Shown here: piece after piece, positions 1-64,000 of the stretch
How positions within the stretch are numbered: the stretch's first letter is position 1
Layout: the number at the start of each line of letters is the position of its first letter
Origin: Escherichia phage vB_vPM_PD06
DNA: 64,000 nt
Direction: 5' to 3' (one strand)
Sequence record: NC_052653.1
Program-made: the position numbers and the translations under genes
Notes under the pieces: generated by a model
Databases searched by the model: none
Told to the model about the DNA's origin: nothing
Seen by the model: only the letters and a program-made list of their open reading frames with translations

Positions 1-465
1 GAACTTAACCGTTATCCTAATGACAAATTCTCTGATGCACTTGCATTAATGGGTATCAGTATTACTGAACACGGCTATGCTGCAAAAGAAGTTAAACTTC
101 TGAAAGTTAACGGTGTAGATCGTACAGCAGATGTTTCGTCAGATACCGATATTGACGGTATGACAGCACAAGGTTTGTTTAGCGGTAATCGTTATGTTGT
201 AGCTGTAGATCATAAGTCAGGAGAAGAGCATCTTCCTGAAATGGAAGGGATTGTTACCGTAGAAGATAAAGATGAAGAAGGTGACTACTACTGGGGTGTA
301 GACCGTATCTTGCTAACGTATGATGAAAAACACATTCGTACAATGGGTGGTGACGGTTATCACTTTATGTTCACCGATGATAAAGGTAACAACATTGAAG
401 TTGTTATTAAAAACAAAGAACGTAAAAACTACACAGAGTATGTGTTTGGTGGTCGTTCTTACTAA
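1..465 (+). CDS. hypothetical protein, 5' end outside window
   Basis: Reading frame is open from position 1 and continuous with the listed ORF 49..465; no recognisable motif. Confidence 0.45.
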   Translation, partial: ELNRYPNDKFSDALALMGISITEHGYAAKEVKLLKVNGVDRTADVSSDTDIDGMTAQGLFSGNRYVVAVDHKSGEEHLPEMEGIVTVEDKDEEGDYYWGVDRILLTYDEKHIRTMGGDGYHFMFTDDKGNNIEVVIKNKERKNYTEYVFGGRSY

Positions 466-474
466 GTGATAAAA

Positions 475-497
475 GGAGGCGAAAGCCTCCTTTATTT
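475..497 (+). terminator. putative rho-independent terminator
   Basis: Inverted repeat GGAGGC-GAAA-GCCTCC followed by TTTATTTAT, directly after the stop at 465. Confidence 0.5.
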
Positions 498-499
498 AT

Positions 500-703
500 A
501 TGGAGGGTATTATGGATCATTATTTTGTTTTTAAAGATAAAGTTGATACAGCAGGTGGTCACGTTGCTAAAAATGATCGTGACATTAAAGAAGTATTAGG
601 AGATCTGATTAACATTTTAGAACAAAAAGAGTTGCTTTTAGATAAGGATATTGCTAGACTTCTTGGTGTGGGGACAAGTGATATACAAAGATTACCATTC
701 TAA
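500..703 (+). CDS. hypothetical small protein
   Basis: ORF track; GGAGGG lies 3 nt before an internal ATG at 512, so the true start may be 512. Confidence 0.35.
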   Translation: MEGIMDHYFVFKDKVDTAGGHVAKNDRDIKEVLGDLINILEQKELLLDKDIARLLGVGTSDIQRLPF

Positions 704-872
704 AGGGGAAGAAAATGCTTACAGATGATGAATATAAAGCTATCCAGGAAAAACTAACGGAGCTTGAAACTCTTGCTGCAAATCTTAAAGATCAATCACA
801 TGCTGGAAAGTTACTACGTCAAGAGATTAATAAAATTAAGCAGATGATATTCTTTTGGACGGAGGATTAAAA

Positions 873-1529
873 ATGACTGTTAAGCATATTTCTTTTGATG
901 TATGGAATACTCTTATTACTGCTAATCCTTTGTATGCAGAAGAACGCAACAAGGTTATTGCCGAGTATACCTCTTGTTCTGAGGCAGAAGCAGCTACCGT
1001 ATATAAAGAGGTAAAAACTCTCCTGGATTTAAAAGCAGAAAAAGGCGTTTGTGGAACGTCTAGGAATGCTTGGGAAACACTTTCTACTCGTTTGAACATT
1101 GATCTTGATAAGGTGGATGGATTAAAAAGAGACTGTTTAGCAATGTTTATAAAACATCCTCCAATATTGAACCCTGAGCTTTGCAAGAAGTTGGAAGAGC
1201 TAAGTTCAACCTATTCTTTGAGTATTAAGAGCAATACTAATTTTGTACCAGGTAGTTTCTTAGCTGTATATTCTGGCTTAACAAAATTACCATTTGACTT
1301 TATGCATTTTTCTGATGAGTTTTGCTTGTGTAAACCAGATCCTAGGTTTTTTAAACTCTCTTTTGATGAAATGGTAACGTTTGATCTCGCACCAGAGGAG
1401 ATTTTACACGTTGGAGATAGTTTGATCTATGATGGAAAAGCTGTTGACATAGGGATGAAGTTCTGTCATATTATTAATCCAGAAGATTTGTTGGCTAAAC
1501 TTAAAAAAGAGGAACTTATTAATGCGTAA
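873..1529 (+). CDS. HAD-superfamily-like hydrolase/phosphatase
   Basis: GGAGGA RBS at 861-866 before ATG 873 (listed ORF starts at 855). N-terminal FDVWNTL resembles HAD motif I (DxDGTL-like); C-terminal HVGDSLIYDGKAVDIG resembles HAD motif IV. Confidence 0.5.
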   Translation: MTVKHISFDVWNTLITANPLYAEERNKVIAEYTSCSEAEAATVYKEVKTLLDLKAEKGVCGTSRNAWETLSTRLNIDLDKVDGLKRDCLAMFIKHPPILNPELCKKLEELSSTYSLSIKSNTNFVPGSFLAVYSGLTKLPFDFMHFSDEFCLCKPDPRFFKLSFDEMVTFDLAPEEILHVGDSLIYDGKAVDIGMKFCHIINPEDLLAKLKKEELINA

Positions 1530-2379
1530 TCAAATTCAACATTTTGCTAATACTTTTACTAACCTGAAGGAAGCAAAATTTAACATTGCAGATTATTCCA
1601 AACTAAAGTTTGGTAGTAACCAGGCAGCAAAAAGAATGGGACGCATTCTGGCTGAAAGTTTCTTTTCTAAATATGAAGAACGACTAGTAAATGAAAGTTT
1701 TGTTGTTATTCCATCTCCATACAACTATGTGAAAAATGCAGCTACAGTGTTATCTGAACATTTTGTAGATCACCTCAACTACCTAATCTCTATCAAAGGA
1801 GGTAAAGCAGTAGAGTGGGATATCGTTCATCGTAAAGTGAGTTATATCAATGATTATGGATTTCTTAGCAAAGAAGATCGTAAGGCTTTGATCGATGGTG
1901 ACACTTTCTCTATCAATCGTGATTTCTGGGGTAATAAAACTCTGATTTTCATTGATGATGTTAATATTACAGGAACACACGAAGAAAAACTTATTGAAAT
2001 TTTAGACAAAGAAGGTGTTGAAAACGATACGTTTTTCCTGTACTTTGCAAAGTATGAAGGTACAGAAGCCAACACCGAAGCTGCGCTTAACTTCAACTAT
2101 ATCAATAACTTGGCAGCTTTTATTAAAATGATTAAGCAAGAAACTGATGCTAAATGTTTGGTTCGTCCTATTAAGTATCTAATGAGTCAAAGCGAAGTTG
2201 ATTTTAAAATTGCACTTTCACAACTTCCTTTGTATTATGTAGAACAACTGTTCTTTGGTTGCCTTGCAGAAGGTTACAATAATATTGAAAAATACAAAGA
2301 GAACTTTGATTTCCTGCGTCAATTTTTTGAAAGCAACATTATCAACAAATCTAATGTTAAAGGGGATTATTATGTCTAA
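1522..2379 (+). CDS. phosphoribosyltransferase-fold protein
   Basis: TLIFIDDVNITGTH matches the PRPP-binding loop of type I phosphoribosyltransferases (hydrophobic run, DD, then T-G-T). Start overlaps the upstream stop by 8 nt. Confidence 0.55.
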   Translation: MRNQIQHFANTFTNLKEAKFNIADYSKLKFGSNQAAKRMGRILAESFFSKYEERLVNESFVVIPSPYNYVKNAATVLSEHFVDHLNYLISIKGGKAVEWDIVHRKVSYINDYGFLSKEDRKALIDGDTFSINRDFWGNKTLIFIDDVNITGTHEEKLIEILDKEGVENDTFFLYFAKYEGTEANTEAALNFNYINNLAAFIKMIKQETDAKCLVRPIKYLMSQSEVDFKIALSQLPLYYVEQLFFGCLAEGYNNIEKYKENFDFLRQFFESNIINKSNVKGDYYV

Positions 2380-3088
2380 TAAAGTGACGACTTTCGGAGA
2401 TCCTATCACCAATATTACAGAAAAAGATTTTGGGCGTGTAGCAACAGATAAAGATGGTGTCTTAAGAATTCGTGTACAAGGCATTACAGCACAGGATGAA
2501 TATGCTGTGTATGTTTCAGGTCTTAATTATATTGATGATCGCATTACACAAAACTTTGCACTGATCGGTGGTGTAGAGAAAATGTACTGGGAAGATGAAA
2601 TTGTAACAAGTTATCCAGCAGGTATCATTGAGGTACACGGTGATCTTTTAGCAGCAGCCGAGAGAGGCGATATAGACGCTATAGCACACTGCTGTAACTG
2701 TTTTTGCACTATGGGTAGTGGTATTGCACCAAAAATTAAAAGCAAGTGGCCTGGTGCGTTTAAAGCAGATTGTGCCACTAAGCGTGGTGATTATAAAAAA
2801 TTAGGTACGTTTACTAAGTATACAGAAAACAATTTGACAATTTATAATTTATATGGACAATATGGTTATAGTCGTCGTGAGGAAGGTAAGCGTGACCTGA
2901 ATTATGAAGCTATCTACAATGCGTTAGATAGTATGGGAGACGATGTTGTATCTTCAGGCGGTAAAATTGTAGGTTTACCAATGCTTGGTTGTGGTTTGGC
3001 TGGAGGTTCTTGGAATATTGTAAAACTTATGATCGAAGAAACTCTAGTGAACAAAGGTTTAAATGTAATTGTTTACAAACTGAAATAA
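2372..3088 (+). CDS. macro-domain protein (ADP-ribose binding/processing family)
   Basis: Start set at internal ATG 2372 (listed ORF 2255 overlaps the upstream gene). AIAHCCNCFCTMGSGIA and GKIVGLPMLGCGLAGGSWNIV resemble the two glycine-rich macro-domain loops. Confidence 0.5.
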   Translation: MSNKVTTFGDPITNITEKDFGRVATDKDGVLRIRVQGITAQDEYAVYVSGLNYIDDRITQNFALIGGVEKMYWEDEIVTSYPAGIIEVHGDLLAAAERGDIDAIAHCCNCFCTMGSGIAPKIKSKWPGAFKADCATKRGDYKKLGTFTKYTENNLTIYNLYGQYGYSRREEGKRDLNYEAIYNALDSMGDDVVSSGGKIVGLPMLGCGLAGGSWNIVKLMIEETLVNKGLNVIVYKLK

Positions 3089-3097
3089 GGAGAAAGT

Positions 3098-3304
3098 ATG
3101 GCAGGTGTTTTAGCAGTATTAGGTTGTTTTATTGTTGTATTCTTGATTGTGTTAATCCCTAGTTGGCTACTGCTTTTAGCATACAACTATATGATTGACA
3201 TTATCGGTTTAGACTGGCATCATGTTCCTGTAACGTTTTGGAGTGTAGTCTGTGTGACGTTCATTCTTGCGGTACTTCGTGGTATCTTTCAATCTAACAA
3301 ATAA
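3098..3304 (+). CDS. small membrane protein, two predicted transmembrane helices
   Basis: 68 aa, two long hydrophobic stretches; RBS GGAGAAAG upstream. Confidence 0.4.
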   Translation: MAGVLAVLGCFIVVFLIVLIPSWLLLLAYNYMIDIIGLDWHHVPVTFWSVVCVTFILAVLRGIFQSNK

Positions 3305-3318
3305 GAGAGGATCTTTAT

Positions 3319-3567
3319 ATGCGTAAAGTAAATGTTGAAGTGCTTGAAAAATTTAAAAACACTCGTGATTGTACTATTGGTAAGGTTTATGAGGCTATTC
3401 TCCTTGAAGATGGAGATATTGTTCCTGCCCCGTATCACGCCTTTAATGGTCAGGTTAGCAAAGTGGAAGGTGGTCTTGCTGTTTGCTTTATTGATGATGT
3501 AGGTGATGCTGTAGCTTTCCCTATCATTAACAAAGAAGATAAACTTAAAATTACAGAACTGAACTAG
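3319..3567 (+). CDS. hypothetical protein
   Basis: ORF track; RBS GAGAGG upstream. Confidence 0.4.
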   Translation: MRKVNVEVLEKFKNTRDCTIGKVYEAILLEDGDIVPAPYHAFNGQVSKVEGGLAVCFIDDVGDAVAFPIINKEDKLKITELN

Positions 3568-3595
3568 TTGACTTTCTTTAAAAACAGTTTATAGT
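3568..3595 (+). promoter_or_regulatory. sigma70-like promoter (TTGACT, 16 nt, TATAGT)
   Basis: -35 TTGACT at 3568-3573 and -10 TATAGT at 3590-3595; followed by a hairpin GCGGAGG-ATTGT-CCTCCGC at about 3607-3626 in the leader of the TerC-like gene. Confidence 0.45.
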
Positions 3596-3644
3596 ATACG
3601 ACATATAGCGGAGGATTGTCCTCCGCATTAAAGAGGAGAAAAGA

Positions 3645-4622
3645 ATGCAACTGGGTTTCCCAATTATTGATGTGGTTGTTTTAGTGGGTATTTTAGTCTT
3701 GTCGATTTGTATTGATTTCTTCGGACACAGAGAAAACAAAGAAATCTCATTTAAATCTGCAATTGGCTGGTCAATTTTCTGGATTGGGGTATCATTAGCC
3801 TACTATGGTTTTGTATACTTCCAACACGGTGCTGATTTCGCGAGCTTGTTCTTGAGTGGGTATGTGTTGGAGAAATCTCTTTCTGTAGATAACTTAGTAG
3901 TATTTGTGGCAGTATTCGCAAGTTTTGGTATTAAAAGCACACACTTGCAACACAAGATTCTACTTTGGGGTATTGCAGGTGCGATTGTCTTCCGAGGTGT
4001 GTTTGTAGCAGTAGGCACTTACTTGTTGAGTTTGGGCTGGTATGTTAATATCTTCTTCGGTGCTGTCATCCTTTTCTGTGCAGCTAAAATGGTATTCGCT
4101 GGAGATAATGACGCAGAAGTTGATTACTCTAAACACTGGGCTACTCGCATTGTTCGTAAGCTGTTCCCTGTATCTGATCAGATGGATGGTGAGAAGTTCT
4201 TCACAATCAAAAATGGTGTTCGTGTAGCAACTCCTGCATTGGTTTGTGTGTTTGTAATGGAAATGGTTGACGTAATCTTTGCAGTAGACTCTGTTCCAGC
4301 AGTAATTGCAGTGACACAAGAACCTCTGCTTGTATTTTCTTCAATGCTGTGTGCAATTTTAGGTCTACGTGCTCTGTTCTTTGTCCTTAGTGTTGCACTG
4401 AAATATTTGGTTCATCTGGAGAAAGCAGTTATCGTAGTCCTGGTATTTGTGGGTGTAAAACTGATGTATCACCCGTTTGCAGAAACTCTGCACGCAAAAG
4501 TGAGTTTCCTGCCAGCACACATTGATCCGACGATCAGTATGTATATTGTGTTAGGTACTCTGGGGCTGGGTGTTATTGCAAGTTTAATCTTCCCTGAAAA
4601 AGAAGACCAGGCTGTTGCTTAA
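3645..4622 (+). CDS. terC: TerC-family integral membrane protein
   Basis: Polytopic membrane protein of 325 aa containing SVDNLVVFVAVFASFG and a second acidic-then-hydrophobic block (EMVDVIFAVDSVPAVIAV), as in TerC-family proteins; RBS AAGAGGAG. Confidence 0.6.
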   Translation: MQLGFPIIDVVVLVGILVLSICIDFFGHRENKEISFKSAIGWSIFWIGVSLAYYGFVYFQHGADFASLFLSGYVLEKSLSVDNLVVFVAVFASFGIKSTHLQHKILLWGIAGAIVFRGVFVAVGTYLLSLGWYVNIFFGAVILFCAAKMVFAGDNDAEVDYSKHWATRIVRKLFPVSDQMDGEKFFTIKNGVRVATPALVCVFVMEMVDVIFAVDSVPAVIAVTQEPLLVFSSMLCAILGLRALFFVLSVALKYLVHLEKAVIVVLVFVGVKLMYHPFAETLHAKVSFLPAHIDPTISMYIVLGTLGLGVIASLIFPEKEDQAVA

Positions 4623-4630
4623 TTCATTAA

Positions 4631-4650
4631 GCCCCTTCGGGGGCTTTGTT
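4631..4650 (+). terminator. rho-independent terminator
   Basis: GCCCC-TTCG-GGGGC hairpin followed by TTTGTT. Confidence 0.55.
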
Positions 4651-4661
4651 GAGGTGATCTG

Positions 4662-4868
4662 ATGGTGGTTTTACGTGTTCTTTGGATTCTGTTTGAAAAT
4701 ATTTGTTTTGCTTTAGGGTTATTTTGTTTGATTTTTATCTTGACAACATACATTGATAACCATACAATTACTATCAACAGGAACGGAGAACAGATGTATT
4801 GTTTCTCTAGGGATTTTAAAAATTGTGTCGAGACTTTAAATGAGAGGGTTACAAATGAAAAACATTAA
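4662..4868 (+). CDS. hypothetical small hydrophobic protein
   Basis: ORF track; hydrophobic N-terminus; GAGGTG precedes the start. May be spurious. Confidence 0.3.
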   Translation: MVVLRVLWILFENICFALGLFCLIFILTTYIDNHTITINRNGEQMYCFSRDFKNCVETLNERVTNEKH

Positions 4869-5445
4869 ATCTTTTATTGTTGCAGTTGTTTTAGGTAGTG
4901 CATTGCTGGTAGGTTGTGATGATTCTGAAAATGTACAAAACCAACGTTACCAACAAACACCAAATCAGATGGTAGATGAACAATATGTAAATCAACCTGC
5001 ACCTCAAGTTGTTCAAGCAGCACCTGCACAACCTTCAACAGTTGTTGTGCAAGGAGGCGGTAGTGGTTCTTCTGGTGTAGGTGAATTTGCTACAGGTATG
5101 CTTCTTGGTCATATGTTGAGTGGTAATAGTGGCGGTGGTGGTTATAGAGATGGCGGTAGCAATACAACAATTATTAATAACAACGCTGCTCCTACAACTA
5201 ACAGTAAATCATATACAACACAAAAGCATAGTTTTTATGATAAACAAGGGAATACATATACAACAACTAAACAAAACACAATTAAGCAGCAAAGTGTACA
5301 AACGTATTCACGCCCATCAACAACAAAAGTGAATAGTGATTACTCTGCTCGTAAGTCTTACTCAAGCCCTATTAGCTCTTATAGTAAGTCTTCGAAAAGT
5401 TATTCTTCGTCGAAACGTAGTTTTAGTAGCTCACGTCGTCGTTAA
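4855..5445 (+). CDS. predicted lipoprotein with Ser/Tyr/Thr-rich low-complexity tail
   Basis: Start set at MKNIK (4855). Signal peptide ending in lipobox LLVGC, then Gly-rich and S/Y/T/K-rich sequence ending SSSRRR. Confidence 0.5.
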   Translation: MKNIKSFIVAVVLGSALLVGCDDSENVQNQRYQQTPNQMVDEQYVNQPAPQVVQAAPAQPSTVVVQGGGSGSSGVGEFATGMLLGHMLSGNSGGGGYRDGGSNTTIINNNAAPTTNSKSYTTQKHSFYDKQGNTYTTTKQNTIKQQSVQTYSRPSTTKVNSDYSARKSYSSPISSYSKSSKSYSSSKRSFSSSRRR

Positions 5446-5480
5446 TAATTTAATACAGATTAAATAAGAAGGAGAAACAG

Positions 5481-6332
5481 ATGAAACTAGAAGTTGGTAA
5501 AGTGTATCGCCTGGAAGGTTGGATCTTTAATCAAGAAATTCTTGAGAAGAATAAAGATGGTTTTGAGTTTGTTGGTACTACCAAAGAAAGTATGCACGAT
5601 GACGAATACTGTAAATTCGTTGGTAAAAATACAGGTCAAGAACAATTTTGCTTTAAAAGCGCAATCGGTGATTATGCTTCTGTAATGCCAACGCCAGAAA
5701 AAACTTCGAAACAATATACTGTCTTTGGTGTAAAACTTGAAGAGCTTGTAGAACACCCACGTTTTGAAGAGTTTAAGGTTGCTGCAATGTGCAAGCATTC
5801 TGAAATTAAGATACATAATTTGTTTGATTTAGAAGATCGGTTTGATATCTTTATGTATGATCGCAGGGGAAAGCATTTTGATGCAACGACTTCAAAATTT
5901 GCTGCAACAGAGGATATTAAAATCCTTGATGTTGATACCTTTCTTGAGAGTGTATCGTTTGTATTCATTCCTAAATACAAAAAACGTAGTGATCATAAAC
6001 GTGTGAAAGGAACTCCTCGTAAAAAACGTACTGTAAACAAAGCAACTTTGCACTTCACTTCTGGTGATAAATATACTCTCAAAGGGTTTGAAAGTGTTTT
6101 GTATGATGCGGGAACGGGTAATATCAAGTTTATCATTAAGGCAACCTACAAAGGTACGGTATTGCACGAAGAGGCTGTTACACTACCTGTATTCGATATC
6201 TCTCGTGTTGAGGTACGGGGTGTTAAAGAGTCCTTCGATCTGGATTTCTTAACCACTAATGCTACTGGTTATGTTAACCTGGAAGCAGATGGAGCATTTA
6301 TTACTACAAATTATTTAGATATGTTTGTTTAA
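5481..6332 (+). CDS. hypothetical protein
   Basis: ORF track; RBS AAGGAGAAAC; no motif recognised. Confidence 0.5.
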   Translation: MKLEVGKVYRLEGWIFNQEILEKNKDGFEFVGTTKESMHDDEYCKFVGKNTGQEQFCFKSAIGDYASVMPTPEKTSKQYTVFGVKLEELVEHPRFEEFKVAAMCKHSEIKIHNLFDLEDRFDIFMYDRRGKHFDATTSKFAATEDIKILDVDTFLESVSFVFIPKYKKRSDHKRVKGTPRKKRTVNKATLHFTSGDKYTLKGFESVLYDAGTGNIKFIIKATYKGTVLHEEAVTLPVFDISRVEVRGVKESFDLDFLTTNATGYVNLEADGAFITTNYLDMFV

Positions 6333-6400
6333 TACTTAATTTGTGTTATGATGGTGGTACAGAGGTATCACCATCTACTAAAGAATATGGAGGAAATTGA

Positions 6401-7504
6401 ATGTCCAGTCCTTTTATCAGTGCCGTAAAAAGCAAACCGTCTGAAACGAGTGTATTCACGGCAACAACAGAAAAAAGTAAGTCTTTGTTTGCTCCAAGTG
6501 CTATGGATGCAAGCCCTGTATATGCCCCTGCTGTTGCACGACCTGTACAAATGCTGCCTCCAATGTCTCGTGAAGAGATTGAACAGGTTGGTGCTGATGC
6601 AGGACTTACTCTTCGTAACCTTAATGCGGAAGTGCTTAAACACCAGCGTTCATCTCAGGGAGATGAAATGAGTGAGCGTTTAACCGCACTTATTAAGCAA
6701 GCAAAGCAACTTGATCCTAATTCTATTAAACAATCTAAAGGTTTAGGTAAGCTAGTTAAGAAAGTATTAGGTATGAAAGAAGATTTGTTTGGAGAATTTG
6801 ACACCATCAATAATCGTATTGAAGGTTTGGTAAAGACACTCCAAACAGACTTGAAAAAAGAAGAAGATTCTTTACGATATCTGCAACGTTTAGAAGAGGC
6901 TATTGCAAAATATGCTCTTAGCTTAAACAGGGATATAGAGCTTCTAACAGCTACTTATGAAAAAGAAGAAGTTCACCTTAATACACTACCTGAAAATGAA
7001 GTAGAAGAGCGTCAACGTACTCGTGATACTATGGATCTGCTTGAAATTCGTATTGCAGACCTGAAAGCCTTGCGTTTACTGTGTGTTCAGATGGGGCCAC
7101 GTGTACAAAGTATGCAGAAAGTATCTGCAAGTTTGATGCGATCAGCCCGTAATATTGTGAATAATGTTATTCCTGCTTACTCTGCAAACTTTTCTATGTA
7201 TATTGAAAGTCTACGCCAGAAGAAAGCAGCCGATACACAGAACAATGTACTGAATGAATTTAATGCTGCTATTGCAATGGGTAGTGATCTGGCTGCACAA
7301 AACCAAATTGAAGCTACACAACTTGCTAATCGTCAAGTATTGGATATTGAGACATTACGTCGCGATCAAGAAAACTTAGTTAAAATGTTGGAAGAAACTA
7401 ATCGGATCAACACTGAAGCCCGTGCTGCTCGTATTGATTACATTCAAGAAGTGCAATCTCTTGAAGATGGTATGATTCAAACTGTTAAACGTGGTCTACT
7501 TTAA
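6401..7504 (+). CDS. TelA-like (toxic anion resistance family) protein, tentative
   Basis: 367 aa, largely helical/coiled-coil sequence of the size expected for TelA/KlaA proteins; call rests mainly on co-location with TerC-like, TerD-like and vWA genes. Confidence 0.4.
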   Translation: MSSPFISAVKSKPSETSVFTATTEKSKSLFAPSAMDASPVYAPAVARPVQMLPPMSREEIEQVGADAGLTLRNLNAEVLKHQRSSQGDEMSERLTALIKQAKQLDPNSIKQSKGLGKLVKKVLGMKEDLFGEFDTINNRIEGLVKTLQTDLKKEEDSLRYLQRLEEAIAKYALSLNRDIELLTATYEKEEVHLNTLPENEVEERQRTRDTMDLLEIRIADLKALRLLCVQMGPRVQSMQKVSASLMRSARNIVNNVIPAYSANFSMYIESLRQKKAADTQNNVLNEFNAAIAMGSDLAAQNQIEATQLANRQVLDIETLRRDQENLVKMLEETNRINTEARAARIDYIQEVQSLEDGMIQTVKRGLL

Positions 7505-7517
7505 GGAGAAATATATT

Positions 7518-7724
7518 ATGAATATTAAAATTTACAAACTGTCTGGTTCTATGATCGCTGTCCAGTACGACAATGAAGATCGTTATGTTCTCCTCCAGGA
7601 TGCTTGGTTAGATGATCCTAATGTATTTACTGTCCTGCGAGAACTACGTTCTGTCTATACCTATTCTTCTAAAGATGGTTTTGATAGTTCAACGATGGAT
7701 TTGGTAAAAGAGGAGAATGTGTAA
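7518..7724 (+). CDS. hypothetical small protein
   Basis: AGGAG RBS before internal ATG 7518 (listed ORF 7491). Confidence 0.4.
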   Translation: MNIKIYKLSGSMIAVQYDNEDRYVLLQDAWLDDPNVFTVLRELRSVYTYSSKDGFDSSTMDLVKEENV

Positions 7725-7927
7725 TGAATAAAGATATTCACTTAACTCGTGAAGAATTACAAACCATTATGGAAGATGCTTTCATTGATGGTTGGAAACA
7801 ATGTCAAGAGTCAAATTGGTATGATGCCGAAAACTTTTTGTATTATCATATGACTGCACCTGTAGACGAGCCAACACATTCTGAAACAACTTTGGCCTTA
7901 ATTGATCTTAAGGCTGGTGTATTTTAG
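7724..7927 (+). CDS. hypothetical small protein
   Basis: ORF track; AGGAG at 7711-7715. Confidence 0.4.
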   Translation: MNKDIHLTREELQTIMEDAFIDGWKQCQESNWYDAENFLYYHMTAPVDEPTHSETTLALIDLKAGVF

Positions 7928-8011
7928 TTGTAACTATCTCTTTAAACGAGTTACAAAAGATCACCAGAGAGGCTTTCTATTTAGGCTGGAGGGCAGGTAA
8001 AGGAGAAGACA

Positions 8012-8281
8012 GTGCTTAAATTTAATATCAAAGACGATAAATCAGATGAACCTAAATGTTTTGGAGAACTTGACGCAGGTGATACATTCGTATATTATGT
8101 TGCGTATCAAGATTCTGGTTTAGATACGTTCAGAAACTTAGTGTTTATTAAAGTTAATACAAACCAAGCAATGTGTCTGAACGGTTCACAAAGAGGTCAA
8201 CTTAGCTGTATTTCATATGATACAGAAATGGTAGAAGTGGATTTAGAAGTTACTAACATTACACTCAGAAAGGAGAAATAA
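8012..8281 (+). CDS. hypothetical small protein
   Basis: GTG start with AGGAG at 8001-8005. Confidence 0.4.
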   Translation: MLKFNIKDDKSDEPKCFGELDAGDTFVYYVAYQDSGLDTFRNLVFIKVNTNQAMCLNGSQRGQLSCISYDTEMVEVDLEVTNITLRKEK

Positions 8282-8282
8282 T

Positions 8283-9077
8283 ATGTCCAATAAAATCAGT
8301 CTTAAAAAACGTCAAGAAACTCTTACTGTATCTCTGCGTAAGAAAAAGATTAACGATGTTGTTCTTCGTGTCGGTAGCGCCTTAGATATTTCGGGTAGTA
8401 TGTGTGAGCTGTATCGTGATGGCACTGTTAGTGATTTTGTAGGTAAACTGCTGCCGTTTGGTATGAAGTTTGATGACAATGCACAGATTGACATGTGGGC
8501 TTTCAATAGTTCTTCTTTTGAACTGCCTCCTGCAACGGCTGATGTGTATGATGATTATGTCGGCTCTTGCATGTCTAATGTTTGCATCAACGGTGGTACT
8601 GCTTATGCTCCAGTAATGCAAGAGATCTATGATACATACTTCGGTAGTGTACCTATGAAAAATATTACACGCGAAGTCGTTGAGTATGAAGAAGTCCCGG
8701 CTAAGGGTTTCCTTGCTAAACTAACTGGTAAAAAAGAACTTGTAGAAGTAACACGTACTATTGTAGAACAGGTTGTAGATACTGATGCACAAGTTGATCG
8801 TACTCCTGCAATGATTTTCTTCCAAACTGACGGGGAAAACATGGATACTTCAGCAGTACGTAGCTTACTGAACAAACACCGCAATACGCCTGTTTACTGG
8901 TTTATGGTTGGTGTAGGTAATGCAAACTTTAAATTCCTGAAAGACTTGGCAAAAGAGTACGATAATGTTGATTTTATCGGTATTGCAGATTTGTCCTTGT
9001 CTGATGAAGAACTTTACGATAAACTGTTATCCGAAGAGTTTGGTGAGTGGGTTAAAAAATTCGGAGCAAAAGCGTAA
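8283..9077 (+). CDS. von Willebrand factor A (vWA) domain protein, TerY/TerF-like
   Basis: MIDAS-like DISGSM (DxSxS) near the N-terminus, downstream threonine-containing and acidic blocks; N-terminal ISLKK..VSLRKK echoes the start of the TerD-like protein. Confidence 0.55.
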   Translation: MSNKISLKKRQETLTVSLRKKKINDVVLRVGSALDISGSMCELYRDGTVSDFVGKLLPFGMKFDDNAQIDMWAFNSSSFELPPATADVYDDYVGSCMSNVCINGGTAYAPVMQEIYDTYFGSVPMKNITREVVEYEEVPAKGFLAKLTGKKELVEVTRTIVEQVVDTDAQVDRTPAMIFFQTDGENMDTSAVRSLLNKHRNTPVYWFMVGVGNANFKFLKDLAKEYDNVDFIGIADLSLSDEELYDKLLSEEFGEWVKKFGAKA

Positions 9078-9084
9078 AAAACGC

Positions 9085-9112
9085 TTGACTTTGTAGAAAA
9101 GATTAGTAAAAT
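9085..9112 (+). promoter_or_regulatory. sigma70-like promoter (TTGACT, 16 nt, TAAAAT)
   Basis: -35 TTGACT at 9085-9090 and -10 TAAAAT at 9107-9112, upstream of the TerD-like gene. Confidence 0.4.
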
Positions 9113-9149
9113 AGACAACGTAAATTAACAACAAAGGAGATAATAAATT

Positions 9150-9746
9150 ATGACTCAGAAAATTTCCCTGAAAAAAGGTTCTAGCGAAAAAGTTTCTCTG
9201 AAAAAGATCGCACCAGCACTGAAACGCATTCGTCTGGAATTCTCTTGGAAATCTAACGAAAAACTGGATCTGGATGTTAGTGCTCTGATTTGCCGACACA
9301 ATGCATCTGGTCTGCCGGAACTGTTGTCTCCTCGTCACCTGGTGTGCTACGCGCAGAAATTTGATCCTGAACGTTCTACTTTTGCAGGTGAAGATGTTCG
9401 TGATGGTGTAGGACAGATGGAGCAGATTGATGTTACACTGGATAATATCTCTGCTGAAGCACAGGAAATTGCATTCGTAATTACTATTGATGACGAAACG
9501 GGTAAGAAACGCCTTGGTCACGCTACCGAAGGTTTCCTTAAAATCTTCGATGATGAACGTAATGTTGAACTGCTGGACTTTGACTTCTTGGCTCCAGAAC
9601 TTGCAGGTAACACCATTTGCCACGTTGCCTCCCTGGTGCGAGAAGATAGCGAATGGAAACTGAAAGCGTATGGTGTAGGTAAAGCTGGGCTTGACATTTA
9701 CGATGTAGTTAAAGCGTTTGGCGCTGGCGACGATTGGTTCGAGTAA
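9150..9746 (+). CDS. terD: TerD-domain protein
   Basis: N-terminal ISLKKGSSEKVSLKK, LDLDVSALIC and acidic clusters (FAGEDVRDGVGQMEQIDVTL) match the TerD/TerZ/TerE fold pattern. Codon usage is conspicuously CTG/CGT/CCG/GAA-rich compared with neighbours. Confidence 0.7.
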   Translation: MTQKISLKKGSSEKVSLKKIAPALKRIRLEFSWKSNEKLDLDVSALICRHNASGLPELLSPRHLVCYAQKFDPERSTFAGEDVRDGVGQMEQIDVTLDNISAEAQEIAFVITIDDETGKKRLGHATEGFLKIFDDERNVELLDFDFLAPELAGNTICHVASLVREDSEWKLKAYGVGKAGLDIYDVVKAFGAGDDWFE

Positions 9747-9767
9747 TACGTCAAGTAATAAATCATA

Positions 9768-9790
9768 GCGCCCTTCGGGGCGCATATTTT
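9768..9790 (+). terminator. rho-independent terminator
   Basis: GCGCCC-TTCG-GGGCGC hairpin followed by ATATTTT. Confidence 0.55.
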
Positions 9791-9810
9791 AAATAAAAGA
9801 GGAGAAAACA

Positions 9811-10413
9811 ATGGGTATTACTTTAGAAGGTCAAAAACTTATTCGTAGCGGCAATTTTCTTGTAGATATTGACAACAATGAAGATTATGCTTTAGAAGTT
9901 AGTGATGTGCTGTTTGATGCTTTGCAGTCTGGTTTCAATTTTGAAGTTTATGAAGTAATCCGTGGAACTAAACTCAGAGAAACCCTTGGATCATCTAGTG
10001 ATGTTTATCCGGCAATCTGGCAATATTTCGGGTTGATGGAGGGTAAGACATATCTTACTGATAGTTATTCTGAAGATGTTGTTTATCTTGATATGGAAGA
10101 GTTTCGTCGTCTGTTCAAAAGTGAAGAAAATGAAGAAGAGGGTGAACTTTTTGAAGGAATTACTCTCGAAGGTAATGTTGAAATTGTGTACAAAGCAGGA
10201 AAAACATTCCACCTACGCGAAAACGGTAAAGCAAAAGTTGATTTTGTAAACAAGACAGTGACAACTGAACATAATTATCTTAAAGATGGTCAACCAGCTT
10301 TTGAGCGTGTAAAAATTAAATTTAAAGTGTTGTCTGCACTAGTTACGGATCAAGAACGTATTGATTTTGTAGAAGATGGTGTAGTAACTCATACAAAGGT
10401 TTACAATATCTAA
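9811..10413 (+). CDS. hypothetical protein
   Basis: ORF track; RBS AGAGGAG. Confidence 0.5.
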   Translation: MGITLEGQKLIRSGNFLVDIDNNEDYALEVSDVLFDALQSGFNFEVYEVIRGTKLRETLGSSSDVYPAIWQYFGLMEGKTYLTDSYSEDVVYLDMEEFRRLFKSEENEEEGELFEGITLEGNVEIVYKAGKTFHLRENGKAKVDFVNKTVTTEHNYLKDGQPAFERVKIKFKVLSALVTDQERIDFVEDGVVTHTKVYNI

Positions 10414-10505
10414 CAGAGTGTAAGAGGGGGATAATCCCCCTCCACTTGCAAAATAGCCTCTTCTGTGTTACAATAAAAGTTCGTTTAACAAAATAGGAGG
10501 CAAGT

Positions 10506-11015
10506 TTGTCAATAAAAACCTTTGTCGCAATTGCGTTACTATCCTTAACTGCTTTTACATTTACACCTGTTGTGGCGCAAGCCGAAGCTGCAAACGTAAA
10601 AACTGCTAAAGTAGTTCACAAGTGTACAAAGCGTGATAGTAAAGAAAATCTATTAGCTTGTGCAATCTATGCAGAAAGTCGTAATCAAGGAAAGCGCGGT
10701 ATGTCTGCTGTTGGTAATGTAGTATTGAATAGGGCTAGAGATTCATATTTCCCTGATACTATAAAAGAAGTTTTGTTTCAGAAAGGACAATTCTCTTACA
10801 CGAAGACATTCAACGTTATGGAACACGATAAGTGGAAGGAAGCTAAGGCTATAGCAGAACGTCTACTTTATCTCGATAACCATTTTCCAGAACTACGAAT
10901 TGCATTAGATATTACAAAAGGAGCATTATACTTTAAAAAATCTACAATAAGAGCACACTGGGAAAAAGATATGGTTCTAGTGTACCGCTACAAAGAACAT
11001 CAATTCTATCGCTAA
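10506..11015 (+). CDS. secreted SleB-type cell-wall hydrolase; endolysin candidate
   Basis: TTG start after AGGAGG; N-terminal signal peptide (AFTFTPVVAQAEA); CAIYAESRNQGKRGMSAVGNVVLNRA and QKGQFS resemble the SleB/Hydrolase_2 family. Confidence 0.55.
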   Translation: MSIKTFVAIALLSLTAFTFTPVVAQAEAANVKTAKVVHKCTKRDSKENLLACAIYAESRNQGKRGMSAVGNVVLNRARDSYFPDTIKEVLFQKGQFSYTKTFNVMEHDKWKEAKAIAERLLYLDNHFPELRIALDITKGALYFKKSTIRAHWEKDMVLVYRYKEHQFYR

Positions 11016-11025
11016 GGAGATATAG

Positions 11026-11304
11026 ATGAAAGATGGCGTTATCGTTGCAAGTTATCTTGTTATTGGTCTTACAGAAGAGGATGTACATTACATTAGGAAA
11101 CATTTAGAACAGTTTGCAATGATGTTCATCGAAGACGAAGACAATGTGGATGTTTATTCAATTGAAATGATCAATGATAACGTCTATCCTTGTATAGCTT
11201 TACGAGTCGATGAAGATGTTTGGGAACGTTTTTCACGTAGTCACGATAATGTTGAATGTTCTATGGTTATGTCACAAAACAACATACTGGGAGTGTTACA
11301 CTGA
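11026..11304 (+). CDS. hypothetical protein
   Basis: ORF track; RBS AAGGAG. Confidence 0.4.
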   Translation: MKDGVIVASYLVIGLTEEDVHYIRKHLEQFAMMFIEDEDNVDVYSIEMINDNVYPCIALRVDEDVWERFSRSHDNVECSMVMSQNNILGVLH

Positions 11305-11534
11305 TGGCTGATGTTATTGAAGTTAACTTTAAAACAAAAAAGAAAGTTGATAAGTATACAATCTTAAAAAATATTTGCGTTGTGTGCTTCAATTCTGTAA
11401 TATATGACTCACGTAAGGGCGAAGATGAAAATGAACCTTACATCCAGATTTCTAAAGGTAAAGGGCAGTGTATCTGCAAAAACTGTGCTGTAGCAATTAA
11501 GGAGGTTGTAGATGAAAACCATTGGGATCAATGA
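11304..11534 (+). CDS. hypothetical Cys-rich small protein (possible zinc ribbon)
   Basis: Start set at internal ATG 11304; contains CVVC and CICKNC pairs. Confidence 0.35.
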   Translation: MADVIEVNFKTKKKVDKYTILKNICVVCFNSVIYDSRKGEDENEPYIQISKGKGQCICKNCAVAIKEVVDENHWDQ

Positions 11535-11706
11535 TACTGGTGAAGTTGTAAAATCTTGGGATGATCTTAGTGGTATCCCTACAGATAAACTGATTAAACT
11601 GCGTGATGTTTGTCGTGATCATCTTAATGAAACATATAAAGAGTATATGGAAGCACGAGATCACAGTTTAGCTATCCAAATGGAACTCGCAAAACGTAAT
11701 CAATAG
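11512..11706 (+). CDS. hypothetical small protein
   Basis: ORF track; RBS AAGGAGG. Confidence 0.4.
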   Translation: MKTIGINDTGEVVKSWDDLSGIPTDKLIKLRDVCRDHLNETYKEYMEARDHSLAIQMELAKRNQ

Positions 11707-11763
11707 GTAAAACCATTTGGACTTTTTAGTCTAAAAATGCTAAAGTAATAATACGGAGGGAGT

Positions 11764-12327
11764 ATGATATTTCACATAACTCCCTATCTTTCTGGAGATA
11801 TTGGAAAAGGTATCAATGACACAATAAGTGTCTTACCAGAAGATAGTTGGATTTGCCTAAGAGACATTGATACAATGTTTCTTCTTCCAGAACAACCTGC
11901 TTGGTTGGAATCAATAGTCCGTTCAAATCCTGATTTTGATGTTCTTGGTGCATCTTGTAATAGATTGGGATCAACATATCAATTATTTAATAATGAAAGA
12001 AGTGAAGATCCAAATATATTACACCACATTGAGATTGCAAAAAGAGCACATCTAGAATGGGGAAACTCAATAGAGGAAGTACCTACAGATGCTATCTTAG
12101 CAGGATTCTTTCTTCTCTTTCGTAAGAGTCTGTGGAATGAAATCCCTTTTGAGGAAAGATCAATACAGTTTGATATAATTTTCTCTAAAGCATTACACGC
12201 TAACAATAAAAGGCTAGGTTTACTACGTGGGTTATATTTATTTCACACATACCGTTTAGGTAATGATGATCCTAGAAAAGCTGTTTCACACCTTTTACAT
12301 TGTCAAGACATGAATAAAATTATTTAA
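11764..12327 (+). CDS. hypothetical protein
   Basis: ORF track; RBS GGAGGGAG. Confidence 0.45.
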   Translation: MIFHITPYLSGDIGKGINDTISVLPEDSWICLRDIDTMFLLPEQPAWLESIVRSNPDFDVLGASCNRLGSTYQLFNNERSEDPNILHHIEIAKRAHLEWGNSIEEVPTDAILAGFFLLFRKSLWNEIPFEERSIQFDIIFSKALHANNKRLGLLRGLYLFHTYRLGNDDPRKAVSHLLHCQDMNKII

Positions 12328-12336
12328 GGAGTTATT

Positions 12337-13023
12337 TTGGAAAATACAAAAATTGGTGTTGGTGTTATTACTGTAGGTAAGCGTCCTCTTAAAGATTATC
12401 TTGTGACTGATCCTAATGCTACTTTTGTTGTGCAGTATGATCGGGAACGAAAAGGTGTTGCATATGCCCGTAATGAACTGATGAAAAAGTTTTATGATGA
12501 AGGGTATGATTACTGGTTTATTTTTGATGATGATTGCTATCCGGTTGTGCCAGGTTGGGAAACATATTTTGTAAAACAGGCTAAGGAAAATGGTTGGGAT
12601 TTCTTTGGTATGCCTGAATATTTTAAAGATAAAGTAAAAGGTATTGAGGGTGAAGTGGTTATTTGGGAACTAGGTATGTGTCAGTTTGGTATGTATTCCC
12701 GTGCAGTTATTGAGAAAGCTGGCTATTTCCGCTCATACACCCACGGTTATGGATATGAAGATGCAGAGTGGATTCAGCGCGTTCCACTGGCAGGTTTGAA
12801 CCGAGGTATTCAGGGCGTACCATGTCCTATTCGAATTATGGCGTTTATCCATCCTGACGATGTGTTTGGAGATAATCCTTTACCTTTTGCGAATCTGTCA
12901 AAAGAAGAGAAAGAACAGGGGATTGGTGTAAACTGGGAACAATATAAACAATCACTGGAGGATCTTCGCAATGGTAAAACTTTTATCTCTTATGAGGAGG
13001 CTCAAAAATATGGTAAGTGCTAA
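12337..13023 (+). CDS. hypothetical protein, possible DXD-type glycosyltransferase
   Basis: TTG start with AAGGA RBS; DYWFIFDDDCYP could be a DXD motif. Weak call. Confidence 0.3.
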   Translation: MENTKIGVGVITVGKRPLKDYLVTDPNATFVVQYDRERKGVAYARNELMKKFYDEGYDYWFIFDDDCYPVVPGWETYFVKQAKENGWDFFGMPEYFKDKVKGIEGEVVIWELGMCQFGMYSRAVIEKAGYFRSYTHGYGYEDAEWIQRVPLAGLNRGIQGVPCPIRIMAFIHPDDVFGDNPLPFANLSKEEKEQGIGVNWEQYKQSLEDLRNGKTFISYEEAQKYGKC

Positions 13024-13984
13024 TACTCCTGTACTTAAGTGTGATAATAAGTTAGGCAGTGGTTGTGATTACCATCGTATTGTAATGCCGTTTGCGGGAA
13101 ATACGTTCAAACCTAAGAAAGACGTTTTAGTTTTTAATAGAGTGTACTCTCGTGGATCAGACGAGGTTAAACGCCTGAAGGCACAAGGTGTTAAGATTAT
13201 TGTTGACTTAGATGACTTTTATTCACTTAATCCTGAACATTATATGGCTGGCGTATTTACTAATCACTCAAAGACTATTGTAGAGATGGTTAAGTTAGCA
13301 GATGTTGTTACAGTAACAACAGAATACCTGGCTTACAAAATTCGTCATTTAAACCGTAATGTTGTCGTTATTAGAAACGCACTACCTTACGACGAAGGTC
13401 AATTTACTTTGACAAAAGACCGTTATTCTGACACGCCTATTATTTGGGCTGGAGGAGCAAGCCATGAACCTGATTTATCTCTTGTAGCTAATACATTTGA
13501 TGATACACTATTGACAATTGCAGGGTATGAAGTGTATCCTTCTGCACCTGTTGGAAATAATAGTCAGTATCTAACTACTGCGGAGTGGGTTAAAATAAAA
13601 CGTAAAATTCCAAATGCACAGTATAAACCAGCTATTAAAAATTTAGGTGAGTATATGTCTGTGTATGACGGTCACAGTATTGCAATTGCTCCTCTGGTAG
13701 ATAATGACTTCAACAACTGTAAAAGCAATTTGAAGATTTTGGAAGCAGGTGCAAAGGGTCTTCCTATTATCTGTTCTCCTGTGCTGCCGTACTTCAATCC
13801 GGTAGATGCAAAGGCTGTTATTTATGCAGACTCTAAAGCATCTTGGCATTATGAAGTTGTCAAGCTAATGAGGAACCCTAGATACACAGAAGATCGTGGT
13901 ATGATGCTTGCAGAACACGTTCGTCTTAATTATAATCTTGCAGATGCCAATGAACTGCGTCGTCAAGTTATTGAAAGTCTTTAA
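13010..13984 (+). CDS. glycosyltransferase-like protein, paralog 1
   Basis: Start set at ATG 13010 (GAGGAGG RBS). Shares blocks with the next gene (CDYHRIVMPF vs CDFHRIILPY; IAPLVDNDFNNCKSNLKILEAGAKGLPIICSP vs IAPLVNNHFNNAKSNLKILEAGAKGLPLVCSP); the last block resembles the C-terminal E..G motif of GT-B glycosyltransferases. Confidence 0.45.
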   Translation: MVSANTPVLKCDNKLGSGCDYHRIVMPFAGNTFKPKKDVLVFNRVYSRGSDEVKRLKAQGVKIIVDLDDFYSLNPEHYMAGVFTNHSKTIVEMVKLADVVTVTTEYLAYKIRHLNRNVVVIRNALPYDEGQFTLTKDRYSDTPIIWAGGASHEPDLSLVANTFDDTLLTIAGYEVYPSAPVGNNSQYLTTAEWVKIKRKIPNAQYKPAIKNLGEYMSVYDGHSIAIAPLVDNDFNNCKSNLKILEAGAKGLPIICSPVLPYFNPVDAKAVIYADSKASWHYEVVKLMRNPRYTEDRGMMLAEHVRLNYNLADANELRRQVIESL

Positions 13985-13995
13985 CAAGGAGCCAT

Positions 13996-14940
13996 ATGCC
14001 TAATATTATTCTTGACACACGTGGACATGAGAGGTATAGTGTATGTGATTTTCATAGAATCATTTTGCCATATAAACGCAAACTGACCATTAATCCTAAG
14101 CATAATATTTTTGTGTTCAATGGAGTACCAACTCGTGGAAAGCCAGGTTTCCTGGCTCTTAAACAACTTGGGTTTAAATTGGTAATGGATCTGGATGATT
14201 CTTTAATTATTCCTGAAGGGCATATGCTTGAAGGATTATTTGAAAATCAAATCCGAGATGACCTAAAATGGTTCCTTGAAAGAAGCGATCTTGTAACTAC
14301 AACAACTCCAGCATTAAAGGTTGAATTAAGCCAATACAATGATAATGTACATATTGTGCCTAACGGACTACCTTTTGATGAAGGACAGTTTGTTCTTACG
14401 AAAGATCGTTATTCTAAAAGTCCACTGGTTTGGGCGGGAAGTGAAACACATAAACATGATTTAGCAATTCTCCCTGCTTTTGGTAAAGAGTTAACTTTAT
14501 GTGGATTTCGTAGAGATCACGAAGAGTTAAGTAGTGCTCAATGGTTGCAAATTAAAGAAGAGATTCAACCAGATTGTGTTTATGAAGGTATTCGTCCTTA
14601 TGAGTGTTATATGGAAGCATACGATGGTCATCAAATCTCCATAGCTCCATTAGTAAATAATCATTTTAATAATGCCAAAAGTAATTTAAAAATTCTTGAA
14701 GCTGGTGCTAAAGGTTTGCCACTCGTTTGTTCACCAAGAGAGAACTATTATACTGAAGAGTTTAAAGATCTAATCTTCTTTGCTGATTCAGTTAAAGAGT
14801 GGAAAGATATTGTAGAATACTTAATCGAATCTCCTGATGTTTGTATTGAGAAAGGATTGGCTCTTGCTAAGTATGTAAGAGATAACTACAATATTGATGA
14901 TTTAAATGAAACCCGCAGACTGCTTATCGAGGATTTATAA
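13996..14940 (+). CDS. glycosyltransferase-like protein, paralog 2
   Basis: Tandem paralog of 13010..13984 with the same conserved blocks; RBS AAGGAG. Confidence 0.45.
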   Translation: MPNIILDTRGHERYSVCDFHRIILPYKRKLTINPKHNIFVFNGVPTRGKPGFLALKQLGFKLVMDLDDSLIIPEGHMLEGLFENQIRDDLKWFLERSDLVTTTTPALKVELSQYNDNVHIVPNGLPFDEGQFVLTKDRYSKSPLVWAGSETHKHDLAILPAFGKELTLCGFRRDHEELSSAQWLQIKEEIQPDCVYEGIRPYECYMEAYDGHQISIAPLVNNHFNNAKSNLKILEAGAKGLPLVCSPRENYYTEEFKDLIFFADSVKEWKDIVEYLIESPDVCIEKGLALAKYVRDNYNIDDLNETRRLLIEDL

Positions 14941-15209
14941 TGAACACTTTTGATTTTGAGTATAAACAAGATAATAAAGAACCTATTATTGTTGAAGTAG
15001 ATTACTATTATGAAGAACCTAATCCTTTCTCACGAGAAAGTGATTGGGATTATTATGGTGGCCTTATTGTTGATGGTATTAGGTTCTATTCTGGTACAAA
15101 AGAACTTTTTGATATAGATATTTCCCCATCGGAAATTGTTTACCAATTTAAGAAACATATGGAAGATTTGGAAATGCAATATATTATGGAGACAAACGAA
15201 TCATTTTAG
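14940..15209 (+). CDS. hypothetical acidic small protein
   Basis: ORF track; ATG overlaps the upstream stop. Confidence 0.4.
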   Translation: MNTFDFEYKQDNKEPIIVEVDYYYEEPNPFSRESDWDYYGGLIVDGIRFYSGTKELFDIDISPSEIVYQFKKHMEDLEMQYIMETNESF

Positions 15210-15221
15210 TAGGAGAATCAT

Positions 15222-16994
15222 GTGTCTTATGTTGTAAATAAATATGGGTATAACATTGACCTAAGTCAAGAAGGACATACTGGGTGTCCTCGTTGTATGA
15301 AAGGAGGGCGTGATCGATCACAAAACAATTTGATGGTATACGGCTTAGATGCCGATGAAGACCATCGAGGCGCACATTGTTTTTCTTGTGGCTTTACTAT
15401 CCCTGATCAAAAATGGTTAAATGCACACGGCGAAGAAATTGAAGAGGAGGATATCTTGGGTAGTGAGTTTAATCCAGAAGTACATGATAAACTAAAAGCC
15501 AGCACTGGAACTAATCCAAAAGGTTATCGCGGTATTCGTGAAGATATCTCTAAACCTTTCGGTGTACGCTATATGTACGATGAAGCTACTGGCGAAGTAA
15601 TTTCAACACTATACCCTACAACTAAAGATTACAATATTGCTGGGTATAAACAACGTATTGATCCAAAAGATTTTTCGCATCCTATCGGTGAAACAGGAAA
15701 GGATTGTGATCTCTTTGGGGAGTTTAAATATCGTAACCACAGCGGTACTATTCTAATCGTTGGTGGTGAACACGATATGCTGGCTGCAACACAGATGCTA
15801 AAAGATTATAACAAGGGCGGTAAATATCCTGTTCCTGCTGTAGTATCTGGTACTTGTGGCGAAACATCTCTGCATAAGCAGCTTCAACATCGTTATAAAT
15901 TCTTAGATCAATTTAAAAAGATTGTTCTGTGTATGGATAATGATGAAGCTGGACGTGCAGCAGTTGAGAAATGTGTTAAAATCTTACCACGTAATAAAGT
16001 TTACGTGATGGAACTAACAGATGTTAAAGATCCTAACCAGGCACTAGTAGAAGGAAAAATTGATCACTTTCTTGATCGCTTTTTCAAAGCTAAACTGTAC
16101 ACACCTGCTGGTGTTTATGCTTCTAACGTACTGTATGAAGCAGCCTTGGAATGTCTGGAAGCTAAAATGATTACTCTTCCTCCATTCATGCGTGTTGCTT
16201 CTAATATGTTAGGTGGAGGCTTGGTAGAAGAAGAAATTACTGTTATACTTGCAAAAACAAGTATTGGTAAGACACTGTTGGTTAACGAGATTACGAAACA
16301 CATTATTCTTGCACACCCAGAACATACTCTTGGTATTTTATCTTTGGAGGCAACGTATAAGAAGTATTCTCGTAACTTACTGTCTTCATTCTTGCACATC
16401 CCTCTTCACCGTAAAACAAAAGAAGAGAAGGAAAAGATTTTAAAAGATAATGAAGAAAAGATTCGTGATTTTTACGAACGAGAAGATGGAACACCACGTT
16501 TCTATGTTTGTGATGATCGTGGAGCTAACGTAGATGTGATTAAAGAGAAGGTTCTGGAAATGATTATTTATTTCGGAGTAACCATTCTTGTTATCGACCC
16601 TTATTCTGATTTGCTTTCTGGTATGGACGTGTCACAACAAGAGGAACTTGCGACGTGGCTCAAACGCATTATGAAAGAGTACGCAATTACCATTGTTGTA
16701 ATTTCACACGTTAAAAAGTCTTCTAACAATAGTAATGAACATATTGTAGAAGATGATGCAATGGGTAGTAGCTTCCTTGCTAAAGGTGCTGGTATCACAA
16801 TTGCGCTGGAGCGTGATAAACAAGCTGAAGATCCTATGGAACGTAACCGCACATATTGCTACATTCTAAAGAACCGTGAGTTCTCAGAGACTGGTGCAGC
16901 AGGTAGTTTCTTCTATGAGATTAAAACAGCTACACTTCACGATTACGATCAATACACAAGTAACCCAGAGAATATTCCTGATGGTTCTTATTAA
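15222..16994 (+). CDS. DNA primase-helicase (zinc ribbon, TOPRIM and DnaB-like helicase domains)
   Basis: GTG start after AGGAGA. N-terminal Cys4 zinc ribbon (CPRCMKGG...CFSCGF); TOPRIM-like acidic blocks (IVGGEHD, CMDNDEAG); P-loop AKTSIGKT; Walker-B-like ILVIDPYSD. Confidence 0.75.
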   Translation: MSYVVNKYGYNIDLSQEGHTGCPRCMKGGRDRSQNNLMVYGLDADEDHRGAHCFSCGFTIPDQKWLNAHGEEIEEEDILGSEFNPEVHDKLKASTGTNPKGYRGIREDISKPFGVRYMYDEATGEVISTLYPTTKDYNIAGYKQRIDPKDFSHPIGETGKDCDLFGEFKYRNHSGTILIVGGEHDMLAATQMLKDYNKGGKYPVPAVVSGTCGETSLHKQLQHRYKFLDQFKKIVLCMDNDEAGRAAVEKCVKILPRNKVYVMELTDVKDPNQALVEGKIDHFLDRFFKAKLYTPAGVYASNVLYEAALECLEAKMITLPPFMRVASNMLGGGLVEEEITVILAKTSIGKTLLVNEITKHIILAHPEHTLGILSLEATYKKYSRNLLSSFLHIPLHRKTKEEKEKILKDNEEKIRDFYEREDGTPRFYVCDDRGANVDVIKEKVLEMIIYFGVTILVIDPYSDLLSGMDVSQQEELATWLKRIMKEYAITIVVISHVKKSSNNSNEHIVEDDAMGSSFLAKGAGITIALERDKQAEDPMERNRTYCYILKNREFSETGAAGSFFYEIKTATLHDYDQYTSNPENIPDGSY

Positions 16995-17004
16995 GGAGAG
17001 AAAT

Positions 17005-17400
17005 ATGAAAGACAACGAAAATATCCTCTATGGGGTATCCCCTTCTGCGTTAGGGTATGATTATACGAAAACTGTTGCTAAGTTTAAATTTCAAGATGGA
17101 TCGGAGTTAGAACCATATGGTTATGCTTATGGTGAACATTTGTGGTTTGAGGATGGTTGCCTATACCTTCTCATTCAAACTACCAGTGGTTTTGTGGGAG
17201 AGCTTGTAGATCGTATGCTGAAAAATGTTAGTGATAAAGTTGTTCTTGATATCGCTAGTAAGGATGAAAACATTAATAACATTGTTTCCACTTTTAGTGG
17301 CTTAACAGGGACAGTTAAAATTGACCGTGTAGGCTTGAGAAATACCAATGGTGTCCCTAATTGCCTTATTAAAGTACAATTAAGTGCTGACAATAAATAA
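17005..17400 (+). CDS. hypothetical protein
   Basis: Start set at ATG 17005 (GGAGAG RBS); listed ORF 16876 overlaps the primase-helicase. Confidence 0.45.
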   Translation: MKDNENILYGVSPSALGYDYTKTVAKFKFQDGSELEPYGYAYGEHLWFEDGCLYLLIQTTSGFVGELVDRMLKNVSDKVVLDIASKDENINNIVSTFSGLTGTVKIDRVGLRNTNGVPNCLIKVQLSADNK

Positions 17401-17404
17401 CAAG

Positions 17405-17425
17405 AAGGGGCGAAAGCCCCTTTAC
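17405..17425 (+). terminator. rho-independent terminator (GGGGC-GAAA-GCCCC)
   Basis: Perfect hairpin followed by TTT; the same hairpin recurs at 28570-28583. Confidence 0.5.
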
Positions 17426-17490
17426 AAAACAATTAATTTATGGTACAGTATTAACAAATTAAGACTTTAGAAATATTTTAAGGAGGGAGA

Positions 17491-20400
17491 ATGGGAGCTT
17501 TTACTTTCGACATTGAAAGTAACAACTTGCTTAATGACGAAAGTGTAGATTACTTGGCAAGTCCATATCGTTTAAAAGATAGTTTTGCAATGCACTGTAT
17601 TGTGTGCGAAAGTCATGATACTGGAGAGATTATTGCTTTCCATGATGGTGATAAATATCTTTTCGATGGTCGTCCGTATATTGAGACTGACGGAAAGTAT
17701 GAATACCGACTGGAGGAATATGAGCATTTAGAATATACCCATTTCCCTCTTAAAGATTTTCCTGATTTTGTAAATGGAACAGGTAAATTTAAAGGTAATT
17801 CAAACTATAAAATTACCAAAGTAGTTGGACACAACATCATTAACTTCGACTTACTGGCAATTAAATTATTTTTTAAACTCAACTACAGTATTAAGTACAA
17901 TACTTGGGGTAATAGTAACATTGAAATTTGTGATACTATGATCTTAAGTAAGACACTAAACCCTGATCGCTTCGGTGGTCATAGTCTGGCAGAGTTATCT
18001 AAGAAAGCTGGAGGGGATGTTAAAATTGATTTTAGAAAAAACATTCCTGAAACTGAAAGATTTAGAACATTTGCAGCAGATATGCTGTATTACTGTATTT
18101 ACGATAACAAAGCTAACACCGCAGTGTTCCGTTATTTGATGGAAGAGTGGGGTGATTATAACAAGTGGTCTGAACCATTTAACTTAGAACAACGTGTAGC
18201 TGATATTATTACACGTCAAGAGCACCGTGGCTTTGCTTTCAATATGAAACAAGCAGAAGATAATATTCGTGATCTGGATGCTCGAATGGAAGCATGTCGT
18301 TTAGAGGCAGAACCTGTGCTACCTCCTAAACCTGCTACTAAAGGTTATTTGAAATCATTCATTCCACCTAAACTACAGTTTAAAAAGAATGGTGAGCCTT
18401 CAAGTAACATGATAAAGTTTGCAGAGAAACATTCTGGTGAACTTGTACAAAAAGAAGATGGTTGGTGGTTATTTGCATTAGGTAAAGAGTTTAAACTACC
18501 TATTCCAGCAGAAGAACCTATTTGTGATCCTACAGTACCTGCTACTTTAGACGACACTACACATATTAAAAATTGGTTAGTTGGTTTAGGTTGGAGTCCA
18601 TCTGAATATAAAGATAAAGATATCACTCTTAAATCTGGCACTAAGATTAAGAAAGATGAAGCACAAATGGAGAAAGCTATTCGTGACTATGTTGATCAAA
18701 CATTAGCATCTAACTTCTGCCAGGATAGATGTGATCATCTGGAGTGCACACCAGAAACTTTGGAATGGAAACTAAGAGATCGTATTGCTAAAGCTAAAGG
18801 TCGTGGTGTTAAAGTGCTTACTAACCCTTCCTTTACAAAAGGGCAAGAGAAGGATATTTGTCCTAACTTGGAAGCACTGGGTGAAAAGTTCCCTTATGCT
18901 ACGCAGATTGTGCAGTATCTTACGTATAAACATCGTAGAAACTCTATTCTAGGTGGTGGTGCTGATTGGGAAGAGGATGAAGAGGATTACGATAAAGGTT
19001 ATCTGGCGGCAGTAAGAGCTGATGGTCGTATACCAACTCCTGCTGCAACGTGTGATGCAGCTACGTCTCGTATGAAACATAGGTTAGTAGCAAATATCCC
19101 ACGTGTAACATCTCTGTACGGATATGAAATGCGTAACTTATTTGGTGTAGAAGTTCCAAAATACTTCCAAATTGGTTATGACTTTGATTCTCTTGAGGCA
19201 AAAATAGAATCACACTACTGTGTACCTATGGATGCACAAGCACTAACCCGTAAAGGTTGGGTTGGTTATCACGATCTACAAGAAGGGGATGAAATCTTAG
19301 GATATAACCCAGAAACAGGACTTAAAGAATGGACTAAAGTAAAAGGTAAGGTCTTCTATAAAAATAGTAAGACGTTTGAGATTAAAGGAAAATCCCATAC
19401 TTATCGTGCAACAGCAGATCACCGTTGGTATGTTAATACTCGTAGTACAGGGAATACTTATGTGCCTAAAGTCAGAACAACTGCCGAGCTTTGCACAGGA
19501 GATAACATTATTTGTAATGCTCCATTTAACATGGAACAAGATCAAGTAAATAGTTTAACTTCTGTTCAACAAGGTAAATGGGATGTTCCGTGGGTAGAAC
19601 GTGTAGTTAATATGTCTCATGCCGAGCGTGTGGCTTTCTTGGAAGGTTTTTTGATTGCGGATGGTTACTGGCACAAACATAAACAAAAACCTGTTTGGCG
19701 CTGGGCGCAGAACCCAGGAGAACTTTTTGAAGCAGCCTTAACTGCCTCATACCTGGTTCATGGGGGTAATATTTCTGTAGCCTTCAATACGAAAGACCAG
19801 AAAGTAAAAGTGGCAACGTTGGCTAACCGCTCTCACATCCCTGTTCAAAGTCTGACTATTGAAGAATGGGGTGTAGAAGATGTTTGGTGTCCACAAACAG
19901 AACTCGGTACATGGGTTATGCGTCAGAAAGACTGCATCACGATTACAGGGAATTGTTGGCGGTACGAGCAGGAACCACACGAATATTGTAATGCTCTATT
20001 GTTGGAAAAACCTAATGATGTTCATACAATGATGGCTCGACGTATTTCTGACACTATTGGTCGTAAGTTTGAACGAAGCCCTGCTAAATCTGTTAAGTAT
20101 GGTATTACTTATGGTGCTCAAGCTGCAAAAGTAGCAAAAACTATAGGTAGTGATATGTATACAGGACAGCTTGTATACGATGCTTTCTGGGAAGCTGCAA
20201 AACCTCTTGCGCTTCTTAAAGAACGTCTGCATGACTTTTGGGTTAAAACAGGTAAGAAATACATTCTTGGTATTGATGGTAGGAAAGTACCTACACGATC
20301 TGCACACGCAATACTTAACTCTCTGTTCCAGAGTGGTGGTGTTATTTGTGCAAAAAGAGCAATGGTTATCTACGATGATCTTATCGAAGAAGAAGGATTA

Positions 20401-20805
20401 GCTGTTGACTTTTTTGTTGATGACTGGAAAAATAAGTCATTCGTTCAACAAATGATTGCATATCACGATGAAGCACAGCTTGAAGTAACTCGTGATCTGG
20501 TGCATTTTAAATGGTTCTCTAAAGAATCTTTAGGTTGGACTCAAGTTGATGATCCAGAAGAACAAAAGAAAATTGATAAAGAATGTTTGGATAAAGTTAA
20601 TGCCTGGAAAGAAGAGGAAGAGAAACGTACTGGCAAGATTTGGGCTAACGTACATGAATCTCCGAAAGGTGGTTGGTTTACAGCCTACAGTCGTGCTGGA
20701 GAATTAGCATCTATCGCTGTTAATAAAGCTGGTGAGTATTACAATCTTAATGTACCTCTAACTGCTGGTTACGATGTTGGTAGTTCATGGTCAACTTGTC
20801 ACTGA
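17491..20805 (+). CDS. family A DNA polymerase with 3'-5' exonuclease domain, interrupted by an intein
   Basis: FDIESN (Exo I DxE); polymerase motif A DFDSLEAKIESHY; motif B RRISDTIGRKF...KYGITYGA; motif C AYHDEAQLE. A 245-aa Hint/LAGLIDADG insertion lies between motifs A and B. Confidence 0.85.
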   Translation: MGAFTFDIESNNLLNDESVDYLASPYRLKDSFAMHCIVCESHDTGEIIAFHDGDKYLFDGRPYIETDGKYEYRLEEYEHLEYTHFPLKDFPDFVNGTGKFKGNSNYKITKVVGHNIINFDLLAIKLFFKLNYSIKYNTWGNSNIEICDTMILSKTLNPDRFGGHSLAELSKKAGGDVKIDFRKNIPETERFRTFAADMLYYCIYDNKANTAVFRYLMEEWGDYNKWSEPFNLEQRVADIITRQEHRGFAFNMKQAEDNIRDLDARMEACRLEAEPVLPPKPATKGYLKSFIPPKLQFKKNGEPSSNMIKFAEKHSGELVQKEDGWWLFALGKEFKLPIPAEEPICDPTVPATLDDTTHIKNWLVGLGWSPSEYKDKDITLKSGTKIKKDEAQMEKAIRDYVDQTLASNFCQDRCDHLECTPETLEWKLRDRIAKAKGRGVKVLTNPSFTKGQEKDICPNLEALGEKFPYATQIVQYLTYKHRRNSILGGGADWEEDEEDYDKGYLAAVRADGRIPTPAATCDAATSRMKHRLVANIPRVTSLYGYEMRNLFGVEVPKYFQIGYDFDSLEAKIESHYCVPMDAQALTRKGWVGYHDLQEGDEILGYNPETGLKEWTKVKGKVFYKNSKTFEIKGKSHTYRATADHRWYVNTRSTGNTYVPKVRTTAELCTGDNIICNAPFNMEQDQVNSLTSVQQGKWDVPWVERVVNMSHAERVAFLEGFLIADGYWHKHKQKPVWRWAQNPGELFEAALTASYLVHGGNISVAFNTKDQKVKVATLANRSHIPVQSLTIEEWGVEDVWCPQTELGTWVMRQKDCITITGNCWRYEQEPHEYCNALLLEKPNDVHTMMARRISDTIGRKFERSPAKSVKYGITYGAQAAKVAKTIGSDMYTGQLVYDAFWEAAKPLALLKERLHDFWVKTGKKYILGIDGRKVPTRSAHAILNSLFQSGGVICAKRAMVIYDDLIEEEGLAVDFFVDDWKNKSFVQQMIAYHDEAQLEVTRDLVHFKWFSKESLGWTQVDDPEEQKKIDKECLDKVNAWKEEEEKRTGKIWANVHESPKGGWFTAYSRAGELASIAVNKAGEYYNLNVPLTAGYDVGSSWSTCH
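19219..19953 (+). mobile_element. intein with LAGLIDADG homing-endonuclease domain, inside the DNA polymerase
   Basis: Starts at Cys (CVPMDAQALTRKGWVGYHDLQEGDEIL, Hint block A), block B TADHRWYV, LAGLIDADG-like ERVAFLEGFLIADGYW, ends ...ITGN followed by Cys. 735 nt = 245 codons. Removal joins motif A directly to CWRYEQ. Confidence 0.7.
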
Positions 20806-20832
20806 CATCTCTTTGATTTTAAAGGAGTTTTT

Positions 20833-21429
20833 ATGCTTACCGTGTATGGTGAAGGTATTAATGATTTGGAAGGCGAGAGTACACTACCTGGTAGTAAGAA
20901 ACTAACGCCGCATTATATGAAATGGATGGCTATGTTGGGGAGGTGTTACTCCCCTTGTCAACAAGAACGTGATCCTTGTTATAAGGGGGTGACGGTTTGT
21001 GAAGAATGGAAGTTGTTCTCCAATTTCTATTCCTGGTTGCAAACTTGGGATAACTGGGAAAACTTAGAACTTGATAAAGATATTATAGGAGGGAGAGTTT
21101 ACTCTCCCGATACCTGTCTTTTAGTAACAGGAGATCTTAATAAGTTCTTAGCTTATAGAGTAAGTAAAAGATCTCATGGGACTATGGTAGGCTGTAGTTA
21201 CGAGAAAGATCGTAAAAAGTATAAAGCCAACATAAAAGTAGGCAGTCGCATGAAAACGCTGGGACGTTTTAATACTGAAATTGAAGCGCATCTTTGCTGG
21301 TTGAAAGCTAAGGCAGAGCAGCTTACAAAATTCTTTGAAACTGAAGATGAAAGAGTTGTTCCACATCTTAAAGCACTATGTAATGAAATGCTTGAGCATG
21401 TAGAACAACATAAAGAGTGGACACGATAG
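20833..21429 (+). CDS. hypothetical protein, possible DNA-binding/HNH-associated domain
   Basis: W..M..RC...Y..V.VCEEW..F..F pattern is reminiscent of DNA-binding modules of phage homing endonucleases; no clear HNH catalytic motif seen. Confidence 0.35.
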   Translation: MLTVYGEGINDLEGESTLPGSKKLTPHYMKWMAMLGRCYSPCQQERDPCYKGVTVCEEWKLFSNFYSWLQTWDNWENLELDKDIIGGRVYSPDTCLLVTGDLNKFLAYRVSKRSHGTMVGCSYEKDRKKYKANIKVGSRMKTLGRFNTEIEAHLCWLKAKAEQLTKFFETEDERVVPHLKALCNEMLEHVEQHKEWTR

Positions 21430-21437
21430 GAGAAAAT

Positions 21438-22031
21438 ATGAATATTGAAGATCAAAAAGTACGAGCTTTAGAAGTATTACGTATGTGCCAACTGGTAGAT
21501 CCGTTTGCAATTGTAGCTGGCGGCGCTGTACGCGACTGGCGATTAGAAACACCTGCGCAAGATATTGACATTTACTTGCGTATGCCTAACCACAATACAA
21601 CCGTACTGGTAGAGAAATTTTTGATGTTGGGTGTTGGTGCACGTAATGTTAAACAACTTACTAAGCAAACAGAACACACTTATGCCGAACTACCACATTT
21701 GAAATGGGTATTTGAAGCATACTATAAAGATCTTAAGTTTAACTTTATGATCATGGAAGAAGGTGTACGCAGTGAAATCGTATGGAACTTTGACGTAGCT
21801 ATTTGCCTGTGTTACTGGGATGGTCTAAATTATGTATATCATCCAGATTTTGAATTTGCATTGAAAACTAATATTTGCACTATTAATCACCGATACACAG
21901 GTAAAGAAGCACACGTCCGTAAAATGGCAGAACGTTTCCCTATGTTCCGCTTTGTAAAAGACGTTTTCATTCCCAAAGAACCAGAAGTACGTACACTGGA
22001 TTCGTTTAACAACGAAGAATTTAAGATTTAA
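21438..22031 (+). CDS. hypothetical protein
   Basis: Start set at ATG 21438 (AGGAGAAAAT RBS). Confidence 0.45.
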   Translation: MNIEDQKVRALEVLRMCQLVDPFAIVAGGAVRDWRLETPAQDIDIYLRMPNHNTTVLVEKFLMLGVGARNVKQLTKQTEHTYAELPHLKWVFEAYYKDLKFNFMIMEEGVRSEIVWNFDVAICLCYWDGLNYVYHPDFEFALKTNICTINHRYTGKEAHVRKMAERFPMFRFVKDVFIPKEPEVRTLDSFNNEEFKI

Positions 22032-22033
22032 GT

Positions 22034-22063
22034 GTTGACAAACCTTACAATTATGTGTTATTA
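22034..22063 (+). promoter_or_regulatory. strong sigma70-like promoter (TTGACA, 18 nt, TATTAT)
   Basis: -35 TTGACA at 22034-22039 and -10 TATTAT at 22058-22063, 12 nt upstream of ATG 22075. Confidence 0.5.
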
Positions 22064-22074
22064 TGAGGACTTGA

Positions 22075-22473
22075 ATGACAGACAATCGTTCTAAAATCTT
22101 AGTCGAGACGTTCTACAGTAGAGAAACTAATCGTCTTGAACTAACTAAAAAAGATGTTGAACCTCAAGATAATACCTTTTTTATTCAAATACTATGTCTC
22201 TTTGGTGGATACAACCGTTTAACAGTGCGGGTAGAAGACAAAGAGATATCTGAAACCACTATCACAAAACGTGAACTAATGCTACTACAGGACACAATAC
22301 GAGATGTTTTGGACAATCCTGGAAAAGCAAAAGTAATTAACCTTGGTGGAGAAAAGATACAAATTCTCCATTTTGAAAGTGGTGAAATAGGATTTGGTAT
22401 TGGTCTTGGTAAATACCTGTTGGAAGAAACTGACGCTACTCTTTTACGAGAGTTTTGTGTTAAAGTAATGTAA
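22075..22473 (+). CDS. hypothetical protein
   Basis: ORF track; GAGGA RBS. Confidence 0.45.
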   Translation: MTDNRSKILVETFYSRETNRLELTKKDVEPQDNTFFIQILCLFGGYNRLTVRVEDKEISETTITKRELMLLQDTIRDVLDNPGKAKVINLGGEKIQILHFESGEIGFGIGLGKYLLEETDATLLREFCVKVM

Positions 22474-22489
22474 TTATAGAGGAGAATTT

Positions 22490-23437
22490 ATGCCAGTAAT
22501 TAATTCTGAAATCGACCGTCGTACTAAAAAAGAAGCATTCTGGGCTGAAGGTATTGTCGAATATGTCAAACTAGATAAGTTTGATGAAATGAAAGTCTCT
22601 TATATTAAGGTTGCAGGTCAACCAGATAAGAAAATTGAATCAACTCACAAAGCATCTCTGCTTATTAAAGAGAAAGGTGCTGGTGCTGATGATAAAGGTG
22701 TTTGGGTTAGCCTAGGTGAAGTTAAACTGCACCCAGAACATGAAAACCTGCAAGTTAAAGATGGTGATAAGTGGGTTACTATCGAAAAAGGTGTAGAATT
22801 AACTATGGATGTTAAACCTTCCGAATGGAATGGCAAAACATACTACAATTCCTCTAAAGGTAAAATCACTATTCTTTCAACAGAAGGTGTTCAGCAAGCA
22901 CAATCCTCTTCAAAAGGTGGAAATAAGCCATCTAATAATGACGGTAGCAAGCCTAACTACAAAAAACGTGATACCGTAGGGATTGAAACAGGACACGCTG
23001 TAAACGGCGCTCTGGAGCTTCTACGTGCTGGTGTGAAAGGTGATGCTTTCGACTTGGCTGGTGTGGTACAATCTGCAACTGTTACTCTGAAAGCTGAAAT
23101 TGCTAAAGATCGTGGCGTTGATGTGACTGATTATGATCTTGGTGCTTCAGTTGGACACGCAATTCTTAACGCTTGTCGTGATCATACAGGTAAAACTGTA
23201 ACGGCAGAAGAGATTATTGAAGCTGCTCGTGAAGTTCTTGCTTTGTCTGATAAAGTAGCTGCTGCTATCCGTGGAATGTCTACTCCAGTACAAGAAGTTA
23301 AGAAAGAAACTAAAAAAGTAGAGAAGAAAGAGCCAGCACCGAAAGAACCAGAACCTGTTGTTCAAGATTTCGATGATGATATCCCATTTGCTCCTATTGG
23401 TTTGCAATATGGTCGAAACTTCCTGCACTGTTTCTAA
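22490..23437 (+). CDS. single-stranded DNA-binding protein-like
   Basis: Gly/Ser/Asn-rich flexible linker followed by DFDDDIPF, identical to the acidic C-terminal tip of E. coli SSB; here 15 more residues follow the tip. RBS GAGGAG. Confidence 0.5.
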   Translation: MPVINSEIDRRTKKEAFWAEGIVEYVKLDKFDEMKVSYIKVAGQPDKKIESTHKASLLIKEKGAGADDKGVWVSLGEVKLHPEHENLQVKDGDKWVTIEKGVELTMDVKPSEWNGKTYYNSSKGKITILSTEGVQQAQSSSKGGNKPSNNDGSKPNYKKRDTVGIETGHAVNGALELLRAGVKGDAFDLAGVVQSATVTLKAEIAKDRGVDVTDYDLGASVGHAILNACRDHTGKTVTAEEIIEAAREVLALSDKVAAAIRGMSTPVQEVKKETKKVEKKEPAPKEPEPVVQDFDDDIPFAPIGLQYGRNFLHCF

Positions 23438-23461
23438 TAGTTAAATATTGTGTGAATATAA

Positions 23462-23485
23462 GGAGCCTAACGGCTCCTTTTCTTT
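23462..23485 (+). terminator. rho-independent terminator
   Basis: GGAGCC-TAAC-GGCTCC followed by TTTTCTTT. Confidence 0.55.
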
Positions 23486-23497
23486 GAAGGAGATATA

Positions 23498-24229
23498 ATG
23501 AGCGAATTTGTAAACAACACTGCATTAAACTACCTGCAAACCCTCGAAAGCAATAGTGTAGATTTGATTCTTACTGACCCACCATATGCTATTTCTCGTG
23601 ACACAAATTTTCAATCTGGAGAGCCTACTGGAAAAGATACGGATAGATTCCGTGTATCTTACAACTTTGGTGACTGGGACGTTGTAGATATTCCTTACTT
23701 TAAAGAAGTATTCAAAGAAGCCTATAGGGTGCTTAGAAAAGGTGGTACTTGCATAGTTTGGTATGATATCTGGAAGATCCAGGAGCTACGTGAAATCCTT
23801 GAACCGCTTGGTTTTCGTATGTTCCGTACTATTGAATGGATTAAAACAAACCCTGTACCCATCAACAGTGGTGTTAACTACCTTAGTAACGCTAAAGAGA
23901 TGGCTATTGTTTGTGTTAAAGGTTCGAAGCCAACCTTCAATGCTTCCTACCATAAGGGTGTGTTTGAGTATCCTATCTATCAAGGAGCAGATCGTTTTCA
24001 TCCGACACAAAAACACTTGACTTTGTTTTGTGACCTTATTAATATACATACCAACGAAGGAGATGTAGTCTTAGACTTCTTCTCTGGAAGTGCAACAACA
24101 CAAGTTGCGGCACTTTTAACAGGTAGAGAATACTTAGGCTGTGAAGCCGATGTAAATATTTTTAAGCAAGCGGAGGAACGACTAAATGAGTACACTGAAC
24201 AGCAAAATCACCCTGAAAGCACTGATTAA
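23498..24229 (+). CDS. DNA methyltransferase (N6-adenine or N4-cytosine, beta class)
   Basis: DPPY catalytic motif (LILTDPPYAI) near the N-terminus and FxGxG-like AdoMet motif (DFFSGSATT) near the C-terminus; this motif order is typical of beta-class amino-methyltransferases. Confidence 0.7.
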   Translation: MSEFVNNTALNYLQTLESNSVDLILTDPPYAISRDTNFQSGEPTGKDTDRFRVSYNFGDWDVVDIPYFKEVFKEAYRVLRKGGTCIVWYDIWKIQELREILEPLGFRMFRTIEWIKTNPVPINSGVNYLSNAKEMAIVCVKGSKPTFNASYHKGVFEYPIYQGADRFHPTQKHLTLFCDLINIHTNEGDVVLDFFSGSATTQVAALLTGREYLGCEADVNIFKQAEERLNEYTEQQNHPESTD

Positions 24230-24617
24230 CAACGGTATGAATTTGGACTCTGGTCTGTCTCCAAAGATTTCTATGGCACGACTGGAACAAGTTACTGGTC
24301 TTCGTCAAGTAAGTAATGGCGGTAAGATTATTCGTGATGACGCTGTACCTTTTAATAAATTTCAGATTGAACGTCACTACGATCCTGTAACTGCAAGTCT
24401 TACTGGTGTAACTTTCTCAGGTTATCGTACTGCTGGATACCAACGTAAGGTTGTAGCTGAACGTATTAAGAGTCGCAAACAGAAAATTGCAACATTGAAG
24501 AAACTGGTAGAGAAAGATGTTTCAGAACTTCTTAACTTGTATGAAACTCTTGAAACAAAAGGTGAAAATCATAAACTCTTCTCTAAAGAAGATGTGAGCG
24601 TAATTTTCACTGATTAA
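24186..24617 (+). CDS. hypothetical protein
   Basis: ORF track; GGAGGA RBS; overlaps the methyltransferase 3' end by 44 nt. Confidence 0.4.
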   Translation: MSTLNSKITLKALINNGMNLDSGLSPKISMARLEQVTGLRQVSNGGKIIRDDAVPFNKFQIERHYDPVTASLTGVTFSGYRTAGYQRKVVAERIKSRKQKIATLKKLVEKDVSELLNLYETLETKGENHKLFSKEDVSVIFTD

Positions 24618-24629
24618 GATAAAAGAAAA

Positions 24630-24654
24630 GGAGCCAATAGGCTCCTTTTTGTTT
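24630..24654. terminator. bidirectional terminator between convergent early and late arms
   Basis: GGAGCC-AATA-GGCTCC hairpin flanked by an A-run upstream and a T-run downstream; separates the last plus-strand gene (ends 24617) from the first minus-strand gene (ends 24653). Confidence 0.55.
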
Positions 24655-26539
24655 ATGTAACATTGACTGTAAATCTGACAAGAGGTGATAACACGTCATT
24701 ATCAGCATCATAATGTGCAACATCAAACACTGCTGTACCTGCTGCAAACCCGTATTGTTCAACCTGATCTGCATAAGTAAATGTGTAAGTGTTAGTATCA
24801 AGAGTTTGTTCTGTAAGAATTGCTGCTGTGAGGACGTTTACATTTCGGAAGTAATGTTTGGTATATCCTGCTGGTTCCCAAGAAATAATTGCATCTTGGT
24901 TAGCTTGTCTTACAGCGGCTCCTCCTGTTGGAACAGCCATATCAACCCAAACAGGTGACGTTGATGTTAGGTCTGTACCGTCTGCTGCTGATTTAGCAAG
25001 TTTTGTAGCTGCTGTCTGGTATATAGAAGAAATATAATGGATACGACCATCAATACCTTCTTCATAAACATAACCACTGTAGCGTTCAGCACCATCCACC
25101 CAAGAACCAATGATAACATCGTCACGTGCTGTAGAGATGGTTCTTTGTACATTTCTGTATTTCTGCCAATCCACACCATTAACTTCTACACCATATAGAT
25201 AAGAACGTCCTAGGATCTGCCAAACAATTTTTGCTTGAGAAGCAGGAACTATTGTACGCATCTTATCAAAGATAGCTATCGTAGCATCATGGTAACGTGT
25301 AGTGTTACTGTATCTACCTGCAACAGTCGAAGATGCTGATACAGCATCATTTTCACCTTGTCCCCAAATAATTGCTTTAACCTTACTTGCATAAGGTGTG
25401 ACTTTAGTGATAAAGTTAGTTAAGCATGGCCCGTCTGCTGTGTTATCCAGATCATACCAGTAGTTGTCTGGTGTACCTGTTCCGGCTTTATCATCTGCAT
25501 ATTTATCTGCTGCTGACGATCCAGAAGCTGCATTTAACGGAAGAACTTCAGCATTTGCTAAACCACGTTGCGTAGCATATGCATTACGGGTTGTTGTGCT
25601 ACTCATTGCTGCTTTATTTGCACCAGATAATTCTGTAAAGTGTGCATTTACGTTATCTTGTCCAGCAAAGACAATAACTTCTTTAATGAATGAATCATCT
25701 GTAGCTATTGAGTTATTAAAGATAACGGCTGCTGCTTTGGTGCTCTTAACGCTAATTTTAAGGTATGTTGGAGCAAACCCATAAAGAGGAATAGAGTCAG
25801 AGATATCAAAGTAGGCGTAAGTATTCGTGGTTGTTGTAGTCCACTGGACACTGTTATTACTTAAATCTAATACTTCTACAGTATAAGTATCACCATCTAG
25901 CGGATCAGCTACATCCCAAGCAACACGAATGTCTCCATAGCTGTTTGCCACGGCTGTTACATTAGAAATAACAGGAACAGCATTAACACCTAAATAAGAA
26001 CTATCAGAGGCCACCACTGTTCCTTGATAAGTTGCAGTGCAACCTATACGGCAACTGCCATCTTTAAGAGCAGTTATTAATCCTGTAGGACTTACAGTAG
26101 CTACTTCTGGATCTGTTGTGGTGTACGTAATTACCATATCTGGAAGGTCTTTAGCACCTTCTGGACTGATTGTAGCAACCAATTGTTGAGTAGTTCCTGC
26201 ATCCATAGCAGACAGACTTTCAGTGTACACACTTAATTCTGAAGCATAGCCACCAGATTGATCAGTTAAGACAGCACCTAAATTATTTTTAGCTGTCATT
26301 ATTGCATCAAAACCGCCTTCAGCAACAAACTCCATCATACCGTTATTATCTATAACCATTTTGGTATTATCTGAAGATGAAAAAGCTATATCAAATAACG
26401 CACCATCTTCTGGTGAAACTGTGTATGTCAGTTGCTTTTTACTACCAACTATTGCAATACCAATAGAGGAAGTGGTTATAGATGTAGCTGTTACTACTGA
26501 AGCTGATGTTGTTGACATAAATAAAGGAATAGGATACAT
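24653..26539 (-). CDS. tail fibre/spike protein with Ig-like (Big_2-like) repeats and an SGNH/SASA-like esterase domain
   Basis: N-terminal Ig-like repeats (LTYTVSPEDG..., VATISPEGA...VITYTTTDPEVATVSPTGLITALKDG); central blocks FAGQDNVNAH, IIWGQGENDA and DGRIHY resemble sialate-O-acetylesterase/SGNH blocks, but Asp replaces the expected Ser in the first block. Confidence 0.5.
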   Translation of the reverse strand: MYPIPLFMSTTSASVVTATSITTSSIGIAIVGSKKQLTYTVSPEDGALFDIAFSSSDNTKMVIDNNGMMEFVAEGGFDAIMTAKNNLGAVLTDQSGGYASELSVYTESLSAMDAGTTQQLVATISPEGAKDLPDMVITYTTTDPEVATVSPTGLITALKDGSCRIGCTATYQGTVVASDSSYLGVNAVPVISNVTAVANSYGDIRVAWDVADPLDGDTYTVEVLDLSNNSVQWTTTTTNTYAYFDISDSIPLYGFAPTYLKISVKSTKAAAVIFNNSIATDDSFIKEVIVFAGQDNVNAHFTELSGANKAAMSSTTTRNAYATQRGLANAEVLPLNAASGSSAADKYADDKAGTGTPDNYWYDLDNTADGPCLTNFITKVTPYASKVKAIIWGQGENDAVSASSTVAGRYSNTTRYHDATIAIFDKMRTIVPASQAKIVWQILGRSYLYGVEVNGVDWQKYRNVQRTISTARDDVIIGSWVDGAERYSGYVYEEGIDGRIHYISSIYQTAATKLAKSAADGTDLTSTSPVWVDMAVPTGGAAVRQANQDAIISWEPAGYTKHYFRNVNVLTAAILTEQTLDTNTYTFTYADQVEQYGFAAGTAVFDVAHYDADNDVLSPLVRFTVNVT

Positions 26540-26559
26540 TTAATCTCCTTAAATAATAA

Positions 26560-26576
26560 GCCCCCGAAGGGGCTTT
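26560..26576 (-). terminator. hairpin with T-run on minus strand
   Basis: GCCCC-CGAA-GGGGC inverted repeat; on the minus strand it is followed by TTATTATTT, downstream of the collagen-like fibre gene. Confidence 0.4.
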
Positions 26577-26578
26577 GA

Positions 26579-28549
26579 TTATGTGCGTTTAGCAACAATA
26601 GCATCCACGTAATCGCCAACACCACAATATGTTAGTTGTAGTATTGTTACTCCGTTAGGATCTGTATTAATATCACTGGAACCAATTACTTTGTAAGATG
26701 GATCTAAAGTAACAGTACGACCTCCAGTGGCATCTTGGATAAGATAAACTATTGCAGAGAATGGTTTAGGTTTTGTACTATCTTCGACACCAGGCCATGC
26801 TTTTATAGTAGCGTTACCAGTAAGATTCAACACATTCATGTTATGTGTTCCTGGAGGTGTCCAGTCCCCTGTAACAGAATTGTTGGTATATGCTGTAACC
26901 TCTATAAAATTAGTTGTTACTTTTGTTGGAACTATATCTTGACCATCTACAGAATTAGTGAGTTCTTCCCATGCCCCATCTTTACGAGCATAAGTCTTAC
27001 CATCACTAGGTGCATCTGTGATACTAGGTAGTGTACCTTGAGAAGTCCAGACAGTTGCAGATGTTTTTAAGAACACCTCGCCAGTGGAGATATTAAAGGC
27101 ATAATCACCTTGTTTACCATCACTAGAGATTGGATCTGTTGTTTTAACAATCCAAGTTGCACCGTCTGTACCGTTAGTACCAGCGTCACCTTTCTCACCT
27201 TTTTCACCCTTATCACCTTTCAAACTACCCATATCTACATATTCAGCAGTTTGAGTTTGTTCATTATAGGTGTAAATGTAAAGATGACCTGTATCTTCCG
27301 TCAGATAAGCATCACCGTAATTGGCTGTAGGAGGAAGCGCACTTGCAGACGCAACGTGTCCTTTTGCAGTGATTGGAGTACCAGCTAAACGACCAACATT
27401 TGTCCACTCTGTGGCTCCTTGCAACCAGACCCAAAGTTCATTATTGATCAGATAACCATCACCCTCTTCTCCAGTTTGTGGTAGTTCAGAAGTGTTAGTC
27501 AGAATGTCAATAATGGTCAACCCTGCACCAGTTGGCCCCGTCAAGCCTTGTATACCCTGTGCACCTTGATCACCCTTGTCTCCCTTATCACCTTTTTCTC
27601 CTTTCAGAGAGGCAATATATTCGTCAATAGTACCAACGTTACCAGCATTTAACCAGACTTGATAAGCTGAATCACCAGTGTTACCCTTATCACCTTTGTC
27701 GCCTTTATCTCCTTTTGGCCCCACTATAGCACCCATATTGATCCATTCTACACCGTTTGACACGTATAGATATGTACCAACACTCCATGCTTGAGATGTG
27801 TTTCCATGAGATGCAGAAGGAAGATCTGAAACGGAATTAGCTGCGCCTTGGTAATCAAAACCATTAGCATTATTACCTGGCACACCTTGTGGCCCCTCTG
27901 GGCCAGGCTCCCCTTTATCACCTTTAATTGAAGCAAGATAATCTAGTTCTGTACCTTCATTTCCTGCTGCAAGCCATACTTCATAAGCAGATTTACCTTC
28001 TGGCCCCTGTGAGTTTACTTTTCTCCAAGCAGTACCATCCCAAGCATACATATTCTCGCCTACAATCCATGCATCCCCTGCATTGTTTCCACTTGTAGGT
28101 AATTGGTTGGTATTAGATAGTGTCCCTAATAGCTTTAATGGAGCACCTGGATCACCTTTTAAAGAAGCCAACCACTGTGTCTCAGTACCTTGGAAACCAT
28201 TGTCTACGGCAATCTGGTAAGCTGATTTACCAGCTTCTGGGATGGATTCTCTAAGATCTTCAATTTCAGCTTCAATAGCATCTAATTCTGATTCTATTTG
28301 AGCAATGTCATCTGCATTACCCACATTTTTCCAAGCTGTATCTGAAATCCCTCCAGTAGATGTAGGAGTAGAGTTAGCAGGTACAACTTTAGGTAGAGAA
28401 CCTTTCCACTGATAGTAGTTACCGTCAGCTTCAAAGAGCAATGCTTCACGAGCATCTCTTAAGGTAAAACCACTTGCAAAACTTCTACGCTTTCTATAGC
28501 GAGACTCTACCATGTCTGCAATGGCACTATTTGGACGTGTTAAAATCAC
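26579..28549 (-). CDS. tail fibre protein with collagen-like G-X-Y tracts and internal repeats
   Basis: G-X-Y tracts GPKGDKGDKGDKGNTGD, KGEKGDKGDKGDQGAQGIQGLTGPTGAG and LKGDKGEKGEKGDAGTNG; three copies of a SAY(Q/E)VWL.AGN.GT...Y(L/I)AS(L/I)KG module; four copies of an LP..G....W..G module. Confidence 0.7.
   Translation of the reverse strand: MILTRPNSAIADMVESRYRKRRSFASGFTLRDAREALLFEADGNYYQWKGSLPKVVPANSTPTSTGGISDTAWKNVGNADDIAQIESELDAIEAEIEDLRESIPEAGKSAYQIAVDNGFQGTETQWLASLKGDPGAPLKLLGTLSNTNQLPTSGNNAGDAWIVGENMYAWDGTAWRKVNSQGPEGKSAYEVWLAAGNEGTELDYLASIKGDKGEPGPEGPQGVPGNNANGFDYQGAANSVSDLPSASHGNTSQAWSVGTYLYVSNGVEWINMGAIVGPKGDKGDKGDKGNTGDSAYQVWLNAGNVGTIDEYIASLKGEKGDKGDKGDQGAQGIQGLTGPTGAGLTIIDILTNTSELPQTGEEGDGYLINNELWVWLQGATEWTNVGRLAGTPITAKGHVASASALPPTANYGDAYLTEDTGHLYIYTYNEQTQTAEYVDMGSLKGDKGEKGEKGDAGTNGTDGATWIVKTTDPISSDGKQGDYAFNISTGEVFLKTSATVWTSQGTLPSITDAPSDGKTYARKDGAWEELTNSVDGQDIVPTKVTTNFIEVTAYTNNSVTGDWTPPGTHNMNVLNLTGNATIKAWPGVEDSTKPKPFSAIVYLIQDATGGRTVTLDPSYKVIGSSDINTDPNGVTILQLTYCGVGDYVDAIVAKRT
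27163..27721 (-). repeat. collagen-like triplet-repeat coding tracts
   Basis: On the plus strand, runs of CACCTTT/CACCCTT/ATCACC units (reverse complement of GGT GAT AAA GGT) at about 27671-27721, 27521-27604 and 27163-27223. Confidence 0.6.
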
Positions 28550-28567
28550 TTTACTACTCCTTTTATA

Positions 28568-28590
28568 AAGGGGCGAAAGCCCCTTTTAAT
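28568..28590 (-). terminator. hairpin GGGGC-GAAA-GCCCC between tail fibre genes
   Basis: Same hairpin as at 17405-17425, with A/T-rich flanks on both sides. Confidence 0.4.
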
Positions 28591-31004
28591 TAAGCATTAT
28601 TGACAGTAACAAAAGTAACAGGGTTCAGAGCTTTAATTTGTGTATTCTCTGCTGTAGGTGTTACAATTGGATCTGCAATATCTATTGTGTACAAACTATT
28701 TGTCACATATGTAGCACGTGCTATAGTTGTCACAAGATCGCCGCCATTTGCACCTGCACCTGGAATAACAATCTTAGTACCTGCTGCTTTAGCGTAGCCA
28801 TTACTAGCCCAGTTTAAAGCATTAGACTGTAGATAGGTTTGACCTGTAACAGTTGCTTTTATTTTCTCATTATCACTAAAGAAAGCACCACCTGCTGTAA
28901 CAACGTGTTTTTTACCGCTTGCACAATGAATAACTGTTCCAGTAGGGAAGTCACGCCCACCTGGGAATTCATCATAATCTGTAAAATATTGTTCAGAAAT
29001 AGTGGTTAAGACTGGCCCACGATGACCTGTACCATCAACAGCAGTTGGAACACCAAAGTTATTTCCAACCTGATCGCAACGATCCGTGTAGATTTTAGCA
29101 AAAGAAACTGTTGTTTCATCTCCGCTAAGTGCTGTACATCCTACCCACTTCATATAAGTGAATTGGCTGCGAGTATAGAAACCGCCACCACTTCCTTCTC
29201 CGCTCCCGTGTTGACCAATAAAGTCAATACTACGGCAACGAATATTATTAAAAGTAGAGCTAGATGGTAGCCCACGCCATTTAAAATCATTACAATTGAT
29301 GTTACTAACAATTGTAGAGTTTTCCCAGGCGTCTGATCCAGCCGTTGCAATCTCAATCGAAGATTCTGGAATATCCAAATTCTTAATTGTAAAGTTAATT
29401 GGTGGCCCCGCATATCTTCCACCGTTAACACCCCAGTCAATAAAGACCATGCGTGTTGAAACAGACGGATCATTAAGCAGATAACCAGTTAAACCATCAA
29501 CTTCAAAGTCTTGGCATCCGTATAATGCAACACCACAAGTAGTTAAACCTGTACCTGTTGAAACTGCTGTGTTAGGATAAACTTCGTTATCACGTATTGT
29601 GAAGTTTTTACCCATTTCAACGTGTAGACATTGACGGCAATTGTAAACTCTATTTCCAACGATACTGAAGTTACGTACATATTGTGAATCAGGAGCATCA
29701 ACACCATATGGGCCACTACCTGCTACACCAATACCAATACCCCAGTTTGCACCTTGTCCAGAAGCATCTACGTTAGCAATGTGGTTATTCTCGATGATCA
29801 AACCTTCAGTGTAGTGTCTTTGAACTACGTTAAGTTCAATAGCATCACCTTTAATATCGTGAATATAGTTGTTAGAGTAACGCCCATAGGTCATTACTTC
29901 TCCAGTACCTTGTTGCAGGATCGCATATTTACAACCATACATTTCGTTGTAACTGAAGTCCAACGTACCTTCACTTGTCATTGCTTGCATTAAAAATGCT
30001 GCTGTAGATGTTGCGTTGGAGAAGATATTACGATAGAATCGGCAATCACCACCTAACATCTTAACATAACATTTTTCAAAGCGAACGTTTTCAATCCAAC
30101 AGGACACAGTAGAAATCATTGTTCCACCGTTACCAGTGAATGTACCACCATACCAACGAATACCAGACATAGCAATTGAGCTTGTGAATCTATAATTCTT
30201 ATCTGCACGTACTTGAATGTTATTCGTGTTAGCGAAAGTAATGGTTTTTAGAATTGCTTGAGTATCATCGGTAACTCCATCACCAATTGCACCAAACTGC
30301 TCAGGCGTTACAAAGTATTGAGCTTGTAACAGGTTGCCTCCAGATGGAAGACCAACCATTGCTGCACCAGTGGTAGATGACAAAAGGTTTTTCTCTACGT
30401 AAGAAGTAGAGGCTGTTGTTTTACCAATAAAAGCAAACAATTTGTTAGGTAGACCAGTAGACGGATCTAAACCTAATGGTTCTGCCAGAATAATTTTACT
30501 ATCTTTGATAGTAAATGCTTCACCTTGAATCTGAATTACACCGTTAATGGTGACAATAGCATTATCAAAGATATAAGGAGGACTGATTTCTGTTTCATAT
30601 CCTGTAGCACCTTTAAAATACCAAGGATACACATCTGAAGCTAACTGTTCAGTTTTAAGAGCGTACAGAGTCCAGTTACTGTCCCCTACAGGTGTGCCCC
30701 GCATAGGTACAGGGTTCGCAGTAGTGGCAGATGGGGCATAATAGTACCCACTCAAGATACCGTTTTCAAAATAACGTAACTGGTTAAATACAGTTTCAGT
30801 TGATCCTGCTGACCAAGCAACAGGACTCTTAAAGAAGAAGTTATCAACAAGTGCTTTACGCAGTGTAGGTATTAAACCTGTTTCGGTTTCTACAGTTGCT
30901 GTAGCATCCCCATTAATAACATCATGCATCTGGTTAGACGAGAATATAACCAGATCAACACCTTGTTCTAGTGTCGTAGCAGGATATGTTGGAAAATTCG
31001 CCAT
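28590..31004 (-). CDS. tailspike protein with parallel beta-helix (pectate-lyase-like) fold; depolymerase candidate
   Basis: 804 aa with periodic short Gly/Asn/Val/Ile-rich repeats typical of right-handed beta-helices (NNYIHDIKGDAIELNV, IIENNHIANVDASG, FSIVGNRVYNC, FTIRDNEVYPN). Confidence 0.55.
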   Translation of the reverse strand: MANFPTYPATTLEQGVDLVIFSSNQMHDVINGDATATVETETGLIPTLRKALVDNFFFKSPVAWSAGSTETVFNQLRYFENGILSGYYYAPSATTANPVPMRGTPVGDSNWTLYALKTEQLASDVYPWYFKGATGYETEISPPYIFDNAIVTINGVIQIQGEAFTIKDSKIILAEPLGLDPSTGLPNKLFAFIGKTTASTSYVEKNLLSSTTGAAMVGLPSGGNLLQAQYFVTPEQFGAIGDGVTDDTQAILKTITFANTNNIQVRADKNYRFTSSIAMSGIRWYGGTFTGNGGTMISTVSCWIENVRFEKCYVKMLGGDCRFYRNIFSNATSTAAFLMQAMTSEGTLDFSYNEMYGCKYAILQQGTGEVMTYGRYSNNYIHDIKGDAIELNVVQRHYTEGLIIENNHIANVDASGQGANWGIGIGVAGSGPYGVDAPDSQYVRNFSIVGNRVYNCRQCLHVEMGKNFTIRDNEVYPNTAVSTGTGLTTCGVALYGCQDFEVDGLTGYLLNDPSVSTRMVFIDWGVNGGRYAGPPINFTIKNLDIPESSIEIATAGSDAWENSTIVSNINCNDFKWRGLPSSSTFNNIRCRSIDFIGQHGSGEGSGGGFYTRSQFTYMKWVGCTALSGDETTVSFAKIYTDRCDQVGNNFGVPTAVDGTGHRGPVLTTISEQYFTDYDEFPGGRDFPTGTVIHCASGKKHVVTAGGAFFSDNEKIKATVTGQTYLQSNALNWASNGYAKAAGTKIVIPGAGANGGDLVTTIARATYVTNSLYTIDIADPIVTPTAENTQIKALNPVTFVTVNNA

Positions 31005-31345
31005 TAATTTTTGTCCTTACTTTGTGTGCGCTTTGTAATCTCCTCTAGCATTAATTGAACAGGAGCATTTTTTAAATCCATTATTTTTTCAATCTTCTGT
31101 TCTAAGGCAGTATTATTTGCCATTAATGTAGAGTTGATCTGGTTAAGCATTTGAGCAAGTTCTGCTTTGGTAGCATAAGTGGATTCAACAAACACCAACT
31201 TCTTTTCTAGTTCACGGTATTTCTCTTCCATTTTGTCCAAATCACTTGCCATATCATCTATCTTCTGTTTGAAGACCACCCAGATTACACCAATAAGAGG
31301 GATAATCGCCTCTTTAGCGATATCCCATACTTCTGTTAGCTCCAT
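31004..31345 (-). CDS. hypothetical protein with N-terminal transmembrane helix and coiled coil
   Basis: AIIPLIGVIWVVF hydrophobic segment followed by a charged helical region. Confidence 0.4.
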   Translation of the reverse strand: MELTEVWDIAKEAIIPLIGVIWVVFKQKIDDMASDLDKMEEKYRELEKKLVFVESTYATKAELAQMLNQINSTLMANNTALEQKIEKIMDLKNAPVQLMLEEITKRTQSKDKN

Positions 31346-31354
31346 ACATTACCC

Positions 31355-31906
31355 CTATTTCTTAGGTCTTGTAGGCCAAGTTATATTAGGTGCATCTTCA
31401 ACGTTAATTTGAATCAGTGTTGCACGATATAGTTTAACTTTTCCTAACCAATCTTTTTGTTCTTGAGATAAACCTTGTAATTCCTCTAAATCTTGAATCG
31501 CAGACACTTGATTCGTAGCCCAAGTTAACTCCTTTTCTAACTTAAGAGTAGCATCTTCAATAGCAAGACTATTGTGAGGAACAAATTTACCTTCAACATA
31601 TTGCCAAGAGCCAATATTACTTTCATCTTCTATTTTATCTGGTGCATTATATGTAACTAAAATAGATTGTCCGGCAGGGAAATAGGTAGTAACATCTTTA
31701 GTAGCACCACGTACAATATTATTATCATCTAAGGTAATGAAATAAGCGTCGGGATATTCAGCCATCAAAGTTTTTTGAAGTTGATACCAATCATTACCAT
31801 CCTTGTCTTGCAAAAAACCACCGCCAACAGAAAGATAAAGAATGTTCTCCTCTGTTAATTCCGGTTCGTACAATTCAAAACCTGTAAAAATAACATCTTT
31901 TTTCAT
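31355..31906 (-). CDS. hypothetical protein (tail-associated by position)
   Basis: ORF track and location among fibre genes. Confidence 0.4.
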   Translation of the reverse strand: MKKDVIFTGFELYEPELTEENILYLSVGGGFLQDKDGNDWYQLQKTLMAEYPDAYFITLDDNNIVRGATKDVTTYFPAGQSILVTYNAPDKIEDESNIGSWQYVEGKFVPHNSLAIEDATLKLEKELTWATNQVSAIQDLEELQGLSQEQKDWLGKVKLYRATLIQINVEDAPNITWPTRPKK

Positions 31907-31915
31907 AGACTCTCC

Positions 31916-32899
31916 TTATGAAACGTTGGTTACTGTTATCCAGCTACCATTAATATAATATTGTAGCGGGGCTGACCAATACCAAGCACCACGAAGTTCT
32001 TTCTTATCACCAAAGCCCCAACCTGTGATCACGTGACCAGCATAGAAACGAGACTCGGACACACCAGCTTGGATACGTGCTCCTAGACGGATAGAAGACA
32101 CAACAGAAGAAACTCTATTGTTAATGTTATTAATTTGGCCTTGCAAGTTGCTATTAACGTTGTTAATATTATTTTGCAGTGTACTTTGCAATGAGTTTAG
32201 TCTTGAGTTAAGATAATCTAATCTTACAAGAGCATTACCATTGCCAGTATCTTGACCAGAATTAGAACGAGGATTGTCTATTAAAACATAACCTGCATCA
32301 TACAAACGGACTCCACAAGATGTTCCTCCAGTAGATGGATTTATTCTATAAATATAGAGTTGACCACCTGCACCTGGTTCAGAAGACATATTGCCTACTG
32401 TTTGTCCATTATAGTTTCTAAAAAATAATGTTGCAGGATCTGTAGCACCTGTACCACAAGTGTAAATATCACCTGCATAGATAGCACCACCATTATCACG
32501 CTTAACAAGGACATTCCCTACAACTTGGCTTGATGTTGCGTCTGTAATGTTAGCTGATAAGTGATTGTGACTGTTATCTACGACTTGAATAGATAATGTT
32601 ACAGCAGCATTACCATTCCATGTAACTTCACCTGTAGCATCACCTGCCATTGTAATTTTAGTACCGACTATAGGAAGATATGTCGTAGGCAATGTTGGGA
32701 AGAATTCATCTTGCATATAGCGAATCCAAGACCCAATATTGTTTAAGATCCAGTTCATTTCTTCACAAGTCATAATCTGACCAAAGTCCATACCGACATT
32801 ACGGATGGTTTCTTTTGGTCTAATCTTGTTTGTGTTTCCCGTTCCTGGGAGGGTTACTGTTTGTGTCGCCCAGTCAGGGTAGTATTGTGGCTTTGCCAT
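31916..32899 (-). CDS. putative tail fibre protein
   Basis: Asn/Gln/Ser-rich coiled segment (NINNVNSNLQGQINNINNRVSSVVS) and Gly-rich beta-like regions. Confidence 0.45.
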   Translation of the reverse strand: MAKPQYYPDWATQTVTLPGTGNTNKIRPKETIRNVGMDFGQIMTCEEMNWILNNIGSWIRYMQDEFFPTLPTTYLPIVGTKITMAGDATGEVTWNGNAAVTLSIQVVDNSHNHLSANITDATSSQVVGNVLVKRDNGGAIYAGDIYTCGTGATDPATLFFRNYNGQTVGNMSSEPGAGGQLYIYRINPSTGGTSCGVRLYDAGYVLIDNPRSNSGQDTGNGNALVRLDYLNSRLNSLQSTLQNNINNVNSNLQGQINNINNRVSSVVSSIRLGARIQAGVSESRFYAGHVITGWGFGDKKELRGAWYWSAPLQYYINGSWITVTNVS

Positions 32900-32912
32900 T
32901 AAGGGTAACTCC

Positions 32913-33542
32913 TTATTCTATTTGAGCTATCAGCATAGTCATTCGCCCTGTATCATCTCCTTCAGCCTCTGTGTAAAGAGAACCTAAACCACCTATACCA
33001 TGAGGTGGATTTGTGGCATAATAGGAAGTGAAACCAAAGGCTGAACCCGCTTTCGCACCTAAGCGATAACTACTTAGGATCGGGAAAACGTTAAGTAACT
33101 GTGCTACTGCCTGATCGGATTGTAGACACAAATTATAAAAGAATACGTCGAATGTTTTATTTAATCCAACGTATGTATTAATCGTTTCTTTTTCTGTTCC
33201 TGTAAAACGAGCGAACATATCAATGATATCATCTCGCGTACCAGAAGACGCAACACGATAAGCCCTGATTTTTAATATTGTACGATACTCTTCATCTGTA
33301 GCACCATTTCTTTCCATCCCCATTTCTTCACCAATAAGATCTAAATACTTACCAGTTGCAGTAGAGATTAAGCGGTGTTTGGCAAGATAGATCATTGCCT
33401 GATCTATCTTTTGTTTTTCGCTAGAAATGATATAGAGTAGTTTGACAATGTTCGGAGAAGATTTAAAATCTTCAATCAGTAGGTCTTTAACATCTTCATT
33501 GATACTATCCCACGTTGTCACATGGTCAACACTCACTGCCAT
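32913..33542 (-). CDS. hypothetical structural protein
   Basis: ORF track; late module. Confidence 0.4.
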   Translation of the reverse strand: MAVSVDHVTTWDSINEDVKDLLIEDFKSSPNIVKLLYIISSEKQKIDQAMIYLAKHRLISTATGKYLDLIGEEMGMERNGATDEEYRTILKIRAYRVASSGTRDDIIDMFARFTGTEKETINTYVGLNKTFDVFFYNLCLQSDQAVAQLLNVFPILSSYRLGAKAGSAFGFTSYYATNPPHGIGGLGSLYTEAEGDDTGRMTMLIAQIE

Positions 33543-33544
33543 TT

Positions 33545-35032
33545 TTAGACTCCGTACTCGTAGGAAATATTATCAAGGTCAAAGGATGGTACAACATTGT
33601 ACGCTGGAGTAATATCTCCCTCATTATATTTACTGTCATCCTCAGTATTAAGTTTAACATAAACACGGAGAGAAGTCAAGCGTCCGAACGCAAGTGCAGA
33701 ATAAATTACACCTTTTATCTGATCGTTAGTTACTGTTGACCCTAATTCAAAATAAGCCTGTAAGTTTGCAAGAGCAGAAACAATATTTTCCCTTTCTGTT
33801 GTACTTAACACACTACCATTGCCAGTTTGATACACCAGTTTAAGCGAGTATTCCGCATTATCCCCAGGAGAAAAACGAATTACTTCTTGACCACCATCTT
33901 CTGTTATGATAGTAATTGCTGTTGTACCATAGGTTAAGGTGTTAATAGGCTTAGTATTATAAATAACCTGTGCAACTTCTTCTGCTGTACCACCATACAC
34001 AATAGTCTGGAATGTCATAGCTGGAGCATGTTCCTGATCATGTAGTGTAGGGTTATCATAAATCTTAACCTTTGTCACACCATCTGTCAGTAGTAGAGCT
34101 TTAACAATAGCAGCACGAGTAGCAGCATTAGCTTCATCCATATTATCATTGAAACGAGAGCGGAATTCTGCATCTGTTTCAACATCCGTACCTGGAGAGA
34201 ATGGATAGAAGTTACCTGTATCTAAAAAGCCTGTAAACGTTGAAGAAATACCTGTAATACTTTCTGTACCTACTGGATTATAACCAACGTCTGAACACGT
34301 AACTGGAATTTCACTCCATTTTGTACCAATTGCAATAGATGCGTAAAATTTCACTGGTGTTACTAGACCTATTGGGTTAACATTATCTTCTGGATTATAA
34401 CCCATATAAACATTACTAGCATCATTCCATACTAAAGCACGATCTGTTGTTGATACGTTAGCTTTAATGAAATTCGTGAGATCTAAAATAAAGTTTGTAT
34501 TGCTAGGACTTAATGTTTTACTGTTAAGACCACCATCAATAGCACTTTGAATGTAGAAAGTAATAGAAGTTTCACCAGAAGCTGTTGCGTTTGCTTTAGA
34601 AATGGTGTATGCTCCAATCTTAGCATTCAACATTGTTGGTGCACTGACATAATATGTCAAATCGTTATCGGCATTAAAATAAACATCTGTGCTTAGCTCA
34701 TAAGTCCAAGCTGCCTTATTGTTAGATTTAACATAAGCATGACCACTACCAGCAGAAGCAGCTTTACGATAAAAACCTCTTTTAGAGAAGATTTCATCAA
34801 GGTAAATACCTTCTGCACCATCTAAGGTTTGGGTATTGTAAACACCTTGCATACCTTCCCAAAGGGTGTAATCTGTGTATGCAATAATACGGAACAGTTG
34901 ACCAAAGACAGTATCTTCAGATGTAGCTGTATCTGCACCGAAAGTGTTTTTCAATGCTGTCATATAATTATTTAAAATATCATCAAACGTTGGAATTACA
35001 AAACCAGCATCTGTTAAACCATAATCTGCCAT
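33545..35032 (-). CDS. hypothetical baseplate/tail structural protein
   Basis: 495 aa; translationally coupled to the next gene; late module. Confidence 0.4.
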   Translation of the reverse strand: MADYGLTDAGFVIPTFDDILNNYMTALKNTFGADTATSEDTVFGQLFRIIAYTDYTLWEGMQGVYNTQTLDGAEGIYLDEIFSKRGFYRKAASAGSGHAYVKSNNKAAWTYELSTDVYFNADNDLTYYVSAPTMLNAKIGAYTISKANATASGETSITFYIQSAIDGGLNSKTLSPSNTNFILDLTNFIKANVSTTDRALVWNDASNVYMGYNPEDNVNPIGLVTPVKFYASIAIGTKWSEIPVTCSDVGYNPVGTESITGISSTFTGFLDTGNFYPFSPGTDVETDAEFRSRFNDNMDEANAATRAAIVKALLLTDGVTKVKIYDNPTLHDQEHAPAMTFQTIVYGGTAEEVAQVIYNTKPINTLTYGTTAITIITEDGGQEVIRFSPGDNAEYSLKLVYQTGNGSVLSTTERENIVSALANLQAYFELGSTVTNDQIKGVIYSALAFGRLTSLRVYVKLNTEDDSKYNEGDITPAYNVVPSFDLDNISYEYGV

Positions 35033-35277
35033 TAATTATCCTCCTTATCAGGGGCAGGTGATCTGCCCCAACGTAAATCTATTAAATTCTTCATTAGTCT
35101 GGATGGTGTGATCATAAAAACAAAAGCCCAGCCCATCCATTCAGGAATTTCTTTATCAATTCCCAAATAAATAAACATACTGGACATAACAATCATACCA
35201 ATAGCATTCCAAACTTTAGTAGAACTGACTTTATTATCAGGATATGTACAAAACATACCTATTAAAAATTTTCTCAT
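35032..35277 (-). CDS. small membrane protein, two predicted transmembrane helices
   Basis: 81 aa with two hydrophobic segments; could be holin-like, unproven. Confidence 0.35.
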   Translation of the reverse strand: MRKFLIGMFCTYPDNKVSSTKVWNAIGMIVMSSMFIYLGIDKEIPEWMGWAFVFMITPSRLMKNLIDLRWGRSPAPDKEDN

Positions 35278-35582
35278 GGTGCGTTCTCATTACTTTTTAA
35301 ATCACGATATACAGCTAATTCCCCAAGGTCTACAGAACCCGCTGAATGCACAAGTACAGCAGCACTAAGACTAATGGCAGTAGTACCTGGGGCAATATCA
35401 GCAGGTAGGGAATACGCCCTTTGCGTCTCCTTATCATAGATAACCTTATACCCACCCAAATCCACACCAACTGAGAAGTAAACAACCTCAGATTGTTTAA
35501 CTCCAAAGTGACGGGCTACTGCTTGTTTATTGGTTAAGATTCCGGTTGAACCTTTACCACCTTGGGAGAACATTTCGTTCAT
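35274..35582 (-). CDS. hypothetical protein
   Basis: ORF track; overlaps the next gene by 4 nt. Confidence 0.4.
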   Translation of the reverse strand: MNEMFSQGGKGSTGILTNKQAVARHFGVKQSEVVYFSVGVDLGGYKVIYDKETQRAYSLPADIAPGTTAISLSAAVLVHSAGSVDLGELAVYRDLKSNENAP

Positions 35583-35829
35583 AACAACCTCTTTGTTTTT
35601 CTAAGTAAGCCCCTCTTTGGAGGGGCTTGCAGTGGTAGTGACAACACTTTGAGTTAGTACGATAGTAACTAAAGACAAGATTAACCCTGCTACGATATGT
35701 TTTCATCATTTTATCACATGGCGATGACATGCGCTTGCAGGACATAGTTTGTATGGGTTGTGCGGAATGCCATTTTTGGCCTCTTGTCATCAATAAGTAA
35801 GTATTCATTTCCCCCGCCGAAGCGGGGTT

Positions 35830-37947
35830 TTATATTAAACCATACACTACATTGTGTATTGTTAAACTGCCAATCGAGTTCCCAACATTAAAATTCACCT
35901 CAGCCTTGTATGCTCCTTGAGGGACTGAATCCACTAAAGCATAAAAATTGAATGTGTCGCCTACTGGGATGTTATACCCTATGGAATCCGCAACAGCATT
36001 TCCTTGCTGGTCCAGGAATCTAATTGACGCCAGGGTTGTTGTTAGATTTTTAGCCCAAAAACCAAGCTGAAAATAACGACCAGGCTCACAATCAATGATT
36101 GTTTGGGTGAAATTAGCTGCTGCCTCAGCTGATGGTACAGATAAAACAAAAGAAGTTGAAAACATTAAATCATTAGGAACATCGTTTGCTGTAGTAGCAG
36201 TGACAACTCCTGTTCCAGTTTGCGATAGTGTCCAGTTAGATGTGTTTAAAAACTGTCCTGAGCCATTACTGATGCTATTAATATAAGGGCTTACAATGCT
36301 CCCTAAATTCCAGTTACTTGTGATAAATCCTGCCCGTGGATAGCACCCTCTGGACATTACTTTTTTGCTCGCGCCACCTATCAACTGTCTTGTGGGAAAT
36401 CCAGTAGCAATCGTTGTATTCCCATAGAGGGATAACGAGCAATTATTTAGGCTAACAACCCCATCGCCGTTGCTAACAATAGGTACACTGGTATACCCGT
36501 CTGGGAGTAGTATCGTCGAATTACTGACGGTTAATCGTGAACTGCCCTCCACAGTAAACCCAACGAAACTCTGACCAGGTTGGTACTCAATGTTACCGTT
36601 TGTGAAAACCACTGTTGCGTTATCGGATAGCGCAACAGCAGGGTCAAAATATCCTGATTTTTTACCTGCTGGCAGAGAGCAGCCATCGAATATAAATTGA
36701 CCATTAACAAATGTGAAAGGTCCACCGTTGTCAACCATCCAACAATGATTAAATCTTATAACTTCACCGGAATTTGCTGGTGAATTGAAAATAACAGAAT
36801 TTGTAAAACTTCTGGACAACGCACATTTATCAAAAAGAATACGATATGCATTATCAAGAAACTCAATCCCGGCAGTTGAGATAAACCCACTATTAGAGAT
36901 TCTTAACTCTGATACTTCACCACTGGTAGAACCACCGATAGCCAATTTCCTGGAACCTTTCCCGACGAATGACACACCACTAATCAAAGAAGTTGCGTTA
37001 ATTGCATCTCTGTTAGTGTAATCAGCGCCTGTATTAATGATGGTTAGGTAGTAGTCACCGGTTACAGATGAAGATTCTGTTAAAGTACATTTATTTTTTC
37101 CAATAAGTGCGCCTTTTGCTATGTCGAAAATAATTGGTGTTGTTATCTCTCCTGAAACAGGGACTACACAGTCAAACCCGGCAGCGTTTATTGTGTTGAT
37201 GAATACCGCCAAATCTTCGGTTCCAGTATAACCAGCATCATACACATCCACGGAACCATTGAAGAATTTTCTTTTCCATACCACACCGTTTCCGGGGAAG
37301 GTAACAATATTGTCTATAGCTGTATCCGCGCTAACAGCTACCATAATACCACCACCAAAGTTAAAACCGCTCACATACGAATCAAGTATTATGGAATCAC
37401 CAATTGATCCTGATATTGATGATAACTCAGAAACTGATGATGCAGTTCCTATATAAGACAAGCCATTTGTTTTATTTAAATCACCCCTCAGGGTGGCATC
37501 ACCAACACTAGCCCACGCACTAGGACCAACACCACCGGTTGATGTAGGGGTTGAGTCAGCGGGAACAGCTTTAGGGAAAGCACCACCCCATGTATAGCAC
37601 TGTCCACCTGCAATATACCAAACAGCATCAGTATTATTATTTAATGTAGCACCATCCTCAAAGCTACCATCAACAAGTGTTAACCCCGCTTCAGCAAGAC
37701 TACGACGCCACTGTTCACGATCATTAAGAAGATTGTTATTCAACTCTTCCTGAACAGTATTACCATTTGAGGATTGTATTAAATCTGCTCCATCTGTATC
37801 TTTCAACTGGGTGGCTAAAACCACCCCAGTGTCAGTAAGAAAATTAGAAACTGTGCTTTTAACGGTCTTATCAGGTTGGTCTAAAACTAGGTAATCAGAA
37901 CCATTAACTTTTGATGTTTCCGGTAAATTAGTAATTGTAGTTGACAT
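35830..37947 (-). CDS. tailspike protein (beta-helix-like) sharing an N-terminal motif with the collagen-like fibre
   Basis: CYTWGGAFPKAVPADSTPTSTGGVGPSAWASVG closely matches YYQWKGSLPKVVPANSTPTSTGGISDTAWKNVG in the 26579..28549 protein; the remainder is Gly/Asn/Ser/Thr-rich repetitive beta sequence. Confidence 0.55.
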   Translation of the reverse strand: MSTTITNLPETSKVNGSDYLVLDQPDKTVKSTVSNFLTDTGVVLATQLKDTDGADLIQSSNGNTVQEELNNNLLNDREQWRRSLAEAGLTLVDGSFEDGATLNNNTDAVWYIAGGQCYTWGGAFPKAVPADSTPTSTGGVGPSAWASVGDATLRGDLNKTNGLSYIGTASSVSELSSISGSIGDSIILDSYVSGFNFGGGIMVAVSADTAIDNIVTFPGNGVVWKRKFFNGSVDVYDAGYTGTEDLAVFINTINAAGFDCVVPVSGEITTPIIFDIAKGALIGKNKCTLTESSSVTGDYYLTIINTGADYTNRDAINATSLISGVSFVGKGSRKLAIGGSTSGEVSELRISNSGFISTAGIEFLDNAYRILFDKCALSRSFTNSVIFNSPANSGEVIRFNHCWMVDNGGPFTFVNGQFIFDGCSLPAGKKSGYFDPAVALSDNATVVFTNGNIEYQPGQSFVGFTVEGSSRLTVSNSTILLPDGYTSVPIVSNGDGVVSLNNCSLSLYGNTTIATGFPTRQLIGGASKKVMSRGCYPRAGFITSNWNLGSIVSPYINSISNGSGQFLNTSNWTLSQTGTGVVTATTANDVPNDLMFSTSFVLSVPSAEAAANFTQTIIDCEPGRYFQLGFWAKNLTTTLASIRFLDQQGNAVADSIGYNIPVGDTFNFYALVDSVPQGAYKAEVNFNVGNSIGSLTIHNVVYGLI

Positions 37948-37955
37948 TTTTACTC

Positions 37956-40115
37956 CTATATATAAAATTTTTGTGTTGTTACTAAATCTTCTCCAGATTT
38001 AGTGGCTAATGTAATTCCACTTATAGTGGCAATCTCAACATTTACCTGTTTAAGAGTGATATCTTGCAAGTAGCAATTCAAAGGCACATTACCCATATAA
38101 AACACTTGGGATTTTGAATTAAGAACAGTTATTGAATCATGCATTATTTGTGGGTAAGCCCATATGTATTGATATAAACCAACAAACTTCTGATCATTCA
38201 ATACAATATTACCTATAATCATTTTCCACAAATATGTTCTGTAGTCTGATTCAGGATCAAAGCCATATAATGGTGCTAGAGTTGCGTCTGGAACAAACCC
38301 TGCAAGATAATGTATCTTATCATAACTAAAACCTAGTTGCTCATTAGGTATTTTGATAGCGTCGAAAGATCTTTCCATCTGACCTTCCAACAACCAGTCA
38401 TAACATTCTGAACAATAAAAGTCAAAGTTTTCTGGGATATAATAATCTTTAGGGAAGTTAACAAACTCCATCATACCGTTACCTAAAATGGATGGCACAA
38501 ATGGTAATAATGTAACTTTAGCTCCAGGATAGGCTAATTTAGTATCTGTTGCAAATTTAGCAACACGCAGTCCTAATGTTTTAGATAGGAATGCATAATA
38601 TTCATCATATGGTGTACCAGTTTTATAATTCTTAACTGTACCAACATCTTGTGCATATAATCCAGTTTCATTATTAAATGCAACTTTGGTTGCATAATCA
38701 TAAATACACGGGAGATTGGTAGCTGTGTTATACCACCACCACGGTTCACCAACCTGAATAATAACAGGAAGATCATTGGCAGCGGATATAGAAGCTATCT
38801 TATTTATTACACCTTGTAAATAATTCATCCCTTCATCAATTGAAGGAGATAAAACATAACTTGGTGGCTCATAACCTGTAGCAGCCAGATCATCATTCCA
38901 AGTATGTTGTACCCATTCTACAGGACACACTGTACTCATAAGTTCAAAACTTAAGGAGTTCATTACTGTGTAGCCCATAGCTTTTGCATTAGCGTGGAAA
39001 TTATCAAACCAGGCTTCTGTTGCTGGGTTTAAATATTCTGTTCTATTCAAAGCCCATTTATTAGATCCAGCATCCCAACTAAATTGATAATAGTGTGACA
39101 TACCATTATAATGGTTAATCATATCTCTATAACCTAATCTATAGGTGTTAGAAATAACTCGCTCTGGGGTTAGGTTATACATATCATCATAAGATGTACA
39201 CATTCTTATGGTGTGTGCTGGAACATTTAAATTACCCATATTCATCATACTATAACCCGTATCAGGTTCCAGTATGGTAAACTTAAAGGAAAGATCCTCA
39301 TTGTCTACAGGAATAATATCTTCAATTTCTTGATACCTTGTGGAGATCAAGGAGAAGAACATATTATCTATCTGTGTAGTGTCAACAACAATATCATTTT
39401 CTGGCCCAGATTTTAAATTTGAGAAATCTAATTTTATTGTTGCTGTTTTACCATCCTCTGAAACTTCTTCTGCATAAAAGTTTAGAGATACATAATGAAC
39501 TGTTTCATCCTTCAGTGTCACTGTTAAGGATGGCAATAATTTTTCTTCTTTTAATCCAGGAACACCTTGACTAAGTTCCATTTTAAACCAAAGTTTCTCT
39601 TTACTTAAGTCAGAATGTTCTTGGTAGCCTAATCCTTTGTGATCATATTTATCGTAAGTTGACCAAATAATCCCAGCAAGACCAGCCACTGTCCTATTAA
39701 CCATTCTTGCTGTGAAAGAATCACCATTAGAGATAATAGAACAACTTTCTGTTGCTTGAGAATCTATTGTCCAAAACTTAGGATCAAACATTCTAGACTT
39801 CACAACAGGCCAAGTTAGCGGGGTTGTATTCGATTGATTAGTCGTAATAACACAACGAATTTCTTCATTGATCATCATGTTATTTTGACTTATGCTAGTA
39901 ATCTCAAGAGTAAAATAAAGATCTAAAGAGTTTGCCGGACGTTCATATACATCAACCACCACAGTAGCAGAATCTGCATCAGAAGGGAACGTTACTGTTC
40001 CCTGTTTAGCTACATAATCTCTACCAGCGACCGCCGTTCCATCGACGGTCTTATAGCTGAATGAACTGGCATTTACTCTCGTATTTCGAGTTACAGTAAA
40101 AATAGCCTGTTTCAT
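37956..40115 (-). CDS. large hypothetical structural protein
   Basis: 719 aa; late module. Confidence 0.45.
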   Translation of the reverse strand: MKQAIFTVTRNTRVNASSFSYKTVDGTAVAGRDYVAKQGTVTFPSDADSATVVVDVYERPANSLDLYFTLEITSISQNNMMINEEIRCVITTNQSNTTPLTWPVVKSRMFDPKFWTIDSQATESCSIISNGDSFTARMVNRTVAGLAGIIWSTYDKYDHKGLGYQEHSDLSKEKLWFKMELSQGVPGLKEEKLLPSLTVTLKDETVHYVSLNFYAEEVSEDGKTATIKLDFSNLKSGPENDIVVDTTQIDNMFFSLISTRYQEIEDIIPVDNEDLSFKFTILEPDTGYSMMNMGNLNVPAHTIRMCTSYDDMYNLTPERVISNTYRLGYRDMINHYNGMSHYYQFSWDAGSNKWALNRTEYLNPATEAWFDNFHANAKAMGYTVMNSLSFELMSTVCPVEWVQHTWNDDLAATGYEPPSYVLSPSIDEGMNYLQGVINKIASISAANDLPVIIQVGEPWWWYNTATNLPCIYDYATKVAFNNETGLYAQDVGTVKNYKTGTPYDEYYAFLSKTLGLRVAKFATDTKLAYPGAKVTLLPFVPSILGNGMMEFVNFPKDYYIPENFDFYCSECYDWLLEGQMERSFDAIKIPNEQLGFSYDKIHYLAGFVPDATLAPLYGFDPESDYRTYLWKMIIGNIVLNDQKFVGLYQYIWAYPQIMHDSITVLNSKSQVFYMGNVPLNCYLQDITLKQVNVEIATISGITLATKSGEDLVTTQKFYI

Positions 40116-40123
40116 TATTTTCC

Positions 40124-43000
40124 TTATTTGGTTACATCAACACTAATATCATTCATAGTTAGAACAGTTAGTGTTGGTATGTTACTATTATCCAAAATTG
40201 GTAAAGCGTTTTGAGGGTTTAGTTTACGATACAAGGCATATAAACCAAAACCACGTAATAGTTCTCCAGCATGGAAACCAAAGAACATTCCGTTATCTGA
40301 ATCTGGGCGTGGTGCAACACTCCAGGAACCATTCATCGGATGGTTAGGGGAAAGCACAATATAGTTTTGCTGAATCAGATCAAAACATCTGTCTGCTACA
40401 ATACCAATGTTTGGAATTTGTGAATCATAACCTGCCAAGCCCATGATTGAACAACCCGCCATAAACAGTGCAGACATATGACTAGTAAAGTCATCTATAG
40501 GTGCAAGAACTGTACCATCTGGATTAAAGATAGTTGGTGTTCTTCCATCATTATTGTCTTGGAACCATTTAAGGTAGTTGATCCAATTTTTACAAACAGT
40601 TACTAGTTTTTCAGGAGGTGTTTCTCCTCTTTGTACAAGTTCGTATACAGCATGACAAGCACAGTAGAATGCACGAGCTTCATAACCATCCCACGCTTTT
40701 TCATTCCAGTGTTTCATTGTAAACGTATTAGGTTCACCGTATTTTCTTGCATCCCAACGATCCCACACATATGCTTGTGCCATAGGCCCAGGCATCACAG
40801 GATCAAACGTGTTATAAAACCACATTTGAGCATCATACAAGAAATCAATACTGTTGTTTAAACGTGTCCAATCAATATCCCTACCTGCGAAACAGTATAA
40901 GGAAGGATACTGGTATCCTGGGTATGGAATACCACGCCATCCATCGTATAATGCAGTGTTTGGGTCACTGATATTAGAGAATGGAATTATTCCTGGTGTG
41001 TAATTAAGACTATTTAACTTATAGTCAATAATAGTACAATCACCTAACTTAGCAGTATGAGGATTTGAAGCCTGTACAGTAATACGGAAGTACATGGTAT
41101 AATCATCACCAGAAGATGACGAATATCTTTCAGGTACATCGTTAATACAATAGAAATCTATTGTTCCTGTTAAACCATTGACAGGAGCCGTATCAAGAAC
41201 TAAATTTACCTGATCTACAGCAGTAAGATTTATTGCTGAAGGTTTAGGATCTGTTTCTGGATGATTAGGCTGGTAAGCACTTAACTTAAAAGCAGAGGCT
41301 GATAAAGTCTTCGTACTCCATGCCCCTTGCGTTTTAGGCAGCATAGCCCACCATCTCCAACCTTGAGCATCCGTGATAGTCATGTTAAAGTCATCTTCAT
41401 ATGTTCTATATGTAATAGACTTAACATTAGCTTTTGATGTAGGAGTTAACCAAAAACCAACAGTGATACCACCATCCGTATCCATTGATGCAGTAACAAT
41501 CTGGTCATTATTAGTTCCAGCAATACCTGTTACATACTTATATTGTACCACAGTATTGTCACCCCAGTCAACAATAATTCGCGGATCTGCGATAATATAT
41601 GTTCCACCACTAGGAGGGGTACTTCTCATAAAGCTGGATAGTGGAATATCCATGCTTGTCATATTAGCTGTACCTAGTGGTAAGCCACAACGGTAAGTTA
41701 CTGTGTTATTTTCATCTTTGGTCTTACTTAATTCCAACTCTGGACGGAAAAGAATACCATGTCCTGCGTCATCTACACCTTGAAACTGAACTCGTAATTT
41801 AGAGTTCTGATCAACTTTAAACCAAATGGATTGCTGTTCTAATGTTGTTTGAGCAGCAACATCTTGTCTAATAACAATATAACCTAAAGTATCTCTTGAA
41901 TATTTAGGTATTGCTGTAGATGGATACGAATAATCGTAAGAGATGCCATCTGTAAACGGAATAGTTGCATATGTAGACTTACGGAAGAATTTATCAAACA
42001 TATCAATGTTTGAGTAATCTTGACACACTAACAGTGAAGATTGCCAGCATAGCCAATATTTTCTTTCTCCTGTAATTTGGTACATCAGGTAATTAGCATC
42101 ACACCACCAAGTTTCGGCATCTGACGCATTATCCTGAAAGCCAATTTCTACCGGAACGTTAACTGGTCTGTTATGCCACATAGTGTTACGCTCCATTAAA
42201 TAACCACCGTGTTCAACAGGGTTACAAGTCGCATAGTTAAATTTATATGTACCGTTTACAGAAGTATTTTTTAGTTGAACTGTTCCGTATTGAGATGTTG
42301 GAAAACCTTCTTCTAAGATATTTCCATCCCAATCAACTTTACGTCCTAGACGATCAATGATCCAATCAACATCCCATTGATCTCCATTCTTAGACCAATC
42401 TGTTGTACCATCTGCATTAACAGCATATACTGTAGCGTTTACAGAGTTCCATCCTAGATTACCATTAAAAGCAAACCATGCTTTATCAAGGTATTCTCCC
42501 CAATGTGGAGCACCATGAGGAATAACTGTTCTACCGTTAGTCCACGTCATTAAGCTACCCTTAAAACCTCCGTGTGTAGGGTAGCCATCATCTGTAAGAG
42601 GATAGTGTGCAAGACGTGGTTCTTTACCGTTAATAATCCAGTTAGGGCGATATTTTGCTGGCGGATCTGGGATAGGTTGACCACCAAAGAAGTAATCTAT
42701 ATAGGCTTGCCAATATTTTTTAGCAGAGTCTAAATACTTTGTATCGCCGGAAGCCAGGTATGCATAAGCGCAACCAAGAATAAGCACGGATTGACCTTCT
42801 GTTGTAGCATCCCCGTTTGGTTGCCCTTCTTGAGCAGTCCAGTTTATAAAGTGTCTGTTATTAGCTAGAACGTTTTGTGGGTTTAATACATAGTGTTGCA
42901 CTGTAGGATCTACAGTTAAACCTGTATTACGATCTAAGAACTGAATATGTCCATCGATCAGTTGAAAAACATTGTCAATTCTGTGCTTAATTCTTGACAT
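40124..43000 (-). CDS. large hypothetical structural protein (baseplate/tail)
   Basis: 958 aa, Trp/Tyr/Asn-rich; late module. Confidence 0.45.
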   Translation of the reverse strand: MSRIKHRIDNVFQLIDGHIQFLDRNTGLTVDPTVQHYVLNPQNVLANNRHFINWTAQEGQPNGDATTEGQSVLILGCAYAYLASGDTKYLDSAKKYWQAYIDYFFGGQPIPDPPAKYRPNWIINGKEPRLAHYPLTDDGYPTHGGFKGSLMTWTNGRTVIPHGAPHWGEYLDKAWFAFNGNLGWNSVNATVYAVNADGTTDWSKNGDQWDVDWIIDRLGRKVDWDGNILEEGFPTSQYGTVQLKNTSVNGTYKFNYATCNPVEHGGYLMERNTMWHNRPVNVPVEIGFQDNASDAETWWCDANYLMYQITGERKYWLCWQSSLLVCQDYSNIDMFDKFFRKSTYATIPFTDGISYDYSYPSTAIPKYSRDTLGYIVIRQDVAAQTTLEQQSIWFKVDQNSKLRVQFQGVDDAGHGILFRPELELSKTKDENNTVTYRCGLPLGTANMTSMDIPLSSFMRSTPPSGGTYIIADPRIIVDWGDNTVVQYKYVTGIAGTNNDQIVTASMDTDGGITVGFWLTPTSKANVKSITYRTYEDDFNMTITDAQGWRWWAMLPKTQGAWSTKTLSASAFKLSAYQPNHPETDPKPSAINLTAVDQVNLVLDTAPVNGLTGTIDFYCINDVPERYSSSSGDDYTMYFRITVQASNPHTAKLGDCTIIDYKLNSLNYTPGIIPFSNISDPNTALYDGWRGIPYPGYQYPSLYCFAGRDIDWTRLNNSIDFLYDAQMWFYNTFDPVMPGPMAQAYVWDRWDARKYGEPNTFTMKHWNEKAWDGYEARAFYCACHAVYELVQRGETPPEKLVTVCKNWINYLKWFQDNNDGRTPTIFNPDGTVLAPIDDFTSHMSALFMAGCSIMGLAGYDSQIPNIGIVADRCFDLIQQNYIVLSPNHPMNGSWSVAPRPDSDNGMFFGFHAGELLRGFGLYALYRKLNPQNALPILDNSNIPTLTVLTMNDISVDVTK

Positions 43001-43473
43001 TAAATCACTCCTGCCATCACTAAACTACCTATCCAGGTAGCTCCATTATCATAACTAACAAATTCAAAAATATCTGTAGCTCCCTGTTTATAACTCAAAA
43101 CAGGAGCTCGACCAAAACTCCATTTAACAGATTGAGGCCACGTTACTTTATTTGCTCCACTTCCTTGACGTAGGGATAGAGTAAAGTTTTGAACAATGTT
43201 AGTTGTAACTGGAACATTACTAAATGAAATACTGCAAGTTGGACTAGATAAAGTGGCAGAGAAATACTCTGCCGTGCTAATATCTAAAGCTAGGGTATTT
43301 GTAACAGTACCCCTTGCAGAAAGACGATTTCGTGTAACACCAGCACCAGCAAGAAGAACACGTAATGATGTTTTCTTAGTGATGCCTGATTGATCTGTTA
43401 CAAAATAATCTGTGTCTGAAACAGATGTTGTTACAGGTAGATCAGACACCTTGATTGTAGTTAAATCAGCCAT
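43000..43473 (-). CDS. hypothetical structural protein
   Basis: ORF track; start overlaps the upstream stop. Confidence 0.4.
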   Translation of the reverse strand: MADLTTIKVSDLPVTTSVSDTDYFVTDQSGITKKTSLRVLLAGAGVTRNRLSARGTVTNTLALDISTAEYFSATLSSPTCSISFSNVPVTTNIVQNFTLSLRQGSGANKVTWPQSVKWSFGRAPVLSYKQGATDIFEFVSYDNGATWIGSLVMAGVI

Positions 43474-44101
43474 TATTATTTGTAGCTCCCATTGTTGCTG
43501 TTATAGCATAGTTGTAATTGGTTGCAAGACCTTTATTGGCTTCGTTAACAAGGTATTTTTCAAGCAATGCCTCGTTAGACCACTCATTCCACCAAGTAGA
43601 ATAAGTATCTTTAGGAAGACCAACAATGTTAATAAAGCGATAGAGTCTATTTGCAGATTCAACAATTTCAAATGCTTCACAAGTGATTGCTGCATTATCA
43701 TCACCAGCCTCTGGATAGATATATTCTTCAGACGGCTGTGTACTGAATAGAGCACTAACAACTTGTTCACCAACTGTAACAGTAACGTTCATTGAGTAAT
43801 ACCTATCATCTCTATCATAAGAGGATGTGTAGGAATTAATATTATCTATATAAACATTACTTGCGATAGTTGATAAGAAAATGCGATCAACAATCTCTTT
43901 CTTCTTGGCAACACCAATAATCTCTTGCAGATATGGAACCCCAAAATTAGAGTTGAGGAACCATTCTCCACGGAAAGTTCTAAGTGTTATTCCAAGCGTC
44001 TGTGCTGCAATTTCACTTTTAGTTGTGGTTAGTGTTAAATCACCATCCACCATTACTAAATCGTTAGAACCATCAAGTTTTAAATCAAATGGTATTCCCA
44101 T
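43466..44101 (-). CDS. hypothetical baseplate protein
   Basis: ORF track. Confidence 0.4.
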   Translation of the reverse strand: MGIPFDLKLDGSNDLVMVDGDLTLTTTKSEIAAQTLGITLRTFRGEWFLNSNFGVPYLQEIIGVAKKKEIVDRIFLSTIASNVYIDNINSYTSSYDRDDRYYSMNVTVTVGEQVVSALFSTQPSEEYIYPEAGDDNAAITCEAFEIVESANRLYRFINIVGLPKDTYSTWWNEWSNEALLEKYLVNEANKGLATNYNYAITATMGATNNNG

Positions 44102-44104
44102 CTG

Positions 44105-44842
44105 TTAACCTCCATTTGGTTTGTCGGAAGTAACAGTGCTACCACCAGTTTCAACACCGCGTACAGGGTGTGTATGTGTGTGTAAACCAATGCCGCCACT
44201 ATCTTTCATACGACCGTCAGGTGTGATTGTTAAACCGTTTAAATTTACAGTGCCACCTTTATATGTCATAGTCCCACCTTGCAGTGTAAGTTTTCCTCCT
44301 CCTGCATCAGTAAGAACGATACTGTCTGGTGTCATATCTATTTTCATACCTTGTGTGTTGTACACAGATATATTACCGTTAGGATCAAACGAAGCGTAAG
44401 TTTGCTTATTATTTGAGATAACAACTTTTTCAGAATCTACTTCTTCTGAAGAATCTGTAGCTGTTGCTATCTTAGGAATAAAACAGGCTGGATACAAACC
44501 ACAAGGTTGAATTAATGTTCCGCTGCTGGCTGTATCCCCGTCTGTCTGGAAAGCATTCGACGGATCTCTTTCTGAAAAGACAACAACACCAATATCTCCT
44601 GCTTTAATTGGAAATGAAATTCTACCTGTACCACCACCATTTACCATAAAAGGAACATCGTGGAATGTTGGGTAATCTATTTCATCTTCAGTAGATCTGG
44701 TATTTTTTACGATAGATTCTAAAGTTACTGTCTTAGATCCATAATCTACACCAATTACCCTTACAGGTAAAGATGTATGTACTTCCGCAACTTGCTCGTT
44801 GATTAATCCACGGATTGCTGTTACAAAATTTAAAGCATCCAT
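44105..44842 (-). CDS. putative baseplate spike/assembly protein
   Basis: Gly-rich beta-type C-terminus (KLTLQGGTMTYKGGTVNLNGLTITPDG); position among baseplate genes. Confidence 0.4.
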   Translation of the reverse strand: MDALNFVTAIRGLINEQVAEVHTSLPVRVIGVDYGSKTVTLESIVKNTRSTEDEIDYPTFHDVPFMVNGGGTGRISFPIKAGDIGVVVFSERDPSNAFQTDGDTASSGTLIQPCGLYPACFIPKIATATDSSEEVDSEKVVISNNKQTYASFDPNGNISVYNTQGMKIDMTPDSIVLTDAGGGKLTLQGGTMTYKGGTVNLNGLTITPDGRMKDSGGIGLHTHTHPVRGVETGGSTVTSDKPNGG

Positions 44843-44844
44843 TT

Positions 44845-45855
44845 CTAGCCCTTCTTAATAATTGCAGATACAGATACAGACTCTACTTCAGTTGTCCAGT
44901 CTTTACCTTCCCTATCTCCTGTATGAACAACAGATACTACCTTAAAACCACCATCGTAGTTATGGCTCTTGAGCCAAACAGTTTTTTCTGGTAGGATAGC
45001 ACCGTTCATTTCACATCTGAACTTAACACCATCTGTAGGCTTTTTAGCTTTCTTAGAAGATTTAGTTACTTTTTGTGTCGGTTTAATATCGTTGTGGAAA
45101 GGTTCTGGACTACCAATTAAACCTGTTTCTGCACTAATATATGCGCATCTTGCACTAGACATTTGTGATCTTGGTGTTACGTAAACAGATCCGTCTTGTA
45201 TTGACACATTATGATCAATACCTTTACAGATACTTTCTAAGTAATGTGATGTGTTCCCACACATAGCTGTTGCAGATGATAAAGTTTTCTCTGTGTCTAC
45301 GTGAATATTACCTTCTGTAGTACCTAAATCTTTAACTAAATCTTTAACAACCTTACTTACTTTTGTACCTTTCGGATAACTTCTGCTTGTCCTTGCTTCG
45401 GAGATGTTAATACCACCATCCAGACAATGTAACACTGTACGTCTGTCTGTATTGTTAAAGGTATCACTCACCCATTGCACCGTTCCCTTAAAGATCATAA
45501 TTAACTCTTGACCTTCATAACCTACCGCTAAAGCAACAGCCAAGTTGTTACGAATACCTTTGTTAATATAATTAACAGTATCATCACTTAGGTTATAAAT
45601 AGTTATCTCGGCTTGATTAGGATCTTTGTTATTATCTTTTCTTATTGTGAAAGATATTTGGTGCTCCGTAATAACATACAAGTTAGGGGTTGATTTTTTA
45701 GCATCCCCTAGTTTAGTATCTAAGTCTACTGTAGATTTGAAAGAGGAATTTTTTGTCCTTTTTTCTTTAGTATTAGTAGCTGTACCTATTAACAGTTTGT
45801 ATGCTCTGTTTAGATTTGGTGCAGGAGCTTTTGTGTAATTTCTTTCTTCTGCCAT
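44845..45855 (-). CDS. hypothetical baseplate protein
   Basis: ORF track. Confidence 0.4.
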   Translation of the reverse strand: MAEERNYTKAPAPNLNRAYKLLIGTATNTKEKRTKNSSFKSTVDLDTKLGDAKKSTPNLYVITEHQISFTIRKDNNKDPNQAEITIYNLSDDTVNYINKGIRNNLAVALAVGYEGQELIMIFKGTVQWVSDTFNNTDRRTVLHCLDGGINISEARTSRSYPKGTKVSKVVKDLVKDLGTTEGNIHVDTEKTLSSATAMCGNTSHYLESICKGIDHNVSIQDGSVYVTPRSQMSSARCAYISAETGLIGSPEPFHNDIKPTQKVTKSSKKAKKPTDGVKFRCEMNGAILPEKTVWLKSHNYDGGFKVVSVVHTGDREGKDWTTEVESVSVSAIIKKG

Positions 45856-45870
45856 TTAAAACTCCTTTTA

Positions 45871-46290
45871 TCATGCTTGATATGGAAGAGCGTCGATATA
45901 AACCAAAGCAAATCTTTTATCTACACCTGTGTCATAGTAATTAGGTCTACCGTTTATTTTAACAGTATCTACCAAATAGAGTTGACCATCCGGTACAGAT
46001 TCTATATACTTATATGGTTCTAGAAGATCTAAACCATTGGTTACTTTAAAAGTTACACTAGGATTGTCTCCTGATAATCCTAATTGCATTTGCCAGGATT
46101 GATCTCTTGTATTCCATCTCAAACGTATATCATAATCTACTCCATCGAGAGTTACCGTATATGTTTGGTCTGGGTACTGTTCTGTAGGTAAGTACCAAGA
46201 ATAATAACCTAAATTTCGATCAATAAATACTGCATTGTAGCCACTATTAGATGTGCTTCTACTGATCTTTGAATAAGATGAAATAGCCAA
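45871..46290 (-). CDS. hypothetical structural protein
   Basis: ORF track. Confidence 0.4.
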   Translation of the reverse strand: MAISSYSKISRSTSNSGYNAVFIDRNLGYYSWYLPTEQYPDQTYTVTLDGVDYDIRLRWNTRDQSWQMQLGLSGDNPSVTFKVTNGLDLLEPYKYIESVPDGQLYLVDTVKINGRPNYYDTGVDKRFALVYIDALPYQA

Positions 46291-46301
46291 AAATTTTCTC
46301 C

Positions 46302-47012
46302 TTATTTTTTACCATCTGCACTGTGATCACTAAGATGTTCTGTACCAGTTGCTTTCCCTGTTCTTGCATCCAAATCAGCATCTGGACTAGTACCTTTCTT
46401 GTTTTTAACACCTGTATTCTTATTTGGTTTTGTCTTAAGTGCAATAGCATTTGTTTCCCCGTAGGAAACTAATCTTACTTGTTCAAATTCCAAGTCAAAT
46501 TGCATTGCATATTCTGTTTGATATTCATATGATATGCCTTTCAAAATAACATTCTCATACACCTTATGTTCTGTTATTAAAATGATAGGCTGTCTTTCAT
46601 CAAATATTTTATCTAAGTAAGTAATTGCTTGACTGATACGAGTACCGTTAACACCAGCACTATATAGCATATCTCGCATCAATCTCACAGGTGTCTCTGT
46701 AATCATTCCTGATAAAGAGAAAGTATTATTTTTAACTTGAACGTGATCAGATACGTTAGCTCCATTTTCTACAGGATAACTAGTTACATCTGCTTGACGT
46801 TTTACACCGATATTTGGAACAGCATCAAAAACTATAGCTTGGTAGTTTTGAATATATTGATCACTTGCACTATTGTAAACGCTTGCTAAAATACAAAAAC
46901 CATTCTCCCCTTTCACAGTAGAGGCAGAGTTATTTGTGTTTTTTGTAGAGTTTATATCTTGTTCCGCTTTATAAACCGCTTGAACGTGTTGTTCTGGAGT
47001 GTTTGCTGCCAT
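46302..47012 (-). CDS. hypothetical structural protein
   Basis: ORF track; first gene after the tape-measure terminator/promoter. Confidence 0.4.
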   Translation of the reverse strand: MAANTPEQHVQAVYKAEQDINSTKNTNNSASTVKGENGFCILASVYNSASDQYIQNYQAIVFDAVPNIGVKRQADVTSYPVENGANVSDHVQVKNNTFSLSGMITETPVRLMRDMLYSAGVNGTRISQAITYLDKIFDERQPIILITEHKVYENVILKGISYEYQTEYAMQFDLEFEQVRLVSYGETNAIALKTKPNKNTGVKNKKGTSPDADLDARTGKATGTEHLSDHSADGKK

Positions 47013-47059
47013 ATAATTTTACCTCTTAATGTGATAAGAAACATTCTCCCTTATCACTC

Positions 47060-47089
47060 ATTTTATCACGAAAAACAACTCTTTGTCAA
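47060..47089 (-). promoter_or_regulatory. sigma70-like promoter on minus strand (TTGACA, 18 nt, TAAAAT)
   Basis: Minus-strand reading: TTGACA (plus 47084-47089) and TAAAAT (plus 47060-47065), upstream of the 46302..47012 gene. Confidence 0.4.
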
Positions 47090-47100
47090 GACAAATAAAA

Positions 47101-47120
47101 AGCCCCGCCGAAGCGAGGCT
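47101..47120 (-). terminator. rho-independent terminator after tape-measure gene
   Basis: Minus-strand hairpin AGCCTCGC-TTCG-GCGGGGCT followed by TTTTATTTG. Confidence 0.5.
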
Positions 47121-47127
47121 TTATGCA

Positions 47128-49107
47128 TTAACCACCAGTAGAAGATTGTCCACTGCTTAACTGAAGAGTTAAACCTTGTGAGAAGTTACTAAAACTGGTA
47201 TTCATTGTCGCATCTAGATAATTACTAAAACCATAGCCATCTGGAATAACATTAATCTGGAATGCGTTGTCTGGGATAACAACCGTATTCTCTACACTTA
47301 ATGGTACTGGAACACCTTGGCGTGGTGTTAGCATAGATGCTGTTAAATCAGGTCTATTGTAACCGATACTAGAAGCACTTGGGTTTAAGGCACTAGTTAA
47401 GAAACTACTATCAAAGTCACCTAAAGGTTGATTTTCAGGTTTATGTTGATCTCTTCCAATAGGCCAATAAGCCCAAGGATTACCACCAACCTGTGCATCG
47501 TACCCATACTGCGTACCATTATAATAATCTCTTACAGCTTCTTTAGAATTGTTTTTTGGCCCAACCTTATTTGAAAAATCAAGGAAATATTTCGCAATTT
47601 TTGCAAGGCTACTTACAATACTACCAGACATTTCACCAAGACCACGAGCAGCTTCTTGGAAAGTTTTCATATTCTCTGCAAAATCTGGTGCAGATTTTAA
47701 ACCATCCATGAATCCTATAAGTAAGTTATTGGTAAAACCTTCTCCTGCTGCACTAATTTGTGCTCTTAGCTTAACAAAATCTTGTGCTGCTTTGATGTTT
47801 TCATCGTTAAGAGTTGCTCCTGAATTTTTTAACATATCCAAGACTTTCATGTACTCTTTACCGTTATCCAAAAACATACGTTGGTAGTGCATTAAGTCAT
47901 CACCAAGGTTTTCCATCAAACGACCAATTTGCGCGGAGTTCATTCCTCTTTTTTGACCTTCATTAACAAGTGCTTGAACAAAGTCTAAAGGTCTGTTCTG
48001 GAATTTAGCAACGTCTTCTTTCGACCAACCAAATTGGTTCATGATTTCATTAATACCACTATCTCCACCTTTCCATTTACCTGATTTTTCATCAAATTCG
48101 GAGTGGAGTACAGTATTACCTAAACGTTCACGAACGTCTTTAATATTGTCAATGGCTTTAATAATGCTGGCAGAGTCTACACCGTTCATCTCACCCCAAG
48201 TACGCATTGTTAAAATTGCATTAGGGTTTACCTGTACGTTCTGACCACCTTTACTAACCATATTAATACGTTCTGCCGCAGTTGTGATACTTTCAGCTAT
48301 TTTGCTTATACCTTGATATAAACCAGCACCTAAAAGAGCAGCACCAAACATAGCAGGGTTAAGAGCAATAGCAGCATTACCTACACCAGATAGCTTACGT
48401 TGTCTGTCGCGTTGTCTTGCTTCTTTTTCTCTTCTTTGCTGACGTTCGAAATCCTTTCTTTCTCTTTCTCGGATACGCTGTCTTCTTTTATCTTCTGCTT
48501 CTTGCAGACGGGCAATTCTACGTCTAGCTCTCTCTTCATCAAGAAGTTGTGCATTCTTCTCTTTATGAGATCTGCGTAGTTCTTCTAACTGTCTAGCCAA
48601 AGTATTATTCATTTGTTGGCTAGTGATCACACCTTTACGATAAAGTTCAACAGTTTCTTCTACAATCTTTTTAGATTTTTCTAGAATTCTGCTGTCTGCT
48701 TTTGTAAAAGGCATAGCTTTAAAACTAAAATCGTCTTGCTTCATATTAGCAAGTGCTGCACGTTTAGCGGCGGCTTCTGCGGCTCTTTCTTCTGGTGTTT
48801 TACGTCCTCCAGAAGATCCAGAACCACCTCTACCACTTCCTCCTTTTCCACCACCACTTGAACCTCCGGTTGGTGGGATTGGTGGAGGATTACCGCCGCC
48901 AAGACCTGACATTTGCTGCCTTATTCTTTTAGCATACTCTTCCATACTTTTAAACTGACGACGCATTTTAGTCATATTTAAAGATGGTTCAATAGATTCT
49001 GTAAAAGTTTTAAGGTTTTTAATTGCGTCTTTAGTATTTTTTAAACTGTCTTTATCTACAGTAAACGTTACTGTATTCTTAATCTTGGAAGTGTTAATTT
49101 CTAACAA
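47128..49107 (-). CDS. tail tape measure protein
   Basis: 659 aa; long charged coiled-coil region (EERARRRIARLQEAEDKRRQRIRERERKDFERQQRREKEARQRDRQRK), Gly-rich stretch (GGGNPPPIPPTGGSSGGGKGGSGRGGSG); sits after the tail chaperone pair. Confidence 0.65.
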   Translation of the reverse strand: MLEINTSKIKNTVTFTVDKDSLKNTKDAIKNLKTFTESIEPSLNMTKMRRQFKSMEEYAKRIRQQMSGLGGGNPPPIPPTGGSSGGGKGGSGRGGSGSSGGRKTPEERAAEAAAKRAALANMKQDDFSFKAMPFTKADSRILEKSKKIVEETVELYRKGVITSQQMNNTLARQLEELRRSHKEKNAQLLDEERARRRIARLQEAEDKRRQRIRERERKDFERQQRREKEARQRDRQRKLSGVGNAAIALNPAMFGAALLGAGLYQGISKIAESITTAAERINMVSKGGQNVQVNPNAILTMRTWGEMNGVDSASIIKAIDNIKDVRERLGNTVLHSEFDEKSGKWKGGDSGINEIMNQFGWSKEDVAKFQNRPLDFVQALVNEGQKRGMNSAQIGRLMENLGDDLMHYQRMFLDNGKEYMKVLDMLKNSGATLNDENIKAAQDFVKLRAQISAAGEGFTNNLLIGFMDGLKSAPDFAENMKTFQEAARGLGEMSGSIVSSLAKIAKYFLDFSNKVGPKNNSKEAVRDYYNGTQYGYDAQVGGNPWAYWPIGRDQHKPENQPLGDFDSSFLTSALNPSASSIGYNRPDLTASMLTPRQGVPVPLSVENTVVIPDNAFQINVIPDGYGFSNYLDATMNTSFSNFSQGLTLQLSSGQSSTGG

Positions 49108-49126
49108 GGGTAATCCTCCGTATTAC

Positions 49127-49354
49127 TTATGAATCTGGAATTAATTTTTTCATAGCCGTATCCAGTTCTCTTATTGTTCTCTGTTGACCACGTTTAATAT
49201 CCGCATCTTTAACGTGAAGATCTTGTACATAGTCTTCAAATGTTAAATATTCATAAATTTTAAGTAGATAATCTACACCATAATTATCTAACGAGGACAA
49301 GGTTTCGGAGGTATTCTTAATTACCTTACAAAGAATTACTTCATACCATGTCAA
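49127..49354 (-). CDS. tail assembly chaperone, -1 frame extension (T-like part)
   Basis: In the -1 frame relative to 49402..49884; this frame is open from the slippery site at 49465-49471 down to the stop at 49127. Confidence 0.55.
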   Translation of the reverse strand: MTWYEVILCKVIKNTSETLSSLDNYGVDYLLKIYEYLTFEDYVQDLHVKDADIKRGQQRTIRELDTAMKKLIPDS

Positions 49355-49401
49355 GCTAAGGGTTTGTGAGGCAATTTCAATTGCTGATTTAATTGCCGGA
49401 C

Positions 49402-49884
49402 TTAACTCTTCGCTAGAGTCTCTATTCCTTGAAATTGGGTCAACAGTTTTCCGAAACCTCGTTTGAAAAAAGGGGCATAGTTCACCTCAAGAACTTTTGC
49501 AGCTAAGTCAACAACTAATTCTGGGTGAGCAAAAAACAATTCATCAAAATTATCGGAAACACTGTGTCCTGCTTCTGTGTAAACTTCATCTAAAATTTTA
49601 CGTAAGAATGCAGCTAAGTTTTTTTCTTCCAGACCACTGAATAATTGGATCAGTGCCATAGCAATACGAGCTTCTAGATCTTCGTCTGCTGACATAAGAG
49701 CAGTATTATACATTGTCATAGGAACAGCCAGTACACTACCTAGTTCTGGAATCCTTTCAAAAACTTTAGTCGGACTCCACTTGAGAACTCTAAATTTTAC
49801 ACTGCGTCCTTCATCCAGATCAATTTCAACCATTACTTCTGGACGAGCAAATTTTGCAATAGTATTATCTTTTTGTTGTTCCAT
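49402..49884 (-). CDS. tail assembly chaperone (G-like)
   Basis: 160-aa ORF between the tail tube and tape measure genes; contains U_UUU_UUC heptamer about 20 codons before its stop. Confidence 0.55.
   Translation of the reverse strand: MEQQKDNTIAKFARPEVMVEIDLDEGRSVKFRVLKWSPTKVFERIPELGSVLAVPMTMYNTALMSADEDLEARIAMALIQLFSGLEEKNLAAFLRKILDEVYTEAGHSVSDNFDELFFAHPELVVDLAAKVLEVNYAPFFKRGFGKLLTQFQGIETLAKS
49465..49471 (-). other. candidate -1 programmed ribosomal frameshift site (T_TTT_TTC)
   Basis: Minus-strand CCT TTT TTC in frame 0 (plus-strand GAAAAAA at 49465-49471); slipping -1 reads PFFQTRFRK... with no stop until 49127. Confidence 0.55.
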
Positions 49885-49902
49885 TATTTCCTCTCTTTAA
49901 AA

Positions 49903-49930
49903 ATAAAGGGCATTTCTGCCCTTTTTATTA
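49903..49930 (-). terminator. hairpin with flanking A/T runs between tail tube and chaperone genes
   Basis: AAAGGGCA-TTTC-TGCCCTTT with T-run on the minus strand; possible attenuator. Confidence 0.4.
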
Positions 49931-50407
49931 CTGAATAGTTAGAGCACTAATAGAGTTAAGTGCGTTAACACCAACACCTACAGTAGAACGAAGTAGGCTT
50001 GCATCTTTAAGACCAATTACCCATTGGTTTTCTTGAATAGTTTCACCAATAGTATCGTCCGGTTGGCTTTGAATCCAACCAATTGTGCTGATATAATATC
50101 CGCGAGGGTCTTCCAGATATACGCTAAATGCTACTTGACGAGTAGAATACATCGTTTGTGCATAAGCAGCAAGGACTTCGTTTGCTGGAGAAGTACGTTG
50201 CAGTGACATTGTTAGCGTACCTAAACGGTTACGACTAAGCGCCAGGGAAACGTCACCATCAGTACCTGAATATGGGTTGATGATATCGTTAGTTTTGTTA
50301 ATAACAATTTTGGTATCTGCGGCGAAACCCCAAGGTTCCCAACCACCCAAAGACAGGATTACTTGAGAAGGATCATAGGCCATTACGCCAGTAAGCATTT
50401 TATCCAA
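49928..50407 (-). CDS. putative tail tube protein
   Basis: 159 aa; lies between the putative sheath and the chaperone/tape-measure genes. Confidence 0.45.
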   Translation of the reverse strand: MDKMLTGVMAYDPSQVILSLGGWEPWGFAADTKIVINKTNDIINPYSGTDGDVSLALSRNRLGTLTMSLQRTSPANEVLAAYAQTMYSTRQVAFSVYLEDPRGYYISTIGWIQSQPDDTIGETIQENQWVIGLKDASLLRSTVGVGVNALNSISALTIQ

Positions 50408-50465
50408 AGTGGATCTCCTTTTATACTACTTTTCATATAAGCGGGGTTTCCCCCGCTGCTTTTAA

Positions 50466-51872
50466 TTATGAAGATACAGTAGAGCTATTGGAATTCTGGC
50501 TATTTGCAGTGCGGTTCGTCAGAACGTTTACCTGCACTTTAACATAGTGGAAGAATCCAGCATATACGTATTCAATAACCATACCATCAACCAAACGTGC
50601 ATTGATTTGAGCATCAGTCATATCTGCACGAGATGGGATATAGATAGTAGGTTTAAGGCTTACCAGAAGTCCTGTTTCCTCTGAAGTTACTACCTCATTG
50701 GCAATAGAACCATTGTTAATACCTACTTGGATTGGGTTTGCAGTAACAGCCTGACGAATCAAAGCAAGACCAGCAGAAGTTGCTCTAACACCACTACCAA
50801 GCATAGATTGCTGTTTAAATAGAGCGAACAGAGATTCTTCTACGCGAGCTTTGAACCACAGAGCGTGTACCACATAGTCAACATAGAAACCACTAACCAT
50901 GAAACCATCACGGTAGAACAGAACACCGTGTTCTTTACGGTAAATATTACCATTCTGTTGAACGATAAAGTTTTCTGCTGTCTGACCAAGTTTTTCAATC
51001 TCGATACCAACAAGGGTTTTACCATGCAGGGTAGTAGTACCTGGTGTTGCAGAGCAGATAGAACCAACTACAGCAGCTTCTGGGAACACTGTATCAGCGT
51101 TAGTCATCCACAATGCCATACAAGTGTTATTGTAGCCCATATCACCTAAGCGTTCTAGAATGTTATCTTCTTGTTTAGTTAGAACACCTGGTTGCGAGGT
51201 AGAGAAGAAATACACTTTATCGTGCTCTTCTACATAACCTGCTAGATCGATAATATCTTGTTCTGCGTGAGAATCAGATAGTAACCAGAACCAACTGTTT
51301 TCATAATCTGCAATTTTAGCAATATCTTCTAAGATATCATTTGCATATTCTACTTTAGTTGTGAATCCTGAACTATCCATAGTAGCGTATTTACCTGCAA
51401 CTGGGGTTACAGTGATAACACTACCATCGTTTGACACAGTGAAGAATTCTTTATACACCATGTCTGCGTTGATCATTTCTGTTAAACCAACAACAATCTC
51501 TTGAGCAGTTGCAGTATCATCGGCAACAAACTTGAAGTCCTTGCTTTTTGAATTTGCTTTAATAGTGATAACGTAAGTTGCACTATCTTCAACTACTGGA
51601 GTTAGAGTTGTTTTAGAAACATCACGCTTACCGACGATAACTTGTTCTGGTGCGAACAGACCGTCAAATAGTAGTTTTGCCATTTTATAAGCTGGATCGG
51701 CAGTGCCAAAACCTGCTTGCAGAAGTGCGTCTGAAGAAGTGAAATAATCTACAAGATTGCCAGTAACGTTATGCCCTGTAAGAATTAGAGGGATATCAAA
51801 CTGTGTTTCACTAATTGAAGTAGCACCGTAGGTAAGGGTTACGGAAACTACCTTATCACGAAAAGTTGCCAT
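50466..51872 (-). CDS. putative contractile tail sheath protein
   Basis: 468 aa; directly upstream of the tube-chaperone-tape measure block. Call is by gene order, not a motif. Confidence 0.5.
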   Translation of the reverse strand: MATFRDKVVSVTLTYGATSISETQFDIPLILTGHNVTGNLVDYFTSSDALLQAGFGTADPAYKMAKLLFDGLFAPEQVIVGKRDVSKTTLTPVVEDSATYVITIKANSKSKDFKFVADDTATAQEIVVGLTEMINADMVYKEFFTVSNDGSVITVTPVAGKYATMDSSGFTTKVEYANDILEDIAKIADYENSWFWLLSDSHAEQDIIDLAGYVEEHDKVYFFSTSQPGVLTKQEDNILERLGDMGYNNTCMALWMTNADTVFPEAAVVGSICSATPGTTTLHGKTLVGIEIEKLGQTAENFIVQQNGNIYRKEHGVLFYRDGFMVSGFYVDYVVHALWFKARVEESLFALFKQQSMLGSGVRATSAGLALIRQAVTANPIQVGINNGSIANEVVTSEETGLLVSLKPTIYIPSRADMTDAQINARLVDGMVIEYVYAGFFHYVKVQVNVLTNRTANSQNSNSSTVSS

Positions 51873-51892
51873 TTATGCTCCTGTTAGAAACT

Positions 51893-52594
51893 TTATTCCA
51901 ATGAATTATCCGTTGGGATATACTTAATTAATGATCCATCATCAGTCGTCGTAAAGTAATAAGTTTTACTTCTGTGAGCAACAATGTAAATCTTATCCAA
52001 AGGAAGATCTATTGGAGTAGGATCATCGTAATCATCTCTGAACGAATGAATGTTCATATTAATTGCTTCAATTTCGGTAGTTACTAAATCCTCAATAACC
52101 ATCGTAGTATTGAATGTAAGAAATATTCTCGCTCTTTGTTCAGTTTTATCTCCATCCAGAACAGTGTTAGCCTGTGCAACATTTGTTGCAGACAAGAAGC
52201 TAATACCTTTGGAATAAAGATACTGGTATTTTAATTCATCTGCACCACGAAGTGCCGCAAGAACATAACTTAAAAGTGTCATTGGTCTTCCTCTAAAAGC
52301 CATAAGTTCTATTTCATACTTATTGTCCATTAGATATGAAAACGCATCTTCACTAAAAGAATATTTTTGTGACCAACCACCTGAATCATCAGATGATACA
52401 ATACGTAATGTCAGATATGGGGTTGTTGGTTTAACAAATGGTTTATCCATAACATAAACCGGAAGCCCCACGAGTCTTTGTAAGAACTTAGCGATATTTA
52501 ATAATATCGTATTTTCATACAATTCAATTTGTTCGTAGATATTAGCCAAAATTACCACCCTCCTCAGAATAAGAATAGGTGTTATTCTGGTCAT
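51893..52594 (-). CDS. hypothetical head-tail joining/tail completion protein
   Basis: ORF track; overlaps the upstream gene by 53 nt, so the true start may be downstream. Confidence 0.35.
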   Translation of the reverse strand: MTRITPILILRRVVILANIYEQIELYENTILLNIAKFLQRLVGLPVYVMDKPFVKPTTPYLTLRIVSSDDSGGWSQKYSFSEDAFSYLMDNKYEIELMAFRGRPMTLLSYVLAALRGADELKYQYLYSKGISFLSATNVAQANTVLDGDKTEQRARIFLTFNTTMVIEDLVTTEIEAINMNIHSFRDDYDDPTPIDLPLDKIYIVAHRSKTYYFTTTDDGSLIKYIPTDNSLE

Positions 52595-52958
52595 CTAGAA
52601 TAGCAACACAATGTGTGTGTATTAAGAAAGATGTTCTTGTCCAATCTTTCAAAGAATAAATGGAAAACCATTGTCCATCTATTAGTATTTGGTCAGATAA
52701 TTGATCTGATCCTTGCTGAATGCCTCTGATTTCTGTTTTTGTCCAGAAGCTATATTGTGCCTTAGATCTGTATCCTTCTGGCAGTGCTTGAAGTGTTCTA
52801 CCTGATATTGGTTGCAAACTTGCAGCCTCTATTGTAAAGTCTTCGTATGCTACTGTATTACCCATATTGGAAATTGGCGAATCAGGATCTTGAACATAGG
52901 TTCTTTTACGACCCTGATACGTTGTAAGATCAAGGAGAGTAAATTGGTCTAATAGCAT
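52542..52958 (-). CDS. hypothetical head-tail connector protein
   Basis: ORF track; position between capsid and tail genes. Confidence 0.4.
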   Translation of the reverse strand: MLLDQFTLLDLTTYQGRKRTYVQDPDSPISNMGNTVAYEDFTIEAASLQPISGRTLQALPEGYRSKAQYSFWTKTEIRGIQQGSDQLSDQILIDGQWFSIYSLKDWTRTSFLIHTHCVAILDDQNNTYSYSEEGGNFG

Positions 52959-53002
52959 TGTATCTCCTTTTTAGTATACATCAAAAACAGACTTATTGCA
53001 AG

Positions 53003-53491
53003 TTATTTTTTAGAACGACCCTTCTTGATTTCTGATTCAATACTGTTAATTAAGTGTCCAGTATCAATAAGAATATGAGAAGAGTAGTTACCTTTATCTC
53101 TACGGATTTTGATAGTCACAGGAGATAGTGGTCTATAACGTTGCAGAGCAATCGCTTTAGCAATAGATTCTCGTGAAACTTTTGCAATAGGTTCAAAGGC
53201 AGCTAAACCCCTTCCACGAAGTAAATAATCTCTAAACACTTCATCAAAATGTTTAGGTATTTCTTTGCTGGCGTGGACTGCACCATCCGTTAAAAACGGA
53301 CGTGCAGGAGTATTGTTTGTTTCATTACCAAACTGTTGTATGGCAGCAATTGCAGGGATAGTGAGATCTGATTCTGGATGGCGAACAGCAGTAAGAAAAC
53401 CAGCATCTATTTCTATATTATCCAGAGCCAGCATTTTACTAAAATATTCATCTAACGACATATCATCGCCACGTTTGATCTCACATTTCAT
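53003..53491 (-). CDS. hypothetical head-tail connector protein
   Basis: ORF track. Confidence 0.4.
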   Translation of the reverse strand: MKCEIKRGDDMSLDEYFSKMLALDNIEIDAGFLTAVRHPESDLTIPAIAAIQQFGNETNNTPARPFLTDGAVHASKEIPKHFDEVFRDYLLRGRGLAAFEPIAKVSRESIAKAIALQRYRPLSPVTIKIRRDKGNYSSHILIDTGHLINSIESEIKKGRSKK

Positions 53492-54039
53492 TATTTATCC
53501 CTTCTGTAGTAACCAATGGGGCCATAGTTTCTGGCATACTTGATATTTCTCGTATGTCGATCTACACTACCAACACCACCTAAACCATTTACTGAATTAG
53601 GATCACTGTTGACACGATCAATTTCACGAGCATCAACACCACCAACTAATACTTTACTCGTTACACCTCTACCAGAAGTACAACCAGGTATCATCATATC
53701 ACCATCAAGATATCCTTTATAGATATTTTCCCAAGGTGAGATGTATTCTGTCTGTCCAGTACCAAAGGTTACTTCAACCTGTACTTCGCCAACTTTCTCT
53801 TTTCTAGAAAGAGCACCACCTGTCTGTGTATTATGATTTAGTACGTCTGTATTCCACAAGTATTCAAGTACAGAGATCAGACTGTTCCACAATACGGCAC
53901 ATTTATTGGCATCATCATTTCCTAGCACATCTATCCACGTTTGAATGATCTGTTCAATCATTGCATCAGGAAGTGTTTCTTGTGAAGGATTAAACACCAA
54001 TATACGGATCATAGGTACAAGGTCACTAGCTACAAGCAT
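53491..54039 (-). CDS. hypothetical head-tail connector protein
   Basis: ORF track. Confidence 0.4.
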   Translation of the reverse strand: MLVASDLVPMIRILVFNPSQETLPDAMIEQIIQTWIDVLGNDDANKCAVLWNSLISVLEYLWNTDVLNHNTQTGGALSRKEKVGEVQVEVTFGTGQTEYISPWENIYKGYLDGDMMIPGCTSGRGVTSKVLVGGVDAREIDRVNSDPNSVNGLGGVGSVDRHTRNIKYARNYGPIGYYRRDK

Positions 54040-54051
54040 GTAAACCTCCTA

Positions 54052-54420
54052 TTACTTTTTAGTGCGCTGTGCACGTTTCTTTGCTGGTGTGTCTACTGCT
54101 TTAACTTCAATTTTATCTTGCGTTTTTAATTCTACAGGTGCATAATCTTCATAGCTAACGAGATAGTAACCAGGATGTTCTTCACTTCCGAAAGGATGAA
54201 CCTGAATTCCTGTCTCTTCACGTAGACGAACTAAGAAGTGAATAAAGTTACCGCCAAGGGCTACTCTACCATCTGTAGTATAGAATGACATAGGTGGAGC
54301 AACACTAAGTGTCTTACCTGCATCTAATGCAGGAGATAGTGAAGCAAAATCCATAATCATTTCATGGTAGCTAAAATATGTTTTCAGTACAGCGTTACCC
54401 ATAATCGTGTTTCCTCTCAT
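54052..54420 (-). CDS. hypothetical head-associated protein
   Basis: ORF track; first gene after the capsid-gene terminator. Confidence 0.4.
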   Translation of the reverse strand: MRGNTIMGNAVLKTYFSYHEMIMDFASLSPALDAGKTLSVAPPMSFYTTDGRVALGGNFIHFLVRLREETGIQVHPFGSEEHPGYYLVSYEDYAPVELKTQDKIEVKAVDTPAKKRAQRTKK

Positions 54421-54445
54421 TGTTAGTGGGACACATAATAAAAAA

Positions 54446-54466
54446 GCCCACCCGCAAGGGGCAGGC
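54446..54466 (-). terminator. rho-independent terminator after major capsid gene
   Basis: Minus-strand hairpin GCCTGCCCC-TTGC-GGGTGGGC followed by TTTTTTATT. Confidence 0.55.
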
Positions 54467-54487
54467 TTTTTAGAATCCCGTTAAGGA

Positions 54488-55489
54488 TTAAGCAGTAGTC
54501 AGTTTAACTACCAGTTCTGGACGGGTATTAACCGCCAGCAGGGAGAATTCAGACTGTAGCTGTACAGTGCGGTGTTCAGATACCATAAAGGTATACAGAT
54601 CACGAGCAACAGTGTTAGCCAGTTCTGGAGTATCCGCTGGAGCATAGTGCGCCTGGAACATATCTGGAATACCCATTGGCAGAACAAACGCTTCACCAGC
54701 AGGGATGTTACCGTGGATATCTTCGATGTAGGTTACACCATTCCATTCGAATACCTGAACGTCCATATTACCGCTTAGGCGGTCACGCAGAAGGTTCGGA
54801 GTACCTTGGAAGTATTGATAAGCCTGGCGAACAAACGGAGAGTTAACCAGAGAAGCAAAGAACTCACGAGAGCACAGAGCAACGATACGAGTAGCGGTAG
54901 AACCGTCTTGTTTCTGATCGATGATGTATGCACGAGCTTCTTTCTCAATGGTAGCAGCCGGAGAAACAGTAGTAGAAGCGAAGTCTACAGATACTGATTT
55001 CTGGGTAGCACCCCATTCGGTGTACCAGTTGTATGCAGAGTTAGCTGCACCACCAACACCATTGTATGCACGACCCATTACTGCTTCTGCAAAGATTTTT
55101 TCTTTAGTTTTTGCAACATCACGCAGGATTTGAGTCATATAGCGGTTAACAACTTCCGCTTCGGTACGCAGGTTATCATTGATGCCACCCATAGCGAAGC
55201 TACGGAAGGATTGAATATCCTGTGCCTTAATGTTCTTATCCAGAGGGAAGAACGGAATACGGAAGACTTTAACGCTTGGAGCGTCCATAGTCAGGAAGTT
55301 ACGCTCACCACCACGTTCACGTGCTGGGATCAGACCATCTGCATTTTTCTGTCTGCCAATTTCGATAGCAGTGGTAGCATGATACTGAACATCAAACAGG
55401 TTCAGACTTGCGATAAGTGTATCAGGAGTTTCTTGTAGCTCAATCATTGGGCTAAAGTCAACAACCTGATCTAAGATAATAGCTGGCAT
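54488..55489 (-). CDS. major capsid protein
   Basis: 333 aa, G+C-richer codon usage than neighbours; order portal, scaffold, small decoration-like protein, this gene, terminator mirrors lambda-like head modules. Confidence 0.6.
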   Translation of the reverse strand: MPAIILDQVVDFSPMIELQETPDTLIASLNLFDVQYHATTAIEIGRQKNADGLIPARERGGERNFLTMDAPSVKVFRIPFFPLDKNIKAQDIQSFRSFAMGGINDNLRTEAEVVNRYMTQILRDVAKTKEKIFAEAVMGRAYNGVGGAANSAYNWYTEWGATQKSVSVDFASTTVSPAATIEKEARAYIIDQKQDGSTATRIVALCSREFFASLVNSPFVRQAYQYFQGTPNLLRDRLSGNMDVQVFEWNGVTYIEDIHGNIPAGEAFVLPMGIPDMFQAHYAPADTPELANTVARDLYTFMVSEHRTVQLQSEFSLLAVNTRPELVVKLTTA

Positions 55490-55510
55490 GTATAAATCTC
55501 CTATTAAAAA

Positions 55511-55903
55511 TTAAGAAGTGAAAACAACTTTTTCAGTCAGTTTCAGATCGTGAGTTTCCAGTGCTGCAACGCCAGCGTCATCAATCAGATCACCACTCTT
55601 GTAGTAAACTGCATAACGGTTGAGAGTCAGGTCACGTACACCAACAACTGCGGTGAAAGTGTCACCTACTGCAACATCATCGATCCCGAACAGTGCGTCA
55701 GTCCACAGCAGAACTTTAACAGCTTCACCAGCAGAAGCAGCTTCTGTGTTGTCAGCTTTCAGTACAGAACCAATTTTCATGGTTGCAGTTTTAACCAGGT
55801 TCACTTCACGAACACAGTGACCTAGGTCAGAACTAAATACTCCACCCAGAACAAGGTGTCCAAATTCCTGGCGGTAGTTTGATAAAGAAATTCCAGTTGC
55901 CAT
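55511..55903 (-). CDS. putative head decoration protein
   Basis: 130 aa, immediately upstream of the major capsid gene; call by size and position. Confidence 0.4.
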   Translation of the reverse strand: MATGISLSNYRQEFGHLVLGGVFSSDLGHCVREVNLVKTATMKIGSVLKADNTEAASAGEAVKVLLWTDALFGIDDVAVGDTFTAVVGVRDLTLNRYAVYYKSGDLIDDAGVAALETHDLKLTEKVVFTS

Positions 55904-55921
55904 TAATTAAATCTCCTTAGA

Positions 55922-57037
55922 TTATTTCTGGGCTTTTTTAAGTTCAGCAGCTTTTTGACGAATCAGTTCAGAAGCAGATTTAGCAACAGGTTCTTTGTTT
56001 TCAACATCAACACCTACTTCTTTGCCAAATTCTTTCTTAACTGTTTCAACTTCTTCGCGAGCTTTTTCAAATGCAGTAACAACAGTTTCAGCAATTTCTT
56101 TGTTATCTACTAGGTATTTAACAAGTGCTTCAACTTTGTCTTCTTCAACATAGCCATAAGACTTAATTACATTGGTATAGTCTTCTTCGATACGAGCAAT
56201 TTCTGCTTTACGAAGTTCTTCGGCTTCTGCCTTAGCTTTGTTGATTTCTTCCTGTGCTTTAGCTTCTGCCTCTGCACGAGCTTCAGCAGCAGCTTTTTCT
56301 ACCGCTTCTGCAATCTGTGCTTTAATAAGGTCTTGCACCTCAGCAGATTTCAGGAATTCTTCTTTGTTAATATTTTCCAAAGGGGTATCTCCTTTATTTA
56401 TATCGGTTGTGTTTGCAGATTCAAGATCTGCTGGATTATCCTCTGCAATCACAGAGTCTTTATTAGTACGAGCTTCGTGAGCTTTTACTAAATAATCTTT
56501 TACGTGATCAAACTTAATTGCGCTCTTAACTAGATCACCTAGAGCATCATCAATCAAGTTATCAAAGAAATCCAGGGAAACTAAAACATCACCGTCTACT
56601 ACTTCATAGTCCGTTGTTTGTACTACTGGTTTTGCAACATCACCAACTTCAACAAGAAGTCCGTTAATGGTAAAATCAGTAGAGAACATTCCATAGTCAG
56701 AACAGAAAATAACAATGCCATTATCAAAATCGGCATCGACTACATAAACCCAATCCCAACCAGATTCGTATTTTTCACGAACGGCATCAGATAATGATCC
56801 CATAAGTTGGTTCATATATGATTTACGTAATTCAGTAACGTCTTCACCCATTTTTTCTAGAGCTTCTAATTTAGTGAAGCTAATGTCTGGGTTGTCGCCA
56901 GATTTAAAAAGTAGAGGGGTATTAAAGCCAGAAGCAGCACCACCTTGAAATTCGAAGGTGTAAGCAATGTGTGCTCCGCAAGAATCTTCCGTAGCTTTAC
57001 CCGAAAAGTCTACGTCAGCTAGATATGTATGTGCCAC
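55922..57037 (-). CDS. putative scaffolding protein (possibly with N-terminal protease-like domain)
   Basis: C-terminal half is Ala/Glu/Lys-rich coiled coil (AEAVEKAAAEARAEAEAKAQEEINKAKAEAEELRKAEIARIEE); sits between portal and capsid genes. Confidence 0.5.
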   Translation of the reverse strand: MAHTYLADVDFSGKATEDSCGAHIAYTFEFQGGAASGFNTPLLFKSGDNPDISFTKLEALEKMGEDVTELRKSYMNQLMGSLSDAVREKYESGWDWVYVVDADFDNGIVIFCSDYGMFSTDFTINGLLVEVGDVAKPVVQTTDYEVVDGDVLVSLDFFDNLIDDALGDLVKSAIKFDHVKDYLVKAHEARTNKDSVIAEDNPADLESANTTDINKGDTPLENINKEEFLKSAEVQDLIKAQIAEAVEKAAAEARAEAEAKAQEEINKAKAEAEELRKAEIARIEEDYTNVIKSYGYVEEDKVEALVKYLVDNKEIAETVVTAFEKAREEVETVKKEFGKEVGVDVENKEPVAKSASELIRQKAAELKKAQK

Positions 57038-57039
57038 AA

Positions 57040-64000: not shown

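Follow-up and report, generated by a model that had tools for sequence, protein, structure and literature searches.

We found that the 247-bp gap at 35583-35829 is probably a composite spacer between two exchangeable receptor-binding-protein units of a phi92-like myovirus, with no gene or RNA locus of its own. The window, i.e., the whole 64-kb stretch of DNA that was analyzed, matched Escherichia phage vB_vPM_PD114 at 100% (MH675927.1; Stephanstirmvirinae, Justusliebigvirus, phi92-like), and we refer to it as PD114 hereafter. Its structural module (24653-62708) is transcribed wholly from the minus strand and is tightly packed, with a total of 1407 intergenic nt in 38,055 nt; within these 38 kb, the gap (247 nt) is the second-largest intergenic one. 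It lies at the receptor-binding-protein locus, in the tail-fibre/tailspike cluster, and is bounded exactly by two minus-strand open reading frames (ORFs) of the ORF list. A preliminary description had located it between two minus-strand tail genes, and these coordinates proved exact, with both flanking genes giving tailspike family matches. The hairpins within the gap are an instance of an already known kind of element, namely tailspike-cassette borders with conserved terminator-like hairpins. The following features were distinguished:

35274..35582, minus strand: gene of a predicted 102-aa anchor-only protein, with PHROG matches to tailspike N-terminal parts
35554..35808, minus strand: spurious 84-aa ORF that overlaps the start of the 102-aa gene
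35583..35605, minus strand: junction with the Shine-Dalgarno sequence of the 102-aa gene, CTTAGAAAAACAAAGAGGTTGTT, nearly invariant in a seven-phage alignment across three families
35608-35627, minus strand: hairpin 1, sense strand AGCCCCUC-CAAA-GAGGGGCU, plus strand AGCCCCTC-TTTG-GAGGGGCT
35630..35755, unstranded: conserved non-coding core of ~125 nt, present in 12 phages (11 Stephanstirmvirinae and the Gamaleyavirus U1G)
35706..35717, minus strand: candidate extended -10 promoter GTGATAAAATGA (TG-n-TAAAAT), without a recognisable -35
35756..35811, unstranded: type-A spacer of 56 nt, found besides PD114 only in Ro121c4 and P3322
35812-35827, minus strand: hairpin 2, mRNA sense CCCCGC-UUCG-GCGGGG, plus strand CCCCGC-CGAA-GCGGGG
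35828..35834, plus strand: T-run composed of two non-coding bases, the TAA stop (35830-35832), and the last sense codon
35830..37947, minus strand: 705-aa tailspike gene (PHROG 4217 at 2.7e-264; Pfam Tail_spike_N)
about 37496/37780-37947, minus strand: 5' anchor part of the tailspike gene, common to related Stephanstirmvirinae

The 705-aa ORF, which ends at 35830, is upstream of the gap in the direction of transcription, and the 102-aa ORF, which starts at 35582, is downstream of it. Comparison with other phages revealed that the tailspike gene is a mosaic of two histories: Positions 35811-37726, i.e., the tailspike body together with hairpin 2, shared 85.4% identity with the tailspike of phiHAO78-1, a podophage of 44 kb, and positions 35884-37590 were 75.5% identical to the body of PhAPEC5 gp68, while homology to relatives returned only at ~37496-37780, in the 5' part of the gene. 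On the other side, the backbone 35000-35831 is common to Ro121c4 and P3322, two phages with tailspike bodies that are not related to the PD114 one. By these alignments, the stretch 35811-37726 is a horizontally acquired receptor-binding cassette. The 102-aa protein was covered by PHROG profiles only at profile positions 1-95 or 327-420, in tailspike families that are 550-1160 positions long. As its matches to many tailspike families are confined to the first ~95 positions, the protein is predicted to be a stand-alone tailspike N-terminal anchor domain without an enzymatic body. Its gene is shortened to 49 aa in UP17 and W22, and the DNA of DIJ07P2 (unannotated) carries the same internal deletion.

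The two homologies meet at hairpin 2, which begins 2 nt past the TAA stop of the tailspike gene and has six GC pairs. The homology of PD114 to phiHAO78-1 ends at 35811 and that to Ro121c4, as to P3322, ends at 35831, such that the overlap consists of hairpin 2 only. Because this patch of ~20 nt is the sole one common to two otherwise unrelated partners, it is the crossover joint at which a podophage-like tailspike body was attached to the resident backbone; two homologies that overlap only here are the pattern expected of recombination at a short shared palindrome. Homologies also broke off at hairpin 1, at 35612 for BME3, 35615 for nieznany, 35628 for PhAPEC5, and 35633 for SS9 ("33 nt further"). 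Breakpoints accordingly coincided with the motif at both hairpins, which are non-coding, placed after a receptor-binding-protein gene and before an anchor gene, and conserved in Gamaleyavirus, Kuttervirus, and Justusliebigvirus.

Hairpin 2 is a ~20-nt GC-rich palindrome found after tailspike genes in these phage groups. The same stem-loop, with U-tracts, was present in BME3 and anhysbys, and it is identical to the stem-loop CCCCGCTTCGGCGGGG of the rho-independent terminator t003 (CCCCGCTTCGGCGGGG-ATTTTCTATTT) of rV5 (PMC3606486, Table S4), a phage of the same subfamily, although t003 has a sense-strand U-tract and hairpin 2 has none. Another report describes a "motif three", a conserved ~20-nt predicted terminator downstream of receptor-binding-protein genes in Gamaleya-, Kutter-, and Justusliebigviruses, and proposes it as a recombination hotspot flanking the receptor-binding domain (Virol J 2023, PMC10408124). 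Judged by its position and properties, hairpin 2 is equivalent to motif three: It is non-coding, follows right after a tailspike stop, is a GC-rich palindrome, and sits at the homology switch between two partners. PD114 differs from motif three by the missing sense U-tract and by a second hairpin 184 nt further on, beyond a conserved spacer.

Hairpin 1, which had earlier been placed near 35611-35630, is indeed present, at a true position about 3 nt further to the left. The pattern CCCCKC-N4-GMGGGG occurred in two copies in the 64 kb, both of them in the gap, where shuffled sequences gave an expectation of 0.00. When we searched the gap by blastn, 172 phage records matched only the first codons of the 102-aa gene, its ribosome binding site, and hairpin 1 (query 1-70). 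These records cover Stephanstirmvirinae, Gamaleyavirus, and Kuttervirus, and those with the hairpin 1 junction include SS3 and SS9 (Kuttervirus), PhAPEC5, PhAPEC7, pSb-1, ZQ2, and U1G (Gamaleyavirus), and BME3 (Justusliebigvirus). From BME3, nieznany, SS9, PhAPEC5, and ZQ2, in which the entire inter-tailspike gap is just ~50-120 nt, we read the canonical order of this junction as stop, A-rich tract, GC hairpin, TTTTTTAG, AAAAACAAAGAGG, N6, and ATGAACGA (ATG start), with hairpin stems of either CCCCTC..GAGGGG or CCCCGC..GCGGGG. The hairpin 1 homologue is followed by TTTTTTAG in BME3, nieznany, and SS9, and PhAPEC5 has an ARNold-annotated terminator at the hairpin 1 position. Across three phage families, hairpin 1 and CTTAGAAAAACAAAGAGG-N6-ATG thus form a conserved junction in front of the next gene for a tailspike N-terminal anchor.

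In PD114 itself, the sense-strand U-tract 3' of hairpin 1 is weakened (UUACUUAG; four T in the next 8 nt), and it reads CTTACTTAG in 12/12 core-bearing phages, as opposed to TTTTTTAG in the canonical relatives. A terminator scan of the minus strand called neither hairpin 1 nor hairpin 2: The gap displays the GC stem-loop right after a stop codon that is expected of an intrinsic terminator and lacks the U-tract 3' of the stem. A comparable element is known from phage G7C, where the stem-loop between genes 63.1 and 66 limits the recombinational exchange of tailspike modules (bioRxiv 10.1101/542787); the stem-loop itself goes back to Kulikov 2012, as cited by Babenko et al. in that preprint. Judging from the alignments, hairpin 1 is a homologue of this g66/g63.1 terminator-like stem-loop: Together with the ribosome binding site and the 5' end of the next anchor gene, it aligned with PhAPEC5, ZQ2, and U1G, and it occupies the same inter-tailspike position, where it likewise bounds exchanged segments. 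Unlike in G7C, the downstream gene of PD114 encodes the 102-aa anchor only, the U-tract is degenerate (TTACTTAG), and the host genome is that of a myovirus of another family.

Between the hairpins, the core (35630-35755) was in every case immediately followed, in the sense direction, by hairpin 1 and the 102-aa gene. Conservation in related phages, which the preliminary description had named as a check, was observed at two levels, with the core in 12 phages and the hairpin 1 junction in 172 records. Leftward of the core, the 12 phages show four unrelated continuations:

type A (PD114, Ro121c4, P3322): hairpin 2 and a private 56-nt spacer
type B (U1G, TSP7_1, ukendt, UP17, W22): hairpin 2 and another spacer
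type C (ZCKP1, G1, DIJ07P2): a truncated N4 gp63-like gene
type D (EF1-1): unrelated DNA

Beyond these 12, a blastn search with word size 11 across 50,697 phage records added only two chance-level matches, and the core had no match in complete E. coli genomes, in IMG/VR (20-mer search), or in JGI metagenomes (31-mer search with one N). The block of anchor gene, hairpin 1, and core (35274-35755) was 97-100% identical across genera, between PD114 and Phapecoctavirus members, whereas the adjoining genes reached 63-83% identity in the same comparison, which indicates that the block was exchanged recently. The near-invariance of the core is therefore no evidence of selection, and the almost invariant sequence leaves covariation and codon-pattern tests without power. 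Overall, the DNA between the hairpins is non-coding and moves jointly with the 102-aa anchor gene, in a single block of recent exchange. In sister phages, the position of the gap is taken by small ORFs (nieznany, anhysbys) or by a truncated N4 gp63-like gene, and the locus collects flanking DNA that arrives with tailspike cassettes. Among the options listed earlier for the gap, the remnant of a lost gene came closest, if it is understood as a mosaic spacer of tailspike-cassette recombination. We also considered the core as the missing 3' end of the truncated gp63-like gene in ZCKP1, G1, and DIJ07P2 and rejected this assignment; intact gp63 ends in ...AIIGVLAAARREIFAWFAG, without similarity to any frame of the core.

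The core does contain one element that resembles a regulatory signal. A search of the gap against the 64-kb window gave no further copies beyond a 13-nt hairpin fragment and the 12-mer GTGATAAAATGA, at ~47060-47115. At that distant site, the same 12-mer forms the -10 region of a consensus promoter, TTGACA-18-TAAAAT (47060-47089). Within it, TGATAAAAT (35708-35716 on the minus strand, 126 nt upstream of the ATG of the 102-aa gene) occurs in only two copies in the window, both on the minus strand and both intergenic. The element has the layout of an extended -10 promoter, with a TGn before a TATAAT-like hexamer, and it is intergenic and upstream of a gene. Such extended -10 promoters and a late motif, TggTAaAAtA, have been described for rV5 (PMC3606486), and we found that the core sequence TGTGATAAAATG agrees with the rV5 late motif TGTGGTAAAATA at 10/12 positions and that its -10 region is identical to that of rV5 P074 (TGATAAAAT). 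Unlike the rV5 promoters, the candidate lacks a -35, and the published promoters are all at other loci. Promoters of this class do not require a -35 hexamer; a two-hexamer scan called no site with one at the usual 16-18 nt from the candidate -10, and by eye, the hexamers at 17-18 nt are AAGCGC and CAAGCG. We infer that TGTGATAAAATG, as a putative promoter, is the only functional candidate of the core.

It is conceivable, although we hold this only tentatively, that the core functions as a regulatory unit on the sense strand, in which the extended -10 element starts an RNA at ~35700 that either ends at a leaky hairpin 1 (~100 nt) or extends further to serve as leader for the 102-aa gene and baseplate operon. 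Such a unit would be compatible with a mosaic origin and would differ from it by giving the core a selected function. Besides the scarcity and placement of TGATAAAAT, the consensus promoter around its second copy, and the resemblance to rV5 signals, this possibility draws on the sigma70-like promoters that the other module gaps of >80 nt carry, on a fold z-score of -3.1 for the candidate RNA, and on the joint occurrence of the promoter-like element and hairpin 1 with the weakened U-tract CTTACTTAG in 12/12 core phages, where the weakened tract would permit read-through from a core promoter, albeit in what is one evolutionary lineage. Several points weigh against it: The missing -35 element aside, the enrichment is based on only two sites, the z-score is driven by hairpin 1 itself, the TG is changed to GG in U1G, and the 12 copies stem from one recently spread block, such that their co-occurrence amounts to a single event. 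Moreover, BME3 and SS9, which are without the core, express the same downstream genes with the hairpin and ribosome binding site alone. A bolder version, which we regard as doubtful, holds that core and hairpin 1 form a mobile regulatory cassette, made up of an extended -10 promoter, a ~100-nt leader or RNA, and a deliberately leaky terminator, that is exchanged, together with the gene of the anchor-only tailspike, between an N4-like podovirus and a myovirus subfamily and re-starts or tunes the transcription of downstream baseplate genes after the insertion of a foreign tailspike cassette upstream. Only if the core is a true transferable promoter/leader cassette would the gap pose a new biological question; otherwise, its value is mainly in annotation and engineering. 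Cassettes of this general sort are reportedly found in T4-type phages, where the promoter-early stem-loop (PeSL) cassettes of Arbiol et al. 2010 reportedly border variable genes and have been proposed to mediate the shuffling of modules. The likeness, short regulatory modules of a stem-loop and a promoter, is an analogy only, as PeSL cassettes belong to other phages, have another sequence, and serve early rather than late genes.

The composite-spacer reading also has to account for the T-run beside hairpin 2, from which a plus-oriented terminator had been proposed. The T-run is present as described, in the plus orientation only, with TTTT at 35828-35831. On the plus strand, hairpin 2 is followed by TTTTATATT (six T among 8 nt); its minus-strand counterpart, GAAATGAA, has one. 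The T-run of PD114 is, however, the TAA stop plus two bases of the A-tract that normally precedes such hairpins. Among the perfect GC hairpins of the module, A-rich upstream flanks (4-6 A in 8 nt) were the rule, and the sense-strand U-tracts varied from 1 to 6 T in 8 nt. Hairpin 2 is present in eight of the 12 core-bearing phages, in seven of them intact and in ukendt in a degenerate form, and absent from ZCKP1, G1, DIJ07P2, and EF1-1. In all eight, the sense-strand U-tract is gone and the A-rich front tract is kept, as TAAAA, TAACAAAAA, TAAAACAAAA, or TAAATAAAG; the T-rich tract that this yields on the plus strand was seen in seven of them, with U1G having no T-run. As the tract is partly non-coding in these phages, some selection for antisense termination is conceivable. 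We therefore read the apparent plus-oriented terminator as half of a symmetric terminator of A-tract, hairpin, and U-tract: Recombination behind hairpin 2 would have removed the sense-strand U-tract and left the upstream A-tract, which then reads as a T-run on the opposite strand. More generally, an apparent antisense terminator can arise merely by such a loss of the U-tract at a recombination joint.

In contrast, we consider it unlikely that hairpin 2 is a genuine plus-strand intrinsic terminator, one that ends an antisense RNA from within the gap or insulates the tailspike gene from antisense transcription that could start further left, for instance at an 11/12 promoter-like site at 33442-33469. 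When promoters and terminators were predicted on both strands, as had been suggested, six GC pairs followed by TTTTATATT did emerge as the best-scoring terminator-like site of the region. T-rich tails, partly non-coding, also occur in Ro121c4, P3322, TSP7_1, UP17, W22, and ukendt, a second hairpin of this kind is found at 50440-50457, near-consensus plus-strand promoter-like sites are located at 33442, 37941, and 39084, and hairpin 1 of PD114 is more stable on the plus strand (-22.1 kcal/mol) than on the minus strand (-16.5 kcal/mol). As for a promoter, the sole plus-strand promoter-like site in the gap, GTGACA-17-GATAGT at 35638-35666, scores 9/12, a class of site that occurs at chance frequency (7 found versus 7.4 expected from shuffles). 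Against a plus-strand terminator, hairpin 2 carries its UUCG loop on the sense strand, and because of this tetraloop it is more stable there (-13.6 kcal/mol on the minus strand versus -12.1 kcal/mol on the plus strand). An A-tract of the kind that makes up the T-run is found before nearly all GC hairpins of the module, and promoter-like site and terminator are not kept together in relatives, with 4/12 core-bearing phages lacking hairpin 2 and U1G lacking the T-run. In addition, all Rfam families scored below threshold (the best match at a permissive E-value had 22.4 bits against a gathering score of 50), and ARAGORN called no tRNA or tmRNA in the gap. The T-run was the only basis for the small antisense RNA or insulator that the preliminary description had offered as further options, and we found no evidence for an antisense RNA and nothing that specifically speaks for an insulator. 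A literature search for transcriptomes of rV5-like, phi92-like, or CBA120-like phages found none.

For the composite spacer, the following picture would fit the data at the levels of RNA and DNA. In the late mRNA, both hairpins would form stable stem-loops (UUCG tetraloop) with read-through to the essential downstream baseplate genes, and they may protect 3' ends. At the DNA level, they may serve as short homology patches or structure-prone sites in swaps of tailspike cassettes. An extended -10 promoter on the sense strand of the core may additionally serve the 102-aa gene and those downstream of it.

That the hairpins are instead recognition or cleavage sites of a nuclease that mobilizes tailspike cassettes in a homing-like manner, as has been speculated for G7C-like phages (bioRxiv 10.1101/542787), seems very improbable to us. 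The breakpoints do coincide with the hairpins, and P3322 and G1 carry the hairpin 1 loop in exactly inverted form, showing that the palindrome is processed as DNA. Yet, template switching and short-homology recombination explain loop inversion and breakpoints equally well, and no endonuclease gene adjoins the locus in the annotated regions of any of the phages examined.

Least credible of all is a small protein gene hidden in the gap, either the 84-aa ORF or a membrane peptide in the frame KHIVAGLILSLVTIVLTQSVVTTTASPSKEGLT*, reached from ATGATGAAA via a +1 shift or a non-canonical start: The peptide does resemble a transmembrane helix, three substitutions in its N-terminal part (U1G, DIJ07P2) are third-position and synonymous in its frame, and small membrane-protein ORFs occupy the same position in anhysbys and N4-like phages, but the frame is preceded by TGA TGA with no ATG or GTG start in 12/12 phages, has an in-frame TAG in U1G and a frameshift near its end in ukendt, lacks a Shine-Dalgarno sequence, and returned only the same 12 phages by tblastn of the transmembrane-like peptide. 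Four other substitutions are synonymous in a different frame; in the codon-position analysis, the frames contradicted each other, and the numbers, from the few core substitutions, are too small. No open frame has a conserved start codon among the core-bearing phages. The ORF at 35554..35808 had been judged non-protein-like from the outset, and this was borne out: It had no match in PHROG or Pfam, and its frame is not conserved in Ro121c4 and P3322, its ATG opening a frame in P3322 that stops after 33 codons.

As borders of a composite spacer, the two hairpins mark natural crossover points of tailspike cassettes in phi92/rV5-like phages, and the same points are used in G7C-like and Kuttervirus phages. 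They are, consequently, sensible cut sites for swaps of the receptor-binding domain in the retargeting of therapeutic phages. For annotation, ORFs called across such spacers are untrustworthy, as exemplified by the 84-aa ORF here and by a 147-aa CDS annotated in phage G1.

The anchor-only gene and the core, i.e., the conserved non-coding DNA between hairpins 1 and 2, are together (35274-35755) 97-100% identical between PD114, a Justusliebigvirus, and Phapecoctavirus phages. In the same comparison, identity drops to 77-83% over the adjoining 81-aa membrane-protein gene and down to ~63% over the baseplate wedge gene. The mosaic boundary between 35274-35755 and 34400-35273 is sharp. The N4-like podovirus U1G (Gamaleyavirus; L005, 3200-5170) carries hairpin 2, the core, hairpin 1, and an anchor-only gene that are 91-97% identical to the myovirus block. 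The occurrence of the same block in a podovirus and in myoviruses indicates that it was transferred as a whole across families.

In the phapecoctaviruses G1 (vB_Ec-G1; L010, 3520-3963) and ZCKP1 (L004, 3701-3859), the core is adjoined by a truncated N4 gp63-like gene, the full version of which belongs to G7C-like podoviruses. This truncated copy appears to have arrived alongside a tailspike cassette from a podovirus. In G1, the coding sequence of 147 aa that has been annotated is the gp63-like fragment running on into non-coding DNA.

The 102-aa “tail protein” (35274-35582) corresponds to a tailspike N-terminal anchor domain alone. In phage PhAPEC5, a single tailspike gene, gp68 (L006, 1388-3523), encodes both a homologue of this protein, as its anchor, and a homologue of the 705-aa tailspike of PD114, as its body; in PD114, the two counterparts lie in separate genes and in reverse order. 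The regions of the window homologous to gp68 are as follows:

35311-35628, first region homologous to PhAPEC5 gp68
35884-37590, second region homologous to PhAPEC5 gp68

The anchor counterpart in phages UP17 and W22 (L017 and L018, each at 2303-2452) is annotated as a gene of 49 aa, and the unannotated phage DIJ07P2 (L019) lacks the same internal stretch as these two, equivalent to positions 35398-35554 of the window. Because it is shortened in these three phages, the anchor domain of the 102-aa gene may be dispensable or decaying.

Compared with near-identical relatives, phages P3322 (L016) and G1 have the loop of hairpin 1 (35616-35619) exactly inverted, so that its sense strand reads TTTG instead of CAAA. 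The inversion in P3322 is accompanied by a C-to-T change that makes the hairpin 1 palindrome perfect. Such loop inversion is the signature of a template-switch (quasipalindrome) mutation, which suggests that hairpin 1 forms in DNA.

Elsewhere in the window are two further intergenic elements:

47013-47127, minus strand, textbook unit of a terminator followed by a consensus promoter
50440-50457, between minus-strand genes, GC hairpin AGCGGGG-GAAA-CCCCGCT (sense strand) with a GNRA loop

The former consists of the terminator AAAGCCTCGC-UUCG-GCGGGGCTTT plus TTATTTG and then a consensus TTGACA-18-TAAAAT promoter with a TG upstream, and it has the 12-mer GTGATAAAATGA in common with the gap core. 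The latter is preceded by an A-run and lacks a sense-strand U-tract, for which reason the scan scored it, like hairpin 2, as a plus-strand terminator. A similar hairpin lies at 28569-28584.

Three plus-strand sites antisense to tail genes match the sigma70 consensus at 11 of 12 positions each:

33442-33469, plus strand, promoter-like site
37941-37968, plus strand, promoter-like site
39084-39112, plus strand, promoter-like site

The rough expectation for 11/12 sites is ~0.8 per 20 kb, and the sense strand of the same 20-kb stretch contained no sigma70 match as good. Immediately upstream of the first site lies a plus-strand terminator-like hairpin (33384-33410).

The end of the structural module is marked by tRNA genes:

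62883-63598, minus strand, six tRNA genes (Ile, Met, Leu, Phe, Pro, Gln)

This cluster adjoins the largest intergenic gap, at 62042-62387.

What the first reader, a model, noticed from the sequence alone, without database searches (positions are those of the whole stretch)
49127..49884. Candidate -1 programmed frameshift joining the two tail assembly chaperone ORFs
The 160-codon ORF between the tube and tape-measure genes contains the heptamer T_TTT_TTC (minus strand) about 20 codons before its stop. The -1 frame is open from that point through the start of the 49127..49354 ORF, which would give a fusion of roughly 250 aa. This is the conserved G/GT-type chaperone arrangement of long-tailed phages, and it supports the tail gene order inferred here.
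Basis: seen in the sequence. Interest (0 to 1): 0.6.

Follow-up and report, generated by a model that had tools for sequence, protein, structure and literature searches.

The report
Unannotated tail-chaperone -1 frameshift, phi92-like phage
The window is a phi92-like E. coli phage, and its tail assembly chaperone gene carries a perfectly conserved slippery site that should let a few ribosomes slip back one base and make a longer second protein; this trick is well known in long-tailed phages and has simply been missed in the database records for this phage group.

Summary
On the minus strand, the 160-codon ORF 49884..49402 is a tail assembly chaperone (Pfam PF21822; phi92 gp132 homologue). It contains the in-frame heptamer T_TTT_TTC (49471..49465), overlapped by a second heptamer, C_CCT_TTT (49474..49468), 20 codons before its stop. 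The -1 frame is open from 49486 to the stop at 49127. A -1 shift gives a 252-aa fusion (140 + 112 aa), and either heptamer gives the same product.

Comparative evidence is strong. T_TTT_TTC is invariant in all 57 related loci examined, from two subfamilies (Stephanstirmvirinae, Vequintavirinae) down to about 25% protein identity. Its three wobble bases never vary, although synonymous sites elsewhere are near saturation. The -1 ORF always runs 82-92 codons past the stop.

The downstream "gene" has no Shine-Dalgarno sequence and no conserved start. Its conserved domain begins upstream of the annotated TTG start. No downstream RNA structure was found.

None of the 19 GenBank/RefSeq records inspected annotates the shift, and I found no paper describing it for this clade. 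The same device is proven in lambda and P2 and was proposed in 2025 for related phage families.

Verdict: a real but ordinary G/GT-type -1 programmed frameshift, and a new member of a known kind. It has not been tested experimentally.

The parts
49402..49884 (-). TAC-N gene (phi92 gp132 homologue). This is the 0-frame tail assembly chaperone, 160 aa, and the predicted major product.
   Evidence: ORF list and translation. Pfam PF21822 Phage_TAC_15, E = 1.6e-22, 80.8 bits against a cutoff of 22. phrog_3840 tail assembly chaperone, E = 4.4e-54. 99-100% identical to the gp132 locus of phi92-like phages.
49465..49471 (-). Slippery heptamer T_TTT_TTC, the proposed site of the -1 shift. tRNA-Phe in both the P and A sites re-pairs with UUU/UUU.
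   Evidence: Sequence and phasing. Invariant in 15 of 15 divergent GenBank phages and 42 of 42 IMG/VR loci. Its three wobble positions are 15:0, whereas the other invariant Phe codons split 9:6 and 6:9.
49468..49474 (-). A second, overlapping in-phase heptamer, C_CCT_TTT. It is present only in Stephanstirmvirinae and gives the same fusion product.
   Evidence: Present in all Stephanstirmvirinae-type loci. Replaced by G_CTG_TTT or similar in Vequintavirinae.
49127..49465 (-). The -1 frame extension: 112 codons plus a TAA stop. It forms the C-terminal ('T-like') part of the 252-aa TAC-NC fusion.
   Evidence: Translation. Aligns end to end with the -1 extensions of 14 other phages, including the stretch upstream of the annotated start. 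The AlphaFold2 model is helical, mean pLDDT 67.7.
49402..49465 (-). Dual-coded overlap, where both the 0 frame (KRGFGKLL...) and the -1 frame (QTRFRKTV...) are read.
   Evidence: G143, F144 and L147 are conserved in the 0 frame. R-F-R is conserved in the -1 frame, with a synonymous AGG/CGG change that alters the 0-frame residue. The invariant third positions cluster here.
49127..49354 (-). The database-annotated 'hypothetical protein' ORF (phi92 gp133 homologue, 75 aa, TTG start). I interpret it as a fragment of the frameshift extension, not an independent gene.
   Evidence: No Shine-Dalgarno sequence before any candidate start in any of 15 genomes, and the first possible start falls at extension codons 29 to 84. 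Gene callers chose six different starts. The conserved motif LSPAIKSAIEIASQTLS lies upstream of the TTG.
49483..49488 (-). Shine-Dalgarno-like GAGGTG inside the TAC ORF. It lies 13 nt upstream of T_TTT_TTC and 10 nt upstream of C_CCT_TTT, and is a possible 5' stimulator of the dnaX type.
   Evidence: A GGAG/GAGG core at this position occurs in 22 of 29 unique contexts and is absent in 7. The spacing is inside the 6-17 nt range used for such stimulators (PMC4066793). Its function is inferred, not shown.
49905..49924 (-). Terminator-like hairpin plus T-run between the tube gene and the TAC gene. It probably lowers TAC and TMP expression relative to sheath and tube.
   Evidence: Pattern scan. Annotated as a terminator at the same place in phage PATM and phAPEC8 records.
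47128..49107 (-). Tape measure protein gene (phi92 gp134 homologue; TTG start with a GGAGG Shine-Dalgarno sequence at 49119..49115). This is the expected client of the chaperone.
   Evidence: phrog_16051 tape measure protein, 1329 bits. gp134 was identified as the TMP in the phi92 cryo-EM structure (PMC13450770).
49928..50407 (-). Tail tube gene (phi92 gp131 homologue), the expected binding partner of the C-terminal extension.
   Evidence: phrog_280 and PF11681. gp131 is the tube protein in the phi92 cryo-EM structure.

Best explanation
The window is a phi92-like (Justusliebigvirus) E. coli myophage. Its tail assembly chaperone gene is decoded in two ways.

Most ribosomes read the 0 frame to the TAA stop at 49404..49402 and make the 160-aa TAC-N. 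A minority slip back one nucleotide, with tRNA-Phe on UUU in the P site and tRNA-Phe on UUC in the A site (U_UUU_UUC, 49471..49465). Slippage one codon earlier, on C_CCU_UUU, is also possible. These ribosomes continue in the -1 frame to 49127 and make a 252-aa TAC-NC fusion. The database 'gene' 49354..49127 is only the tail of that extension.

The function is inferred by analogy with lambda gpG/gpGT and P2 E/E+E'. The shared N-domain would coat the tape measure protein (47128..49107). The -1-encoded C-domain would recruit the tube protein (49928..50407), so that the tube polymerises around the tape measure. Both chaperone forms would then leave the finished tail.

What is shown here: the site, its phasing, the open frame, purifying selection on the nucleotides of the heptamer and on both frames in the overlap, and the lack of independent initiation signals.

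What is inferred: that ribosomes, rather than RNA polymerase, make the shift; an efficiency of a few percent; and the division of labour between the two domains.
For: 1. **Anatomy.** The heptamer is in phase. The -1 frame is open for 119 codons and the +1 frame for only 7.
2. **Gene identity and position.** PF21822 TAC and phrog_3840, located between the tube and TMP genes.
3. **Conservation of the site.** T_TTT_TTC is invariant in 15 divergent GenBank phages of Stephanstirmvirinae and Vequintavirinae, down to 23% TAC-N identity, and in 42 IMG/VR loci (31 unique). The -1 ORF extends 82-92 codons past the stop in every complete locus.
4. **Selection at synonymous sites.** Only 9 of 167 third positions are invariant across the 15 sequences. 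Three of these are the consecutive wobble bases of the heptamer, and five more lie in the dual-coded overlap. The other invariant Phe codons use TTT:TTC at 9:6 and 6:9. Third-base identity in identical-residue codons falls to 36-48% between subfamilies.
5. **The -1 product is conserved as protein upstream of any annotated start**. The R codon in R-F-R changes synonymously (AGG/CGG) while the 0-frame residue changes.
6. **No independent initiation.** No Shine-Dalgarno sequence and no conserved start codon precede the downstream ORF. In Hena1 and KB57 the first possible start is at extension codons 80-84, inside the conserved domain. Gene callers disagree on six starts.
7. **No in-frame fusions.** All 45 database homologues are 151-175 aa TAC-N-only proteins, so the split arrangement is maintained.
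8. **Heptamer efficiency.** U_UU.U_UU.C and C_CC.U_UU.U belong to the H_HH.U_UU.Y class, among the most efficient -1 motifs measured in E. coli (PMC4066793).
9. **Precedents.** Lambda G/GT (PMC5009743). P2 E/E+E' at TTTTTTG, also without a downstream structure (PMC3091744). An in-silico proposal of the same device in Vandenendeviridae and Andersonviridae, which that paper relates to Vequintavirinae (PMC12846349).
10. **Virion composition.** gp132 and gp133 are not among the phi92 virion proteins resolved by cryo-EM, as expected for chaperones (PMC13450770).
Against: - There is no experimental evidence (protein, peptide or reporter) for any member of this clade.
- No downstream stimulatory RNA structure was found. 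The window folds give z = -0.74 and +0.11. There is no consensus structure in 15 sequences. The mean z is +0.30 over 34 unique sequences.
- The upstream Shine-Dalgarno-like element is absent in 7 of 29 contexts.
- Part of the heptamer's conservation follows from the invariant Phe-Phe dipeptide. Only the wobble positions are independent evidence.
- One of the two peptide patterns used to collect the IMG/VR loci contained 'FF'. This is an amino-acid-level bias only.
- The sequences are phylogenetically related, so the counts are not independent events.
- A T6 run could in principle also support RNA polymerase slippage, which would give the identical protein.
Confidence: 0.88

Rival explanations
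1. Transcriptional slippage. RNA polymerase occasionally adds one U on the T6 run (49471..49466). A subpopulation of mRNAs then carries U7 and encodes the same 252-aa fusion by standard translation.
For: The site is a homopolymeric T run. The protein product would be identical (...APFFQTR...), so none of the comparative evidence distinguishes this from ribosomal slippage. The title of Vladimirov et al. [quoted passage not shown] I could not read that paper.
Against: Productive slippage by bacterial RNA polymerase is described for runs of about 9 A or T (PMC5009743). Here the run is exactly 6 T in all 57 loci and is never longer, although longer runs would slip better. The conserved unit is a phased X_XXY_YYZ heptamer that includes the 3' C. 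The run always sits in the same codon phase, which matters for ribosomes but not for RNA polymerase.
Confidence: 0.06
2. Two independent genes. The downstream ORF is translated on its own from the annotated TTG at 49354 (or by termination-reinitiation after the TAC stop). This would give a separate 75-aa protein, as all database records annotate it.
For: All 19 inspected GenBank/RefSeq records annotate separate CDSs, or omit the second ORF, and none has a joined CDS. PHROGs holds the short ORF as its own family, phrog_16039.
Against: No Shine-Dalgarno sequence precedes the TTG (gcctcacaaaccctt). No start codon is conserved. In several relatives the first ATG/GTG/TTG lies 40-50 codons inside the conserved region. 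Conserved protein sequence in the -1 frame continues upstream of the TTG all the way to the heptamer, with no stop in 57 of 57 loci. Gene callers pick six different starts. This model does not explain the invariant wobble bases of the heptamer.
Confidence: 0.04
3. Artefact or chance. Either a sequencing indel in a homopolymer split one gene in two, or the heptamer and open frame coincide by chance.
For: Homopolymer runs are error-prone in some sequencing chemistries. A heptamer somewhere in a 27-codon overlap has about a 12% chance expectation.
Against: The same T6 run and the same two-frame arrangement are present in 57 independently sequenced loci from isolates and metagenomes. tblastn finds the match in two pieces, in different frames, across the records listed from the 368 hits. 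No in-frame fused homologue exists among 45 database clusters. The 0-frame tail after the heptamer is itself conserved.
Confidence: 0.01

Closest known systems
Phage P2 E / E+E' tail chaperone frameshift (Christie et al. 2002; described in PMC3091744)
   Same: Both are in contractile-tailed phages. The gene pair lies between the tube and tape-measure genes. [quoted passage not shown] There is no downstream RNA structure. The downstream ORF has no start of its own.
   Different: No detectable sequence similarity: the N-domain here is Pfam PF21822. The products are larger (160 and 252 aa, against 91 and 142 aa). The last base of the heptamer is C rather than G. A second overlapping heptamer is present here. 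The P2 shift is experimentally proven, whereas this one is not.
Phage lambda gpG / gpGT (Levin 1993; Xu, Hendrix & Duda 2004, 2013, 2014; summarised in PMC5009743)
   Same: The same gene position and logic. A major short chaperone and a minor frameshift-extended one share an N-terminus. The predicted roles are that the N-domain binds the tape measure and the C-domain binds the tube protein. Neither form is in the virion.
   Different: Lambda is a siphovirus and uses G_GGA_AAG with tRNA-Lys/Gly slippage. There is no sequence similarity, and no lambda-type TAC Pfam family was hit. The 30:1 ratio is measured for lambda and unknown here.
TAC-N/TAC-NC locus of Vandenendeviridae (Pakpunavirus) and Andersonviridae (Felix O1-like) with the conserved GTTTTT motif (PMC12846349, Dec 2025; Moogle announcement PMC4319497)
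   Same: Large virulent myophages whose virion modules that paper relates to Vequintavirinae. The downstream ORF is routinely mis-annotated as a hypothetical protein. The slip site is a poly-T motif near the 3' end of TAC-N, and the -1 frame is uninterrupted in all relatives. The evidence is the same kind of in-silico argument.
   Different: Different virus families: that paper did not analyse Stephanstirmvirinae or the Vequintavirinae locus. In the window the T run is preceded by CCCC, not G, although the Vequintavirinae relatives do read ctGTTTTTTC. I did not test homology between those TACs and this one.
E. coli dnaX and IS3-family -1 frameshift signals
   Same: The same class of slippery heptamer. 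U_UU.U_UU.C is used by some IS elements. An internal Shine-Dalgarno-like sequence lies 10-13 nt upstream in the window, as in dnaX.
   Different: Those signals depend on a strong downstream hairpin or pseudoknot and reach high efficiency. No such structure exists here, and the Shine-Dalgarno-like element is not universal in the clade.

Membership tests
G/GT-type tail assembly chaperone pair with programmed frameshift (Xu, Hendrix & Duda 2004 criteria) | The gene pair lies between the major tail/tube gene and the tape measure gene | tested here: met
   Order on the minus strand: sheath 51872..50466, tube 50407..49928, TAC 49884..49402, extension to 49127, TMP 49107..47128. The identities of gp131 and gp134 are confirmed by the phi92 cryo-EM paper.
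G/GT-type tail assembly chaperone pair with programmed frameshift (Xu, Hendrix & Duda 2004 criteria) | The downstream ORF overlaps the 3' end of the upstream ORF in the -1 frame, with a canonical in-phase slippery heptamer inside the overlap | tested here: met
   27-codon overlap. T_TTT_TTC and C_CCT_TTT are both in phase.
G/GT-type tail assembly chaperone pair with programmed frameshift (Xu, Hendrix & Duda 2004 criteria) | The downstream ORF lacks its own ribosome-binding site and conserved start codon | tested here: met
   No Shine-Dalgarno sequence before any candidate start in 15 genomes, and start positions are not conserved. Gene callers chose six different starts.
G/GT-type tail assembly chaperone pair with programmed frameshift (Xu, Hendrix & Duda 2004 criteria) | The slip site and frame arrangement are conserved among divergent relatives | tested here: met
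   57 of 57 loci across two subfamilies. The wobble bases of the heptamer are invariant while synonymous sites elsewhere vary.
G/GT-type tail assembly chaperone pair with programmed frameshift (Xu, Hendrix & Duda 2004 criteria) | Two proteins sharing an N-terminus are made in a fixed ratio, and both are needed for tail assembly | not testable with these tools
   This needs Western blot or MS and genetics. No such data were found for phi92- or rV5-like phages.
G/GT-type tail assembly chaperone pair with programmed frameshift (Xu, Hendrix & Duda 2004 criteria) | The chaperone products are absent from the mature virion | tested here: inconclusive
   The phi92 cryo-EM paper lists the virion proteins gp120-gp147 that it modelled, and gp132 and gp133 are not among them. 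Absence from a density model is not proof of absence.
Pfam PF21822 (Phage_TAC_15) | Whole-protein score above the curated gathering cutoff | tested here: met
   80.8 bits against a cutoff of 22, E = 1.6e-22, residues 29-144. All 45 homologous clusters carry PF21822.
Lambda gpG / gpT sequence families | Detectable sequence similarity to the lambda-type G or T domains | tested here: not met
   The Pfam scan at E <= 0.1 returned only PF21822 for the N part and nothing meaningful for the C part. There is no PDB relative. The C-domain model matches only orthologues in BFVD. The resemblance is one of mechanism and position, not of sequence family.
Structure-stimulated -1 PRF signals (IS3 / dnaX / viral pseudoknot type) | A stable, conserved hairpin or pseudoknot 5-9 nt downstream of the heptamer | tested here: not met
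   Window folds give z = -0.74 and +0.11. RNAalifold found 0 consensus pairs in 15 sequences. The mean z is +0.30 over 34 unique downstream regions, with only one below -2.
dnaX-type 5' stimulator | A Shine-Dalgarno-like sequence 6-17 nt upstream of the heptamer, conserved in the family | tested here: inconclusive
   GAGGTG at 49488..49483 lies 13 nt upstream. A GGAG/GAGG core is present in 22 of 29 unique contexts and absent in 7. It coincides with conserved Leu-Glu-Val/Ile codons.
Vandenendeviridae/Andersonviridae TAC-N/NC locus (PMC12846349) | An invariant GTTTTT motif at the 3' end of TAC-N | tested here: not met
   The window and all Stephanstirmvirinae read CCCCTTTTTTC, with no G. The Vequintavirinae relatives read ctGTTTTTTC and do contain the motif. 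Protein homology to those TACs was not tested.

The most novel reading that the evidence does not exclude
The shift site may be part of a larger phage-tuned recoding cassette rather than a bare heptamer. Three observations fit this idea.

- The extended motif AAC-UAY-GGN-NNU-UUU-UUC is conserved, including the invariant AAC wobble base.
- A Shine-Dalgarno-like GGAGG/GAGG sequence sits 10-13 nt upstream in most members.
- In this phage, the genes for tRNA-Phe(GAA), tRNA-Pro(UGG) and tRNA-Gln(UUG) are adjacent (63361..63598). These tRNAs decode exactly the codons CCU-UUU-UUC and the first -1 codon, CAA.

Together these could set the TAC-N:TAC-NC ratio independently of host tRNA pools, with the tandem C_CCU_UUU_UUC giving two chances to slip.
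Probability: 0.06. Interest if true: 0.5.

Novelty: new member of a known kind. Interest (0 to 1): 0.3.

Why it matters
The main value is for annotation. The phi92/phAPEC8-like (Stephanstirmvirinae) and rV5/PVP-SE1-like (Vequintavirinae) phages number about 370 genomes in the phage collection, and many are therapy or biocontrol candidates. All 19 GenBank/RefSeq records I inspected carry gp133-type 'hypothetical proteins' with arbitrary start codons, or omit the ORF altogether. The evidence here supports a joined ribosomal-slippage CDS instead.

The finding also extends the conserved tail-chaperone frameshift to two more subfamilies of large virulent myophages. It gives a clean natural example of a structure-less U_UUU_UUC site whose nucleotides have been frozen over deep divergence. 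Finally, it confirms the sheath, tube, chaperone, tape-measure gene order in this window.

It does not change how tail assembly or recoding is understood.

Tried and rejected
I folded 49380..49464 and 49340..49480, ran RNAalifold on 15 sequences, and computed z-scores for 34 unique downstream regions. Nothing exceeded the shuffled controls. A 5-bp hairpin in Vequintavirinae (CGAAA-GACGG-UUUCG) starts only 1 nt after the heptamer. That is too close to act as a stimulator, and it is explained by the dual coding of GGTTTCG.
2. **Search for relatives in which the two parts are fused in one frame ('Rosetta stone').** All 45 hits are TAC-N only.
3. **Identity of the C-terminal domain.**
   - Pfam found nothing, and PHROGs has only unknown-function families.
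   - PDB sequence search gave only chance hits.
   - The AlphaFold2 model is of moderate quality (pLDDT 67.7, helical), and Foldseek against BFVD found only orthologues.
4. **Literature on this frameshift in phi92, rV5, PVP-SE1 or phAPEC8-like phages.** None was found in the held library. The rV5 genome/proteome paper and the 2026 phi92 cryo-EM paper do not mention it. Vladimirov et al. 2022 on T4-like TACs could not be read.
5. **The upstream Shine-Dalgarno-like element as a universal stimulator.** It is present in 22 of 29 contexts only, so I kept it as a possible local contributor.
6. **The other heptamer in the window with a long -1 frame (29150..29473).** Rejected as a spurious ORF nested in an 804-aa gene.
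Full report
**What the window is.** Megablast of 47000..52000 finds 99-100% identity to Escherichia phages SD2, cardinal, PaulScherrer and phi92 (genus Justusliebigvirus, subfamily Stephanstirmvirinae). On the minus strand the gene order is:
- sheath, 51872..50466 (phrog_205);
- tube, 50407..49928 (phrog_280; phi92 gp131);
- a 160-aa ORF, 49884..49402;
- a 75-aa ORF, 49354..49127;
- tape measure protein, 49107..47128 (phrog_16051; phi92 gp134).

The 160-aa ORF is a tail assembly chaperone. Pfam PF21822 scores 80.8 bits against a cutoff of 22, and phrog_3840 matches at E = 4e-54. It corresponds to phi92 gp132, and the 75-aa ORF corresponds to gp133.

**Checking the observation.** The sequence reads ...GTG AAC TAT GCC CCT TTT TTC AAA CGA GGT TTC... 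in the frame of the ATG at 49884.
- T_TTT_TTC occupies 49471..49465, with its first T at codon position 3. Twenty sense codons follow before the TAA stop.
A -1 shift at either one gives the same protein, ...NYAPFF-QTRFRK....
- The -1 frame is open for 119 codons, from 49486 to the stop at 49129..49127. The +1 frame is open for only 7 codons.
- The fusion is 140 + 112 = 252 aa.

In the window's ORFs of 100 aa or more, in-phase X_XXY_YYZ heptamers occur at 0.48% per codon. A heptamer in the 27-codon overlap would therefore arise by chance about one time in eight. This is nonetheless the only real gene in 64 kb where such a heptamer opens a -1 frame running more than 30 codons past the stop. The single other hit is a spurious ORF inside an 804-aa gene.

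**Comparative evidence.** I fetched the locus from 15 phages spanning two subfamilies. From Stephanstirmvirinae these were phi92, phAPEC8, Klebsiella phi1_175008, 05F01 and KP13-16, and Citrobacter Tr1. From Vequintavirinae these were FV3/rV5-like, Seunavirus KE23 and GAP31, Avunavirus 18-1-2, Hena1, KB57, phiTE, SSBI34 and Acinetobacter ABPH49. TAC-N identity to the window falls to 23%.

In every one, T_TTT_TTC is present in phase. The -1 frame opens a few codons upstream of it and runs to the end of the downstream ORF, and the +1 frame does not. A scan of IMG/VR added 42 loci (31 unique). All 42 have the heptamer and a -1 ORF extending 82-92 codons past the stop wherever the locus is complete. 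One of the two peptide patterns used for that scan contained 'FF', which biases the amino acids but not the codon choice.

The nucleotide-level signal is the key point:
- Across the 15-sequence codon alignment, only 9 of 167 degenerate third positions are invariant.
- Three of the nine are the consecutive wobble bases of the heptamer: NNT (Pro, Cys or Ser), TTT and TTC.
- Five more lie in the dual-coded overlap, and one is the AAC two codons upstream.
- The other two invariant Phe columns use TTT:TTC at 9:6 and 6:9, whereas the two heptamer codons are 15:0 and 15:0.
- Third-base identity in identical-residue codons is only 36-48% between subfamilies, so synonymous sites are otherwise close to saturated.

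**Both frames are coding in the overlap.** In the 0 frame, G143, F144 and L147 are conserved. In the -1 frame, R-F-R is conserved, and the first Arg changes synonymously (AGG/CGG) while the 0-frame residue changes.

**The downstream ORF is not an independent gene.** The fused proteins align from end to end. After the shift comes a variable linker, which is Gly/Ser-rich and 15-20 residues longer in Vequintavirinae. A conserved helical domain follows, beginning with (L/V)(S/T)P...A...A...SL(T/K)W(Y/F). This lies upstream of the TTG that databases use as the start of gp133.

No candidate start codon in the -1 ORF of any of the 15 genomes has a Shine-Dalgarno sequence. The first possible start varies from extension codon 29 to 84, and in Hena1 and KB57 it falls deep inside the conserved domain. 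Protein databases hold this ORF with six different starts and lengths of 64-85 aa. By contrast, the TAC and TMP genes have clear Shine-Dalgarno sequences (GAGG at 49893..49890; GGAGG at 49119..49115). No homologue is an in-frame fusion: all 45 clusters are 151-175 aa.

**Stimulators.** There is no evidence for a downstream hairpin or pseudoknot.
A 141-nt window gives z = +0.11.
- RNAalifold finds no consensus pair in 15 sequences.
- Across 34 unique downstream regions the mean z is +0.30.

This matches P2, where no structure follows TTTTTTG (PMC3091744). Upstream, the window has GAGGTG at 49488..49483, which is 13 nt before T_TTT_TTC and 10 nt before C_CCT_TTT. That is inside the 6-17 nt range used for Shine-Dalgarno-type stimulators (PMC4066793). 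A GGAG/GAGG core occupies this place in 22 of 29 unique contexts and is missing in 7. It coincides with conserved Leu-Glu-Val codons. It may help locally, but I cannot call it part of the signal.

**Mechanism.** The best explanation is simultaneous-slippage -1 ribosomal frameshifting, with tRNA-Phe in both the P and A sites.
- Sharma et al. measured H_HH.U_UU.Y heptamers, which include both motifs here, among the most efficient in E. coli. They also found U_UU.U_UU.C in use in IS elements (PMC4066793).
- By analogy with lambda gpG/gpGT (PMC5009743), the abundant TAC-N and the N-part of the fusion would coat the tape measure protein. The -1-encoded domain would recruit the tube protein, and both forms would leave the finished tail.
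- Consistent with that, the 2026 cryo-EM study of phi92 models gp130, gp131 and gp134 in the virion but not gp132 or gp133 (PMC13450770).
- The efficiency (a few percent) and the division of labour between the domains are inferences.

**Rivals.**
- **Transcriptional slippage** on the T6 run would give the identical protein, so the comparative data cannot exclude it. However, productive bacterial slippage is described for runs of about 9 (PMC5009743). The run is exactly six T in all 57 loci and always in the same codon phase, followed by C. I give this 0.06.
- **Independent initiation of gp133** is contradicted by the absence of start signals, by the conserved coding sequence upstream, and by the frozen wobble bases (0.04).
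- **Sequencing error or chance** is excluded by 57 independent sequences (0.01).

**Comparison with what is known.** This is the conserved tail-chaperone frameshift of Xu, Hendrix and Duda (2004). The closest proven case is P2 E/E+E' (a myovirus, TTTTTTG, with no downstream structure).

A December 2025 paper argued in the same in-silico way for a -1 shift at a GTTTTT motif in Pakpunavirus-like and Felix O1-like phages, and it relates those families to Vequintavirinae (PMC12846349). An earlier genome announcement mentions the shift for the Felix O1-like phage Moogle.

I found no paper or database record that describes it for phi92-, phAPEC8-, rV5- or PVP-SE1-like phages. None of the 19 records inspected has a joined CDS.

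At the sequence level the N-domain belongs to PF21822, not to the lambda G family. The C-domain has no characterised relative.

**Verdict.** The feature is real, strongly supported by comparative analysis and experimentally untested. It is a new, unannotated member of a well-known kind. Its value is mainly in correcting annotation across about 370 genomes, and interest is modest (0.3).

Noticed in passing
window 62883..63598 (minus strand): A cluster of six tRNA genes: Ile(GAU), Met(CAU), Leu(UAG), Phe(GAA), Pro(UGG) and Gln(UUG). The adjacent Phe, Pro and Gln tRNAs happen to decode the slip-site codons CCU-UUU-UUC and the first -1 codon, CAA. This is probably coincidence. The cluster may continue beyond the window end.
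   Followed up: no
window 49905..49924 (minus strand); also 47099..47122 (minus strand): A terminator-like hairpin plus T-run lies in the 43-nt gap between the tube and chaperone genes. A stronger one (10 bp, 6 GC pairs) lies just after the tape measure gene. The first is annotated as a terminator in phage PATM and phAPEC8 records. It may be a leaky terminator that keeps chaperone and TMP levels far below those of sheath and tube.
   Followed up: partly
GenBank records MG065639/645/656/689, OK210077, OP562383, OR584014 (hits H20-H23, H28, H58, H96): Records labelled Campylobacter, Serratia, Acinetobacter and Pseudomonas phages match E. coli phi92/phAPEC8-like phages at this locus. The Campylobacter and Serratia records are 99-100% identical in DNA. 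The Acinetobacter record is 74.8% identical in DNA. The Pseudomonas record matches at the protein level only (72.9%). The host labels look doubtful: contaminating coliphages, or propagation-host confusion.
   Followed up: no
L011-L019 (Vequintavirinae loci), -1 extension codons ~10-35: The frameshift extensions of Vequintavirinae carry a Gly/Ser/Thr-rich low-complexity linker of about 15-20 aa between the shift site and the conserved C-domain. Stephanstirmvirinae, including the window, lack it.
   Followed up: partly
window 49127..49354 and homologues P0046-P0062: Protein databases hold the gp133-type ORF with at least six different start positions and lengths of 64-85 aa. Several GenBank records omit it entirely (SKA64, phi1_175008, Hena1, SSBI34). 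This is a symptom of the missing frameshift annotation.
   Followed up: yes
window 48790..48900 (minus strand), N-terminal part of the tape measure protein: The TMP has a Gly/Ser/Pro-rich low-complexity stretch (GGGNPPPIPPTGGSSGGGKGGSGRGGSGSSGG) near residue 70, followed by a highly charged Arg/Glu-rich coiled-coil region. The gene starts with TTG.
   Followed up: no
window 29150..29473 (minus strand): A 107-aa ORF with an in-phase TTTAAAT heptamer and a 229-codon -1 frame looks like a second frameshift candidate. It is a spurious ORF nested inside the 804-aa gene 28590..31004.
   Followed up: yes
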